DNA from: an uncultured Acidobacteriota bacterium
GTDB lineage: Bacteria; Acidobacteriota; Thermoanaerobaculia; UBA5066
Assembly: GCA_963779415.1 (NCBI GenBank)
Contig: CAVZYA010000002.1
Span: 1,600,001-1,664,000, forward strand
Length of the DNA: 64,000 nt
Direction: 5' to 3'
The position numbers and the translations under genes are program-made. Positions 1 to 64,000 of this stretch are shown here, in pieces. Every line of letters starts with the position of its first letter. Position 1 is the stretch's first letter. Under the pieces are notes generated by a model, which was not told the origin of the DNA, did not search any database, and was given only the letters and a program-made list of their open reading frames with translations.

Positions 1-378
1 ACGATCTCCTTCCACGACCCCTGCTATCTCGGCCGGCACAACGACGTCTACGACGCGCCGCGCGCCGTCCTCTCGGCGATTCCCGGCCTCGCGCTGAAGG
101 AGCTGCCGCGGAGCCGCGACGCGGCCGTCTGCTGCGGCGCCGGAGGCGGGCGGATGTGGCTGGACGAGAAGATCGGAACCCGGATCAACCAGATGCGCTT
201 CGCGGAGATCGAGGCGTGCGGGACCGAGGCGGTCGGGGTCTCCTGCCCCTTCTGCATGGTGATGGTCGCGAACGCGAAAACGGAGCTTTCGGGGACGACG
301 GAGCCGTTCGACATCCTCGAGCTTGCGGCGTCCGCCCTCCCGGCGCGAGGAGAGAAGGGGACTTCCGGCCCGACGTGA
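1..378 (+). CDS. (Fe-S)-binding CCG-domain oxidoreductase (HdrD/FadF-like), 3' part only
   Basis: Frame 1 from the window edge reads TISFHDPCYLGRHN...CCGAGGGRMW...SCPFC, the cysteine-rich CCG domain signature. Confidence 0.85.
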   Translation, partial: TISFHDPCYLGRHNDVYDAPRAVLSAIPGLALKELPRSRDAAVCCGAGGGRMWLDEKIGTRINQMRFAEIEACGTEAVGVSCPFCMVMVANAKTELSGTTEPFDILELAASALPARGEKGTSGPT

Positions 379-395
379 TGTAATCTTTTGGGCTC

Positions 396-812
396 ATGGC
401 GGACGAGCCCAGGGCCCCCGGGGAACCGGCCGAACGGGGTCCGTTCGAGCCGACGGTCTATGTGCCTCCCCCGAAGGAGGAGACGGGGGCCCCCTTCCGT
501 TCCGAGCCCTCACCCAAGGAGCCCTTCGTCACCGAAGGGATGAAGGCTCGCCGCCGGCACGAGGAGCGCCTCCGCCGGGAGGAGTTTCTCGCGCAGCTTC
601 AGCGCGAGGAGAAGTTCGTCGAAGGCTGGGCCCGGTTCCGTAATCTCGTGCTGAGGGTCGGCCTCGTGCTCATCCTGGTTCTCGTCTACATGCGGATCCA
701 GATGACCTACCCCGACAACCGGTGGCCGCTGGAGCTGGTCTGGGCCCTGATCGTCGTCGGGGTCTTCGGCGTCTTCGGGACGACGCTCTGGTACCTGAAC
801 CGCGGCGATTGA
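396..812 (+). CDS. hypothetical membrane protein (2 C-terminal TM helices)
   Basis: 138-aa ORF with two hydrophobic segments (VLRVGLVLILVLVYM; LVWALIVVGVFGVFGTTLWYL). Confidence 0.7.
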   Translation: MADEPRAPGEPAERGPFEPTVYVPPPKEETGAPFRSEPSPKEPFVTEGMKARRRHEERLRREEFLAQLQREEKFVEGWARFRNLVLRVGLVLILVLVYMRIQMTYPDNRWPLELVWALIVVGVFGVFGTTLWYLNRGD

Positions 813-818
813 CGGCCC

Positions 819-2140
819 TCAGAAGCGGAAGGTCAACCCCAGAAGGCCGCGGAACTGCCGTGACGTATCGTCCCGGATCTGCTCCGCCGTCATGAAGAGC
901 GAAAAGGGGCGGGAGATGTTCACGACGCCCGAGAGCGCGTACCGCTTCGAGTGCGGGTGGCTCTGGACCACGAGGCCGTCGGCCGTCGTCATGCTGAGGG
1001 TCGAGAGCGACGTCGTGTAGTCGAGCGTCAGATAGACCTTCGGGCCGAGGTTCCGGCCGATCGAGGCGTAGAGCGAGTCGTAGGCGCCGCTCGACGGCTG
1101 GTTGTAGCGGTTGTCGCTCGCCGTCAGGTCGAGGCCCGACCCGAAGACGTTCATCGCGGAGATTCCGGCCTAACACCTCGGGTAGGTCCGCCGACCAGGC
1201 TGCTCTGTTCCTGCGAGTAGCCGCCCCAGATCCGGAGGTTGCGGAGCGGCTCGATCGTCACGCGGCCGCCGAGGGATCCGTAGAGGAACCCCTGGAGGGC
1301 CTGGGGGTCGACCGGCCTCCCGTTGAGGACGTCCTGCGCGATCGAGCGCGTGTCGATGGAGGTGCCGTGGTGATAGAGCCCCTGGAACTCGAGCCACGGC
1401 GTGGCCCGGTAGCGCGCGTTGACGAAGATGTAGGTCAGCTTCGCGCCCCCGCCGCTGCCGGCCGGTCCCGTCGTGTCGATCTCGGCGGCCTGATAGAGGA
1501 AGAAGTCCCTGCCGACGGGGATGAAGTTCAGCATGGTGATGACGACGCTCGGTCACGGTCTGGTCCCGGATCTGGACGTAGCCGATGACGTTCTTCCACC
1601 CGTTCTCGCCGTCGAGGGCGACGTAGCCGCCGTACTTCTTGACGCCGCTGACGTAGCCGACCTGATAGAGATCGGGCTCCATGCCGCCGAAGAGGCCGAG
1701 GCGAACGCGCCAGGGCCCCGTGGAGCCGAAGGGCTGCGCCTCGAGGTTGAAGCCGCCGACGGAGCCGAGACCGCCGATGTCGTTCAGCCACATCTGCCCG
1801 ACGCGGAGACCGACGCTCCCGCCGCTCACGTGCCCTCCGACCCAGGCGTTGAAGAGCTGAGGCGGTTGGGCTGTCCGTTGACGGAGGGGTACGCGGCGCC
1901 GCGCGCGTCGAGGCCGTACTCGAATCCGCCGTCGTCCGCCGGCTTCGACACGAGGGAGACGTAGGCCGAGGTCTCGCTGAACGTCGAGCTCGGGCCGCCG
2001 CCGGTCAGGGAGGTCTGCTGGTAGCTCCCGAAGAGGGTGACCTGCCCGTACCCGGACTGCGACTGGGCCCCGGAGCGCGACGCGGAGCCGGCCGCGGCCA
2101 GGAGGAGCGCGAGGAAGACGAGTCGGCGTCTCCCCGTCAT
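819..2140 (-). CDS. outer-membrane beta-barrel protein (putative porin of a porin-cytochrome conduit), frameshifted in this sequence
   Basis: ATG at 2140 overlaps the cytochrome stop (TGATG). Signal peptide MTGRRRLVFLALLLAAAGSA. Gly/Tyr/Ser-rich alternating strands across ORFs 1826-2974, 1170-2240, 1151-1534 and 819-1154. Ends GLLGLTFRF (terminal-Phe beta-signal). Confidence 0.75.
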
Positions 2141-5100
2141 CAGCCGCCGCGCCCCGTCGGGTGGCAGGAGTAGCAGGCCTGCGACTGGTAGACGTAGCCG
2201 GCCCGGCCCTGGTGCTGCTGGGCGGTTTGGGCCTGCCCATGACACGTCAGGCAGGTGAAGACGGCGTAGTTCGACGGATTCGTATGGCAGTTGGCACAGA
2301 CCCCGCCGGCGGAGCCGTGGTTCGTGGGGAACCAGGTGTGGTTGAAGACCGCCTGAAGCCACGAGGTGTCCGAGAACTTGTGACAGGTGTCGCAGGTCGT
2401 CGGGAAGGCGGCGGCAACGTGGTTCACCGGGGTGGTGGCGGTGTTGTAGTCCCTCAGATGGCAGGCGGAGCACGGGCTCGTGGGCACGCTGGTGAAGTTG
2501 TTGGCGCTGGGGGCGTACGGCGGGTTGTGGCACTGGCTGCAGGGCGCGGTCGCGTGCGCGCCGGCGAGCGCGAAGTACGTCGAATGGTTGAAGGCCGTCG
2601 CGAGCAGCCAGGTCGGCGTCCGTGTTCTTGTGGCAGCTGTCGCACGTCGTCGGCAGACCGGCGTGGTTCACGGGTGTCGCGGCGGTGGCGAAGTCCCGCA
2701 TGGTGGCAGCCGAAGCAGGTCGTCGGGACGGCGGAGTAGTTGTTGGCGGACGGGGCGTACGGCGGGTTGTGGCACGTCGGCGCACGCCGTCGTGGCGTGG
2801 ACGCCGACGAGCGGGAAGGTCGTGTGGCTGAACGTCGCCGGCGAGCCAGGTCGCATCGGAGAACTTGTGGCATGTGTCGCAGGTCGTCGGGAAGCGCGAC
2901 GCGATGTGGTTCACCGGCGTCTTGGCGTTGTTGTAGTCCTTCAGATGGCAGGCCGAGCACGGGCTCGTGGGCACGCTGGTGAAGTTGTTGGCGCTGGGTG
3001 CGTACGGCGGGTTGTGGCACTGGCGCAGGGCGCGGTCGCGTGCGCGCCGGCGAGCGGCGAAGTACGTCGCAATGGTTGAAGGCCGTCGCGAGCAGCCAGG
3101 TCGCGTCCGTGTTCTTGTGGCAGCTGTCGCACGTCGTCGGCAGACCGGCGTGGTTCACGGGCGTCGCGGCGGTGGTGAAGTCCCGCAGGTGGCAGCCGAA
3201 GCAGGTCGTCGGGACGGTCGGAGTAGTTGTTGGCGGACGGGGCGTACGGCGGGTTGTGGCACGTGGCGCAGGCCGTCGTGGCGTGGACCCCGACGAGCGG
3301 GAAGGTCGTGTGGCTGAACGTCGCCGGCGAGCCAGGTCGCATCGGAGAACTTGTGGCATGTGTCGCAGGTCGTCGGGAAGCGCGGCGGCCACGTGGTTCA
3401 CGGGCGTCGTGGCGGTGTTGTAGTCCTGCTGGTGGCAGGCCGAGCACGGGCTCGTGGGCACGGTGGCGAAGTTGTTCGCGCTGGGGGCATAGGGCGGGTT
3501 GTGGCACTGGGCGCACGGCGGCCGTAGCGTGCGCGCCCGCCAGCGCGAAGTACGTGTAGTGGTTGAAGGCCGTCGCGAGCGACCAGGTGGCGTCCGTGTT
3601 CTTGTGGCAGCTGTCGCACGTCGTCGGCAGACCGGCGTGGTTCACGGGGGTCGCGGCGGTGGCGAAGTCAGGCTGAGTGGCAGCCGAAACACGTCGTCGG
3701 GACGGTGGAGTAGTTGTTGGCGCTCGGGGCGTACGGCGGGTTGTGGCACGTGGCGCACGCCGTCGTGGCGTGGACCCCGACGAGCGGGAAGGTCGTGTGG
3801 CTGAACGTCGCGGCGAGCCAGGTTGCATCGGAGAACTTGTGACATGTGTCGCAGGTCGTCGGGAAGGCGGCGGTCACGTGGTTCACCGGCGTCGTGGCGG
3901 TGTTGTAGTCCTGCTGGTGGCAGGCGGAGCAGGGGCTGGTGGGCACGGTCGCGTAGTTGCCGCTCTTGTGGCAGTTGGCGCACGCGGTCGTCACGTGCGT
4001 TCCCGCCAGCGGGAAATACGTGGAATGGTTGAATGTCGACTGTGACCTGCCACGTCGCGTCGGCGAAGGCGTGGCAGGTCTCGCAGGTCGTCGCGAAGCC
4101 GGCATGGCTCACGGGCGTCGTGGCGCCCGTGGAAGTCGGTCATGATGGCAGGCGGAGCAGGGGCTGGTGGGGACGGTCGTGTAGTTGCCGTTCTTGTGGC
4201 AGTTGGCACACGCCGTCGTGACGTGCGTTCCGGCCAGCGGGAAGTACGCGGAGTGGTTGAAGGGCGACTTCACCTGCCAGGTCGCGTCGGCGAAGGCGTG
4301 GCAGGAGTCGCAGGTCGTCGGGAAGCCGGCGTGGTTCACGGGGGTCGTGGCCCCCTGGAAATCCGTCTGATGACAGGCCGAGCAGGGAGTCGTCGGGACG
4401 GTCGTGTAGTTGCCGCCCTTGTGGCAGTTGGCGCACGCCGTCGTCACGTGCGTTCCCGCGAGCGGGAAGTACGTGGTGTGGTTGAAGGGCGACTTCGCCT
4501 GCCAGGTCATGTCGGAAAAGGCGTGGCAGCTCTCGCATGTCGTCGGGAAGCCGGCGTGGCTCACGGGCGTCGTGGCGCTCTGGAAGTCGGTCAGGTGGCA
4601 GGCCGAACACGGGCTCTTGGGGACGGTCGTGTAGTTCCCCCCCTTGTGGCAGTTGGCACAGGGCGTCGTGAGGTGTGCTCCCGAGAGTGGGAAGACGGCG
4701 TGGGACGTGAACGTTCCCTGCTGCCATGTGGCGTCGGAGTACTTGTGGCAGGTCTCGCACGTCGTCGGGAAGCCGGCGGCCACGTGAGGCGGATTGGTGG
4801 AGTTCTGGAAGTCGGCCATGTGACAGGCCGAGCAGGGGTTCATCGGGACGGTCGTGTAGTTGCCGCTCTTGTGGCAGTTGGCGCACGCCGTCGTCACGTG
4901 CGTCCCCGCAAGCGTGAAGTACGCGGAGTGATTGAAGGTCGACTTCTGCTGCCACGTGGAATCGGTGAAGGCGTGGCAGGTGTCGCAGGCCGTCGGGAAG
5001 CCGGCATGGTTCACGGGAGCCGTGGCGCCCTGGAAATCGGTCAGGTGGCAGGTGTAGCAGTCGCGGGGAGTCCCCTTGTAGACACCCCCCTTGTGGCAGC

Positions 5101-7810
5101 TGGCGCAGGGCGTCGTCGCATGCACGCCGGCCAGCGCGAACGTAGAGTGAACGAAGGTCCCCTGCATCCAGGTGGCATCCGCGAACTTGTGGCAGGTCTC
5201 GCACGCCGTCGGGAAACCGGCGGCGACGTGGTTCACGGGAGTCGTGGCGGTCAGGTAGTCCTGCTGGTGGCAGGCGGCGCAGGGGCTTGTCGGAATGGTC
5301 GTGTAGTTGCCGTTCTTGTGGCAGTTGGCGCAAGGGGTCGTGGCGTGGGCGCCGGCGAGCGGAAAGACCGTCGCGTGATTGAAGGTCGCCATCATCCACG
5401 TGGCGTCGGAGGACTTTGTGGCAGGTGTCGCAGGTGGTCGGGAAACCGGCGGCGACGTGATCGGGATTCTTCGCTCCCTGGTAGTCCTTCGCGTGACATG
5501 AGTAGCAGTCGGTCGGGGCCCCCGAGAAGACGTTGTTCTTGTGGCACTGGTTGCAGCCGGAGCGTCGCGTGCGCGCCATTGAGCGCGAAGCCGGTCTGGG
5601 CTCCGTGGTTCCAGAGAACCGCCGTCCACGAGGTCGGCCGGTGGCACTGAGCGCAGTCGCTCCCGAGGGCCGTCCGGTAGAGGTCGTCCTGACGCCGGAT
5701 CCAGTGGCAGTCGTAGCAGGTGTTCGGGGTCCCCTTGTAGACGCCGTTCCAGTGGCACGAGGCGCAGGGGACGGCGAGATGCTGCCCTTCGAGCGGGAAT
5801 TCGATCGACTTGTGAAAGGCCCGAGTTCGCCGTCTTCCAGAGAGACATGTCGTGGCACGACGCGCAGTCGCTTCCCAGCTTGCCCCGATGCGGGTCGTCG
5901 TGGCAGCGCTGGCAGTCGGAGGTCGCGAGGCCGGTGAACTTCACGGCCGTCCCCGTGCCCGCCGGGAACGACCCCTCCACTTTCCTGTGGCAGAGGCGGC
6001 ACTCCGCCGTCGCGTGCTTGTCGACGAAGAACCCCTTCGTCGCCGGGTTCTGGTGCCGGTAGCTCTTCACCTCGAACGTGGCCGTCGTGTGACAGGTCTG
6101 GCAGGAGGTTCCCAGCTGGCCGAGGTGGACGTCCTTGTGGCAGCCGGCGCAGTCGGACGGGGAGCCCCTTCAGGCGGATGGCCGTGCCGCTGCCGGCCGG
6201 GAAGGTGCCGGTCTCCTTCCTGTGGCACTTCCCGCAGTCGAGCCCGACGTGCTTTCCGGTCAGGGGGTATTTCGTCGTCGAAGTGGTCGAAGCGGAAGGG
6301 ACGGCGAACTTCGCGACGTCGACCTTGTGGCAGCTGGCGCAGTTCGTGCCGACCTGCCCGAGATGCGGGTCCTTGTGGCAGGTCGCGCAGTCGAGGGGGA
6401 TCCCCTTGAACTTCCGGACCGGGACGGTCCGGCCGGCTCCGAGGGAGACGGAGCCCGCCGCGGCGTCGGCGCCGTGACACTTCTGGCAGGAGACCGTCGC
6501 GTGCTCGCCGCCGAAGAACTCGGGAAAGCGGGGGTGCCGGTAGGTCGTGACCGCGAAGGTAGCGGCGGTGTGGCACGTCTCGCACGTCGTTCCGAGCTGT
6601 CCCTTGTGAGCATCGACGTGGCAGGAGGAGCAGAGAGGACGCGCCCCGCGGAAGTCCACCGTCCGTCTCGCGGGAGAGAGCGCCGGCCTGCGGAGCCGCC
6701 CCCTTGTGACACGCGGCGCAGGCGAGCGGAGCGTGCTTGCCGGCCAGCGGGAACTTCGTCTTTGCGTGGTCGAAGGTCCCTCCCTTAAAGCCGGTCTCCT
6801 TGTGGCACGCACTGCAGTCCTGCGGCTTGAAGATCCCCGCGTGCGGGTCCTTGTGGCAGTCGGCACAACGTGCGTACTTCAGGTGGACCTTGGTCGCGGG
6901 CTGGACGTGACAGGAGGCGCAGGGGAAGCGCCGCGTGACGACCGACGAGGGCGTAGCCGGTCTTCGCATGGTCGAACTTCACGGGGGGGGTCGCCGCACC
7001 GGGCACACCCGCCGCAGCCCCGGCTCCCGCCGCGGCGGCAGCCGCTGCGCCCGATCCTCCGGCCATCCGGAAGGTCGCGGTCGTGTGGCAGGTGGAGCAG
7101 GCGCCGAGGGGCTTCGCGTGCGGGTCCTTGTGACAGTCGACGCAGGACGCGAACTTGATCCCCTTCCAGACGTTCGCCACGTGACACTTCTCGCAGGGGG
7201 TCGCGACGTGGGCGCCGGTCAGCGGATAGGACGTCTTCGAGTGGTCGAAGACCTTCCGGGTCTCCTTGAAGGCGACGGAGACGGGGTGGCAGGTCGCGCA
7301 GGAGGTGCCGAGCACCCCCTTGTGCGGATCGGCATGACACCCGGCGCAATCGGGCTTCGCCGTCAGGAATGACCGGGTCTTGTGGCACTTCGCGCAGTCG
7401 AGCCCCTTGTGCTTCCCGTCGAGGGGAAAGCCGGTTTCGCCCGCGTGATCGAACGTCGCCGTATTCAGCCGGCGGGTGTCGGTGTCGACCCCCGCGTGCT
7501 CGACATGGCAGGAGACGCAGTCCTTCGCCGCGTCGCGGTGGACTCCCTTCCGGGCGGCGATCCGCTCGGCGATCGGCTTGTGACATTCGAGGCACTTCGC
7601 CGTCGTCACGCGCTTGCCGGGCTCGTGGCACTTCTGGCAGTTCTCGAGGCCTTCCAGCCTGGCGTGTGCCACGGGAGAGGGGCCCGGGCGAGACGAGAGA
7701 GCCGAGCCCCTGCGCCGAGCCCGTCCGGGCGAAGCCGACGAGCGCGAGCAGGGCGAGAGCTGCCGCGGGCGCGAGAGGCGAGCGGCCGGGTCTTTTGCAG
7801 AGCTCGCTCA
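2140..7810 (-). CDS. giant multiheme cytochrome c (~72 CxxCH, ~1,880 aa), broken by many frameshifts; start approximate
   Basis: Continuous CxxCH triads stitched from ORFs 6785-7672, 6067-6969, 4140-6866, 4109-6070, 3668-4105, 2941-3828, 2454-3461, 1826-2974 and 2140-2487. N-terminal signal-like LALLALVGFARTGSA then QGLGSLVSPGPLS. C-terminus ...CYSCHPTGRGG-stop at 2140. Confidence 0.88.
2340..3900 (-). repeat. about three near-identical ~487-bp intragenic tandem repeats, each encoding a hexaheme unit
   Basis: cacgggctcgtgggcac recurs at ~2471, ~2958 and ~3445; each unit encodes NPPYAPSANN...PTSPCSACH...FPTTCDTCH...TTCDSCH. Confidence 0.8.
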
Positions 7811-7826
7811 GTCAGGGCCTCTCTCT

Positions 7827-8681
7827 TCAGAAGTGCAGGGAGTAACCCATGTAGATGGCGAGGGCGACGTGGACGGCGGCGATGGCGAACATGACGTAGA
7901 CGAGGGGCTTGTGGAAGACGTGCCACAGATCGAATAGCTTCTTCGTCCGGCCGAGGTTGGCCATCCGACGGACGAGGAGCGAGCGCTCGGCGTCGAGGGC
8001 GGCGACCTCCTCGTCCATCGCGTGCGAGCCGCCTGCCAGAAGCGAGGCCTTCTCGGCGCGCCGCTTGAGGTCGTCGATCCGTTCGTGGATCTCGTCGAGG
8101 GAGAGCTCCGTTCCCGGATCGATCGGGGAATCCGGACGTAAAGGTAGCGGCCGACGAAGCCCGAAAGGACGACGAGGACCATCGACCAGTAGGCGACGGA
8201 AATGATCCCGTTGAACTTGAAGGAGGTGTGGAGGGTGATCAGCGCGGGACCGACGACGCCGCAGAAGATGTGGAAGTCGAGCCACCGCCTGGTCGAACCG
8301 CGACGGACGAGGGACGGGACTTTCTTCCGGATGACGTAGGGAAGGGTCAGGAGCATGAGCCCCGCGCCGGTGATTCCGAAGAGGAGCCCCGCCGTTCCGG
8401 AGGGGCGCAGGAGCCGGTGCGCTTTCTCCTGCGCCGCGGAGGGAGAGCGGCGTCGCATAGTAACGAAGGCCCCCGAGGCCGAAGAAGGCGAGTCCTCCGA
8501 GGAGCACGACGACGACAGTGACCAGGACGAGGACATGTCCGAAGGGGGATGGCGGGATCCGGCCTGTCGGCTTCGGGTCCGAAGCTGTCTTCGAAGATTC
8601 GTGCGCCTGGTCACCGGGCGACATCCGTGTGACGGGCGTCACGGAAGCCGACGTCCGGGACATCGCGGCCGTCGTTCTCAT
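7827..8681 (-). CDS. integral membrane protein with paired His (putative heme-b, ferric-reductase-like TM domain), frameshifted
   Basis: Stitched from ORFs 7827-8681 and 7808-8614: TM helices with WLDFHIFCG, LITLHTSFKF, WHVFHKPL, AAVHVAL. Confidence 0.7.
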   Translation of the reverse strand: MRTTAAMSRTSASVTPVTRMSPGDQAHESSKTASDPKPTGRIPPSPFGHVLVLVTVVVVLLGGLAFFGLGGLRYYATPLSLRGAGESAPAPAPLRNGGAPLRNHRRGAHAPDPSLRHPEESPVPRPSRFDQAVARLPHLLRRRRSRADHPPHLLQVQRDHFRRLLVDGPRRPFGLRRPLPLRPDSPIDPGTELSLDEIHERIDDLKRRAEKASLLAGGSHAMDEEVAALDAERSLLVRRMANLGRTKKLFDLWHVFHKPLVYVMFAIAAVHVALAIYMGYSLHF

Positions 8682-8801
8682 ACAACCCTACCGGATACAC
8701 CCTTCCAGGCTCGACAATTCCGAATCCCCCCCCTGGACTTCAGACTTGTTCGTTCCGGGGCTCCGCCCGGGTTTTTTAGAAGTGGCGGAGCGACTCGGAT
8801 C

Positions 8802-10051
8802 TCACGCTTCGATCGTGCAGTTGGTCCGGGCCCAGGCGACGCAGGGGTAGATGTAACCGCCGTCACGGTCCTGCTCGTCCAGTACGGGGGCGTCACAAGC
8901 GACGTCGCCTTCGACGACCCGGGTCCGGCACGACTGGCAGACGCCCGCCCGGCAGGAGAAGGGGATTTGGCGCCCCCCGCTTCGGCGGCCTCGAGGATCG
9001 TCCTCCCGGGGGGGATGCGGACGGTCCGGCCGGTGATGGCCAGCCGCAGGTCGACGGGCTCCGTGGCCCCGGCCGGAGCCGAGGCCGAGGCGACGGCGGC
9101 TTCGAACGCCTCCGCGCGCACTTGCCTGTCGGGGACGCCGAGGGAGGCGAGAAGCTCCTTCATCCCGTCGATCATCGGAAGGGGCCCGCAGATGCAGTAG
9201 ACGGCGGTGGAGGGAAGTCCGGTCAGGCGCCGGATCAGCTCTCCGTCGACGCGCCCGCGATGGAGGCCGGGACCTCCTTCACCTCTCGTCACGGCGACGA
9301 CGACGCGGGCTCCCGGATGGCGCCGGGTGAATGTCAGCAGCTCGTCCCGGAAAGGGACGTCGGCCTCGGTCCGTACCGAGAGGACGAGCGTGACCTTTCG
9401 CTCCGGCTCGGCAGAGGCGGCGTGGCGCAGCATGCTGATGAGCGGGGTGATCCCGACGCCGCCGGCGAGGAGGACGAGCGGTCGCGGGTCTCCGGCGGGA
9501 TAGACGAATGGGCCGGCGGGCTTGCGGACGCGGAGGAAGGAGCCTCGCCGGGCCTTCTCGTGGAGAGCGCCCGAGACCAGCCCCTGCCGCTTCACGGAGA
9601 TCTCCAGAAAGTCGCGGCTCTCCGGGGCCGAGCAGATGGAATAGCAGCGGACCAGCGGTTTTCCGTCCACGGGGAGCTGGACCGTCAGGAACTGTCCGGG
9701 CTTGAATTCGAAACCCTTCGGGCGCCGAAGCCGGAAAGTCCGGATGTCCTCGGTCTGATCGACGGTGCCGAGAACCTTCGCCTCGACCCAGCCCGGCTGC
9801 AGGGGAAGGGGAGGAGGGAAGGCCTTCTCGCACGCCCCGAACCAGAGAAGGTGGGCGACGAAGAGGGCGGCGAGGCCGCCGTACGTCGGGAAGATCCAGG
9901 GGAGAGCGGCGACGGCGAAGCCGGGAAGGGCCCAGAGCGAAAAGCGGTGTGGCCAGCTCCGGTGGCGGCGCAGCATCGCCAGCGCGACGTGGACCGTCGA
10001 GGCCGCGGCGAGAAGGGCCGAGGAAACCGGGACCGTCAGCACGAGAGGCAC
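8802..10051 (-). CDS. FAD/NAD(P)H-binding ferredoxin reductase with C-terminal 2Fe-2S domain and N-terminal TM segments
   Basis: RCYSICS FAD motif, GGVGITP and CGP NAD(P) motifs. After a frameshift near 8968 it reads IPFSCRAGVCQSCR...YPCVAWARTNCTIEA-stop (8802). Hydrophobic N-terminal ~75 aa. Confidence 0.88.
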
Positions 10052-10072
10052 GTCCGATCCCGTGGTGCGACG

Positions 10073-10366
10073 TTATTCGTCGTCGAAGATTCCGCGAGGC
10101 TTTCCGGGGTCGGCCTGCGCCTTCTCCAGCGCCTCGCGGAAGGTCTTCTCGAGGATCTCGGTCTTGTGCTTCTCCCGCTCGACCGTGGCCGCGAAGAGGT
10201 CCTCGGCGCGGGCCTTCCGTCGCTGGATCTCCTTCGCGGCGTCCTCGAGAGAGGAGAGCCGGTCCTTGTGCACGGCGGGCTCGTGCGCGAGGACGGCGCC
10301 CGTCTTCGCGTCGACCTTGAGCGTCGCGGCGCAATCGGGACATTGGATGAGAAGCGTCTCCGCCAT
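10073..10366 (-). CDS. hypothetical protein (N-terminal CxxC, coiled coil)
   Basis: 97-aa ORF MAETLLIQCPDC..., charged helical C-terminus, typical codon usage. Confidence 0.7.
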   Translation of the reverse strand: MAETLLIQCPDCAATLKVDAKTGAVLAHEPAVHKDRLSSLEDAAKEIQRRKARAEDLFAATVEREKHKTEILEKTFREALEKAQADPGKPRGIFDDE

Positions 10367-10392
10367 CGCCGGGCCATTATGCTCCCGGCGTC

Positions 10393-10845
10393 ATGGCCGA
10401 TCCGGAGGAGTGGAAGGCGAAGCTGAGGGCGCTCGGGATCCGCCGCCCGCGCCTGCCGCGAGCGAGGCGGGAGCCCGACCGGCGGAAGCTCGAAACGGGC
10501 GCGGGGGGCGAGGAGCTTGCGGCGCGGCATCTCGCCGAGGGGGGCTGCTCGATTCTCGACCGGAACGTCCGTTACCCGGGGGGCGAGCTGGATCTCGTCG
10601 CGGAGGAGGGGAGCGACGTCGTCTTCGTGGAGGTCCGGACGCGGCGGACGGACTCCTGCGGCGGCGCGCTCGAGTCGGTGACGGCGAGAAAGCGCGGGCG
10701 CGTCGTCAGGGCCGCGGAGATCTGGCTGGCGCGTCATCCGCGGATGAAAGCGCGTCCCGTCCGGTTTGACGTCGTGGCCGTGGAGGGGAATCCTCCCGCC
10801 GTGACTTGGCTCCGTGGCGCCTTCGACGGCAAGGGGCGGGCGTGA
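10393..10845 (+). CDS. yraN: YraN/UPF0102 family endonuclease-like protein
   Basis: [12 protein letters not shown]...[13 protein letters not shown]...VFVEVRTR...RFDVVAV motifs. Confidence 0.88.
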
Positions 10846-12920
10846 GCGTGCGGGGTGGGATGCTGGGGCGTTACCGCCTCGGGGCGCTCCTCGGGCGCGG
10901 CGGGATGGCCGAAGTCTACCGGGCCGAGGACACGCGGCTCGGCCGACCGGTGGCGGTGAAGGTGATCCTTTCCGACCACGCCGCCGATCCGGGCTTCGTG
11001 GAGAGGTTCCTTCGCGAAGCGCGGCTCGTGGCCTCGCTCGAGCATCCGAACATCCTCCCGGTCTACGACTTCGGCGAGGAGGAGGACGCCCCTATCTCGT
11101 GATGCCGCTCCTCGACGGCGGGACCCTTCGCGACCGGATCGAGGGCGGGCCGGTGCCCTCGCGAAGGCGTCGGTCTGGATCTCGCAGCTCGCGGGCGCTC
11201 TCGACGCGGCGCACGAGGCCGGCATCCTGCACCGCGACGTCAAGCCCGCGAACGTCCTCGTCGGAAGAGGGGAGCGCGTCTTTCTCGGGGACTTCGGCAT
11301 CGCGAAGATGCTGGAGACGATCACGGGCCTCACGGCGACCGGAATGGTGATGGGGACGCCGGTCTACATGGCTCCCGAGCAGGCGCAGGGGCGGCCGGCG
11401 ACGCCCGCGACGGACCGGACTCCCTCGCCGTCGTCGCGTACGAGATGCTCGCGGGAAGGCCGCCGTTCGAAGGGGAGAGCCCGCTCTCGCTGATGCACCA
11501 GCACGTGGCATCGCCCGCTCCGGCGCTCTCGACGAGGGGTCCGGGCCTTCCCCGCGGCCTCGACGCGGTCTTCGCGCGGGCCCTTTCGAAAGAGCCGGCC
11601 GAGAGGCACGCCACCTCCGAAGAGTTCGCGGCCGCCGTCGAGGCCTTCGCGCCGACGGGCGCGACCGGTCCCTTCGAGCCTGCGATTCCCTCCGCGACCG
11701 CGCCGACGATCCGTGCGCCGGGGCGCCTCCGCTCCGTGACGACGCCGCCGTCGAGCCTGACGAGCGACGAGACAATCGTCACGGGAAGGGGGACGAGAAA
11801 GAAGAAGCCGCGGCGTGGCCTTCTCGCGGGCCTGGGATTCGCGGCGGCGCTTTCGGGAGGATTTCTACTTCTGAGGGGGAAGGAAAACGCCCTCCCATCC
11901 GGGGCCGGTGCTGAACAGAAGGCCACCTCCGTCCATGCGGCAACGCCGGAAGATTCTTCGAGAGTGAGAGAGCCCCGGATCGCTGCCTCGCCTCCGCCGT
12001 CGAACGCTTCAGCGCTGCCCGCATCCGATTTACTTTCCGGGAAATCTCCGGTGGTTCCCCCTTCTTCCGACGCCGAAGAGAAGAAGATCGCCGAGCTGGA
12101 AGCGCGGCTGAAGAAGGCGGAAAAGGAGATCGCCGAGGAGTCCGGTGCCGCGAGGTCGATCGTCCCGGCGTCGCCACCGGCGCCGGCGAGCGTGCCGGTC
12201 GCCTCCGAGCCCCCGGCGGAGAACGTGCCGAAGAACGCCGGCCTGCGCGGACTCCGTCCCGCCTTCGAGCGGCTCGATCCGTCGAAGAAGCCGGACGCGC
12301 GGCTTTCGCAGGCGGACTTCGAGTTTGCGGTGGAAAGCGCGCGCCGCGCCTGAAGGGGGATCCCGACCTCCGGGCGGCGCGTTTTCTGGAGATCCTCGGC
12401 AGCGGCGGTCTCGGTCTTACGTCGCTCGTCGCGACGGCGCGGCCTCCCAGGCGGTGCTGGAGGCCTTCGCGTACTCGAAGCGGGTGACGCAGAAGGACAT
12501 CGGTCACCTCGCCTTCCTCGTCCGCAGGCGGGGCGGGGCGATCGTCGCGCCGACGGGGTGGGAGCTTTCGCTCGCCTACGGGGACGCACGGGGGAAGCCG
12601 AGGGGCTTCTCGCCGAGGCGCTCGCGGTACGGCCGAACGATCCGAGGGCGCTTCTCGGCCGGGCCTACCTCCGTCGGATCCAGGGGCGAATGTCCGAGTC
12701 GATTGCCGATCTCCGGCACGCAGTCCAGGCGAACCCGACGCCCGTGGTTCGGCAGGGAGTCCTCGAGGTCCTTCGGACGGAGTGCCGCAGCGGAGTGGCG
12801 GAGGCCTGCGCGGAGGCCGAAAGGATGGCCGCGGCCGCTCCCGAAAGCCCGCGCCGCCGCCTACCCGCCGCGAAAGGGACCGACCCTCCGCGGCTTGACA
12901 CCGCGCGGACCCTCCTCTAG
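10842..12920 (+). CDS. Ser/Thr protein kinase with TM helix and C-terminal TPR-like region, frameshifted
   Basis: [25 protein letters not shown] and [10 protein letters not shown] in successive frames; [21 protein letters not shown]; TPR-like [13 protein letters not shown] in ORF 12558-12920. Confidence 0.75.
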
Positions 12921-12923
12921 ATT
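12895..12923 (+). promoter_or_regulatory. sigma70-type promoter for tRNA-Gly
   Basis: TTGACA (12895-12900), 17-bp spacer, TAGATT (12918-12923), 28 bp upstream of the tRNA. Confidence 0.75.
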
Positions 12924-12951
12924 GCGCCTCCCGGGCGCCCCGGCGCCCTGC

Positions 12952-13026
<75 letters not shown>

Positions 13027-13038
13027 TATCGGATTCGG

Positions 13039-13070
13039 AGGCCCGGCCGACCGCCGGGCCTTCTGCTTTC
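13039..13070 (+). terminator. probable intrinsic terminator after tRNA
   Basis: AGGCCCGGC/GCCGGGCCT stem followed by TCTGCTTTC. Confidence 0.5.
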
Positions 13071-13115
13071 TCGAGTGAACGGGGCGAACGTCCCCGACGG
13101 CGGGGCGGCCGTTCG

Positions 13116-13694
13116 TCATGGCGTCGCGGTTTTCGTCTTTCCCGTCAGGACCGTCACCGGCGCACTCGCCAGGATCAATGGACGGCGGCGCTCGGAAACC
13201 CAGGCAGAGAAGAGGGACCTCCCGTCTCGTTCTGTGAGAAATAAGGCAGGCCCGTCATCGCCCGCCGTGAGCGAGATCGCTCTCTTCTCCTCCTTCTTCT
13301 GCTCGGGTACGGACATCACGAGTGACCCCGAACCGATCAGCGTCCGTTCCACTCCATTCGCGTCGTAGAAGCTGAGGCTGGCCCCGCTTTTCATCGTCCC
13401 GTCAAGTCCGAGAGACGCCCGTATCCTCCCTGAAGCGTCCCGAACCAGGAAGTTCTCGGCCTCCACGGTCTCTCTCTTCTCCGCGAGAGCCTTCCCTGTC
13501 TTCTCCGCAGCCTCCTCCGCAGCCTTTTCGGCTTTCGCCACGCGAGCCTCGAGGCGCGCCTTCATCCAGAGGGACGAGGCGATCCACGCGGCGAGGAAGA
13601 CGAGAAGGAGGGCGGCCAGCATGGAGAGCCATAGGGCCGTCTTCCGCTCGATCTCGGCAATCTTCCGTCTCAGTTCCATCACTTCGTCGCTCAT
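13116..13694 (-). CDS. hypothetical single-pass membrane protein
   Basis: MSDEVMELRRK..., TM ALWLSMLAALLLVFLAAWIA, coiled coil, then short beta repeats (LVRDASGRIRASL; FYDANGVERTLI). Confidence 0.7.
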   Translation of the reverse strand: MSDEVMELRRKIAEIERKTALWLSMLAALLLVFLAAWIASSLWMKARLEARVAKAEKAAEEAAEKTGKALAEKRETVEAENFLVRDASGRIRASLGLDGTMKSGASLSFYDANGVERTLIGSGSLVMSVPEQKKEEKRAISLTAGDDGPALFLTERDGRSLFSAWVSERRRPLILASAPVTVLTGKTKTATP

Positions 13695-13820
13695 GTTCTT
13701 CCTCGCTTCCGGATTTCCACGGGGGAAGCATAGCCGGCCCGCCACCACTCCCTTCTCGTTTCCGGGGCCTATACTTTTCGTGCCGGCTTCGTTTCCGGCG
13801 ACTCCGAAAGAGGTGACCGT

Positions 13821-14270
13821 ATGAGAATCGCGCACCGGATGGCCCTTCCGGCCCTCCTCCTTCTTCCCGCTTCCCTCTTCGCGCAGAGCCCTCCGCCGGC
13901 CGCGGCGAAGGAAGCTCCGAAGCCGGCTGCGGCAGCCCCGGCGCCGGCCGCGGAGGGGCTCGAGGTGAAGCTCTGCCTCGCCATCGAGAACAAGGACCCG
14001 AAGGATCCGGCGACTTCCTTCAAGGTGGCGGACGGCACGAAGGTCTACGCCTGGACCCGAGTGACCGGCGAGCCCGGCGAGGTGACGATCGCCTTCGTGA
14101 AGGGGGACAAGGACGTCTGGACGTTCAAGCTCGCCGTCCCGAGTGTGCCGTACCGGACGAACGCCTACCGGACCTTCCACAAGGGGGACGCGGGCGACTG
14201 GAAAGCCGTCGTTCGCGATTCGTCGGGGAAGGAACTCGGCTCGGCCGCCTTCACGGTCGAGATCGAGTAG
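13821..14270 (+). CDS. secreted DUF2914-like protein
   Basis: Signal peptide, Ala/Pro linker, VYAWTRV...YRTNAYRT...GDWKAVVRDSSGKELG domain. Confidence 0.75.
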   Translation: MRIAHRMALPALLLLPASLFAQSPPPAAAKEAPKPAAAAPAPAAEGLEVKLCLAIENKDPKDPATSFKVADGTKVYAWTRVTGEPGEVTIAFVKGDKDVWTFKLAVPSVPYRTNAYRTFHKGDAGDWKAVVRDSSGKELGSAAFTVEIE

Positions 14271-14294
14271 CTCCGCCCCGGTCCGCCCCGGGCG

Positions 14295-15674
14295 TCAGAC
14301 CAGATGGTGCTCGGGGCGGAGGAGGTCGAAGACCGTCTTCACGGGCGTGAACGTCTCGATCGGGACCTCCACGAAGATGGTGTGCCAGCGCGCCATGGCG
14401 CCGTTCCAGAGGCCGGGGCGCTCGAGCGCGACGAGGTTCCGGCCCGCGAAGCTCTTCCGCGAGAGGAGGACGGCGGACGGGTCGACGAAGTCGGCGAGCC
14501 GGTAAGGCGTTCCGCCCGGCGCGCGGAGCGCGCAGACGAGGTCGACCGGGTTGAAGTGGGTCGAGGCGTTCCAGATCCGCCTCGTCCCGGGCTCTTCGAG
14601 GTCGACCTGGGCCGATTCCACGATCTGGAGGGAAGCGCTCCCGTCCTCGCCTTCCACCCAGAACGGTCCGCCCCCCGGCTCCCCCTCGTTGCGGACGACG
14701 CCGCAGACCCGGACGGGGCGGCCGCAGTCGCCGAGCCGCTCGAGTGTCTCGAGGAGAAGCCCCGCGAGGAGCTTCTTCCAGGTGATCGTCGCTTCGGCGC
14801 GGGAGGAGGGCTGGACGTTGTCGATGTTCTTCACGAAGACGAGGTCGCCGTGCGAAGCCTCGAGGTTCGGGAGGAGCGCGCCGTGTCCGCCGGGGCGGAG
14901 GAGGAGCGACCCGTCCTCGAGGCGGAAGAGACCGCCTTTCTCGTCGAGCGCGATCGTGTCGGTCGAGGGGCTCTGCGACGAGAACGTCACCTCGAGCGTC
15001 AGCTCCTCCGCCAGCTCGATCGGCGGACGGATCTCCCGGAGCGCGGCTTTGAACCGGTCCCGGCACTCCGGGGCGACGGTGAAGTGGACGCGGCAAAAGG
15101 AGCTCGCGTCGCGGACGGTGGCCACCGCCTCGCGCAGATGCTCCTCGAAGGCCGTCCGGGCGCCACCGGGGTAGAGGTGAAACGGGACGAGCGCTTTCGG
15201 AAGATCGGCGAAGCCGAGCCCCCGCGGCGGCGGCGAGAGAAGCACGGAGAGGACCTCTTCGTAGGCGCCGGAAGCCGCGGCGGGCTGGAGGGAGAAGCCG
15301 CGAGCCTTGCAGGCGGCCGCGAGATCGTCCCGGAACGCGAGGCGGTTCAGCCCTTCGAGGAGCTTCTTCGTCCGCTCTCTCTCGAGGGTCGACTTTCCCT
15401 GAAGTCCCTCGAACATCCGGGAGGCGGCCCCGGAGGCCGGGACGAACTTGCTCAGGCGCCCGGCCGCGGCCGCCGCCTCCCAACGCGAGAGAAGCTCCGC
15501 CGTCCTTTCCGGGGGAATCCGCACGATGCCGTCTCCGGGGATCGCCGGCCGGAGGAGCCGCATTCTTCCGGGCGGGTTCGTGAGGAGCCCGATCTGCCGA
15601 AGGACGTCCTCTTCCGGGAGCCTCCGGGCTTCGAGCTGACGACGGTCGGCCTCCGTGAGCAGGCTTTCCGTCAC
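14295..15674 (-). CDS. DUF4301 family protein (nucleotidyltransferase-like)
   Basis: KFVPASGAASRMF, RPGGHGALL, VKNIDNV, GEPGGGPFWV, THFNPVDL, GLWNGAMA, TFTPVKTV. Confidence 0.88.
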   Translation of the reverse strand: MTESLLTEADRRQLEARRLPEEDVLRQIGLLTNPPGRMRLLRPAIPGDGIVRIPPERTAELLSRWEAAAAAGRLSKFVPASGAASRMFEGLQGKSTLERERTKKLLEGLNRLAFRDDLAAACKARGFSLQPAAASGAYEEVLSVLLSPPPRGLGFADLPKALVPFHLYPGGARTAFEEHLREAVATVRDASSFCRVHFTVAPECRDRFKAALREIRPPIELAEELTLEVTFSSQSPSTDTIALDEKGGLFRLEDGSLLLRPGGHGALLPNLEASHGDLVFVKNIDNVQPSSRAEATITWKKLLAGLLLETLERLGDCGRPVRVCGVVRNEGEPGGGPFWVEGEDGSASLQIVESAQVDLEEPGTRRIWNASTHFNPVDLVCALRAPGGTPYRLADFVDPSAVLLSRKSFAGRNLVALERPGLWNGAMARWHTIFVEVPIETFTPVKTVFDLLRPEHHLV

Positions 15675-15678
15675 GTTC

Positions 15679-16584
15679 CTAACTCTGTTTGACCGTCGCG
15701 ACGGCGGGGGACGGCGCCGACTCCTCCAGCATCCGGAGGAGATACCGGCCGTAGTCCCCCTTCTTCATCGGCTCGGCGAGGCGGCGGACGTCGCCGGCCG
15801 AGATGAAGCCCATGTGGAACGCGACTTCCTCGGGACAGGAGACCTTCAGTCCCTGTCGGGCCTCGATCGCGTGTATGTAGGTCGAGGCCATCAGAAGCGC
15901 CTCGGGCGTTCCCGTGTCGAGCCAGGCCATGCCGCGGCCGAGGATCTCGACGTGGAGCTCCGAGAGCGCGAGATAGGCGCGGTTGACGTCGGTGATCTCC
16001 AGCTCGCCTCTCTCCGAAGGCGCGAGCTTCGCCGCGATGTCGAGGACGCGGTTGTCGTAGAAGTAGAGGCCCGTCACGGCGAAGGGCGAGCGCGGCTTCT
16101 CCGGCTTCTCCTCGAGGCCGACGGCTCGACCGTCCTTTCCGAACTCGACGACACCGTAGCGCTCCGGGTCGTGGACGCGGTAGGCGAAGACCGTCGCGCC
16201 CGAGCGCCTCGCCGCCGCCGCCTGCAGGAGCTCCGGGAGGCCGTGCCCGTAAAAGATGTTGTCGCCGAGGGCCAGCGCGACGTGGTCCTTTCCAACGAAG
16301 TCGCGTCCGATCAGGAATGCCTGCGCGAGCCCTTCCGGGCGCGGCTGGACGGCGTACGAGAGGCGGATGCCGAAAGCCGAGCCGTTGCCGAGGAGCCGGA
16401 CGAACCCCGCTTCGTCCTCCGGCGTCGAAATGACGAGGATCTCGCGGATCCCCGAGTGCATCAGGGTGGAGAGCGGGTAATAGACCATCGGCTTGTCGTA
16501 GATGGGGCAGAGCTGCTTGCTGACGGCCCGGGTGAGCGGGTAGAGGCGCGTTCCGGAGCCTCCGGCGAGAATGATCCCCTTCAT
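15679..16584 (-). CDS. rfbA: glucose-1-phosphate thymidylyltransferase
   Basis: [18 protein letters not shown]...[31 protein letters not shown]. Confidence 0.96.
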
Positions 16585-16622
16585 GTCGTCTCCCCGCGGA
16601 TCGTATACGGATTCCGGCGCCG

Positions 16623-18341
16623 TCAGGGGCGCCCCGGGCCGGGGAGGACGCTCTCGCGGATCCTCCGGACCGGGACGGGCCCGGCGTCGAGGACGGAGTC
16701 CATGAAGGACTTCAGCGAGAACGCCGCTCCGCGCGCGGACCTCGCCTCGTCGTAGAGCGCCGAAAGTTCGCGAAAGCCGAGCCAGTAGGTCGTGATCTGG
16801 GGCGAGGTCGAGATCGCGCGCGTCCACATGTTCGCGGCGAAGCGCTCGTCCTGGAGGGCCTCCTTACGGACAAAGAGGAGGACCTCCTCGCGCGTCATCC
16901 CCTTCGTGTGGACCCGGATGTCGACGATCGTCCGGGCGATGTTCTCCATCTGCTTCTTCAGGTGGGCGAGGCGCGGAAGCGGCCCGCCCCAGCCGAGGTC
17001 GAGAAGGAGCCGCTCGCAGAAGGTGCCCCACCCTTCCACGAAGACGCCGTCAGGGAAGAGGGCGCGGATCTTCCGGGGACTCCGCGCGGCCCGCTTCGCC
17101 TGGAGGTAATGCCCGGGGAGGATCTCGTGGGGCGTGATCATGACGTTGAAGTTGTGGTTGAAGTCGCGGAAAAAGGCGTCGCGCTCGGCGGGCGTCGCGC
17201 CGTCCGGAGGCGTCGGAAGGAAGAAGAGCGTCTTCGATTCGGGAGCGTAGGGGCCGGCCGGGTAGACGCCTCCCACGGCCTGCCCGGAAAGATAGGCGGG
17301 AGAGCGGTCGATCCGGAGCGTGAGGGGGTCGGGAAGGGTGACGACCGGGTTCTTCCTGAGAAAGGCGTCGACTTCCGCGACGAGAGACCGGTAGTCCTCG
17401 ATGAACGCCTCGACGCTCGCGGCCCGGTCCTCGGCGATTCGCGAGAAGAGACGCCCGAGAAGCACGGCGTCGTTCCCGGGGGCGGGTTCGTCGGGGAAGA
17501 TCGCGCTCCAGACCGTCCGCCCGTATGCGGCGGCTTCCTTCTTCTTCGCGACGAGCGCGGCTTCGGCCTCGGCGAGAAGCGCCTCGGGGGGCGTCGTGAC
17601 ACCCGTACCGGTTCGCAGGCTCTCGGCGTAAAGGCTCCCGAGGCGGGGCGAGCCCGTGGCGCTCTTTCCCTTCGCATCGAGGAAGGCCGCGAGGCGGTCG
17701 AGGGCCGTCGCGGCGGCGGTGCCGGTCGTCGCGGCCTCTCGCAGGACTTCGGGGCCGAGGGGATCGGCCGATCGAACGAACCCCCCACGGTAGAAGGCGG
17801 CGGTGGCCCGGGCCTGCCCGGCGGCGAGAGCGCAGATCTCGGGGGCGAGGGCCGTCCGGGGAGCCGGCGCGAGCGCCGCCTCGGCGTCCGCGGCGAGAGC
17901 CGGAATTCCCTTCGCCCGTCCCCGCGCGCGGCGGTGGCGCTCGGCGAACGGGAGGTCGTCTCGGAGGAGGAGATGGACGTGGGCGCCGGCGAGGATCCCG
18001 GTCCAGAAGAGAGGGTCGCGCTCGGGTCGGCGGAGTGTTCCCCACTCGAAGACGACGCGCTCGGCGGCGACGAGGAGAAGCGCGGCGTCGAGGCGGTCGT
18101 CCCGCGGAAGATCGGGCGCGGCGAGGGAGGCGCGGAGAAGCGCCGCCGTTCTCCGGTTCCGCTCCAGCCACTCGGCCCGCCGGGCCGAAGGGAGCGATTC
18201 GAGCGCCTCGTCGAAATCGTGGAGCCCCGCTTCCGTGGCGCGGGAGGGAAAGGTCCGGAAGGTCGCCGCGAGGTAGGCGTCGGCGACGGGAGGAATCAGC
18301 CCGGCCGCGGCGGCCGCCGCGAGGAAGAAAACGGCAAGCAT
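16623..18341 (-). CDS. DUF885 family protein (metallopeptidase-like)
   Basis: Signal peptide; [29 protein letters not shown] motifs. Confidence 0.85.
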
Positions 18342-18454
18342 GACGGGATCGTAAGCCTGCCGGACAGAACCCCGACGGTCCGGATTGCGTATTCTCCGGC
18401 GGGAGGGTTCGCGCCTGTGAGAGGAGGCTCCGCGAAGGGGAGGGTCCGGGTCCG

Positions 18455-20893
18455 ATGAGGCGCTGGGGCCTTCCGCTCGCCGGACTCTTCGGGCTCGTCG
18501 TCTACGCCGCCCTCCTGCCGCTCTTCCGGACGGTCCAGCCGGAGGGGCTCGCCATCACGCGAGCCGACGCCCGGCGCATCGCGGACGTCGAGGCGCGCGC
18601 CCTGAATGTCGACGTCGGCAGCGCCTTCGCCGTCACGACGTGGGAGAACTCCGACATCCTCGAGAAGGAGTTCCGGGGAGACGCGGCGCGGCGGCGCGCG
18701 GCGGAGCACGATCCGGTCGTCGGCCCGCGGCTCGCCGGCTTCAAGGTCACCTATTACCGGCCGGGACTCGAGAAGAACCCGCCCTGGGCGGAAGTCGTCG
18801 TCGGGGTCGACGGAAAGGTCCTCTGGGCGCTGCGCCGGTTCCGGGCGGAAGAGACCGGTTCGTCGCCGTCGGTTGAATCGCTGAGGCCGAAGGCCGACGG
18901 GTTCGTCCGGTCGCGCTCCTTCCCGGGCGCGCCGTCGCCCGTCTTCGAGGATGTCCGCCCGACCGTCCTCCGCGGCCGGACGGATCACGTCTTCCGGTAC
19001 CGGGTGAAGCCCGGCATCCCGACCGGCGACGTCGTCTTCTACCTCGGCGTTGAATACGCAGGAGACGACCTCGCCGGCTGGATCCTCCTCGAGGAGTATG
19101 CGGACGGACGGGGCTACCGGAGCGAATCGGGCGGAAACGTCGTGATCGCGTTCGTCCGCTTCGGCCTCCTTTTCGCCCTCCTGATCGGACTCGTCGTCGT
19201 CTTCCTCCGGAAGTACCACGCGGGCGAGGCCGGCGTCGAGACGGCCAGCGTCGTCTTCGCCGTCATGCTCGGCCTCTGCCTCGCGGCGGACGTCCTGACG
19301 GCGACCCTGTTCGGCTACGGGACGGGGCTCGGGAGCCTCGACGGGCGCTCGACGACCGTCGCGGCGGCGGGCTTCCGGTTTCTCTTCTTCGACCTTCCGC
19401 TCTCCCTTCTCGTGTTCGTGGCCTGGTCGGTCGGGGAGAGCGTCGCGCGCGAGCGGTGGGGGGCGCGGCTCGCCTCGTTCGACGCCATTCTGAAACGGGA
19501 CGTGCTCAACGCGACGGTCGGGAGCTCCGTCCTCGCGGGGGCCGCGGCGGCGCCGGCGATCGCGGCGGCGACGCTCCTCGCGGGCCTGCCGCTCCTCCTT
19601 TCGGGAAAGGCGCACCCGGCGCTCGGGGACGGGACGGTCCTGACCCTCGGATCGGCGGGGGGCTCGCTCACGGGAGTCGTCCTCTCGGCAGCGGATGCTC
19701 TGGCCGGATCCTCCGTCGTCCTCCTCTGCATCCTCGGCTCGTTCTGGCGGAAGGGGCGGATCGCCGCCGGCGCGATCCTCGCCGTGCTGGCCGGCGCCTT
19801 CACGATCGGCCTCCCGGCTCCGATCGGCCCGACGGCGGCCGAGATCGCCGCGGGGGCCGGGGGCGCCGTGGCGGTCATCGCCATCTTCCTCGCGTCGGAC
19901 CTCCTGGCGGCGGGCGTGGCGATCTTCGGCGCCGTCCTGATCTCCGGGTTCGCGCCGCTCCTTCCCGGGCTCTCCGGGCCCGCGCGGGTCGGGCCCGTCC
20001 TCGCGCTCCTCCTCCCGTTCGCCATTCTCGTCGCCGTGGGGGTGGCCGGCCTCGCGACGCGCCGCCGCGTTGAGTACGCCTACGACGATCTGGCGCCGCA
20101 CGTGAAGCGAATCATGGAGCGGGAGCGGATCAAGGCCGAGATCGATGCCGCAAACCGGATCCAGGCGGCGCTCCTCCCGAAGGACGATCCGGATCTTTCC
20201 GGCGCGACGATCGCCTCGCATTACCGGGCGGCGACGGAGATCGGCGGGGATTACTTCGATTTCCTCCCGCTTCCGGACGGCTCGCTGGGCCTCGTCTGCG
20301 GAGACGTCTCGGGGCACGGCCTGACGAGCGGGATCGTCATGGCCATGGCGAAGTCGGCCCTCCTCGTCCAGGTGGGCTACGACGCCTCCCCCCGTCGGGT
20401 CCTCGAGGTGCTGAACGACACGGTGATGAAGACGGCGCCGAAGCGGATTCTCATGACGTTCTTCTTCGGCGTCCTCGACCTCGCCGAGCAGCGCCTCGTC
20501 TACTCCTCGGCCGGCCACCTCGACCCGTACGTCTTTCGCGCGGGGACGGGGAGTATCGAGTCCCTCTCGGCGTGGGGCTTCCCGCTCGGGGTTAAGCGCC
20601 GGACCCCCTTCGTGGAGCACGAAGCCCGTTTCGAGCCGGGCGACCGGCTCGTCCTCTACAGCGACGGGCTCATCGAGGCTCTCGACGACGACGGGGAGCC
20701 TTTCGGCTTCGCGCGCTTCGAGGCGCTCCTGGCGAAGAACGGTGGCCGCTCCTCGGGCGAGATCCGGCGGGTCCTCCTCGACGCCGTCGCGACGTTCACC
20801 CGCAACCGGCCTCCCGAGGACGACCAGACCCTCGTCGTCGTCTCTTTCGAGGAGGCCGAAGAGGTTTCCGGACGCCTTCGCCGCGCGGTCTGA
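18455..20893 (+). CDS. membrane-bound PP2C/SpoIIE-type Ser phosphatase
   Basis: Extracytoplasmic N-domain, about 10 TM helices, C-terminal IGGDYFD, GDVSGHG, YSDGLIE, EDDQT. Confidence 0.9.
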   Translation: MRRWGLPLAGLFGLVVYAALLPLFRTVQPEGLAITRADARRIADVEARALNVDVGSAFAVTTWENSDILEKEFRGDAARRRAAEHDPVVGPRLAGFKVTYYRPGLEKNPPWAEVVVGVDGKVLWALRRFRAEETGSSPSVESLRPKADGFVRSRSFPGAPSPVFEDVRPTVLRGRTDHVFRYRVKPGIPTGDVVFYLGVEYAGDDLAGWILLEEYADGRGYRSESGGNVVIAFVRFGLLFALLIGLVVVFLRKYHAGEAGVETASVVFAVMLGLCLAADVLTATLFGYGTGLGSLDGRSTTVAAAGFRFLFFDLPLSLLVFVAWSVGESVARERWGARLASFDAILKRDVLNATVGSSVLAGAAAAPAIAAATLLAGLPLLLSGKAHPALGDGTVLTLGSAGGSLTGVVLSAADALAGSSVVLLCILGSFWRKGRIAAGAILAVLAGAFTIGLPAPIGPTAAEIAAGAGGAVAVIAIFLASDLLAAGVAIFGAVLISGFAPLLPGLSGPARVGPVLALLLPFAILVAVGVAGLATRRRVEYAYDDLAPHVKRIMERERIKAEIDAANRIQAALLPKDDPDLSGATIASHYRAATEIGGDYFDFLPLPDGSLGLVCGDVSGHGLTSGIVMAMAKSALLVQVGYDASPRRVLEVLNDTVMKTAPKRILMTFFFGVLDLAEQRLVYSSAGHLDPYVFRAGTGSIESLSAWGFPLGVKRRTPFVEHEARFEPGDRLVLYSDGLIEALDDDGEPFGFARFEALLAKNGGRSSGEIRRVLLDAVATFTRNRPPEDDQTLVVVSFEEAEEVSGRLRRAV

Positions 20894-20944
20894 GAGGGAT
20901 CGGCGATGTAAAATGACCGTTCCATGACGAAAGGAGTCCATCAC

Positions 20945-21787
20945 GTGAAGACACTCGCGAGGGGAACGCTGGTTCTCCTGTTTGCGGCGGCCACGGCCCG
21001 GGCGCAGTTCGAGGGCGAGGCCGACATGAAGATCACGGTGACCGGTGGCGCCAAGGGAATGTCGACGACGGGCGCCGGAAAGACCTACATCTCGAAGATC
21101 GGGTGGCGGAGCGAGATCGAGATGTCGAACCCCCAGATGGCTGCGATGAACGGCGGCAAGCCGTTCCGGATGGTCAGCCTCGGCAAGCTCGCGGATCCCG
21201 ACCTCATGTACACGGTGAACGACTCGACGAAGACCTACGCCGTGATCAACGCCAAGGAGATGCGCGAGATGGCGGCGAAGATCGACAAGAAGGAGAAGAA
21301 GTTCGCCGTCGAGAAGCTCGGCAGGGACCACGTGGCGGGCCTCGCCTGCGAGAAGGTCCACGTGGCCGAGGAGGGCGGCGGGATGGTGATCGACGCCTGC
21401 ATGTCGAAGGAGTTCGCGAGCGGTGAGTGGATGAAGGCGATGAACCGCGGCGGCCGCGGCGCGGGAGACTGGATGAAAGCCGTCCGCGACGCCGGCGTCG
21501 ACGGATACCCGGTCCGGATGACGATGACGTCGAAGGAAATGACGGGAGCGACGACGTCGATGGAGATCACGAAGGTCGAGCGGAAGAGCATTCCCGCCTC
21601 GATGTTCGAGGTCCCGCGCGGCTACAAGGAGACGAGCGTCATGGGCGCGATGGCCCAGTCTCCCGAGCAGGCCAAGCAGATGGAGGACGCCCAGAAGCAG
21701 CTCCAGAAGGCGATGGAGAACATGACTCCCGAGCAGCGCAAGATGCTCGAGGAGATGATGAAGAAGCAGGCGCCTCCGAAGCAGTAG
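20945..21787 (+). CDS. secreted DUF4412-like protein
   Basis: GTG start after AAGGAG, signal peptide ending ARA-QFEG, Met-rich, IPASMFEVPRGYKE motif. Confidence 0.75.
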   Translation: MKTLARGTLVLLFAAATARAQFEGEADMKITVTGGAKGMSTTGAGKTYISKIGWRSEIEMSNPQMAAMNGGKPFRMVSLGKLADPDLMYTVNDSTKTYAVINAKEMREMAAKIDKKEKKFAVEKLGRDHVAGLACEKVHVAEEGGGMVIDACMSKEFASGEWMKAMNRGGRGAGDWMKAVRDAGVDGYPVRMTMTSKEMTGATTSMEITKVERKSIPASMFEVPRGYKETSVMGAMAQSPEQAKQMEDAQKQLQKAMENMTPEQRKMLEEMMKKQAPPKQ

Positions 21788-21799
21788 GGAGTCTTCGCG

Positions 21800-22216
21800 T
21801 CAGGCCGAGGAGTTTTTTCCGTTCCCGCCCAGACGCGTCTGGAGGTCGTCGACGAAGGAGAGTACGGTGCTCCGGTCGGCGGTCGCGGGGACCTTCACGG
21901 TGACGGCCTCGTCCCCCTTCCGGATCGTGATCTCGACGTCGCGGTCCCGTCCGTGCGTGATCCAGCCGTTGATCACTTCGATCAGCTTCGGGAGGACGTT
22001 CGGGAGGATCGCGACGAGGAGCGAGCCGGCGATGACGGCCTCGGGGGAGCGGGTGCCGGCGGGGGCCGGCCCGCCGGACACGAACTCGACGGACTCGACG
22101 TGGAGACCGGCGATCTCGCGCCGGAGGCTCCGCGTCCGCTCCTCGAGCTCGCGCGAGTCCGATCCCGGGCCCGGATCGATCCTGACCTTCAGACTCAGCG
22201 GCTCCGAAACCGACAT
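21800..22216 (-). CDS. EACC1-like (effector-associated constant component) small protein
   Basis: ELEERTRSLRREI...VESVE...GPAPAGTRS...LLVAILPNVLPKLIEVINGWI...VEITI pattern; RBS GGGAGGG before ATG 22216. Confidence 0.6.
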   Translation of the reverse strand: MSVSEPLSLKVRIDPGPGSDSRELEERTRSLRREIAGLHVESVEFVSGGPAPAGTRSPEAVIAGSLLVAILPNVLPKLIEVINGWITHGRDRDVEITIRKGDEAVTVKVPATADRSTVLSFVDDLQTRLGGNGKNSSA

Positions 22217-22275
22217 GGAACGACCCTCCCTGCGATCGCCGGCGATTCTAGCGCCGGGACGCGGGCCTCTCCCGC

Positions 22276-24141
22276 TCAGGCGGCGGCTTCCCGGTCCTTG
22301 AGCTGCAGGGCGTAGAGACGGGCGTAGAGGCCCCCCTTCGCGAGGAGCTCCTCGTGCGTCCCCGACTCCCGCACTTCGCCGTGGCCGAGGACGAGGATGT
22401 CGTCGGCGCGGACGATGGTCGAGAGGCGGTGCGCCACGACGATGGAGGTGCGGCCCGCGAGGAGGCGCGCCACGGCCTGCTCGATCAGCGCCTCCGTCTC
22501 CGGGTCGACGCTGGAGGTCGCCTCGTCGAGGATCAGGAGGCGGGGGTCGCGGGCGAGGGCGCGCGCGAACGAGACGAGCTGCTTCTCGCCGACGGAGAGG
22601 CCGCCGCCCCGCTCGGTCAGGCGCGCGTCGAGCCCTTCGGGGAGCCGGTCGAGGAGGCGCCCCAGGCCCACCTCGCGGCAGGCCGCCTCGATGGCCGCGC
22701 GCGGGATGGCGGGGTCGAAGAAGGAGACGTTCTCGGCGATCGTCCCGGTGAAGAGGAAGGTGTCCTGCTGGACGATGCCGAAACGCTCGCGGAAGCGGAC
22801 CGGGTCGAAGCGGCGGACGTCGACGCCGTCCACGTGAACGCTCCCCGCCGTCACGTCGTAAAAGCGGAGGAGGAGGTTCAGGATCGTCGACTTTCCGGCG
22901 CCGGTCGCCCCGACGAGCGCGACCGTCTGCCCCGGCGGGACGCGGAACGAGACCCCCTTGAGGATCTCCTGCCCCGGCTTGTACGAGAAGCGGACGCCGT
23001 CGAAGACGACGTCGCCGGCGAAAGGAGAAGGGACGGGGACGGGATCGGAAGGCGCGGTGATCGAGGGCTTCGTGTCGAGGAGCTGGAAGATCCGTTCGGA
23101 GGAGGCCATGGCCGCCTGCAGGATGTTGTACTTCTCTGACAGGTCCATCAGCGGCCGGTAGAAGCGTTTCGAGTACTGGAGGAAGGCCACGACCGCACCG
23201 ATCGTCATCGAGCCCCGGACGACCTCGCCGCCGCCGTACCAGAGGATGGCCGCCATCCCGACGGCCGAGAGGAAGTCGACCGCGGGGTAGAAGACGGAGT
23301 AGTAGAAGATCGATTCGATGTTGGCGGCGCGGTGCGCATCGTTCACCGCGTCGAAGTCGCGGCGGGCCACCGGCTCCCGCCGGAAGAGCTGGACGACCCC
23401 GATGCCGGAGAGGTGCTCCTGGAGAAAGGCGTTGACGCGGGCGATCTTGACGCGGACGTCGCGGTAGGTGTCGCGCGCCCCCTTCCGGAACCAGTTCGTC
23501 ACGAGGAGCATCGGGACGAGGACGGCGAAGGTCACCGCGGCGAGCGGCGGGTTCATGGCGACGAGGACGCCGACGATCCCGACGAGGACGAGGACGTCGC
23601 CCATGAGCGCCACGAAGCCCGAGGTGAAGAGCTCGTTCAGGGCTTCGACGTCGGTCGTCAGCCGCGTCATGAGCCGGCCGACGGGAGTCCGGTCGAAGAG
23701 GGCGACGTCCGCCCGCTGCAGGTGGCCGAAGATCGCCTTCCGAAGGTCGTACATCACCCCTTGCCCCATCCGCGAGGTCCACGTCACCATCACGAACGCG
23801 ACGCCGAAGAGAAGGATCGTCGTCAGGAGGTAGAGGCCGGCGATCCACTCCATCCCGTGCGGCCCGGTGACGTCGACGCCCGCGAGGGCGAAGAACCAGG
23901 CCACGCCCCGCGCCGCCGGGTCGGCGCCCGTCTTCTCCTTCGTGAAGAGAAGGTCGATCGCGGCGGCCGTCAACAGCGGCCCGGCGAGCTGAAGGACCGA
24001 CTCGGCGAGGAGGCCGGCGACCGAGCCCGCGACGTACCGCCGGTACGGGATGGCGAGCGTCAGAAGCCGGCGGAAGAGACGCGGCTCGAAGGCCTTTCCG
24101 AAGGCCTCTTCCTCGTGCGGGCTCGCGACGAGGTCGGCCAT
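22276..24141 (-). CDS. ABC exporter, fused TMD-NBD subunit (MdlB-like)
   Basis: TMD plus Walker A GATGAGKST, signature LSVGEKQ, ILDEATS. Confidence 0.93.
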   Translation of the reverse strand: MADLVASPHEEEAFGKAFEPRLFRRLLTLAIPYRRYVAGSVAGLLAESVLQLAGPLLTAAAIDLLFTKEKTGADPAARGVAWFFALAGVDVTGPHGMEWIAGLYLLTTILLFGVAFVMVTWTSRMGQGVMYDLRKAIFGHLQRADVALFDRTPVGRLMTRLTTDVEALNELFTSGFVALMGDVLVLVGIVGVLVAMNPPLAAVTFAVLVPMLLVTNWFRKGARDTYRDVRVKIARVNAFLQEHLSGIGVVQLFRREPVARRDFDAVNDAHRAANIESIFYYSVFYPAVDFLSAVGMAAILWYGGGEVVRGSMTIGAVVAFLQYSKRFYRPLMDLSEKYNILQAAMASSERIFQLLDTKPSITAPSDPVPVPSPFAGDVVFDGVRFSYKPGQEILKGVSFRVPPGQTVALVGATGAGKSTILNLLLRFYDVTAGSVHVDGVDVRRFDPVRFRERFGIVQQDTFLFTGTIAENVSFFDPAIPRAAIEAACREVGLGRLLDRLPEGLDARLTERGGGLSVGEKQLVSFARALARDPRLLILDEATSSVDPETEALIEQAVARLLAGRTSIVVAHRLSTIVRADDILVLGHGEVRESGTHEELLAKGGLYARLYALQLKDREAAA

Positions 24142-25871
24142 CAGGCGGCCTCGACTTCCTCGGCGAGCCGCTGGCGTTCGGCCAGCTCGGCGTAGACGCC
24201 GCCCTGTGCGAGCAGCTCGTCGTGCGTCCCCGTCTCCGCGACCCGGCCGTTCTCGAGTACGACGATGAGGTCGGCGTTCCGGAGCGTGGAGAGGCGGTGC
24301 GAGACGAGAAAGACGGTCCGGCCGGCCGCGGCGTCCTTCAGCCCGGAGAGAATTCGCGCCTCGGTCTCGGTGTCGACCGAGGAGAACGCGTCGTCGAGGA
24401 TCAGGATGGGGGCTTCGGTGAGGAGGGCCCGGGCCAGCGCCAGGCGCTGCTTCTGCCCTCCGGAGAGGGTGATTCCCCGCTCACCGACGATCGTATCGAG
24501 CCCCTTCGGGAACTGCTCCACGTCCCCCTCCAGGCCCGCCGCCTTCACGACCCGCTCGATCTCCGCCCTCGGGGCGTCGGGGCGGCCGAATGCCACGTTC
24601 CCGGCGAGGGTGTCCGAGAAGAGGAAAGTCTCCTGCGGGACGACGGCGGCGCTCCGGCGAAGGACGGGAAGGGGAACTTCCGTCACGTCGCGTCCGCCGA
24701 CGAAGATCGTCCCCGGCTGCGGCTCGTCGAGCCGGAGAAGGAGGGAGAGAATCGTCGATTTTCCGGCTCCCGTCCGCCCGACGAGGGCGACCGTCCGGGC
24801 CGGCGGGACCCGGAACGAAATGCCCGAGAGGATCGGCCGGCCGCCGCCGTAGGAGAAAGCCAGCTCCCGGAACTCGATCTCTCCGGCGAGAACACCGCCC
24901 GGGTCGCGCTCGTCGGGAAGTGGAGAGGCCTCCCAGAGGTCGAGCATACGGTTCCACGATGCGGCCCCCCGCTGCCAGAGATTGACCACCCATCCGAGCG
25001 CCATGGCCGGCCAGATCATCTCCATCAGGTAGAGGTTGAACTCGACGTACCGGGCGACCGTCAGCTTTCCGGCGAGGATCTGCCGGCCGCCCGCCCAGAG
25101 CGTCAGGGCGAAGCCGGACTCGACGATGAGCCGGAGCATCGGCATGTAGAGGGCGTTCAACCGGGCGAGGCCGAGGTTCCGGCGGCGAAGCTCGCGGTTC
25201 TTCGGATCGAAGCGAGCCTCTTCCTCGGCCTCGCGGGCGAAGGCGCGGACGAGCCGGGCGCCGGAGAAGTTCTCCTGCGCCTCGGCCGAGACCTCGCTGA
25301 AGAACTCCTGGATCTTCGTGAATCGGCGGTGCGTGGCCTGCCCGACGACCTTCGTGACGATGGCCACGACGGGAAGGACCGAGAGAGCGACGAGCGAGAG
25401 GTAGGGCGAGACGAGGAACATCAGGACGCACGCCGCGCTCCCGACGAGGATCGTGTTTCCTCCCTGCATTATCCCCGGGCCGATCATCATCCGGACGGCC
25501 GCCAGGTCGTTCACCGCCCGGGACATCAGGTCCCCGACGCGGTTCTTCCGGTACCAGACCGGGGGCAGACGCAGAAGATGCGCGAGGAGGTCGCCGCGCA
25601 TCTCGTACTCGACCTCCCGCGAAGCCCCGATCAGGAGCCGCCGCGTCACGAAGAGGCAGATCGCGTCGCCGACGGCGAGGAGGACGATGATCCCCGCAGC
25701 CCGGCCGACCCGCCCGGTCGAGACACCCGAGGAGAGTTCGGCGATCGCCTGTCCGACGAGCCGAGGCATCGCGAGGAAGAGCGCCGTGGAGCCCGCCATA
25801 GCCAGGAAACCCCAGACGTACGGGCCTGGGCGACGACGGAAATAGCTTAGAAAGCGGGTGAAATCCCTCAA
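24141..25871 (-). CDS. ABC exporter, fused TMD-NBD subunit (MdlA-like, degenerate site)
   Basis: [27 protein letters not shown]; translationally coupled to partner, consistent with a heterodimer. Confidence 0.93.
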
Positions 25872-25937
25872 GTGATTCTCGGGGGTGCGGGCGCTGCTCC
25901 AGGCCCGCGCCGCGTGTCGGTATTCTACCGGACGTCG

Positions 25938-28331
25938 ATGACTCCCAACTCTTCTCTTCCCGGCCTTCCGTCCCTCCCGGCGATGCCGCAGCGCGGCGAG
26001 ATCGACCCGATCTGCGGCATGACGGTCGATCCGGCGCGCGCCGCGGCCGTCCGCGAGGAAGACGGGAAGAAGATCTACTTCTGCTCGGTCAAGTGCGCGG
26101 AGAAGTGGGAGCGCCGCCGGAGCGACGCGCCCGAGCCGGTCGCTGCGGCAGGGACCGACTGGGTCTGCCCGATGGACCCTGAAGTCCGCGAGAAGAAGCC
26201 CGGCCCCTGCCCGGTCTGCGGCATGGCGCTGGAGCCGGAAGACGTCGCGGCCGCGGGAAGCCAGGACGACTCCGAGCTGAGGGACATGTCGCGGCGCTTC
26301 TGGATCAGCCTCGTGCTGACAGCTCCGCTGATGTTCTTCGAAATGGTCGCGATGTGGTCGCCTCGGCTGGCCGAGACCCTCTCGCCGCGCCTGTCGCTGG
26401 CGATCCAGTTCTTTCTCGCGACGCCCGTGGTGCTCTGGGGCGGCGCCCCGTTCTTCGAGAGAGCGTGGACTTCGCTGAAGACGCGCCGCCTGAACATGTT
26501 CACCTTGATCGGCCTCGGGACGGGGACCGCATACATCTATAGCGTCGCGGTGACGGCCGCGGGAGTCTTCTCTTTCTTTCCAAGAGAATCTTCAGGCCCT
26601 CACGCAAGCCACAATGTCTACTTTGAAGCGGCGGCCGGGATCACGACGCTCGTCCTCCTCGGGCAGGTGCTGGAGCTGCGCGCGCGGCGGAAGACTTCGG
26701 ATGCGATCCGCGCCCTGATGGATCTATCGCCGAAGACGGCGCGGCTCGTCGTCGGGAACGCCGAGCGGGACGTGCCGGTCGCCGACGTGATGAAGGGCGC
26801 CGTCCTCCGCGTCCGCCCGGGGGAGAAGGTGCCGGTGGACGGCGTCGTCCTCGAGGGGGCGAGCGGGGTGGACGAGTCGATGGTCACCGGGGAGCCGATC
26901 CCGGTCGCGAAGAGCGCCGGGAGCCGGGTGACGGGCGGGACCCTGAACGGCCCGGGCTCGTTCCTGATGCGGGCCGAGCGCGTCGGGAGCCAGACCGTTC
27001 TTTCGCAGATCGTGAAGCTCGTCGGCGAGGCGCAGCGGAGCCGCGCTCCTGTCCAGCGGCTCGCGGACTCGGTCGCGGCGCTCTTCGTCCCGGCCGTCGT
27101 CGCCGTCGCGCTCGTCGCGTTCCTCGCCTGGCTCGCCGTCGGTCCCGAGCCGCGGTTTCAGAACGCCCTCGTCGCCGCCGTCGCCGTCCTCATCATCGCC
27201 TGCCCTTGCGCCCTCGGCCTCGCGACGCCGATTTCGATCATGGTCGCGACGGGACGCGGGGCGCTCTCCGGCGTCCTCGTGAAGAACGCCGAGGCGCTGG
27301 AGCGGCTCGCGGCGGTCGACACGCTCGTTCTGGACAAGACGGGAACGCTGACGGAGGGGAAACCTAAGGTGACCAGAATTCGCGCCTTCGGCGCCATCAC
27401 GGAAAACGAGATTCTGATACTCGCTGCTGCGGTCGAGCGCCTGAGCGAGCATCCGCTGGCTTCCGCCATTGTTGCGGCGGCCAGGGAACGGAATCTGGCG
27501 ATTCCGCGCGCCGAGGATTTCGTTTCTGTTCCCGGGCAGGGTGTCAGGGCCGTCGTCGAAAGTCATGTCGTGGCGGTTGGAACGAAGTCTTTCTTAGAAG
27601 GTGGAGGGAACGAACAGCGCCCGACTAGAGTTTCGGCCGCGGGTGTACACGGGTCATTCGAAGAAATTTCCCGGTCGTTCTCTTCGGACGTTACAGAGGT
27701 GGGATCGGTGGGCGCCGGAGAGACTCCTCTGTTTGTCTCCCTCAATGGAAAGCTCTCGGGGGCCCTCTTCCTCTCGGACCCCCTGAAGCCCTCCGCCGCG
27801 CCGGCGGTCGCCGCGCTGCACGCGGCCGGTCTTCGACTCGTCATGTTGACCGGCGACCGGCGGGAGGCGGCCGAGGCGGTGGCGCGCGCCGTCGGAATCG
27901 ACGAGGTGCGGGCGGAGGTGCTTCCCGCAGGGAAGAAGGAGGCGGTCGAAGCTCTCCGGGGCGAAGGACACGTCGTGGCGATGGCGGGCGACGGCGTGAA
28001 CGACGCCCCGGCGCTCGCGGCGGCCGACGTCGGGATCGCGATGGGGACGGGGACCGATGTCGCGATGGAGAGCGCGGGAATCACGCTCCTTTCGGGCGAC
28101 CTCGCGGGGATCGTCCGGGCGCGAAGGCTCTCCCAGGCGACCCTCCGGAACATCCGCCAGAACCTCCTCTTCGCCTTCGCCTACAACTCGGTCGGCGTCC
28201 CGATCGCGGCGGGCGTGCTCTACCCGTTTTTCGGCATCCTCCTGTCGCCCGTCATCGCCAGCGCGGCGATGACCTTCAGCTCCGTCTCCGTCATCTCGAA
28301 CGCGCTTCGCCTCCGGCGACTGAAGCTCTGA
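25938..28331 (+). CDS. copA: Cu(I)/Ag(I) P1B-type ATPase with YHS and heavy-metal-binding domains
   Basis: DPICGM/FCSVKC YHS, CPMDP...[38 protein letters not shown] and MxxSS motifs. Confidence 0.92.
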
Positions 28332-28437
28332 TCGGCTTGGGGCAGCGGCGCTTCCGGCGTGCCGTGCCACCGGTCGCGGCCGCACTCCCCGAAAGGCGGC
28401 GTATCCTCTGCGCGGCTTTCACCCTTCGAAGGACGAC

Positions 28438-28941
28438 ATGAGATTCAGGTCTTCCCGTTTTCTTTTCGGCCTGCCCCTTTTCGACGTCGTCATTCCCGGA
28501 CCGGTCCAGCCGGGCTCCGCTCCCGAGCGGCCCGTCGCGCGGGGATGGGTCGCGGTCGGCCCCGTCGCGATCGGCCTCGTCTCTTTCGGCGGACTTTCCG
28601 TCGGTGGTCTGGCCCTGGGTGGTCTCGCTCTCGGTCTGTTTCCCCTCGGCGGCGTCGCCGTGGGCGCGATCGCCATGGGAGGTGCCGCCATCGGGTACTG
28701 GGCGGTCGGGGGTGCGGCGATCGCCGCCCACGCGGCTCTCGGGGGGTTGGCCGCGGCGGCTACATACGCTCAAGGGGGCGCGGCCTTCGCGGAGCACGCA
28801 AACGACGCCGCTGCACGGGAGTTCTTCTCGTCCGGCTTCATCCTGCCGGCGCTTCGCCACCTGGCCGGGCATTCAAGCTGGTTCCTGCTCCTCCTAATCT
28901 TTTTGCTCCCCTTCTTCGCCAAGAGACGTTCGGACGCCTGA
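28438..28941 (+). CDS. Gly-rich hypothetical membrane protein
   Basis: ARGWVAVGPVAIG followed by GGLxxG repeats and a C-terminal TM helix. Confidence 0.7.
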   Translation: MRFRSSRFLFGLPLFDVVIPGPVQPGSAPERPVARGWVAVGPVAIGLVSFGGLSVGGLALGGLALGLFPLGGVAVGAIAMGGAAIGYWAVGGAAIAAHAALGGLAAAATYAQGGAAFAEHANDAAAREFFSSGFILPALRHLAGHSSWFLLLLIFLLPFFAKRRSDA

Positions 28942-29147
28942 CCCTGCGTTCGCGCCGAACGGCGTGGCGTCTCATTTCTCTCTACGTTGCATCCCGCTTT
29001 GGGCTCGACATCGAGGCCCTTCGTATGGAGTAACGCCTGGCACGGCTACTGCGGCGGTTGATTGAGGCGCATCATTGGCGGGGAGGGGACCCTGAGGGGG
29101 AAAATGCTCGGGAAAGGCGGGCGCTCCGGCGCCTGACGGTGAGCAGC

Positions 29148-29705
29148 ATGACATCGACGGTTCTCGTCGTCCTCGTCCTCGCGGTGGCCGCCCTCGCCCT
29201 CCTCGGCGGGTGGCTGGTGCCGACGTGGCGGCGGTGGCGCGGGGCGCGTGTCATCAACTGCCCGGAGACGAACGATCCCCAGACGGTGCGTATCGACGCG
29301 AAGCACGCCGCGCTGACTTCGGTCGGGGCCCTTCCGGAGCTTCGCCTCGAGTCGTGCACGCGTTGGCCCGAGCGTCAGGACTGCGGGCAGGACTGCCTCA
29401 AGCAGATCGAGAACTCTCCTTACGGCTGCCTCGTGAAGTCGATGGTCGTGGAGTGGTACGTCGGCAAGAACTGCGTCTTCTGCGGGAAGGCGATCGTCGT
29501 CGCGGGAGTCGCGGAACACGCTCCGGCGCTCGTCGCGCCGGACGGCACGACCGTCCTCTGGAAGGACCTCCGGCCCGAGAGCCTCCCGGAGATCTTCCGG
29601 ACGCACAAGGCCGCCTGCTGGAACTGCCATGTCGCGGAGAGCGTCGTCCGGAAGCACCCGGAGGTCGTGACCGTCCGTCCCGAGCGCGACCAGCTCATCC
29701 ACTAA
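29148..29705 (+). CDS. membrane-anchored Cys-rich hypothetical protein with a single CxxCH
   Basis: N-terminal TM helix; CPET, CTRW, CGQDC, CVFC, CWNCH. Confidence 0.75.
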   Translation: MTSTVLVVLVLAVAALALLGGWLVPTWRRWRGARVINCPETNDPQTVRIDAKHAALTSVGALPELRLESCTRWPERQDCGQDCLKQIENSPYGCLVKSMVVEWYVGKNCVFCGKAIVVAGVAEHAPALVAPDGTTVLWKDLRPESLPEIFRTHKAACWNCHVAESVVRKHPEVVTVRPERDQLIH

Positions 29706-29711
29706 AGGACC

Positions 29712-30266
29712 GTGCAGCGCGCCCTCGCGCTTCTTCTTGCGGCGGCTCTCGGGGTCGCGGGCTGCTCGTCGGGGAACCGGGCCGAAAAGCAGGCTTTTTT
29801 CGCGGCGGGGCGGGAGGTGAAGCTGAAGCAGTCACCCCCGACGAACGAGGAGCTCCGGAAGGACGTGGACCTCTTCCTCGAGAACGACCTTCTCCTGACC
29901 TTCGACAAGGCGAAGGTGCGGGAACGGAAGGAGGCTTCGACGCTCCGGATCGTCTTCGTCGGGGGGATGGCCGCGGTCGTGGTCGGCGCGACGGCGGGAA
30001 GCCTGAAGGGGAACGGCGGCGCGCAGGCGGCGGTCATCGGCACGGGCGCTGCGGCGATGGCACTCGCCGCCGTCCGGTACTTCGGCCCGGTGAAGGACCT
30101 CCACGAGTGCCAGGAATTCCTCTCCCTGAAAGGCGCGCAGCTCAAGGGGTGGGAGGCGCGGAAATTGAACGATTCCGCCGAGCCGGTTCCCGCGAACGCG
30201 TGGAGGGAATACGTCGATCTCGTGACCGAGATCCAGCTTCACCCGACCTGCCTCGCCGTTCGCTGA
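29712..30266 (+). CDS. hypothetical lipoprotein
   Basis: Lipobox VAGC; central Gly/Ala hydrophobic hairpin. Confidence 0.7.
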   Translation: MQRALALLLAAALGVAGCSSGNRAEKQAFFAAGREVKLKQSPPTNEELRKDVDLFLENDLLLTFDKAKVRERKEASTLRIVFVGGMAAVVVGATAGSLKGNGGAQAAVIGTGAAAMALAAVRYFGPVKDLHECQEFLSLKGAQLKGWEARKLNDSAEPVPANAWREYVDLVTEIQLHPTCLAVR

Positions 30267-30288
30267 AGACGATCGCGCCGGCGGCCTG

Positions 30289-30684
30289 TCAGAGGACGAG
30301 GAAGGTGTCGCTTCTCCGGAGGGCGAGGTCGAAGGTGGCGGTCCGGTGGCACCCGGCTCTCCGGTTCCGAAGTCCGATCAGGTAGTCGGCGAAGCCGCCT
30401 TTTCCCCTCGAGAACTCCTCCACCGCCTCGCGAACGAGATCCCGGTCCTCGACGGTGAACTCGACCGTCTGGAGAATCTGCCCGAGCGTCGACACGAACG
30501 TCTTCCGGTCGAACCCGTAGCTGAAGGCCAGGACCCACGACAGCTCGCAGAGAACGACGACACTGATGTAGGCCGTCTCGCCGGTGCGCTCCAGCCGCCT
30601 GAGAAGCCGCCGCGCCGCGCGAAACTGGGTCTCGTCGTCTCTCGTCAGGTACCGGACGAGAACGTTTGTGTCGAGCCCCGTCAC
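30289..30684 (-). CDS. vapC: VapC family PIN-domain toxin
   Basis: GLDTNVLVRYL...VLCEL...FADYLI...TFD. Confidence 0.9.
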   Translation of the reverse strand: MTGLDTNVLVRYLTRDDETQFRAARRLLRRLERTGETAYISVVVLCELSWVLAFSYGFDRKTFVSTLGQILQTVEFTVEDRDLVREAVEEFSRGKGGFADYLIGLRNRRAGCHRTATFDLALRRSDTFLVL

Positions 30685-30935
30685 TTGATCCGGGTCGTCC
30701 CCGTGCGGCCCCTTGCGATCGCGGCATCCATGTCTCGCTCGCTCACACGCCGCTGCCCTTTCCTCCGGAGGATTCCGGCGAGCGCGCCGACGTGGATCTT
30801 CCGCGCCTCGACCCGGAAAGTCCCGTCAGCCTCCTTCAGGAAGTCGAGAAGGTCGCCGGCCTCGACCGCGAGAGCCTCCCGGACCTCCTTCGGAATCGTC
30901 AGCTGTCCCTTCGACGTCAGCGTCGCCGTCGGCAT
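30681..30935 (-). CDS. AbrB/MazE/SpoVT family antitoxin
   Basis: MPTATLTSKGQLTIPKEVREAL...GDLLDF; overlaps the PIN gene. Confidence 0.9.
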   Translation of the reverse strand: MPTATLTSKGQLTIPKEVREALAVEAGDLLDFLKEADGTFRVEARKIHVGALAGILRRKGQRRVSERDMDAAIARGRTGTTRIK

Positions 30936-31308
30936 TGGCCTTCTCCTTACCCCGCTCCTTACTCTACCACGGCGCCGTCCCGAAAGCCTCCTTCCCGGAC
31001 GAACCACAGCCGCGGGAACTCTGTCGCTCACGCGGCGCCGCGTGTTTCCGGCGTCGCGTCGGCGTCCCTGCCCTTCCTGAATTTCGATTTTGCAGACCTC
31101 TCGGCGGGGCCTCCGGAGCCTCCCGGCCGTCCACGACGTCACTATCTCAATCAGTCCCAGCAGCCCGTGAGCTCAGCTGCGGGAAGGTGCCGGCACGCGG
31201 AGAAAGCTCTGGGAGGTCTGGTAGCCGTGCCCGCAATTTCGCCGTGGTCGAAGGAGGAGACGGAAACGTGAATGGCAAGCGGGGCGGGCGGCTCCCGAAG
31301 AAGATCCC

Positions 31309-32355
31309 TCACCGCAACGACTCCATGATCGCCTCCAGCGCCTCTCGCGACGGGCGGAGGCGCTCCATCGGCAGGTCGTGGAGCGGCTCGTCGACGAGAC
31401 CGAGGAGGTCGGGGAGGGAGGGCTTCTTCGGGTCGACGTAGAGGATTCCGGTCAGGATCTCGCCCGTCCCGTGGCTCTCGTGGATCGCCGCGAGCGCCGC
31501 GTCCCGGTCGGTCGGGTCGTAGTCGCGCCCGACGCCGCGGAACCGGAGCGTCGAGCCGTCGGGAAAGGCCACGTCCTTCGAACCGCCCTCCGGAATCTCC
31601 GCCAGCGTCTGCTCGAAGAACGGCACGAAGCCGATCTCGTGGACCGGCGTCTCGTGCTCCTTCGACCACTTGTAGCTCTTCGTCGACCCCTCGTGGTCGT
31701 TGAAGGTGACGCAGGGGGAGATGACGTCGATGACGGAGGTTCCGCGGTGGGCGATCGCGGCCTCGAGGATCGTCTGGAGCTGCTTCATGTCGCCGGAGAA
31801 CGAACGCGCCACGAAGCCCCCCCCCAGCTCGATGGCGAGCGAGCAGCAGTCGATCGGGACGTACTCGTTCCGGGCCCCGTTCTTCTGCTTCGCGCCGACG
31901 TCCGCCGTGGCGGAGAACTGTCCCTTGGTGAGTCCGTAGACGCCGTTGTCCTCGACGATGTAGACGAGCGGGATGTTCCGCCGGACGAGGTGGACGAACT
32001 GGCCGATGCCGATCGAGGCCGTGTCGCCGTCGCCCGAGACGCCGATACCGACGAGCTTCGCGTTCGCGAGGAGGGCGCCGGTGGCGATCGACGGCATCCG
32101 GCCGTGGACGCCGTTGAAGCCCCAGGCCCGGTTCAGGAAGTAGGCGGGGGTCTTCGAGGAGCAGCCGATACCGGAGAACTTCGCGACGCGGTGCGGCTCG
32201 ACGCCCATCTCCCAGAAGGCGTTCACGATCTGCTTCGTGATGACGTCGTGCCCGCATCCGAGGCAGAGGGTCGACTTTCCCCCCTCGTAATCGGCCTTCG
32301 GAAGGCCCATGCGGTTCGTTTTCGGGGCGGGGGCGGTCGGGATCGTGGCGCTCAT
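31309..32355 (-). CDS. 2-oxoacid:ferredoxin oxidoreductase beta subunit
   Basis: LCLGCGH, SGIGCSSK, VHGR, TPP motif GDGD...NGVYGLTKGQ. Confidence 0.93.
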   Translation of the reverse strand: MSATIPTAPAPKTNRMGLPKADYEGGKSTLCLGCGHDVITKQIVNAFWEMGVEPHRVAKFSGIGCSSKTPAYFLNRAWGFNGVHGRMPSIATGALLANAKLVGIGVSGDGDTASIGIGQFVHLVRRNIPLVYIVEDNGVYGLTKGQFSATADVGAKQKNGARNEYVPIDCCSLAIELGGGFVARSFSGDMKQLQTILEAAIAHRGTSVIDVISPCVTFNDHEGSTKSYKWSKEHETPVHEIGFVPFFEQTLAEIPEGGSKDVAFPDGSTLRFRGVGRDYDPTDRDAALAAIHESHGTGEILTGILYVDPKKPSLPDLLGLVDEPLHDLPMERLRPSREALEAIMESLR

Positions 32356-34217
32356 CAAGACCTCCTCGTCCGGGCGGCGCGGTCGGCAAGGACGCCCTCC
32401 ACGACCGTCGTGGCGTCGAGCGGGAGGCCGTCGTACTGGAGGATGGAGACGAAGCGTCCCGCCTCCTCCGGAAACTCGTCGCGGAGGATCGTCCGGAGCT
32501 GGCCGTCGCGGTTCTGCTCGACGACGTAGATCCGATCGTGCCGGAGGATCCAGTCGCGGACCTCGGGGCCGATCGGCAGGGCGCGGAGGCGAAGGTAGTC
32601 GAGCCCGAATCCCGCCTCCCGGACGAGACGGTCACGCGCCTCGGCCGTCCCGTGGTGCGACGTGCCGAAGGCGAGGAGGCCGTCGGCGCTCTCGAAGCCG
32701 TCCTCGATCCGGGGCTTCGGGACCATCGTCCTCGCCGTCTCGTGCTTTCGCGAGAGGCGGTCGACGTTCGCGACGAAGTCGTGCGGCTTCTCGGAGTACT
32801 GGCCCATCTCGTTGTGCCCGGAGCCGCGCGCGAGGTACGCGGCGAACGGGCTCGGCGTCCCCGGGAGCGTCCGGTACGGGATGCCGTCGCCGTCCACGTC
32901 CCGGTACCGGCCCCACGACTCCTTCACCTTCTCGAACGACTTTTCGTCGAGGACCTTTCCCTTCCTTCGCGGCCCCGTCGGATACGTGAAGGGATCGGCC
33001 ATCCAGTTGTTCATCCCGAGGTCGAGGTCGGAGAGGACGAAGACGGGCGTCTGCAGCTCCTCGGCGAGGTCGAAGGCCTCGATCGCCATCTCGAAACATT
33101 CCTCCGGGGTCGCGGGGAAGAGGACGGGATGTTTCGTGTCGCCGTGCGAGTTGTAGTAGGCGAGGAGGATGTCCCCCTGCATCGTCCGGGTCGGAAGGCC
33201 GGTGGACGGTCCGACCCGCTGGATGTCCCAGACGACCGCCGGGACCTCGACGTAGTAGCCGAGGCCGAGGAACTCGGACATCAGGGAGATTCCGGGGCCG
33301 GACGTCGCGGTGAAGGCGCGCGCGCCGGCCCACCCGGCCCCGAGGACCATCCCGATCGAGGCGATCTCGTCCTCGGCCTGGATCACCGCGACGGTCTTCT
33401 TTCCGGAGACGGGGTCGACGCGGTGGTCGTTCGTGAACTCGATGAAGGATTCGCAGAGCGAGGAGGACGGCGTGATCGGGTACCAGCAGCAGACCGTCGC
33501 CCCGCCGAAGAGAGAGCCGAGGGCGGCGGCGGCGTTCCCTTCGATGATGATCTTTCCCTTCGTCGCCTCCATCCGCTCGACCCGGAAGGGGATCTTCGAG
33601 GAGAAATTCGCCGCGGCGTACTCGAGGCCGAGGCGCATGGCGCCGAGGTTCAGCTCGATCGCCTTCTGCTTTCCCTGGAGCTGCTTCCTGATCGCGGCCT
33701 CGATCTCGGCCGGGTCGATCCCCATCAGGTCGGCCACGACCCCGACGTAGATCATGTTGACGATGAGCTTCCGGAGCTTGGCCTGATCAGACGCCATCGT
33801 CAGCTTCACGACGAGCTCGCCGAAGGGGACCGGGTAGAAGTGGAGGTCGCTCCGCCGGCCGTCGAGGCCGAGCTTCTTCTCGAAGACGACGTGCGCCCCG
33901 GGGCGGGCGGCGCGGACGTCCTCGTCGGCCGTCTCGGGGTTCATGAGGACGAGGACGTCGATCTCGCGTTTTCGCGCGATGTAGCCGTCCTTGTTCGCGC
34001 GGATCGTGAACCACGTCGGAAGCCCCTGGATGTTCGACGGAAAGAGGTTCTTCCCGGAGACGGGGACGCCCATCCGGAAGATGGCCCGCATCAGGACGTT
34101 GTTGGCCGTCTGCGATCCGGAGCCGTTCGCCGTCGCGACCTGGAGGGAGAAGTCATTGACGACGGGTTCGCCGCCGACGCTCGCGTCCGAGCTCGTCTGG
34201 GTGAGTACGCTCGACAT
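32355..34217 (-). CDS. 2-oxoacid:acceptor oxidoreductase alpha subunit (gamma-alpha fusion)
   Basis: ANGSGSQTAN, YPITPSS, QAEDEIAS, TATSGPG, QRVGPSTGLPT. Confidence 0.93.
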   Translation of the reverse strand: MSSVLTQTSSDASVGGEPVVNDFSLQVATANGSGSQTANNVLMRAIFRMGVPVSGKNLFPSNIQGLPTWFTIRANKDGYIARKREIDVLVLMNPETADEDVRAARPGAHVVFEKKLGLDGRRSDLHFYPVPFGELVVKLTMASDQAKLRKLIVNMIYVGVVADLMGIDPAEIEAAIRKQLQGKQKAIELNLGAMRLGLEYAAANFSSKIPFRVERMEATKGKIIIEGNAAAALGSLFGGATVCCWYPITPSSSLCESFIEFTNDHRVDPVSGKKTVAVIQAEDEIASIGMVLGAGWAGARAFTATSGPGISLMSEFLGLGYYVEVPAVVWDIQRVGPSTGLPTRTMQGDILLAYYNSHGDTKHPVLFPATPEECFEMAIEAFDLAEELQTPVFVLSDLDLGMNNWMADPFTYPTGPRRKGKVLDEKSFEKVKESWGRYRDVDGDGIPYRTLPGTPSPFAAYLARGSGHNEMGQYSEKPHDFVANVDRLSRKHETARTMVPKPRIEDGFESADGLLAFGTSHHGTAEARDRLVREAGFGLDYLRLRALPIGPEVRDWILRHDRIYVVEQNRDGQLRTILRDEFPEEAGRFVSILQYDGLPLDATTVVEGVLADRAARTRRS

Positions 34218-34362
34218 GCCGGTCGTTCCTCTTCCCGCCGCGGATGTGGGGTGAGACTCTGTCTCTTCCGCGGGACGCCCCGATTCTACGGGAACGGCGT
34301 CGATCTCCGGTGCTTGTTCGATCCGTCCACAAGCGGAGCCTCCAAGGTCGGATAATCCCTCC

Positions 34363-35136
34363 GTGCGGATCGTCTCCCTCTGCCCGTCCGTCACGGAGAG
34401 CCTCGTGGCGCTCGGCCTCGCGCCGCAGCTCGTGGGGGTGACGCGCTACTGCGTCCATCCAAGGGAGGTGACCTCGCGGATCCGGAAGGTGGGAGGCACG
34501 AAGAACCCGGACCTCGACGGGATCCGCTCCCTCCGGCCCGATCTCGTCTTCGCGAACGCGGAGGAGAACCGCCGCGAGGACGTCGAGGCGCTGGAGCGCG
34601 AGTTCGTGACGGACGTGTCGCATCCCCGGCGGGTCGCGGACATCCCGACTCTCCTCCGGCGCTTCGGACGGCTGACGGGGACCGACGAGAGAGCCGGGGA
34701 GATTGCTTCGAACGTGGAGAGGGCTCTGGAGAGCGCCGGGAACCGCCGCGGCATGCCTACGCGCGCCTCCTTCCGATACGTCTATCTCGTCTGGAAAGAC
34801 CCGTTCATGACCGTCGGCCCGCGAACGTACATCGCCGACCTGCTCCGCCTCTCCGGAGGCGCTCTTTCACTCGAAGAATCCTCTTCGGCCATTTCCCCGG
34901 ACTACCCGGTCGTCTCTGAGGACGAGATCGTCTCCTCGCGTCCCGACGTCCTTCTCCTTCCCGACGAACCGTACCGATTCCGCGAGAAGGACGCCGCGTT
35001 CTGGCGCACGCGCCTCCCGGCGTCGTCGCGCGTCGTCCTCGTCCCCGGGGACGACTGGTGCTGGCACGGGGTCCGGACGCTCCGGGGTCTCGCCGCGGCC
35101 GAGACGCTCGCGGCGGGGGCAGGGGTGGAGGCGTAG
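34363..35136 (+). CDS. helical-backbone metal receptor (BtuF-like)
   Basis: RIVSLCPSVTE, GGTKNPD, NAEENRRED, DEPY motifs. Confidence 0.88.
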   Translation: MRIVSLCPSVTESLVALGLAPQLVGVTRYCVHPREVTSRIRKVGGTKNPDLDGIRSLRPDLVFANAEENRREDVEALEREFVTDVSHPRRVADIPTLLRRFGRLTGTDERAGEIASNVERALESAGNRRGMPTRASFRYVYLVWKDPFMTVGPRTYIADLLRLSGGALSLEESSSAISPDYPVVSEDEIVSSRPDVLLLPDEPYRFREKDAAFWRTRLPASSRVVLVPGDDWCWHGVRTLRGLAAAETLAAGAGVEA

Positions 35137-35140
35137 GAAC

Positions 35141-35821
35141 GTGAGGATCCTTCTCCTCGCAGCCCTCCTCGCCGTTCCTTTCCGGACGCCGACCCCTACG
35201 CCGGGCCCGGCGACGTACGTTCTCGTCCAGAAGGACGGCTCCGTCGTCCGCCTGGCGAAGGCGCCCAAGCTGAAGGGGAGCGCCTACGTCGGGAATCTCT
35301 GGCAGACGGGACAGCTCGTCTCGATACCGGCGTCCGAAGTCGACGAGCGAAAGACCGCCTCGGCGAACGCAGGCACGGGATCGAAGACGCCCTCCTCGGA
35401 AAAGAACATCGGGACACGTTACGACCCGGAGGGCCCTCAGACCCCTCTCGGCGACCAGATGAAGCTCAAGGGAGGACGGAAGAAGGTGGAGCGGACGCTT
35501 CAGGGGTCCACGGCGGCGTCGAAGACTCCGACGGCCGTCGCCTCGGCGGGCGTCGTCGACCGGAACGGACGGGGCGAGGCATGGTGGCGCGGACGCGTGG
35601 AGCCGCTCAAGGAGGAGCTGGCCGACGCGGAGGCCGACCTGAAGCTCTCGGGCGACGAGATCCGGAGCGCGGAGCGGTCCGGGGCGTCGGCCTCCGATCT
35701 GGAGCGCCTCCGCGGGCGCGAGGAGGAGGCCCGGAAGCGCTGCGCCTCGGCGAAGGGGAAGCTCGACGCCCTCGCGGAGGACGCGCGGAAGGCGCGAGCC
35801 CCGGCGTCGTGGCTGCGCTAG
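35141..35821 (+). CDS. secreted hypothetical coiled-coil protein
   Basis: Signal peptide; GEAWWRGR coiled coil ending ARKARAPASWLR. Confidence 0.7.
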   Translation: MRILLLAALLAVPFRTPTPTPGPATYVLVQKDGSVVRLAKAPKLKGSAYVGNLWQTGQLVSIPASEVDERKTASANAGTGSKTPSSEKNIGTRYDPEGPQTPLGDQMKLKGGRKKVERTLQGSTAASKTPTAVASAGVVDRNGRGEAWWRGRVEPLKEELADAEADLKLSGDEIRSAERSGASASDLERLRGREEEARKRCASAKGKLDALAEDARKARAPASWLR

Positions 35822-35880
35822 AAACGGAAAGGCCGCCGGGATTCCGGCGGCCGGAAACGGGATCTCGGGGAAACAGGGGA

Positions 35881-36378
35881 TCAGTTCGACTTGAGCTCCC
35901 ACTTCAGCTCGTCGATCATCGCATTCCAGTTCGCGACCATCTCGGGGGTGACCGGAATCTTGAGTTTGTCGGGCGAGGCGTTGATGGCCTTGTCGGCGTC
36001 GGTCAGGGTTCGTCCCGTCGCTTTGTAGGCATCCTCGACGGTCCCGTTCATGTCCTTGTCGTTGAGCATGAGCAGCTCGACGCCGGCGGGCGTCTTCCTG
36101 CTGAGACTCAACGTGAGGAACTTTTCCCCTTTGGTCAACTCCGCGAACTTGAAGTAGGCCTTCTCGTACCCGGGGGGCGGGCTCTGGATCCATTTGTAGT
36201 AGAACGACCCCTGCGGGATCCTGTTGCTGAGGCCGGGCTTTCCCGCGGCATAGATCTTCATCTGGTCGGTGACTTCCTTGAGCTTCGGCGAGGTCGAAGT
36301 CGCCTGCTGCTGCGCGGTCGCCCCCATCGCGACCGCGAGGAGCGTGAAAGCGGTGACGATCGAGAGAATCCGGCGCAT
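35881..36378 (-). CDS. secreted hypothetical protein
   Basis: RBS AGGAGG, signal MRRILSIVTAFTLLAVAMGATA, typical codon usage. Confidence 0.72.
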   Translation of the reverse strand: MRRILSIVTAFTLLAVAMGATAQQQATSTSPKLKEVTDQMKIYAAGKPGLSNRIPQGSFYYKWIQSPPPGYEKAYFKFAELTKGEKFLTLSLSRKTPAGVELLMLNDKDMNGTVEDAYKATGRTLTDADKAINASPDKLKIPVTPEMVANWNAMIDELKWELKSN

Positions 36379-36538
36379 CGAAGCCCTCCTCGCCCACGGG
36401 GTTCTCATCCGCGCAGCGCCTCTTCGCAAACAACTTCGTCTTCTTTGACGACCGCGTCCATGATTCAGATCAATCACGCCGGAACCGGTTGAGTCGAAAG
36501 GAGATGACTCGGCTCGTCCGGACGCCTTGAGACGCGGT

Positions 36539-38155
36539 TCAAGCCGGACGGTGAGAGGAGACGACCCGGTTCCGGCCCTCCGCCTTGGCCCGGTAGAGAG
36601 CGGCGTCGGCGGCGGCGAGGAGCTCCTCTGCCGTCTCTCCGTCCGCCGGATAGGTCGCCACGCCGAGCGAGATCGTGATCGGCCCGATCGGCTTGCCCTC
36701 GGAGACGAAGGGGACCTCTTTCACGCCCGTCCGGATCCGCTCGGCCTGCCGCAGGGCGTTGTCGACGGAGCTTCCGGGAAGGATCAGCGTGAACTCCTCG
36801 CCGCCGAAGCGGCAGGCGATGTCGTACGTTCGGAGCTGCGACTCCAGAAACCGGCCCAGCTCGCGCAGGACGTCGTCTCCCGCCGCGTGTCCCATCGTGT
36901 CGTTGATCCTCTTGAAGAAGTCGATGTCGACCATGATCAGGGAGACCGAAGCCTTCTCGCGGACGGCCCGCCGCAGCTCCCGTTCGAGCGACTGCTCGAG
37001 ATAGCGCCTGTTGTAGAGGCCCGTCAGCGCGTCGCGGACGGCCTGGATCTGGAGCGACTCGCGGAGCTTGACGTTTGCCATCGCGAGGGCGACCTGGCTC
37101 GCGACGTTCAGTGCGAAGCGCTCGTCGGCCTCGATCCCGGAGAGGTGCAGGAGACCGTGTGCCTCGCCGTGAGCGAGGAGGGGGAAGCAGAGCGTCTTGC
37201 CCTCCGGCGCGCCCCGGACGTGCGGGCAGACGGGGCCCCCGGCGGGGAGGCGGACGACGTGCGTCTGTGAGAGACGGAGGGCCCAGCAGTCGTCGACGTG
37301 GAACGTCGGCTCGCTGAGACTTTCCCACGCGACGACGCCGTCGAGCGTCCGGTGCGCGGCGTCCAGGATGTAGAGGCCCCCCTTGGTTCCGGCGAAGAGT
37401 CGGGGCGAGACCTGCCGCAGGATCTCGAGGATGTCGGCGATGCTCCGGGCGCTCTGGAGCATCCCCGTCATCCCGTTCAGGAGCGCCACGGCCTCGCCGC
37501 GGCGCCCGATCTCCTGCGTCCTCTCGGCGAGTCGCTGGTCGAGCTCGGCGGCGCGGGCGCGGTGGTGGTCCTCGCTTTGCCGACACCGGAGGGCCAGGGC
37601 GGCGCGCGGCAGGATCCCCGCGAGCTTGTCGACGAGCGGGGCGTCCTCGTCGCGGTTCTGGGCCGAGAAGAACTCCAGGGTCGCGATCAGGTCCGTCCCG
37701 ATCCGGATCGGGAAGGCGACGCCGCACCGGAGACCGGCGTCGTTCGCGGCGTTCGCGCGGAGGAACTCCGACCGGGCGACGAGGTCGGCGTCCCAGGCGG
37801 GCTCGCCGCCGGGGAAGCCGCTCGAAAGAGCGCCGGGGACCGGTGAGGGGGGAAGGACGGCGCTGGCGGCGCAGAAATCGGCGAAGCGCTTTTCGGGGGG
37901 GTGAAAGGTCGCGGCGAGGCGGAACGCCGGGCCCGGGTCCTCGGGCACCCAGGCCTGGCCGAGCGTCCACCCGGTCGCCTTGCAGACGTCGCGGAGGATT
38001 CCGTGAAGGACCTCGGCGAATCCGGGCTCCTCGGCCGCCGTCAGGAGAAAGCGAAGGAGGAGCGCGTCTTCCGGAAGGGTCACGGCGGCAGGCGACGCGG
38101 GGCGGGGTACGGGAATCGAGGTTTCAATTCGCAGCCGCGCCGACGATTCGCTCAT
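36539..38155 (-). CDS. diguanylate cyclase with two GAF domains
   Basis: DALTGLYNRR, DIDFFKRIND, I-site RTYD, GGEEF; GAF-like N-terminal domains. Confidence 0.92.
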   Translation of the reverse strand: MSESSARLRIETSIPVPRPASPAAVTLPEDALLLRFLLTAAEEPGFAEVLHGILRDVCKATGWTLGQAWVPEDPGPAFRLAATFHPPEKRFADFCAASAVLPPSPVPGALSSGFPGGEPAWDADLVARSEFLRANAANDAGLRCGVAFPIRIGTDLIATLEFFSAQNRDEDAPLVDKLAGILPRAALALRCRQSEDHHRARAAELDQRLAERTQEIGRRGEAVALLNGMTGMLQSARSIADILEILRQVSPRLFAGTKGGLYILDAAHRTLDGVVAWESLSEPTFHVDDCWALRLSQTHVVRLPAGGPVCPHVRGAPEGKTLCFPLLAHGEAHGLLHLSGIEADERFALNVASQVALAMANVKLRESLQIQAVRDALTGLYNRRYLEQSLERELRRAVREKASVSLIMVDIDFFKRINDTMGHAAGDDVLRELGRFLESQLRTYDIACRFGGEEFTLILPGSSVDNALRQAERIRTGVKEVPFVSEGKPIGPITISLGVATYPADGETAEELLAAADAALYRAKAEGRNRVVSSHRPA

Positions 38156-38176
38156 CGCCCCCGTCCTCTCCGGCCG

Positions 38177-38797
38177 TCAGCCTCGCCTTCGCAGCAGATC
38201 AAGAAACTCTTCTCGTACCGCCTTCTCGAGGAAGATCCCCCGGATCGCCGAGGTCACCGTCACGGCACCGGGCTTGCGCACCCCGCGCATCTCGACACAG
38301 AGATGACGCGCCTCGATGACGACCATGACCCCCTGCGGCTTCAGCTCCTCCTCGAGGACGGCCGCCACCTGCTCCGTCAGCCGCTCCTGGAGCTGCGGCC
38401 GCCGGGCGAAGAACTCCAGAAGGCGCGGCAGCTTCGAGAGACCGACGATCCGCTCGTTCGGGATGTAGGCGATGTGCCCGTGCCCGTAGAACGGGATGAA
38501 ATGGTGGGAGCACATGGAGTAGAAGGGGATCTCCTTCTCCATGACCATGGCCGTGTAGCGCTCGTCGTTCGGGAAGGTCGTCAGCTTCGGGCGCGTCCCC
38601 TCGTCGAGGCCGGAGAAGATGTCGAGGTACATCTTCGCGACCCGCTGGTCGGTGTCGACGAGGTTCGGGTCGGCTTCCGGCGTCAGGCCGAGGATCCGGA
38701 TGATCTCGCGGATGTGCGTGGCGATCCGGCCGACGCGCGGATCGTGCTCGTGTTCGCTCGCGGCATCGAGGATGTGGGTGGACGGGGCGGGGTCCAT
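38177..38797 (-). CDS. folE: GTP cyclohydrolase I
   Basis: SMCSHHFIPF, VGLSKLPR, RRPQLQERLT, HLCVEMRG. Confidence 0.95.
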   Translation of the reverse strand: MDPAPSTHILDAASEHEHDPRVGRIATHIREIIRILGLTPEADPNLVDTDQRVAKMYLDIFSGLDEGTRPKLTTFPNDERYTAMVMEKEIPFYSMCSHHFIPFYGHGHIAYIPNERIVGLSKLPRLLEFFARRPQLQERLTEQVAAVLEEELKPQGVMVVIEARHLCVEMRGVRKPGAVTVTSAIRGIFLEKAVREEFLDLLRRRG

Positions 38798-38830
38798 TTG
38801 TCCCATGATACGGAATCGGGAGGATCGAGG

Positions 38831-40309
38831 ATGGAGAAGCCCGGGGCCGAGGCGAAGAAGGGGCGTTGGCGGGCCACGAAGATCGTCGCGACGCTCGGTC
38901 CCGCGAGCGAGAGTCCCGGGATGATCCGGCGGCTCCTCCGGGCCGGAGTCTCCGTTTTCCGGCTGAACGCGGCGCACGCGCGTCCCGGTGACATCCGGCG
39001 CCGTGTCGCGCTCGTCCGGAGAGCGGAGCGCGCCTCGGGACGCCCCGTCGGCGTCCTCCTCGACCTCGGGGGGCCGAAGATCCGCATGGGTCCCGTCCCG
39101 GGCGGCCCGATCCGCGTCGCGGCGGGCGAGAAGGTCGATCTCGTCCCGAGGCGCGCGGCGGCGCGGCCCTCCGGAGGCTCCCGTCGCCTCGTGGTCACCT
39201 ATGGCGCTCTCCTCTCCGACGTCGCGCCGGGCGCCGAGGTCCGGATCGACGACGGGAAGGTGAGACTTCGCGTCGTCCGTCGCCGCACGGGATCGCTCGA
39301 GTGCCGTGTCCTCGTCGGAGGGCTTCTCCGGACCGGCGCCGGCGTGAACTTCCCCGACTCCGCGCTCTCCGCGCCGGCTCTCACGGCGAAGGACCGCCGG
39401 GACCTGCGGGAGGGGCTCGAGGCCGGGGTCGACTTCGTCGGCCTCTCCTTCGTCCGGAGCGCGGAGCACGTGGGAGAGCTCCGGCGCGTCGTCGCGCGGT
39501 CGCCGAGGGAGACGCGGCCGTGGATCGTCGCGAAGATCGAGCGACCAGAGGCGCTCGACGCTCTGCCGCGGATCGCCGCCGTCTCCGACGCGCTCATGGT
39601 GGCGCGCGGGGACCTCGGCGTCGAGATCGGGCTCGCGGCGGTTCCGCGGGAGCAGGCGCGGATCCTCGAAGCGGGGCGGGTCGCGGCGATCCCCGTCATC
39701 GTCGCCACGCAGATGCTCGAATCGATGATCGAGAGCCCTGTTCCGACGCGGGCGGAGGTGTCGGACGTGGCCGGCGCCGTTCTTGGCGGCGCCGACGCCG
39801 TCATGCTCTCGGGCGAGACGGCCGTCGGCCGGTTCCCGGTGGAGGCCGTCCGGACGATGGCCGAGATCGCCCGAACCGCCGAGAGGACCGAGGAGCGTGC
39901 CGGACCCGCCGCCGGGCCGCCCCCCGGGAACGGCAGGATGGAGGTCGCCGGGGCGGTGGCCGAAGCGGCGGCCACCGCGGCAAGGGCGGCCGGCGCGTCC
40001 GCGATCGTCGTCTACACGGAGTCGGGACGGACGACACGCCTCGTCTCGAAGCTCGGCCTCGGAATCCCGATCGTCGCCTTCACGCCCGAGGAGCGCGTGC
40101 GCCGCCGAATGACGCTTCTTTCGGACGTCGTCTCCTTCCGGATTCCGCGGGCCCGTTCGGTCGAGGCGATGCTCCGGGCGGGAAACCGGTTCCTCTCGCG
40201 GATGGCGGTCCTCTCGGGCCGGACCGTCGTCGAGGTTTCGGGGGCCGCGCGCGCGGAGGGGGCGACGAACACCGTCCGGATCCGGAGGATCCCGGCGGCG
40301 CGTCGCTGA
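38831..40309 (+). CDS. pyk: pyruvate kinase
   Basis: TKIVATLGPAS, DLGGPKIR, AKIE, MVARGDLGVE, ATQMLESM, MLSGETA. Confidence 0.95.
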   Translation: MEKPGAEAKKGRWRATKIVATLGPASESPGMIRRLLRAGVSVFRLNAAHARPGDIRRRVALVRRAERASGRPVGVLLDLGGPKIRMGPVPGGPIRVAAGEKVDLVPRRAAARPSGGSRRLVVTYGALLSDVAPGAEVRIDDGKVRLRVVRRRTGSLECRVLVGGLLRTGAGVNFPDSALSAPALTAKDRRDLREGLEAGVDFVGLSFVRSAEHVGELRRVVARSPRETRPWIVAKIERPEALDALPRIAAVSDALMVARGDLGVEIGLAAVPREQARILEAGRVAAIPVIVATQMLESMIESPVPTRAEVSDVAGAVLGGADAVMLSGETAVGRFPVEAVRTMAEIARTAERTEERAGPAAGPPPGNGRMEVAGAVAEAAATAARAAGASAIVVYTESGRTTRLVSKLGLGIPIVAFTPEERVRRRMTLLSDVVSFRIPRARSVEAMLRAGNRFLSRMAVLSGRTVVEVSGAARAEGATNTVRIRRIPAARR

Positions 40310-40311
40310 CG

Positions 40312-42003
40312 TCAGGGCGCCGCGGGGGGCGTTCCGATCTCCAGGTCGTCGCCGTCCATCGAGTCGGGGTCGAACGGGATGCCGAGCCAGCCGAGGATCG
40401 TCGGAGCGAGATCCACCGTTCGGGCGAAAGGGCGGCGTCCCGGGACGACGCCGGGACCTGCGAAGACGAACGGAACGACCATCTCGCTGCGCGAGAGCCC
40501 TCCGTGTCCGGCGGCCTTTCCGGCGCGGAACCCGTAGCCGTTCTTCGGAGAGAGGTAGACGTCCGGAGCCCGCGGGGAGTCGAAGAACTCGGGGAGCTGG
40601 ACGACGAGGTCCGGGTATTCGGTCTGCGCCGTCGCCTCCAGCCATTCGTCCGACGGGTGTCCGCCCCCCGCGACGAAGCGCGCGAGGTCCCCGGACGACG
40701 CATATCCGAGCGGATCGGTCCCCTGCGTGACGCGGTAGGAGTAGAGCGGCTCGTCGCCGTCCCGCTCCTCGCGGGCGATCTCCGCGACGCCGGTGGGGCC
40801 ATAGACGAGGATGTGCCCCGCCTCCCTCCCTCGCGTGATGACGAGGGCGACTTCCGGGGCCCGCGCGAGGGTCGCCGCGAACTCCGACAGGGGAGGCATC
40901 GGGGCGGGCGGACCTTTCGCGGCGGGCTTCTTCTTCGGCGAGGGCTTCGAGGGCTTCTTCTTCCGGAGGGCGAAGGCGCGCGGTACGTCCTCGGGGGGGC
41001 GCGAGGAGGGAAGCCAGATCATGGCCCCGCGGTAAGCGCCGACGGCGATCAGCGCGTCTCCGACGTCGTACGACTTCGCCTTCTTCCCCTTCACGGGGAC
41101 GAGGACGCAGTTTCCGATCGCGCAGTCGGCCTCGGTCGGGTGGGCGAAAAGGGCCCGGTGGACGAGCTCCTCGGCGTCGACGTCGATGCCGTAGGAGCGG
41201 TTCCCGTGGTCGCCGACGATGACGAAGAGGACCTTGTCGTACGCGCCGCGGCTTCGGAGCCTCCGGACGAGCCGGGCGAAGGAGCGATCGATGTTCTCGA
41301 GGGCGGAACGGAACTCGAGGCTCTCGGGCCCGTCCGCGTGGGCGACCTCGTCCGTCCCGAGGAGGTGCGCCCACGCGAGAGACGGAAGTTTCCCCGTGTC
41401 GAGCGCCCCCATGTACGCATCGCCGATGTCGTCGAGCGTCTTGCGGTCGAGGAACTCCCAGTCCCACCGCGCGTACGAGGCGGTCAGCGCGAGGACGTTC
41501 TTCACGTCGACCGTGGCGCCGCGTGCGATCGGGCTGGTCACGGCCACCGAATCGGCCGGGAGCCTCTCGTAGAGCGTCCGGGCGTCGGGCGCGAGGAAGT
41601 CCGAGGCGGAGAGGATGCGGAAGATGTTCGTGTGCGTCTCCGCGAGGCGCAGGCGGCGGTCCAGCCAGATGTTCGCCGGGATGCCGTGGTGACCCGGATA
41701 GAGACCCGTCAGGAGGGCGCCGAGGTTCGGGTAGGTCTCGCTCGGGACCGAGGCGACGGCCGTCTCGAAGACGAGGCCCCTCTCGACGATCTCCTTCCGG
41801 AGGTTCGGAACGGCACCGGCGGCGAGGAAGTGTCGGAAGGCCTCGGCGGAGAGGCCGTCGAAGAAGAGGACGCAGACGGACCGGTCGTCCGGCGTCGTCA
41901 GGGCGCCCGCCGCGCTCCGCATCCTCTGGTGGATCGAGCAGGCGGCGAGCGCCACGGACGCCACGAGGGCGGCGGCGAGCGGAAGGAGGCGGCGCGGCGG
42001 CAT
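40312..42003 (-). CDS. alkaline phosphatase superfamily (nucleotide pyrophosphatase-like) lipoprotein
   Basis: Lipobox LAAC; FFDGL, PSET, DEVAH, GDHG, GHGG metal motifs. Confidence 0.85.
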   Translation of the reverse strand: MPPRRLLPLAAALVASVALAACSIHQRMRSAAGALTTPDDRSVCVLFFDGLSAEAFRHFLAAGAVPNLRKEIVERGLVFETAVASVPSETYPNLGALLTGLYPGHHGIPANIWLDRRLRLAETHTNIFRILSASDFLAPDARTLYERLPADSVAVTSPIARGATVDVKNVLALTASYARWDWEFLDRKTLDDIGDAYMGALDTGKLPSLAWAHLLGTDEVAHADGPESLEFRSALENIDRSFARLVRRLRSRGAYDKVLFVIVGDHGNRSYGIDVDAEELVHRALFAHPTEADCAIGNCVLVPVKGKKAKSYDVGDALIAVGAYRGAMIWLPSSRPPEDVPRAFALRKKKPSKPSPKKKPAAKGPPAPMPPLSEFAATLARAPEVALVITRGREAGHILVYGPTGVAEIAREERDGDEPLYSYRVTQGTDPLGYASSGDLARFVAGGGHPSDEWLEATAQTEYPDLVVQLPEFFDSPRAPDVYLSPKNGYGFRAGKAAGHGGLSRSEMVVPFVFAGPGVVPGRRPFARTVDLAPTILGWLGIPFDPDSMDGDDLEIGTPPAAP

Positions 42004-42016
42004 CGTCTGGTCGGGC

Positions 42017-43657
42017 TCAGCCGCGGGCGCGAAGACGTCCCAGCTTCCGGACGACCTCGCCGGTCGGGAGAGCGTTCAGGACGTCGGCCGCGGCGAAGCC
42101 GGCCTTACGGGCCGCGGCGACACCCCACCGGACGTCGAGAAGGCCGTCGAGGTCGTGAGCGTCGGGGTTGATCGACGTGAAGACGCCGTGCCGCCGCGCC
42201 TCGGCTCCCATCCGCCAGTCGAGGTCGAGCCGCCAGGGCGACGCGTTCAATTCCACCCCGCACCCCGCCTCGCCGGCGGCCGCGAGGACCGCCGGGAGGT
42301 CGACGTCGAACCCTTCCCGCGCCAGGAGAAGCCGCCCCGTCGCATGCCCGAGCATCGTCACGCGCGGGTTCCGGACGGCGCGGACGAGACGGGCCGTCTG
42401 GTCGGAGCGGGAGAGACGGAAGGCCGAGTGGACGGAGGCGATGACGAAGTCGAAGCCGGCGAGGAAGTCATCGCCGTAGTCGATCGAGCCGTCGGGAAGG
42501 ATGTCCGCCTCCGTTCCCCGGAAGATCGTGAGAGCCGGAAACTCCGGACGGAGCGCATCGATCTCGGCCCACTGCTCGCGGACCCTTTCGGGCGAAAGGC
42601 CGCGGGCGTACGCCGCCGCCGGAGAGTGGTCCGTGATGCCGAGGTAGTCATGTCCCAGCTCGACGGCGCTCCGGAAGAGCTCCTCCAGCGTCGCCGTTCC
42701 GTCCGACCACGTCGAGTGGACGTGGAAAAGGCCGCGAATGTCGGAAGGGGCGAGGAGGCTCGGAAGAGACCCCGCGGCCGCCTGCTCCACCTCGCCGCGC
42801 CCCTCGCGCAGCTCGGGAGGAATCGGAGCGAGTCCGAGACGTTCGTAGAGCGCCGATTCTTCGAATGAGGGGGAATGGAGCACGCCGTCCGTGTCGCGCT
42901 TCTCGAGTGCCGAAAGGTGCGCGTCTGCCCCCGTTGACCCTAGAAGACGATTCCCGAAATCGTTCATCGGCCCCGCGTCGAGGGTCACGGGCGGGGCGCC
43001 GGGCTTTTCGGGGATCGGCGGGAGCTTCTCCGGTTTCTCGCAGGCAACGACGAGGACGACGGAGGAGACCGTCTCGCATCCGCGCCGCAGCTCTCCCGCG
43101 ATCTCGACGCGGGTCACGCCCGCGCCCTTCGCGGCAGGGGATCGAAGCAGGCTGAGGGCTTCCTCCGCCCGGGCCTCGGCGTCCGGAAGCCGCCAGCGCC
43201 CCTCCGTCGACCGGACGAACCGGAGCCCTTCCGTGATTCTCTCCTGCGTCTTCGCGCCGAAGCCGGCGAGCGCGACGAGGCGGTTTTCGCGGATGGCGTA
43301 CTCCAGCTCGCCGAGCGACGTCACCCCCAGCTCCTTCCAGAGCGCGGCCGCCTTCTTCGTCCCGAGCCCCGGGATCCGGAGAAGGTCGGGAAGCGTCGCC
43401 GGGACCTCCTTTTCGAGCGAGGCGAGGGCCGGCGAAGAGCCGGTCTCGAGGAGAGCTGTGATCTCCGCCGCGATCGAGGCCCCGATCCCCTTCACGGAGA
43501 CGAGCTTTCCGTCGCGGACGAGCGACGGAAGGTCGGAAAGACCCGCGACGGTGGTCGCGGCGTTCTCGAAGGCCCGCACCTTGAACGGGTTCTCCCCCTT
43601 CAGCGCGAGGAGCCCGGCGATCCGCTCGAGGGCGGCGGAGACGGCGTCGCGGTCCAC
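42017..43657 (-). CDS. polX: PolX-PHP family protein with degenerate polymerase site
   Basis: GENPFKVRAF, HhH motifs, IPPELREG, PHP HVHSTWSDG, ITDHS, GTEADIL, HATGR, DAH. Confidence 0.88.
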   Translation of the reverse strand: MDRDAVSAALERIAGLLALKGENPFKVRAFENAATTVAGLSDLPSLVRDGKLVSVKGIGASIAAEITALLETGSSPALASLEKEVPATLPDLLRIPGLGTKKAAALWKELGVTSLGELEYAIRENRLVALAGFGAKTQERITEGLRFVRSTEGRWRLPDAEARAEEALSLLRSPAAKGAGVTRVEIAGELRRGCETVSSVVLVVACEKPEKLPPIPEKPGAPPVTLDAGPMNDFGNRLLGSTGADAHLSALEKRDTDGVLHSPSFEESALYERLGLAPIPPELREGRGEVEQAAAGSLPSLLAPSDIRGLFHVHSTWSDGTATLEELFRSAVELGHDYLGITDHSPAAAYARGLSPERVREQWAEIDALRPEFPALTIFRGTEADILPDGSIDYGDDFLAGFDFVIASVHSAFRLSRSDQTARLVRAVRNPRVTMLGHATGRLLLAREGFDVDLPAVLAAAGEAGCGVELNASPWRLDLDWRMGAEARRHGVFTSINPDAHDLDGLLDVRWGVAAARKAGFAAADVLNALPTGEVVRKLGRLRARG

Positions 43658-43674
43658 GCGGGTAGGATAGTCGG

Positions 43675-44550
43675 ATGGAAAGCTTCGGCGGCGCCGACCT
43701 CCACTGCCACTCGGTCTTCTCGGACGGCGTCGAGACGCCCGCCTCGCTCGTCGCCCGCGCCGTGAAGGCGGGCCTTTCGGCGCTCGCCCTTTCGGACCAC
43801 GACGCGGTCAACGGCCTCCCGGATTTCGAAGCGGCCGCCGTCGGGACGTCGATGATTCCGGTTCCGGCCGCGGAGCTCTCGACGCGCTGCAACGGCGAGG
43901 ACGTCCACCTCCTCGGCCTTTTCGTCGACCCCCTGGAGCCGGATTTCGCGGCGCGGCTCGCACAGATGCGCCGCGAGCGGGATCTGCGGGGGGAAGCGAT
44001 GGTGGAGAAGCTGGCGGCGCTCGGTTTTCCGCTCGAGCTCGCGTCGATCCGCCACGTCGTTGGAGAGGGAACCTTCGGCCGGCCGCACGTCGCCCGTGCC
44101 ATGGTGGCCGCCGGCCACGTCAAGTGCGTCGAGGAGGCCTTCGAGAAATACCTGACGAAAGGAAGACCCGGCTACGTGCCGAAGCCGAAGTGGACGCTCG
44201 CGGAGGCGATCGCCGCGGTCCGCCGGGCCGGAGGGCTCTCCGTCATCGCGCATCCGATCTGGTACGCCGACCCCGAGAAGATCGTCGCGCAGGGGGTCGA
44301 GGCGGGGCTCGACGGCCTCGAGGTGGTCCACACGGATCACAACGGAGCGGCCACCGGGGAGTTCGCCCGGATCGCCGACCGCTACCGCCTCCTCCGGTCG
44401 GCCGGGTCGGACTTCCACGCCGACATCGAAGGCGGCAAGGGCGTCGGCGCCTGCCGGCTCGGCCTCGCCGAGTGGGAGCGCCTCGCGGAGGCCGCCGTCC
44501 GCCGCCGCGCCGAAACGGGCCGACCGCCCGTAGATTTCTCGCCACGTTGA
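43675..44550 (+). CDS. PHP domain protein (TrpH/YciV-like)
   Basis: DLHCHSVFSDG, SDHD, GRPHVA, AHP, GSDFH. Confidence 0.9.
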   Translation: MESFGGADLHCHSVFSDGVETPASLVARAVKAGLSALALSDHDAVNGLPDFEAAAVGTSMIPVPAAELSTRCNGEDVHLLGLFVDPLEPDFAARLAQMRRERDLRGEAMVEKLAALGFPLELASIRHVVGEGTFGRPHVARAMVAAGHVKCVEEAFEKYLTKGRPGYVPKPKWTLAEAIAAVRRAGGLSVIAHPIWYADPEKIVAQGVEAGLDGLEVVHTDHNGAATGEFARIADRYRLLRSAGSDFHADIEGGKGVGACRLGLAEWERLAEAAVRRRAETGRPPVDFSPR

Positions 44551-45644
44551 TGCGAGGAGTGACCCTCCAAGTATGCTTCGCCGGCGCACTCGCGATCACG
44601 GTCGCTTCCTGCTCCCGCCGGACGTCTTTTTCTCCCTCCCTTGCGGAGGGGCCCACGACGATCGAAGCAATCGACGCCGAGCTCCACCGCCTGGAGGCGG
44701 CCGGTTTCACCGGAGTCGTCCTTCTCGCCAAGGGAGACCACGTGGTCCTCGAGCGGGGATACGGATTCGCCGATCGCGAGCGGCGCCGCGCAATGACCCC
44801 GACGACCGGTTTCGACATCGGCTCACTCACCAAACCTTTTACGGCTGCTGCGATTCTGACCCTCGAGCGCGACGGGAAGCTCCATCGCGGCGACACGCTC
44901 GATCGATATTTTCCTTCTGCGCCCGCCGACAAGAGGGCGATCACGATTGCGCAGCTTCTCGCCCACTCCTCCGGCCTCGCCGACATCGTCGATGCGCGCG
45001 GACGTGCGACGCGGTACACGCCGGACTTCGACTACGAGCCCGTCACGCGCGACGAAATCGTGCAGCGGGCGCTGGCGAGTACTCTCCTCTTCCCGCCCGG
45101 CACCAAGATCCACTACTCGAATCTCGGCTACAGCCTTCTCGGCGTCGTGATCGAGATCGCGTCGAACGAGTCGTATGAGGCGTACGTGCGGCGTGCGATC
45201 TTCGAGCCGTCGGGGATGAAGCGAACCGGCTACGGCCTCGCCGGCTGGTCTTCAGACGAACTGGCCACGGGCTATGTCGACGGCAAGCGCTGGGGGACGC
45301 CACTGGAGCACCCGTGGCTCGCGGACGGCCCATCATGGAACCTGCGCGCCAACGGCGGGATGCTCTCGGACGCGCGTGAGCTTTTTTCGTGGCTCCGTGC
45401 CGTCGATCGGGGCGCCGTGCTTCAGGGCGAAGCGAAGAAGGCGTTCTTCGATCTGTCCGTCCACGTCACGAAACGCGGCTCGCGTGTGATGGGTCCCGCC
45501 GGCGGCAACGACGTGTTTGACGCGGTATACGCCTGGTTCCTCGACGAAGGGCGTATTGCGATCATCCTCGCGAGCGATCCGCGCGTACGCGCAGAGGACG
45601 TGATGCCTCCTTTGCTCGGGGCCATGCGGGCGGCGGGCCTGTAG
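44550..45644 (+). CDS. serine hydrolase, beta-lactamase/PBP family (probable lipoprotein)
   Basis: SxxK (GSLTK), LLAHSSGL, YSNLGY; lipobox-like VASC. Confidence 0.87.
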   Translation: MRGVTLQVCFAGALAITVASCSRRTSFSPSLAEGPTTIEAIDAELHRLEAAGFTGVVLLAKGDHVVLERGYGFADRERRRAMTPTTGFDIGSLTKPFTAAAILTLERDGKLHRGDTLDRYFPSAPADKRAITIAQLLAHSSGLADIVDARGRATRYTPDFDYEPVTRDEIVQRALASTLLFPPGTKIHYSNLGYSLLGVVIEIASNESYEAYVRRAIFEPSGMKRTGYGLAGWSSDELATGYVDGKRWGTPLEHPWLADGPSWNLRANGGMLSDARELFSWLRAVDRGAVLQGEAKKAFFDLSVHVTKRGSRVMGPAGGNDVFDAVYAWFLDEGRIAIILASDPRVRAEDVMPPLLGAMRAAGL

Positions 45645-45680
45645 AGCCGGCTCGAAAGCACGGGGGTCACGACGGCACGG

Positions 45681-45709
45681 GGGTCAGGTCTTGCACCTTT
45701 AGTCTGCTG
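45681..45709 (+). repeat. TIR-like end GGGTCAGGTCTTGCAC...
   Basis: 28/29 identical to 49219-49247; shares GGGTCAGGTC with the transposase TIRs. Confidence 0.75.
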
Positions 45710-45715
45710 TCAGCA

Positions 45716-45898
45716 GTAAGCCGACCGGTTCGACTGGAGTTCCCCGGCGCTGTCTGGCACGTCACCTCTCGCGGCTACGAATGGCGGGACGTCTTTCGGG
45801 ACGATCGGGACCGGGAATGGTTTCTCACCGTCCTCGGCCGAGCCGATTCCCTCCGCCGCTGGCGACGCAAGGCCGACGCTCTTGAAGGAACCCGATAG
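45716..45898 (+). pseudogene. truncated Y1 (RAYT-like) transposase remnant
   Basis: Reads (V)SRPVRLEFPGAVWHVTSRGYEWRDVFRDDRDREWFLTVLGR..., colinear with the first ~60 aa of 47097-48059; start codon decayed to GTA; stop at 45898. Confidence 0.85.
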
Positions 45899-46016
45899 GA
45901 TCTGGAAGGAGATCTCAGAAGGAGAGTAGAACAGAGGTGGAAGACCTGGCCATCATGAACTCTCATGAACTATGCCCTCATGAACTACGGGGTTTCGACA
46001 GAGTCGAGACGGGTTC

Positions 46017-46046
46017 TTGACAGCCTCGGGGAAATGCGGATAGATT
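46017..46046 (+). promoter_or_regulatory. sigma70-type promoter for 46119 gene
   Basis: TTGACA (46017-46022), 18-bp spacer, TAGATT (46041-46046). Confidence 0.6.
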
Positions 46047-46118
46047 GCTTTCAAGAGATTATGGAAAGGGGAGGACCAGCTCTTCTCGCGGGTCTTCCCC
46101 GTACGAAGGGAGGAAGAG

Positions 46119-46985
46119 GTGAAAAAACTGATGGTGACCCTGTCGGCTCTGCTCCTGCTGGCAGGAGCCCAGAATGCGGTGGCGGCCACGTTTGCTGTCT
46201 GGCTGGACGGAAACGTCACCCCCGGCGGTGGCGGTAGCGGTATCCCCTCGAGTCTGGAACACGCCTTCGGCTCGGGATCTGTGACCCTGGTGACCACTGC
46301 ACAGCTGGAGACGCCCGGCTTCCTCAATGCGTTCGACGCCGTCGTCGTCAGCCGATACGACGCCGCCTTCGGCACCGCCTTGAGCCCGGCGGCAGCTGCC
46401 AACATCGTGACGTACGTCGGAACCGGTGCTGGCCAGGGGGGCGTCGCCATCTTCCCGAACGACCTCGCCGACAACCTCTACGGGGCGGCAACTGGTGACC
46501 CGTTCGATGCAAACCTGGACCGGCTGTTCACCAATGCCGCCACGTTCGCGGCCGCCAGCCATCATGGATTCATCGCCGAGTTCAATGGCGCGGTGATGGC
46601 CGTGACCTCGAACACGGCCGGGTGGCCCGCCATGGGCCTTCTTCCCGGCGCGGCGAACGCCGTTCACGGTGTCAGCACGCCCGACGGACATTTCCACTGG
46701 GACGTGGGACCCATCGGCTCGGATAATGCGATCGACGCCGGCGTCACCTTCCCGTTCACCGACGCTGATGTCACGCTTTTCCGGACCGACATCACCGGGG
46801 CTTCTTCGAGCAACATTGTCGACGTCTTCGACGACAACGGCCTGCCCGCCCTGCTGGCCAATCAAGTCGTCATCAACGGGGGGGGCGCTCTCGCGGTCCC
46901 GGCGCTGGACCCCATCGCACGGACGGTCTTCACCGGTCTCCTAGCGGCCGCCGGGTTCCTTCTCGTAAAGCGCATAGCCAGCTGA
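46119..46985 (+). CDS. secreted protein with IPTL/PEP-CTERM-like sorting tail
   Basis: Signal MKKLMVTLSALLLLAGAQNAVA; C-terminal VPALDP + TM + KR. Confidence 0.75.
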   Translation: MKKLMVTLSALLLLAGAQNAVAATFAVWLDGNVTPGGGGSGIPSSLEHAFGSGSVTLVTTAQLETPGFLNAFDAVVVSRYDAAFGTALSPAAAANIVTYVGTGAGQGGVAIFPNDLADNLYGAATGDPFDANLDRLFTNAATFAAASHHGFIAEFNGAVMAVTSNTAGWPAMGLLPGAANAVHGVSTPDGHFHWDVGPIGSDNAIDAGVTFPFTDADVTLFRTDITGASSSNIVDVFDDNGLPALLANQVVINGGGALAVPALDPIARTVFTGLLAAAGFLLVKRIAS

Positions 46986-47011
46986 GCCGTCTGGCCGTAG
47001 GAGTCGAAGAG

Positions 47012-47034
47012 AGGGGGGCGGGGCCCCCCTTTTT
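47012..47034 (+). terminator. intrinsic terminator
   Basis: AGGGGGGC/GCCCCCCT hairpin followed by TTTT. Confidence 0.65.
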
Positions 47035-47062
47035 CTTGAGCGCGTTAGGGTCAAGCGCGTTA

Positions 47063-48082
47063 GGGTCAGGTCCCATATCTGTAGTATACTGAGACGGTGA
47101 GCCGACCTCTCCGACTGGAATTCCCGGGTGCGGTCTGGCACGTGACCTGCCGCGGCAACGAGCGGCGGGAGGTCTTTCGCGACGACAGTGACCGCGAGCG
47201 TTTTCTCGGCGTTCTCGGCCGGACCGTCTCGCTCTTCCGCTTTCGGCTCCACGCCTACGTGTTGATGGGGAACCACTATCACCTGCTGGTCGAAACGCCG
47301 GAGCCGACACTCTCCCGCGGCATGCGCCAGCTCAACGGCGTCTATACGCAGGCCTTCAATCGGGCTCACCGGAGAGTGGGACATCTCTTTCAGGGTCGCT
47401 TCAAGGCCATCCTCGTCGAGAAGGAAGCCCACCTTCTCGAGCTCTGCCGGTACGTCGTGCTCAACCCTGTCCGTGCGGGGATCGTCCGAACCGCCAGGGG
47501 CTGGCCGTGGAGCAGCTACCGGGCGACGGCGGGCCTCGTGGAGTGCCCGGAGTGGCTCGAGACCGGCTGGACGCTCGAGCAGTTTGGAGGAACGCGGGTA
47601 AGGGCCCTGGAGGCCTACCGGCGATTCGTGTCAGACGGAAGACAAAGCGCCTACGAGCCCTGGAAGAGCATAGAGGGGCAGATCTTCCTCGGATCGAAGG
47701 AGTTTCGGAGAAGGACGATTCGGCAGGCGTTGGCGGGCCGAAAGAGCCGGGGAGTGCCGAAAGTCCAGCGTCTTGCGGCGTCCAGGAGCCGGGACGAGCT
47801 GTTTCGGGAATGCCTGGAGGCTCTCGGACGGGACCGGGAGAGCCTCGCGAGCCGGACGCGCCTTCTGGCGGAAGAGCGGAAGGCGGTGGCGGCGATCCTT
47901 CGGCGGCGGGGCCTGATGAAGCTGACGGAGATCGGGGGGTTGCTGGGGGTTGGAGAAGGACAGGCGGGGCTGATGGCGAAACAGGGCGAATCGGCTCTTC
48001 GGGAAGACACCGGCTTGAGGCGGCGGCTGGGAGAACTGGCCGACGAAGCTTCGGAGTAGACTGTAGAAATGGGACCTGACCC
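47063..48082 (+). mobile_element. TIR-flanked Y1 transposase element (TIRtron-like)
   Basis: Left TIR gggtcaggtcccatatctgtagt (47063-47085); right TIR reverse complement gggtcaggtcccatttctacagt (48060-48082); 20/23 match. Confidence 0.8.
47097..48059 (+). CDS. REP-associated-type tyrosine (Y1/HUH) transposase with C-terminal HTH-like region
   Basis: HVTCRGN, HUH motif LMGNHYHLL, GHLFQGRFKA, RYVVLNPVRAG, WSSY. Confidence 0.92.
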   Translation: MSRPLRLEFPGAVWHVTCRGNERREVFRDDSDRERFLGVLGRTVSLFRFRLHAYVLMGNHYHLLVETPEPTLSRGMRQLNGVYTQAFNRAHRRVGHLFQGRFKAILVEKEAHLLELCRYVVLNPVRAGIVRTARGWPWSSYRATAGLVECPEWLETGWTLEQFGGTRVRALEAYRRFVSDGRQSAYEPWKSIEGQIFLGSKEFRRRTIRQALAGRKSRGVPKVQRLAASRSRDELFRECLEALGRDRESLASRTRLLAEERKAVAAILRRRGLMKLTEIGGLLGVGEGQAGLMAKQGESALREDTGLRRRLGELADEASE

Positions 48083-48122
48083 CTCTGAGACTTGACCCCT
48101 CTGAGACTGACCCCTCTGAGAC
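48077..48122. repeat. 3x 15-bp tandem repeat TGACCCCTCTGAGAC
   Basis: Exact copies at 48077, 48093 and 48108, overlapping the right TIR end. Confidence 0.9.
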
Positions 48123-48165
48123 GCTGAGACGAAGCCCGGAACCAGAAAAAAGGAGACCTGAACCC

Positions 48166-48684
48166 GTGACCTGCAATCGACGCGCTGCATTCACCCGGAC
48201 GGCTTCGCTCCTTCTCGGAGCGCTCCTCGTCTCCTTCCCGGGGAGCCCGGCCCGGCCCGACGGGCCTGCTCCGCCTTCCGTGCCGGGCGACTCGTGGCCG
48301 GGCGCGGAGCGGATGACGCCGGAAGAGCTCGTTCGGATCCTCCGCTCCCCGGGCGCGGAGAAGCCGGCGATCTTTCACGTCGGGTTCCGCGTCCTCTTCG
48401 CGCAGGCGCACATCCCCGGGTCGCAGTACGCCGGGCCCGGGATGAAACAGGCGGGGCTCGACGCGCTTCGAAAGGCCGTCGCATCGACGGCGAAGACGAA
48501 ATTGATCGTCCTTTACTGCGGCTGCTGTCCGTGGGAACGTTGCCCGAACCTCGAGCAGCCGTGGAGGACACTCATGGCGGCCGGGTTCACTCGCGTGAAG
48601 GTCCTCTACATACCGAAGAACTTCGGCCAGGACTGGGTCCAGAAAGGCTACCCCGTGGAGGCGGGCGATCCGGGCCGTGGTTGA
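48166..48684 (+). CDS. secreted rhodanese-like domain protein
   Basis: Signal peptide; AHIPGS, IVLYCGCCPWERCPN, GFTRVKVL, W...GYPVE. Confidence 0.8.
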   Translation: MTCNRRAAFTRTASLLLGALLVSFPGSPARPDGPAPPSVPGDSWPGAERMTPEELVRILRSPGAEKPAIFHVGFRVLFAQAHIPGSQYAGPGMKQAGLDALRKAVASTAKTKLIVLYCGCCPWERCPNLEQPWRTLMAAGFTRVKVLYIPKNFGQDWVQKGYPVEAGDPGRG

Positions 48685-49201
48685 GAGAGCCGCCGGCACG
48701 GTCGCGCTCCTGCTCCGGGCCATGGCCTTCGCGGGTCTCCTCGCACCCGTCGCTCGCGGCGCCGATGCGCCTCCGCCGAAGATCGGCGGACCGGCGCCGA
48801 GGCTCGGGCTGGTCGACCTGGACGGAGCGCCGCTCGATCTGGCCTCGCTTCGTGGAAAGGTCGTCGTCGTCGATTTCTGGGCAACCTGGTGCGCACCGTG
48901 CCGCTCCCAGGTGCCTCGTTTCGTGGAGCTCCAGGCGAAGTACCGCGAGAAGGGTCTCGAGGTCGTCGGGATCTCTCTCGACGATTCTCCGGCGCCGGTT
49001 CGCGAGTTCCGCCGCCGGTACGGGATGACATATCGGGTCGCCCTCGGCGACGAGAAGGTGGCCGAGCGCTGGGGAGGAATCCTCGGGCTGCCCGTGGCCT
49101 TCGTCGTCGACCGGGCGGGGCGGCTTCGCGCCCGGCATGAGGGAGAGGGGGATCTCGCCGCCATCGAGCGGGATGTCGTTCGGCTGCTCGGGGAGAAGTG
49201 A
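48677..49201 (+). CDS. TlpA/ResA-type disulfide reductase
   Basis: Signal/TM segment; DFWATWCAPC; GLP. Confidence 0.9.
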   Translation: MVERAAGTVALLLRAMAFAGLLAPVARGADAPPPKIGGPAPRLGLVDLDGAPLDLASLRGKVVVVDFWATWCAPCRSQVPRFVELQAKYREKGLEVVGISLDDSPAPVREFRRRYGMTYRVALGDEKVAERWGGILGLPVAFVVDRAGRLRARHEGEGDLAAIERDVVRLLGEK

Positions 49202-49218
49202 CGCGGCAAGCGGCCGGA

Positions 49219-49281
49219 GGGTCAGGTCTTGCACCTGTAGTCTGCTGGCGGATTGAAGCGGGTCGCGCCTCTTTCTGACCC
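49219..49281. mobile_element. putative non-autonomous mini-element with GGGTCAG...CTGACCC ends
   Basis: Left end matches 45681-45709; CTGACCC at 49275-49281; intergenic position. Confidence 0.45.
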
Positions 49282-49367
49282 TCCCGACCCCTCGATTTAA
49301 TAGACTCAACGGTGAATTCACCGCCCAGGGGGGTGCCCCTGCCTGAAATCCAGAAAGGAGATTGCTC

Positions 49368-50418
49368 GTGAGAGGAAACCTCGGCGTGAGCTTTGTTCTG
49401 GCTCTGGCCGTCGCGACGCTTCCGAAGGCGGCCAGCCCTCAGCAGGTCGAGAAGAAGGACTGTATCTTCCTTTCGAGCCTTCATCAGACGTCCCGCGGAA
49501 TGGGTTACTGGTACGACAAGAAGAACGGCGGCCTGGAGATCGCTCACCGGTGTTCCCTACTCGGAGTTGAGCTGCAAGAACTGTCACGTCGCCTCGTGCG
49601 ACGGCTGCCACAGGACGGAGATCGGGGGCAAAGCCGGGTATTCCACGAAGGCGGCGAAGGATCAGGGGCTCTGTCTGAAGTGCCACGGCCGCGAGGCCGC
49701 GACGATGAAGACGGACAAGGCCCAGAACCAGGTAGACGTCCACGTTCAGGCCGGCCTGCAGTGCATGGACTGTCACACGGGGAGCGACGTCCATGGCGAC
49801 GGCTCCGAGTACGCGTCGATGAAGCAGCCCGGGGCGATCGCCCCGAAGTGTGAAAACTGCCATGCAAAGGTGACCCGGAGCCTGTCGCACACGGTCCATT
49901 CCGGGAATCTCGACTGCAAGGCGTGCCACGTGCGCCAGGTCGTGAGCTGCACGAACTGTCACTTCGAAACGCTCGTCAAGACGGGCCAGCGTGTCTCCGT
50001 TCCCATGTCCGGCTGGATCTTCCTGATGAACGGAGACGGGAGGGTGACTTCGGCGAACATGCAGACGTTCGTCGTGCCGGGCAAGAAGACCTTCCTGATG
50101 TTCGCCCCCCAGTTCAGCCATTCCGTCACGAAGAACGGGAGGCGCTGCGAGGAGTGTCACGCCACGGAAGCGGCCGCGGAGGCCCGGTCGAAGAACGTGA
50201 AGCTTCTCTGGCTCGACAAGGGGGGAGTGCAGCAGGCCAAGGGCGTGATCCCCGTGGCGGCCGGCGCCCGTTACGGGCTCGTGTTCCAGGACTTTCAGGA
50301 CGGGAAGTGGAGCGTCATCGAGAATCCGGCGGAGCCGGTGATCCACTATGCCGGCTTTGGCGAACCGCTTTCGGACGCCCAGCTCGCGAAACTGGCGACG
50401 CCGCAGAAGATGAAGTGA
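49368..50418 (+). CDS. periplasmic octaheme cytochrome c (one frameshift near 49545)
   Basis: RBS AAGGAG, signal peptide; CKNCH, CDGCH, CLKCH, CMDCH, CENCH, CKACH, CTNCH, CEECH. Confidence 0.85.
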
Positions 50419-50432
50419 GGCCGGCGCCCCGG

Positions 50433-50945
50433 TCAGCGGGGCGCGGCCGCGGAGCCGTGGCGCTCGATCCCCCAGCGGACCATGTCGGTGGCGACGGGGG
50501 CGTGGCCGAGGCGGCGGACCATGGAGGAGATCTGGCCCCGGTGGTAGGTCTGGTGGTTGACGACGTGCCGGACGACGATCCCGAATTGGGCCGTCTTCAC
50601 CTCGCCGGAGAGGTTCTTCCACGAGAAGGGGCGGTCGAGCTTCTCTCGCGTCAGGGACTCGACGTGGGCGCGGTGCTTCGCGTGCGCGCGAAGAAGGACG
50701 GCGACCGCGTCTTCCAGCTTCGGGAGCGCGCTTTCCTTCGGCAGCACGAGGACGTCCGCCCCCGAGAAGCGGTCGGCCCATGCGTCGGTGGCGCCGGCGA
50801 GGTGGACGAAGGTGGCGCGGACGGAGGGCCAGCCGCCTCCCATCTCGCGGAGGTAGTCGGCTTCGGGGAGGGAGCGGAGCATCGTGATGACCCGCCCGTT
50901 CGCCCATTCGTTGTAGTCGTAGAGGGAGAGAAGCTCGACGCTCAC
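50433..50945 (-). CDS. DinB family protein
   Basis: YNEWAN, TFVHL, HVVNHQTYHRGQI. Confidence 0.9.
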   Translation of the reverse strand: MSVELLSLYDYNEWANGRVITMLRSLPEADYLREMGGGWPSVRATFVHLAGATDAWADRFSGADVLVLPKESALPKLEDAVAVLLRAHAKHRAHVESLTREKLDRPFSWKNLSGEVKTAQFGIVVRHVVNHQTYHRGQISSMVRRLGHAPVATDMVRWGIERHGSAAAPR

Positions 50946-51937
50946 CGCGAGGGGTCCTCCACGATGTCGTGCGTCAGGGTTCCGAGGCCGTCGATCGTCA
51001 GGCTGACCTGATCGCGGGCCTTGAGCCACTGGTTCTTCGTGACGCCCGAGCCGTTCAGCTCGAGGAAACAGCCGGTACCGACCGTTCCCGATCCGATCAC
51101 CTCGCCCGGCTCCAGCATGACGCCGTCGGCGGCGCGCTGGAGGATCTGGGCGAAGGTCCAGTTCATCCCGGAGAGGTCTCCGCGGCTCACGGTGACGCCG
51201 TTCACCTCGGCGGTCATGGCCGCGCGGACGACCATTCCGCGGGGCGAGGGGAAGAGTCGCCCCTCGGCGGCGAGGTCGTCCTTCGTGACGAGCCATGGAC
51301 CGAGGGCCGTTGCGAAGTCCTTCCCTTTCGCCGGGCCGAGGTTCAGCTTCATCTCCTCGGTCTGGAGGGCGCGTGCCGAGAAGTCGTTCATGACGCCGTA
51401 GCCGAAAATGGCGGCGTCCGCCTGCTCGAGGGTAGGGTTCAAGACGCTGCGCCCGACGACGCAGAAGGCCTCCAGCTCGAAATCCAGCTGCTCGAGACGA
51501 CGGCCCCCGACGCGGAGAAGGCCGGGCCCGATGACCGAGAGGTGATTGGAGAAGTAGAAGACGGGAAACTGGTCGAACTCCGGGATCATCGGGAGGCCGC
51601 GGTTCCGCCGCGCGGTCTCGACGTGCTGCCGGAAGGCGTAGCCGTCGCGAAGGGAGACGGGGCGCGGGATGGGGGCGAGAAGCTCGGCCCGCCGCGGGTC
51701 GAGCTGCGACTTGGAGGGAAGCTCGTCGGCCATCCCGACGAGGCCGCGGATCCGCCCGAGCCGGTCGTCCTGCTCGCGGATGACGTCGAGCATGGTGGTG
51801 CCGGAGAAGACGGAATCCACTTTCGCGAGGTCGAGGACGCGTCCGGTCTCGAGCACGACGCCGATGCGGGGCTTGCGGGAGACGATCCCCGAATCGGAGG
51901 CTTCGCTCAAGGTCGGCCGGAACGTCACCAGCCTCAC
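50942..51937 (-). CDS. fumarylacetoacetate hydrolase family protein
   Basis: LDFELE, NDFSAR, KGKDF, LGPWLVT, GEVIGSGT. Confidence 0.92.
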   Translation of the reverse strand: MRLVTFRPTLSEASDSGIVSRKPRIGVVLETGRVLDLAKVDSVFSGTTMLDVIREQDDRLGRIRGLVGMADELPSKSQLDPRRAELLAPIPRPVSLRDGYAFRQHVETARRNRGLPMIPEFDQFPVFYFSNHLSVIGPGLLRVGGRRLEQLDFELEAFCVVGRSVLNPTLEQADAAIFGYGVMNDFSARALQTEEMKLNLGPAKGKDFATALGPWLVTKDDLAAEGRLFPSPRGMVVRAAMTAEVNGVTVSRGDLSGMNWTFAQILQRAADGVMLEPGEVIGSGTVGTGCFLELNGSGVTKNQWLKARDQVSLTIDGLGTLTHDIVEDPSR

Positions 51938-52020
51938 GGATCAAAGTTATACGCCTCCGGCGGGTGGCGGGAAATCCGGCTCTGCCCGGCCCCGCGTAGA
52001 GGGGGTGTGGGGGGAATCCG

Positions 52021-52371
52021 ATGACGACCGCTTCCATTGCCTCCAGCGTCCTGATTCCACGTCCGCCGCGCGACGTCTGGGACTCGCTGAAGCGCTCCGG
52101 CCGGCTGCCGGGGACGGTGCTCTCCGAGGCGCCCGCGGAACGCGTTCGCTTCGTCCACGAGGGGGTCCGCGGCTGGCTTCCGGTGGGGGACGTGGTCGGG
52201 GAGTACGTTCTCGAGCCGGCAGCCGAAGGGGTGAGACTCGATCTCTCCGTCACGGCTCTCGTCCCTGACGGGGACGCCGGCCTGAGGGTCCGGAGCCTCC
52301 TCTCGGGGTGGGTCTCGGGGTCGCTCGCCGCCCGGGCGGCGGAGCTTTCGCCGATCCGACCGGCGGCCTGA
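52021..52371 (+). CDS. hypothetical protein (SRPBCC-like)
   Basis: IASSVLIPRPPRDVWDSL N-terminus resembles the START/SRPBCC fold. Confidence 0.5.
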   Translation: MTTASIASSVLIPRPPRDVWDSLKRSGRLPGTVLSEAPAERVRFVHEGVRGWLPVGDVVGEYVLEPAAEGVRLDLSVTALVPDGDAGLRVRSLLSGWVSGSLAARAAELSPIRPAA

Positions 52372-52416
52372 CGTCGAACTCGGGCGGCGCTAACATCGCC
52401 CCCGAGGTTTCGACAG

Positions 52417-55400
52417 ATGAAGGCTTCCGCGTTTTTCGCCCGGACTCTCTGCGTACTGGTGTCGCTGGCGCTTCCCGCTCCTCCGGCTCGTTCGGCGCCG
52501 CCGGAAAAGGGGGCGAAGGCCGCTCCCGCGGCGGTGGCGACGCCCGTCCCCGAACCGCCGCCCCTCACGAAGGCCGAGCAGGAGGCGAAGTTCCATCCCG
52601 CCGCCGCCGCGATGCCGGGGGCCGAGCGCCTCCGCGGCTACGAAGAGCGCGTCGGGATGGAGAAGGCCTCTCCGCTCGCGGCGATCCGGTTCCGGAACGT
52701 CGGCCCCGAGATCCAGGGGGGGCGGATCGTCGACATCGCGGCCCCGAGAACCAGGCCCGACACGCTTCTCGTGGCGTTCGCCTCGGGCGGGCTCTTCCGG
52801 ACGGAGAACCAGGGCGGAAGCTGGACGCCGCTCTTCGACCATGAGTCGGCGATGACGATCGGCGCCATCGCGATCGGCGACGGGGACGGAAACGTCCTCT
52901 GGGTCGGCACGGGAGAGGCGAACTCCAGCCGGTCGTCGTACGCCGGCACGGGCGTCTTCAAGTCGACCGACGGCGGGAAGAGCTGGAAGAACACGGGGCT
53001 CCCGGACAGCCACCATATCGGAAGGATCGTCGTCGACGCGAAGAACCCCGACACGGTCTTCGTCGCGTCGGCGGGCCCGCTCTATACGTACGGCGGCGAC
53101 CGCGGCGTCTTCAAGACGACCGACGGAGGCGCGACGTGGAAGCGCGTCCTCTTCGTCGACGGGACGACGGGCGCGATCGACCTCGTCCAGGACCCGACCC
53201 GCCCGAACGTCCTCTTCGCCGCCACGTGGCAGCGGGACCGGAAGGCGTGGGACTTCCTCGAGTCCGGGAAGGGAAGCGGCATCTGGAAGACGACGGACGG
53301 CGGCGCGACGTGGAAGCGGCTCGCCGGCGGTCTGCCGGAAGGCGACACGGTGGGGCGGATCGGCCTCGCCCTCTCGGCGGCCCGGCCCGACCGGATCTAC
53401 ACGGTCGTCGACAACCAGGCCCGCCGTCCGGCTTCGAGGTTCCGGACGACGAGACGCCTCCCGGCGAGCTGACGGCGCGCCGGCTGCGCGTGATGACGGC
53501 CGAGCAGTTCGCGAAGCTCGACCCGGCCGTCGTCCAGACGGTTCCTTTCGTCGAACGGCTATCCGACGAAGCTGAAGGCCAAGGCACTCCAGCGTGACGT
53601 GAAGAGCGGAAAGGTCACCGTGGCCGACCTCGTCGCCTACCTCAAGGACGCGAACCGCGACCTTTTCGAGACGCAGGTGGAAGGGGCCGAGGTCTACCGC
53701 TCGGACGACGGCGGCGCCACGTGGAAGAAGCCGTATGCCGGACGGCTCGACAAGGTTTTCTACAACTACGGCTACTACTTCTCGCAGATCTTCGTCGCGC
53801 CGGACGACGCGGACCGGGTCTACTTCGGCGGCGTCCCGATGCTCCGGTCGACGGATGGCGGGAAGACGTGGGCAGGGAATCGACCGGCGCGGAGTCCACG
53901 TGGACGAGCACGCCCTCGCATTCGGCCCGAAGGACTCGCGGCACGTCGCGCTGGGGAACGACGGCGGGCTGAACCTCTCCTTCGACGGCGGGACGACGTG
54001 GGCGCGCGTCGGGAACATCCCCGTCGGGCAGTTCACGACGATCGCGGTGGACGACGGCGACCCGTACAACATCGTCGGGGGGCTCCAGGACAACGGGACG
54101 ATGCGCGGGCCGTCGAACTACCGCGCCGGCATCTTCGACCCGGGCGCGTGGAAGATGATCGCCGGCGGGGACGGGAGCATGTGCGCGATCGACCCGAAGG
54201 ACCGGAACGTCGTCTACACGGCGTCGCAGTTCGGCTTCGCGGGGCGGCAGAACCTGAAGACGGGCGAGAGGGCCCGCGTCCGCCCGCGCGGCGAGCTGAA
54301 GGAGCCGCCGCTCCGGTACAACTGGGTCACGCCGTTCCTCCTCTCGCCCAGCTCGCACGAGATCCTCTGGTTCGGGACGAACCGGCTCTTCCGCTCCTTC
54401 GACCGCGGCGACACGTTCACCGCCGTCAGCGCCGACCTCACGGCGAACCGCGAGCAGGGGAACGTCCCGTACGGGACCGCCACGTCGATCGCCGAGTCGC
54501 CGAAGAAGTTCGGCGTCCTCTGGGTCGGGACGGACGAAGGGAAGGTCTGGCTGACGAAGGACGGCGGCGCCGCGTGGAAGGACGTCTCGAAGGGGCTCGC
54601 GCCGGACCGCTGGGTGACGCGGGTCGTGGCGTCGGCCTTCGACGAGGGGACGGTCTACGTCACGCAGAACGGCTACCGGAACGACGAGTGGACGGCGTAC
54701 GTCTTCCGCTCGACGGACTACGGCGAGAGCTGGACGTCGCTCGCGAAGGGGCTCCCGCCCGAGCCGGTCAACGTGATCCGCGAGGACCCGAAGGCGAAGG
54801 ACCTCCTCTACGTCGGGACCGACCTCGGCGTCTTCGTCTCCCTCGACAAGGGCGAGACGTGGCTCGCGATGGCGGGGGACCTCCCGCACGTCCCGGTCCA
54901 CGACCTCGCGGTCCAGCCGCGCGAAGGGGACCTCGTCGTCGGCACTCACGGCCGCAGCGTCTTCGTGGCCGAGACGGCGCCGCTCCGGAAGCTCTCGTCC
55001 GACGTGAGGAAGAAGGACCTCTACGCCTTCTCCGTCAAGCCGGCCACCTGGAGCCGCTACCGGGGCTACGGCGAGCATCCGTGGATCACCTGGTTCCGCA
55101 ACCCGCCGGTGGCGCGGATCGCATGGTGGGGGACGGCGGCGTCCGCCGGTCCCGCGACCCTGACGATCCGGGACTCCTACGGAAACGTCTGGAGGGAGGT
55201 CTCGACGAAGTCCGGCGCCGGGATGAACGTCTACGAGTACGACCTGACCGCCGACGCGAAGAAGGCCGACGCGGCCGAGGCCGACGTGAAGAAGCGGCGG
55301 GAGGAGAAGGGGAAGGCGCAGGAGGAGCTGGACAAGAAGTTCGCGCCCCCGAAGTCCGACCTGAAGCCGGAGCCGGCCGGAGGAGACGACGCCGAAGAGG

Positions 55401-55618
55401 GGGAGGGCGACGCGGGGGCCGCGATGGGAGGCGGGCCCGAGAAGCCTCTCCCGCCGGACCTGGAGGCGCTTCTCGCCGACCCGTACCGCGGGACGAGGAC
55501 ACGCTACCTCCCGCCCGGGACGTACACCGTCGAGATCCGCGCCGGGAAGGCGGCGTCCGCCACGACGCTCGAGGTGAAGCGGCCGAAGAGCGAATCCCGG
55601 CGGTTCGACGAGGACTGA
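52417..55618 (+). CDS. secreted VPS10/BNR-repeat beta-propeller (glycosyl hydrolase-like), frameshifted
   Basis: Signal peptide; GPEIQGGRI, repeated S/TxDGGxTW Asp-boxes across ORFs 52417-53472, 53599- and 53735-55618; GGLQDNG, GTHGRS. Confidence 0.88.
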
Positions 55619-55636
55619 CGCCGGAAGCCGTCGCCC

Positions 55637-56668
55637 GTGCCACGCCCTCTCGGGACCGACCATCTCGATGTCGCCCCGGAGGGGACGCTCGTTCTCCACG
55701 CCGGTCACCCGAAAGGGTGGCGCGGGCGGGGGAGCGCCACGCAGACCTCGACGGCGCACCCCGGGACGGCGATCCACTGGGAGGGAGAGCTCTGGGAGGT
55801 GGTGTCGGCCGTCGACCTCCCGGACGGCGGCGCCCGGTACGAGCTTTCGCGCTGGGACGAGCGCCACGCGGCGCGGCACGTGGAGCGCTACGACGAGGCG
55901 AGCGAGCGGCGACTCGCCGAGGGGCGGAGGAACGACCGGCGGCGGACGCACGGGTTCGCGGGGGCGCTTCTTCTCTCGCCCCTCTGCGGGCTGTTGCCGG
56001 CCCAGGCACAGCAGCGGATCGAGAACGAGACGGCTTTCCCCGCGTCCGTGCTCACGATCGTCTCCGCTCTGATCGGCTTCGCGTTCGGCATCGTCTCCCT
56101 CATGAGCGTTCTCCTCGCGGCCATCGGCGGGGCGTCGTTCCTCCCGCTCTGGGCGGCGATCCCCGGCCTCTATGTCCTCGTCGAGTCGGGGGCCCGGGGA
56201 GCCGTCGCCATCGCGCAGGGCCGGCCCGTCGGGTCGTTCTTCGGCGAGGCCGCGTGGACGCTTCTCGGGAGGAGAGAGGCCGCGCCGGACGTGGCGCGCG
56301 AGGAGGAGCCGGGCGAGGAGCTGTACGACCTCTACCGGCTGAGGGAGCCGTTCCTCGCGCTTCTCTCCGAGGAGGACCAGCACCTCGCGGCGACGAGCTA
56401 CGGCTTCGACTTCGTCCGGTGGGGGCGCGTCACGGCTCTCTTAATCCTCGGCGGCCTGGCTCCGATGGCCCTCGCGACCGGGGTGACGCTTCTCGCCGCC
56501 CCTTCGGCGGGAGACGCGCTTCTCCTCTTCCTCTCCGCCCCGCTCGCCGTCGAGCAGATCTTCCGGCTCTCACGCCTCGCGCGCCGCCGGCCGGCCCCCA
56601 GCCTTCTTCGATTCGTCGCCCGTCCGTTCTGCGTCCGGCTCCTCGAAAAGGGGCGGCCGGAAGGCTGA
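55637..56668 (+). CDS. hypothetical multi-pass membrane protein
   Basis: 343-aa ORF with 4-5 hydrophobic helices. Confidence 0.7.
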   Translation: MPRPLGTDHLDVAPEGTLVLHAGHPKGWRGRGSATQTSTAHPGTAIHWEGELWEVVSAVDLPDGGARYELSRWDERHAARHVERYDEASERRLAEGRRNDRRRTHGFAGALLLSPLCGLLPAQAQQRIENETAFPASVLTIVSALIGFAFGIVSLMSVLLAAIGGASFLPLWAAIPGLYVLVESGARGAVAIAQGRPVGSFFGEAAWTLLGRREAAPDVAREEEPGEELYDLYRLREPFLALLSEEDQHLAATSYGFDFVRWGRVTALLILGGLAPMALATGVTLLAAPSAGDALLLFLSAPLAVEQIFRLSRLARRRPAPSLLRFVARPFCVRLLEKGRPEG

Positions 56669-56755
56669 TTCCCGCACCGGCGCGGAGTTGTCCGGCCCGG
56701 CGGGCAAGCTGAGACGAAATCTCGATTAATATCCGTTCATGAAGAGATCGACGAG

Positions 56756-62407
<5,652 letters not shown>

Positions 62408-62409
62408 GG

Positions 62410-64000
62410 ATGAGACCGGGCCCCAACCGCCTCGCGAACGAGCCGTCTCCCTACCTGCGGCAGCACGCCCGCAACCCCGTGGACTGGTATCCGTGGGGGG
62501 ACGAGGCGTTCGGGAAGGCGAAGCTCGAGGGAAAGCCGGTCTTCCTTTCGATCGGCTATTCCTCCTGCCACTGGTGTCACGTGATGGAGCGCGAGTCGTT
62601 CGAGAACGAGGCGATCGCCGCGCTTCTGAACGAGCGTTTCGTCGCGATCAAGGTGGATCGCGAGGAGCGGCCGGACGTGGACGACGTCTACATGACGGCC
62701 GTCCAGCTGACGAGTGGCCGCGGAGGGTGGCCGCTTTCGGCGTTTCTTCTTCCGGACGGGCGGCCGTTCCTCGCCGGGACGTACTTCCCGCCCGACGACG
62801 GGTACGGGCGCGTCGGGTTCCGGACGCTCCTTCTCCGGATCGACGAGGCGTGGCGGACGCGGCGGGAGGAGATCGAGGCGACGGCGGGGCGGCTCGCCAC
62901 GGAGATCGCGTCGAGCCAGAATCTCTCTTCGGCGCGCGGCTCCGAGCCCCTGTCGGAAGAGACGCTCCCGCGCCTCACGGCCGCGCTCTCCTCGACCTTC
63001 GATGCCCGGCTCGGGGGCTTCGGCGGCGCCCCGAAGTTTCCGCCTCATCTCTCCCTCGCGTGGCTTCTGGAGAGAGGGTTCGAAGGCGACGGCGAAGCGC
63101 GGGAGATGGCGACGACGACGCTTCGGGCGATGGCCTTCGGCGGCATCCACGATCACCTCGGCGGCGGGTTTCATCGCTACTCCACCGACGCGGAGTGGCT
63201 CGTCCCGCACTTCGAGAAGATGCTCACCGACAACGCGCAGCTCCTCGGCGTCTACTCCCGGGCCCACGCCGTGACGGGCGACCGCTTATTCGCCGAGGTC
63301 GCGCACGACACGGGCGATTACCTCCTCCGCGAGATGCGCGGGGCGGAAGGGGGCTTCTTCGCGGCGACCGACGCGGACTCGGAAGGGGAAGAGGGGAAGT
63401 ACTTCGTCTGGACGGCAGCCGAGATCCGTGAGGTCCTAGGGGGGACCGACGCCGAATATTTCTTCGAATGGTATGGGGTTCGGGAAGGCGGCAACTTCAG
63501 CGAGGAAGCCTCCGGCCACCGCACCGGCGCCAACGTTCTTCACCTTTCGAAGAAGATTTCTTCGGATGCCGAAGCGCGGCTCGTGCCCCTGCGTGCCGCC
63601 CTGCTGGCTGCGCGCGCGAAGCGCGTCCCCCCCTCTCTCGATGACAAGCGCGTCGCCGGCTGGAACGCTCTCGCCGTCTCCGGCTTCGCCGTCGCGGGGA
63701 AGGCGCTCGGCGAGCCGCGGTTCCTCGACGCGGCGCGGGAGACGGCACGGTTCCTCCTGACGACGACGCGCGACGGAGAGGGGCGGCTTCTCCGATCGTG
63801 GAAGGAAGGGAGCGGGACGATCCCGGCCTTTCTCGAGGACGAGGCGTACCTCGCCAACGCGCTGCTCGATCTGTCGGAGTCGACACCGGAGCCGGAGGCG
63901 TCCGCGTGGCTTTCCGAGGCCGTCAAGGCCATCGCGAGCCTCCGGAGACGCTTCCGCCGGCCCGAAGGTCCCGGGTTCACGCTCTCGGGCGAAGGACATG
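62410..64000 (+). CDS. thioredoxin-domain protein DUF255/YyaL (SSP411-like), 5' part
   Basis: [56 protein letters not shown]; runs off the window. Confidence 0.93.

Follow-up and report, generated by a model that had tools for sequence, protein, structure and literature searches.

How a single polypeptide with dozens of heme-binding motifs is organized, to which known system it belongs and by which path it might carry electrons are the questions raised by a gene cluster in the window, i.e. the entire stretch of 64,000 nucleotides analysed here from an uncultured Acidobacteriota bacterium of the class Thermoanaerobaculia. An earlier, sequence-only reading of this DNA proposed a giant cytochrome c with about 72 CxxCH motifs in about 24 triheme modules, which could form a single-chain heme wire that spans the periplasm and reaches beyond the cell. 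The cytochrome gene is the third of four genes on one strand, which encode in this order an FAD/NAD(P) oxidoreductase, a cytochrome b, the cytochrome itself and a barrel protein, and the same order recurs in relatives (Table 1).

Table 1. Features of the gene cluster, with positions in the window
Feature	Position	Strand	Remarks
Outer-membrane beta-barrel	819..2140	minus	modelled with 22 strands (G003 orthologue); 3 frameshifts in the window; no Pfam/NCBIfam match
Giant cytochrome c gene	2140..7810	minus	24 triheme modules with 72 CxxCH; start near 7810, exact codon uncertain; about 24 frameshifts
C-terminal cap, module 24	2140..2379	minus	conserved
Part B repeats, modules 10-23	2380..5640	minus	compact, Thr/Ser/Asn-rich; copy number varies among relatives
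Module 9	5641..5851	minus	fusion point; most conserved; third distal His usually absent; predicted in barrel lumen
Part A, modules 1-8 (24 hemes)	5852..7712	minus	Lys/Arg-rich; homologue of the PCC3 periplasmic cytochrome; long inserts in modules 5-8
Sec-type signal peptide	7713..7810	minus	basic, hydrophobic, cleavage before Gln; assigned by eye, no predictor
Inner-membrane diheme cytochrome b	7827..8681	minus	ferric-reductase-like, PCC3 'IMP'; two WX3HX13H, SGxxG; 2 frameshifts
FAD/NAD(P)-binding oxidoreductase, FNR type	8802..10051	minus	C-terminal [2Fe-2S] motif frameshifted (by eye)

One Chain of 72 Heme Motifs

Six-frame translation of the cytochrome locus directly reveals 70 CxxCH motifs, which lie in three frames and require 17 switches between them; 200 shuffles of the same region yielded 0.26 motifs on average and 2 at most. 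In a frameshift-aware alignment, 1,891 residues with 72 motifs align at 71% identity to the intact orthologue of G003, a 99% complete genome of the same genus. This orthologue occupies a single frame of 1,867 aa with 72 CxxCH motifs and 146 His residues, which corresponds to 25.9 aa per heme and bears out both the module count and the density of about 26 aa per heme over some 1,880 aa given in the sequence-only reading. Further relatives carry 48, 51, 54, 60 and 63 motifs, each in one frame, and the sources of close homologues are named as Thermoanaerobaculia, Holophagales and other Acidobacteriota.

Two concerns attached to the initial proposal are thereby settled. A division of the gene by true stops into several smaller cytochromes is rejected for this lineage, given the single-frame orthologues, among them that of G003, and the absence of any in-frame stop over 1,891 codons of the window gene aligned to it. 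Likewise, the 72-heme count is not an assembly artefact, since no two modules are identical (the most alike pair reaches 97%) and an independent genome holds the same number.

The window gene contains 24 internal frameshifts, namely 22 of +1, one of +2 and one of -1, which look like uncorrected long-read error. The alternative, that the family is real but the cluster in this organism is a dead, decaying pseudogene, would account for a frameshift density of 4.2 per kb in the cytochrome, about 13-fold the 0.31 per kb of 69 background genes, and also for the three and two frameshifts in the neighbouring barrel and cytochrome b genes. Several observations render it very unlikely: the 1,891 codons are free of stops with all 72 motifs kept, the bias towards +1 agrees with the genome-wide error pattern (18 of 29 frameshifts in the background genes), the density peaks at 7.0 per kb in the near-identical repeats, and at five of the sites listed (near 3056, 3072, 3221, 3325 and 5412) the extra base is absent from the contigs of close relatives. 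The four sequencing runs used for this comparison come from relatives, not from the source sample, and thus give no indication of habitat.

A Two-Part Architecture with a Distinct Junction Module

In the G003 orthologue, 18 of the 24 modules hold exactly six His residues, while modules 1 and 9 hold five and modules 2, 4, 11 and 24 hold seven. The notion of three extra His per triad hence holds in general, and bis-His ligation is supported as near-universal, with module 9 as the conserved exception. What had been taken for a uniform triheme array is instead a fusion of two parts, A and B, with a His-lacking module at the junction.

The constancy of part A was assessed in 82 complete proteins among the best 120 matches to an N-terminal query, a set of mutually related proteins in which full-length A is favoured. 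Ahead of module 9, 76 of these proteins carry 24 hemes and six carry 21, whereas from module 9 onward the fused proteins carry 21-57 hemes; the total is divisible by three in 79 of the 82. A C-terminal query, which reached six genomes, again returned 24 or 21 hemes in part A. Nevertheless, the length of A is not strictly fixed, as a 6-heme version exists, fused in genome G570 and separate in G313. Mutual identity of the modules amounts to 41% in A versus 70% in B, and the fixed length of A could stem from modules too diverged to expand.

The two parts also differ in build and composition. Inserts with a spacing of 24 or more are present in 85-89% of modules 5-8 but in none of 615 B repeats, and B lies below A in Lys+Arg and above it in Thr+Ser+Asn in 75 of 75 proteins. 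This composition of B, low in Lys/Arg and high in Thr/Ser/Asn, is as described for the extracellular cytochromes of PCC3 (PMC5566968). Module 9 stands out by 18 positions other than Cys and His that are at least 90% conserved, versus 4-15 in the other modules examined, and by its loop His, which only 11 of 75 proteins keep, whereas ten other modules each retain theirs in all 75. A cap like module 24 terminates chains of Anaerolineales as well, which lack the module 9 signature.

Relation to the PCC3 Conduits

The protein belongs to a published type of conduit, PCC3, an affiliation which the sequence-only reading overlooked. PCC3 is defined as a barrel, an extracellular cytochrome, a periplasmic cytochrome and an inner-membrane protein, the latter about 300 aa long and marked by SGXXG and two WX3HX13H motifs (He et al. 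2017, PMC5566968). It was first defined in Fe(II) oxidisers and has since 2017 been a genome-derived system whose localisations are only predicted, the periplasmic cytochrome having a median of 21 hemes and the separate second cytochrome, predicted to be extracellular, a median of 34 and up to 85. Periplasmic cytochromes of 21, 24 and 27 hemes were reported (Hoover et al. 2023, PMC10734462), as was the combination of a constant 24-heme with a variable larger cytochrome in Burkholderiales (Arbour et al., PMC7399161), and the function of PCC3 is still treated as open (Keffer et al., PMC11429942).

Compared with this definition, the window cluster features a barrel gene, recognized by its 22-strand model, barrel folds and distant homology, and an inner-membrane protein identified by homology and by the SGXXG and both WX3HX13H motifs. 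The 21-27-heme periplasmic cytochrome is present as a domain, i.e. modules 1-8 with 24 hemes; the spacing of 25.9 aa per heme falls within the range of 22-39, and the low-complexity repeats are rich in Thr, Ser and Ala, though not in Gly as in the Thr/Ser/Ala/Gly-rich repeats of PCC3. A separate gene for the extracellular cytochrome is absent, this portion being fused and having only its first module in common with the proteobacterial form. The window system is therefore PCC3-related minus one defining feature.

A motif scan provided 79 named loci, of which 38 were examined, including those of Bradyrhizobium, Aquabacterium, Methylotenera and Gallionella, which appear in the list of He et al. 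2017 as genera or through their family; the type loci of Sideroxydans ES-1 and Leptothrix cholodnii lie outside this set. Thirty-three of the 38 loci, mostly proteobacterial, combine a cytochrome b, a homologue of part A with 18-27 hemes and a separate second cytochrome, and not one of them is fused. The likeness to the window cluster extends to the same gene order, about 26 aa per heme, the homologous part A, the cytochrome b (E 1e-43 to 1e-29 in 33/33) and, more distantly, the barrel (hhalign probability 89.7, E 1.8e-6). Moreover, the first module of the second cytochrome resembles module 9: in all 31 such proteins with at least 15 motifs and an intact start, exactly one N-terminal module is shared with part B. 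Beyond this module, the proteobacterial outer cytochrome consists of a different, single-heme repeat and has no C-cap. The barrel of about 415 aa in the window type contrasts with 740-875 codons at PCC3 loci, and the reductase is of the FNR type instead of the Fe-S flavoprotein found at 31 of the 33 loci.

Comparison with Other Multiheme Systems

In MtrCAB of Shewanella (PDB 6R2Q), an outer-membrane barrel encloses one cytochrome and a further, outer one follows beyond the barrel; the two cytochromes are separate decahemes, and the periplasmic chain fills the barrel. Neither a sequence nor a fold match links MtrCAB to the window system (E 0.96), and membership in the MtrAB/MtoAB family, which combines a DmsE-family decaheme with an MtrB-type barrel, is rejected, as TIGR03508 yields 64 bits versus a cut-off of 192 and the barrel lacks an NCBIfam match. 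The c7 polymers of the GSU1996 type are alike in their tandem triheme bis-His modules, and Pfam Cytochrome_C7 scores above its cut-off in the window protein. On the contrary, TIGR04257 remains at 27.7 bits versus a cut-off of 40, and the ligands follow the order H,H,C,C,H,C versus H,H,C,H,C,C in c7, so that this assignment is rejected as well. A sequence search of the PDB gave 0 matches, and a model of modules 8-11 (pLDDT 73, pTM 0.46) found no structural match, c7 included, with Foldseek and VIA, an outcome that speaks neither for nor against a new fold.

The exceptional size ascribed to the 72-heme chain was overstated, and a record is rejected: 85 hemes occur in one PCC3 cytochrome (PMC5566968), 113 motifs are cited as the record in PMC11492766 and 116 are given in Fiorito 2026 (bioRxiv 10.64898/2026.05.27.727921), while other proteins of the present analysis carry 112 and 115 CxxCH motifs. 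The clusters with NHL-repeat and PPIase genes described for the class (Flieder 2021, PMC8528874) and the cytochrome-barrel clusters with 8-13 hemes of Fiorito 2026 appear, from what these sources report of them, to be other systems.

Fused and Split Forms among Relatives

A profile of the barrel was run against 400 other genomes of the phylum and matches 22 of them. Among 20 barrel loci fetched, three are fused, seven are split, and ten are cut off, ambiguous or accompanied by more distant cytochromes. The seven split Acidobacteriota loci encode A and B as separate proteins; A has 23-24 motifs, or 6 in one miniature version, and B opens with its own signal peptide followed by module 9. Proteins starting at module 9 also stand alone in 6 of 119 shorter database matches. 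A query with the junction matched 35 of 200 other genomes of the class, in 27 of which module 9 is fused in frame; the other eight matches are partial, and in the two that were fetched the signature is absent. The cytochrome tree places three split forms within the fused ones (support 79 and 88), a point on which the barrel tree gives no resolution.

Split clusters with four homologous parts, the same triheme B repeat and a C-cap are likewise found in other Acidobacteriota, with the cytochromes in two genes, and on plasmid pEMTOL02 of Emticicia oligotrophica, which differs from the window by its two cytochrome genes (23 + 40 motifs) and a longer barrel. Emticicia was the only source of a split cluster in plasmid searches, where all remaining matches were partial; a function of the Emticicia or Acidobacteriota split clusters is not described in the literature searched. 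As judged from these comparisons of sequence, the novelty is the fusion of two large PCC3 heme proteins into one 72-heme chain. Neither this fused form nor a barrel-binding module is described in the literature searched, which excluded most subscription papers.

The fused gene could still act as two proteins, if the chain were cut after export or otherwise behaved like an ordinary two-chain PCC3, with a B part that takes a secretion system out of the cell and then inserts module 9 into the barrel from outside. Split forms with the same module 9 do exist, and the window genome encodes two secretins in addition to cytochrome c assembly proteins. Yet modules 8 and 9 are connected by a conserved linker that is no longer than the other inter-module linkers and devoid of a signal-peptide-like stretch, which leaves this possibility highly improbable.

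A further arrangement is seen in genome G024, where the distal 18 hemes are encoded by a separate gene with a signal peptide and the resulting chain is apparently joined through a terminal His; hence, pieces can assemble non-covalently. Such a distal chain needs periplasmic assembly or separate export, which counts against a threaded chain.

Predicted Placement of Module 9 in the Barrel

Modelling of the G003 barrel yields 22 strands (pLDDT 67) and a fold that matches generic barrels only. A search of the ESM Atlas with the barrel returned only clusters of hypothetical proteins, and cluster look-ups for 20 distant barrels yielded a single taxon name. A complex was predicted from this barrel, residues 498-872 of the cytochrome (modules 7-11) and four hemes, and scored 0.70 versus 0.00 for the best of three controls; the three runs agreed in at least 87% of contacts, with a partner pLDDT of at least 71. 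In the calibration, 116 of 157 solved pairs attained the score mark, as did 2 of 215 mismatched ones; these counts are a rough guide here, as alignments and ligands differ from those of the calibration. Confident contacts with the barrel are confined to residues 661-741, which cover module 9 and the first part of module 10. They involve 18 of the 22 strands, mostly at alternating positions and from rim to rim, and the best pairs fall on the first and last strands; the orientation of the strands assumes that the termini of the barrel are periplasmic. The model supports a position of module 9 inside the lumen of the adjacent barrel. Among the five modules offered, it picked the one already singled out by conservation and the fusion point.

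The prediction may echo the solved MtrAB arrangement, although searches by sequence and by fold gave no match to it. A barrel His substituting for the missing ligand of module 9 is only a lead: H231 of the barrel falls within the predicted interface, but 36 of 44 close barrels have His at this position. The natural fusion shows how two PCC3 cytochromes connect, and it points to a barrel-binding segment of about 80 residues, so that a small construct would be enough to test the complex.

The output of the prediction is a list of contacts, without the sides on which modules 8 and 10 emerge. Module 9 might plug the barrel from the periplasm with both arms inside, B storing electrons or spreading them laterally and the His-lacking heme serving as the redox site that faces outward. 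Export of folded heme modules would then be unnecessary, the missing His does lie in the barrel-bound module, and the separate distal chain of G024 carries a Sec signal. We consider this arrangement unlikely, in view of contacts over the whole height of the lumen, of a composition and slim modules by which B differs systematically from A, and of the separate PCC3 counterpart predicted to be extracellular (PMC5566968).

A Putative Path for Electrons

As to the alternative of a chain that traverses the outer membrane, its electron input is suggested by the neighbouring genes. A ferric-reductase-type cytochrome b beside an FAD/NAD(P) protein is the FRE/NOX layout, in which electrons move outward, and such an input suggests export from NAD(P)H. 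One chain threaded through the outer membrane and exporting electrons from NAD(P)H is the reading that we slightly favour. Its more detailed version, a chain of 45-81 hemes in its own barrel with a near-fixed 24-heme periplasmic arm, a His-lacking lumen lock at the seam and a variable extracellular repeat arm, appears to us evenly poised between right and wrong. Electrons from NAD(P)H would enter through the FNR-type flavoprotein, move on to the cytochrome b of the inner membrane, cross the periplasm along modules 1-8, reach module 9 where it sits in the lumen of the barrel with its 22 strands, and continue outside through modules 10-24, where the cap (module 24) might be the distal contact for an extracellular acceptor. 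For threading, either the slim B modules would pass the barrel or the barrel would close around module 9, with the insert-bearing modules 5-8 as a stopper. We know of no route by which about 45 heme-loaded sites could get through a barrel. The gene, its cluster, the point of fusion, the near-fixed length of A, the variable length of B and the His counts follow from sequence, and the place of module 9 in the lumen from a model; the opposite sides of the two arms, the direction of flow, the acceptor and the mode of threading are what we infer here. Of the wire proposed at the outset, the evidence supports a single chain that could bridge the periplasm and extend outside, with module 9 put inside the barrel by the complex model.

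By analogy with GSU1996, a triheme module would measure 2.5-3 nm. On this scale, part A would be 20-24 nm long, near the mean periplasm width of 17 nm cited in PMC11492766, and the remainder would extend over about 40 nm.

The same architecture may also operate with inward flow, an extracellular donor being oxidised, which overlaps with the threaded export chain in all but direction. Heme wires have no intrinsic direction. Inward flow was what was first proposed for PCC3, defined as it was in Fe(II) oxidisers (PMC5566968); opposed to it are the FRE/NOX-like input, which favours export, and a cultured member of the class that reduces Fe and Mn oxides, an activity attributed to another cluster (PMC8528874). 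In sum of these points, inward flow seems doubtful.

If B of the threaded exporter does lie outside, dozens of matured heme modules must be exported through or around a 22-strand barrel, and the length of the wire can change by repeat number. Should threading be true, the protein would constitute a non-polymeric nanowire that runs without a break from the inner membrane to a point tens of nanometres beyond the cell, heme-loaded modules would cross the outer membrane by an undescribed route, and the fusion would fix the head-to-tail topology for PCC3 as an entire family. At the loci of G002, G003, G004 and G024, the cytochrome b is eroded or missing, which counts against the favoured reading. 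The presence of the fused form in 27 of 200 genomes sampled from the class, with named relatives in Thermoanaerobaculia, raises the possibility that it plays a part in the metal or humic respiration of uncultured Acidobacteriota.

Divided and miniature forms

Part B of the cytochrome (the stretch that follows part A, modules 1-8) is divided between two chains at a locus of the related genome G024, and the same within-module division recurs in the database proteins P0021, P0031, P0036, P0066 and P0121. In these cases, F-x-H closes the first chain, and the second gene encodes its own signal peptide and opens at the next motif, its product featuring 2n-1 histidines for n hemes (18 hemes go with 35 histidines, and the 36 hemes of P0121 with 71). 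As judged from these sequences, the F-x-H terminus and the 2n-1 count suggest two cytochromes joined by cross-chain His ligation. Both split and fused forms also occur as miniatures, which are well suited as expression candidates.

Genomic locations of the features described
Feature	Location	Description
Divided part B	L031:7239-13388 (G024)	Break falls within one module
Miniature split form	L059:5778-8643 (G313)	6 + 12 hemes, barrel gene between the two parts
Miniature fused form	L226 (G570)	Just 6 hemes ahead of module 9
Cytochrome b remnant and upstream reductase	L021:12127-15040 (G003)	
Kinase-like gene	Window 10806-12970 (+)	Disrupted across several frames
Octaheme cytochrome	Window 49462-50415 (+)	Separate; adjoins redoxin gene
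1,906-aa open frame	Window 56687-62404 (+)	Ser/Thr kinase, AAA ATPase and family 5 solute-binding domain
Cytochrome pair	G000:C3:386538-388950	20 motifs

Large single-chain relatives

Stand-alone cytochromes of the part B type reach 112 (P0006), 115 (P0007), 94 (P0013) and 97 (P0020) CxxCH motifs per single chain. In Anaerolineales (loci L088, L123), there are single chains of 18-81 hemes with related N- and C-caps, in which the module 9 signature is absent and no barrel match was obtained; P0102 (93 hemes) and P0109 (87 hemes) follow the same pattern.

Input module in relatives

In the congeneric G003, the cytochrome b adjoining the intact 72-heme gene is reduced to a 78-codon remnant, and about 1 kb upstream an FNR-type reductase is fused to a formate-dehydrogenase-gamma-like cytochrome b. 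The latter is also present in G004 and G024 (loci L023 and L031); the input module may have been replaced.

Window and source genome

Sequence errors in the window are grouped by gene: the kinase-like gene is broken, while neighbours 1.4-2.4 kb long are intact. The source genome harbours 16 other clusters of at least four motifs, among them the tabulated cytochrome pair, which by eye reads like MtrA/MtrC.
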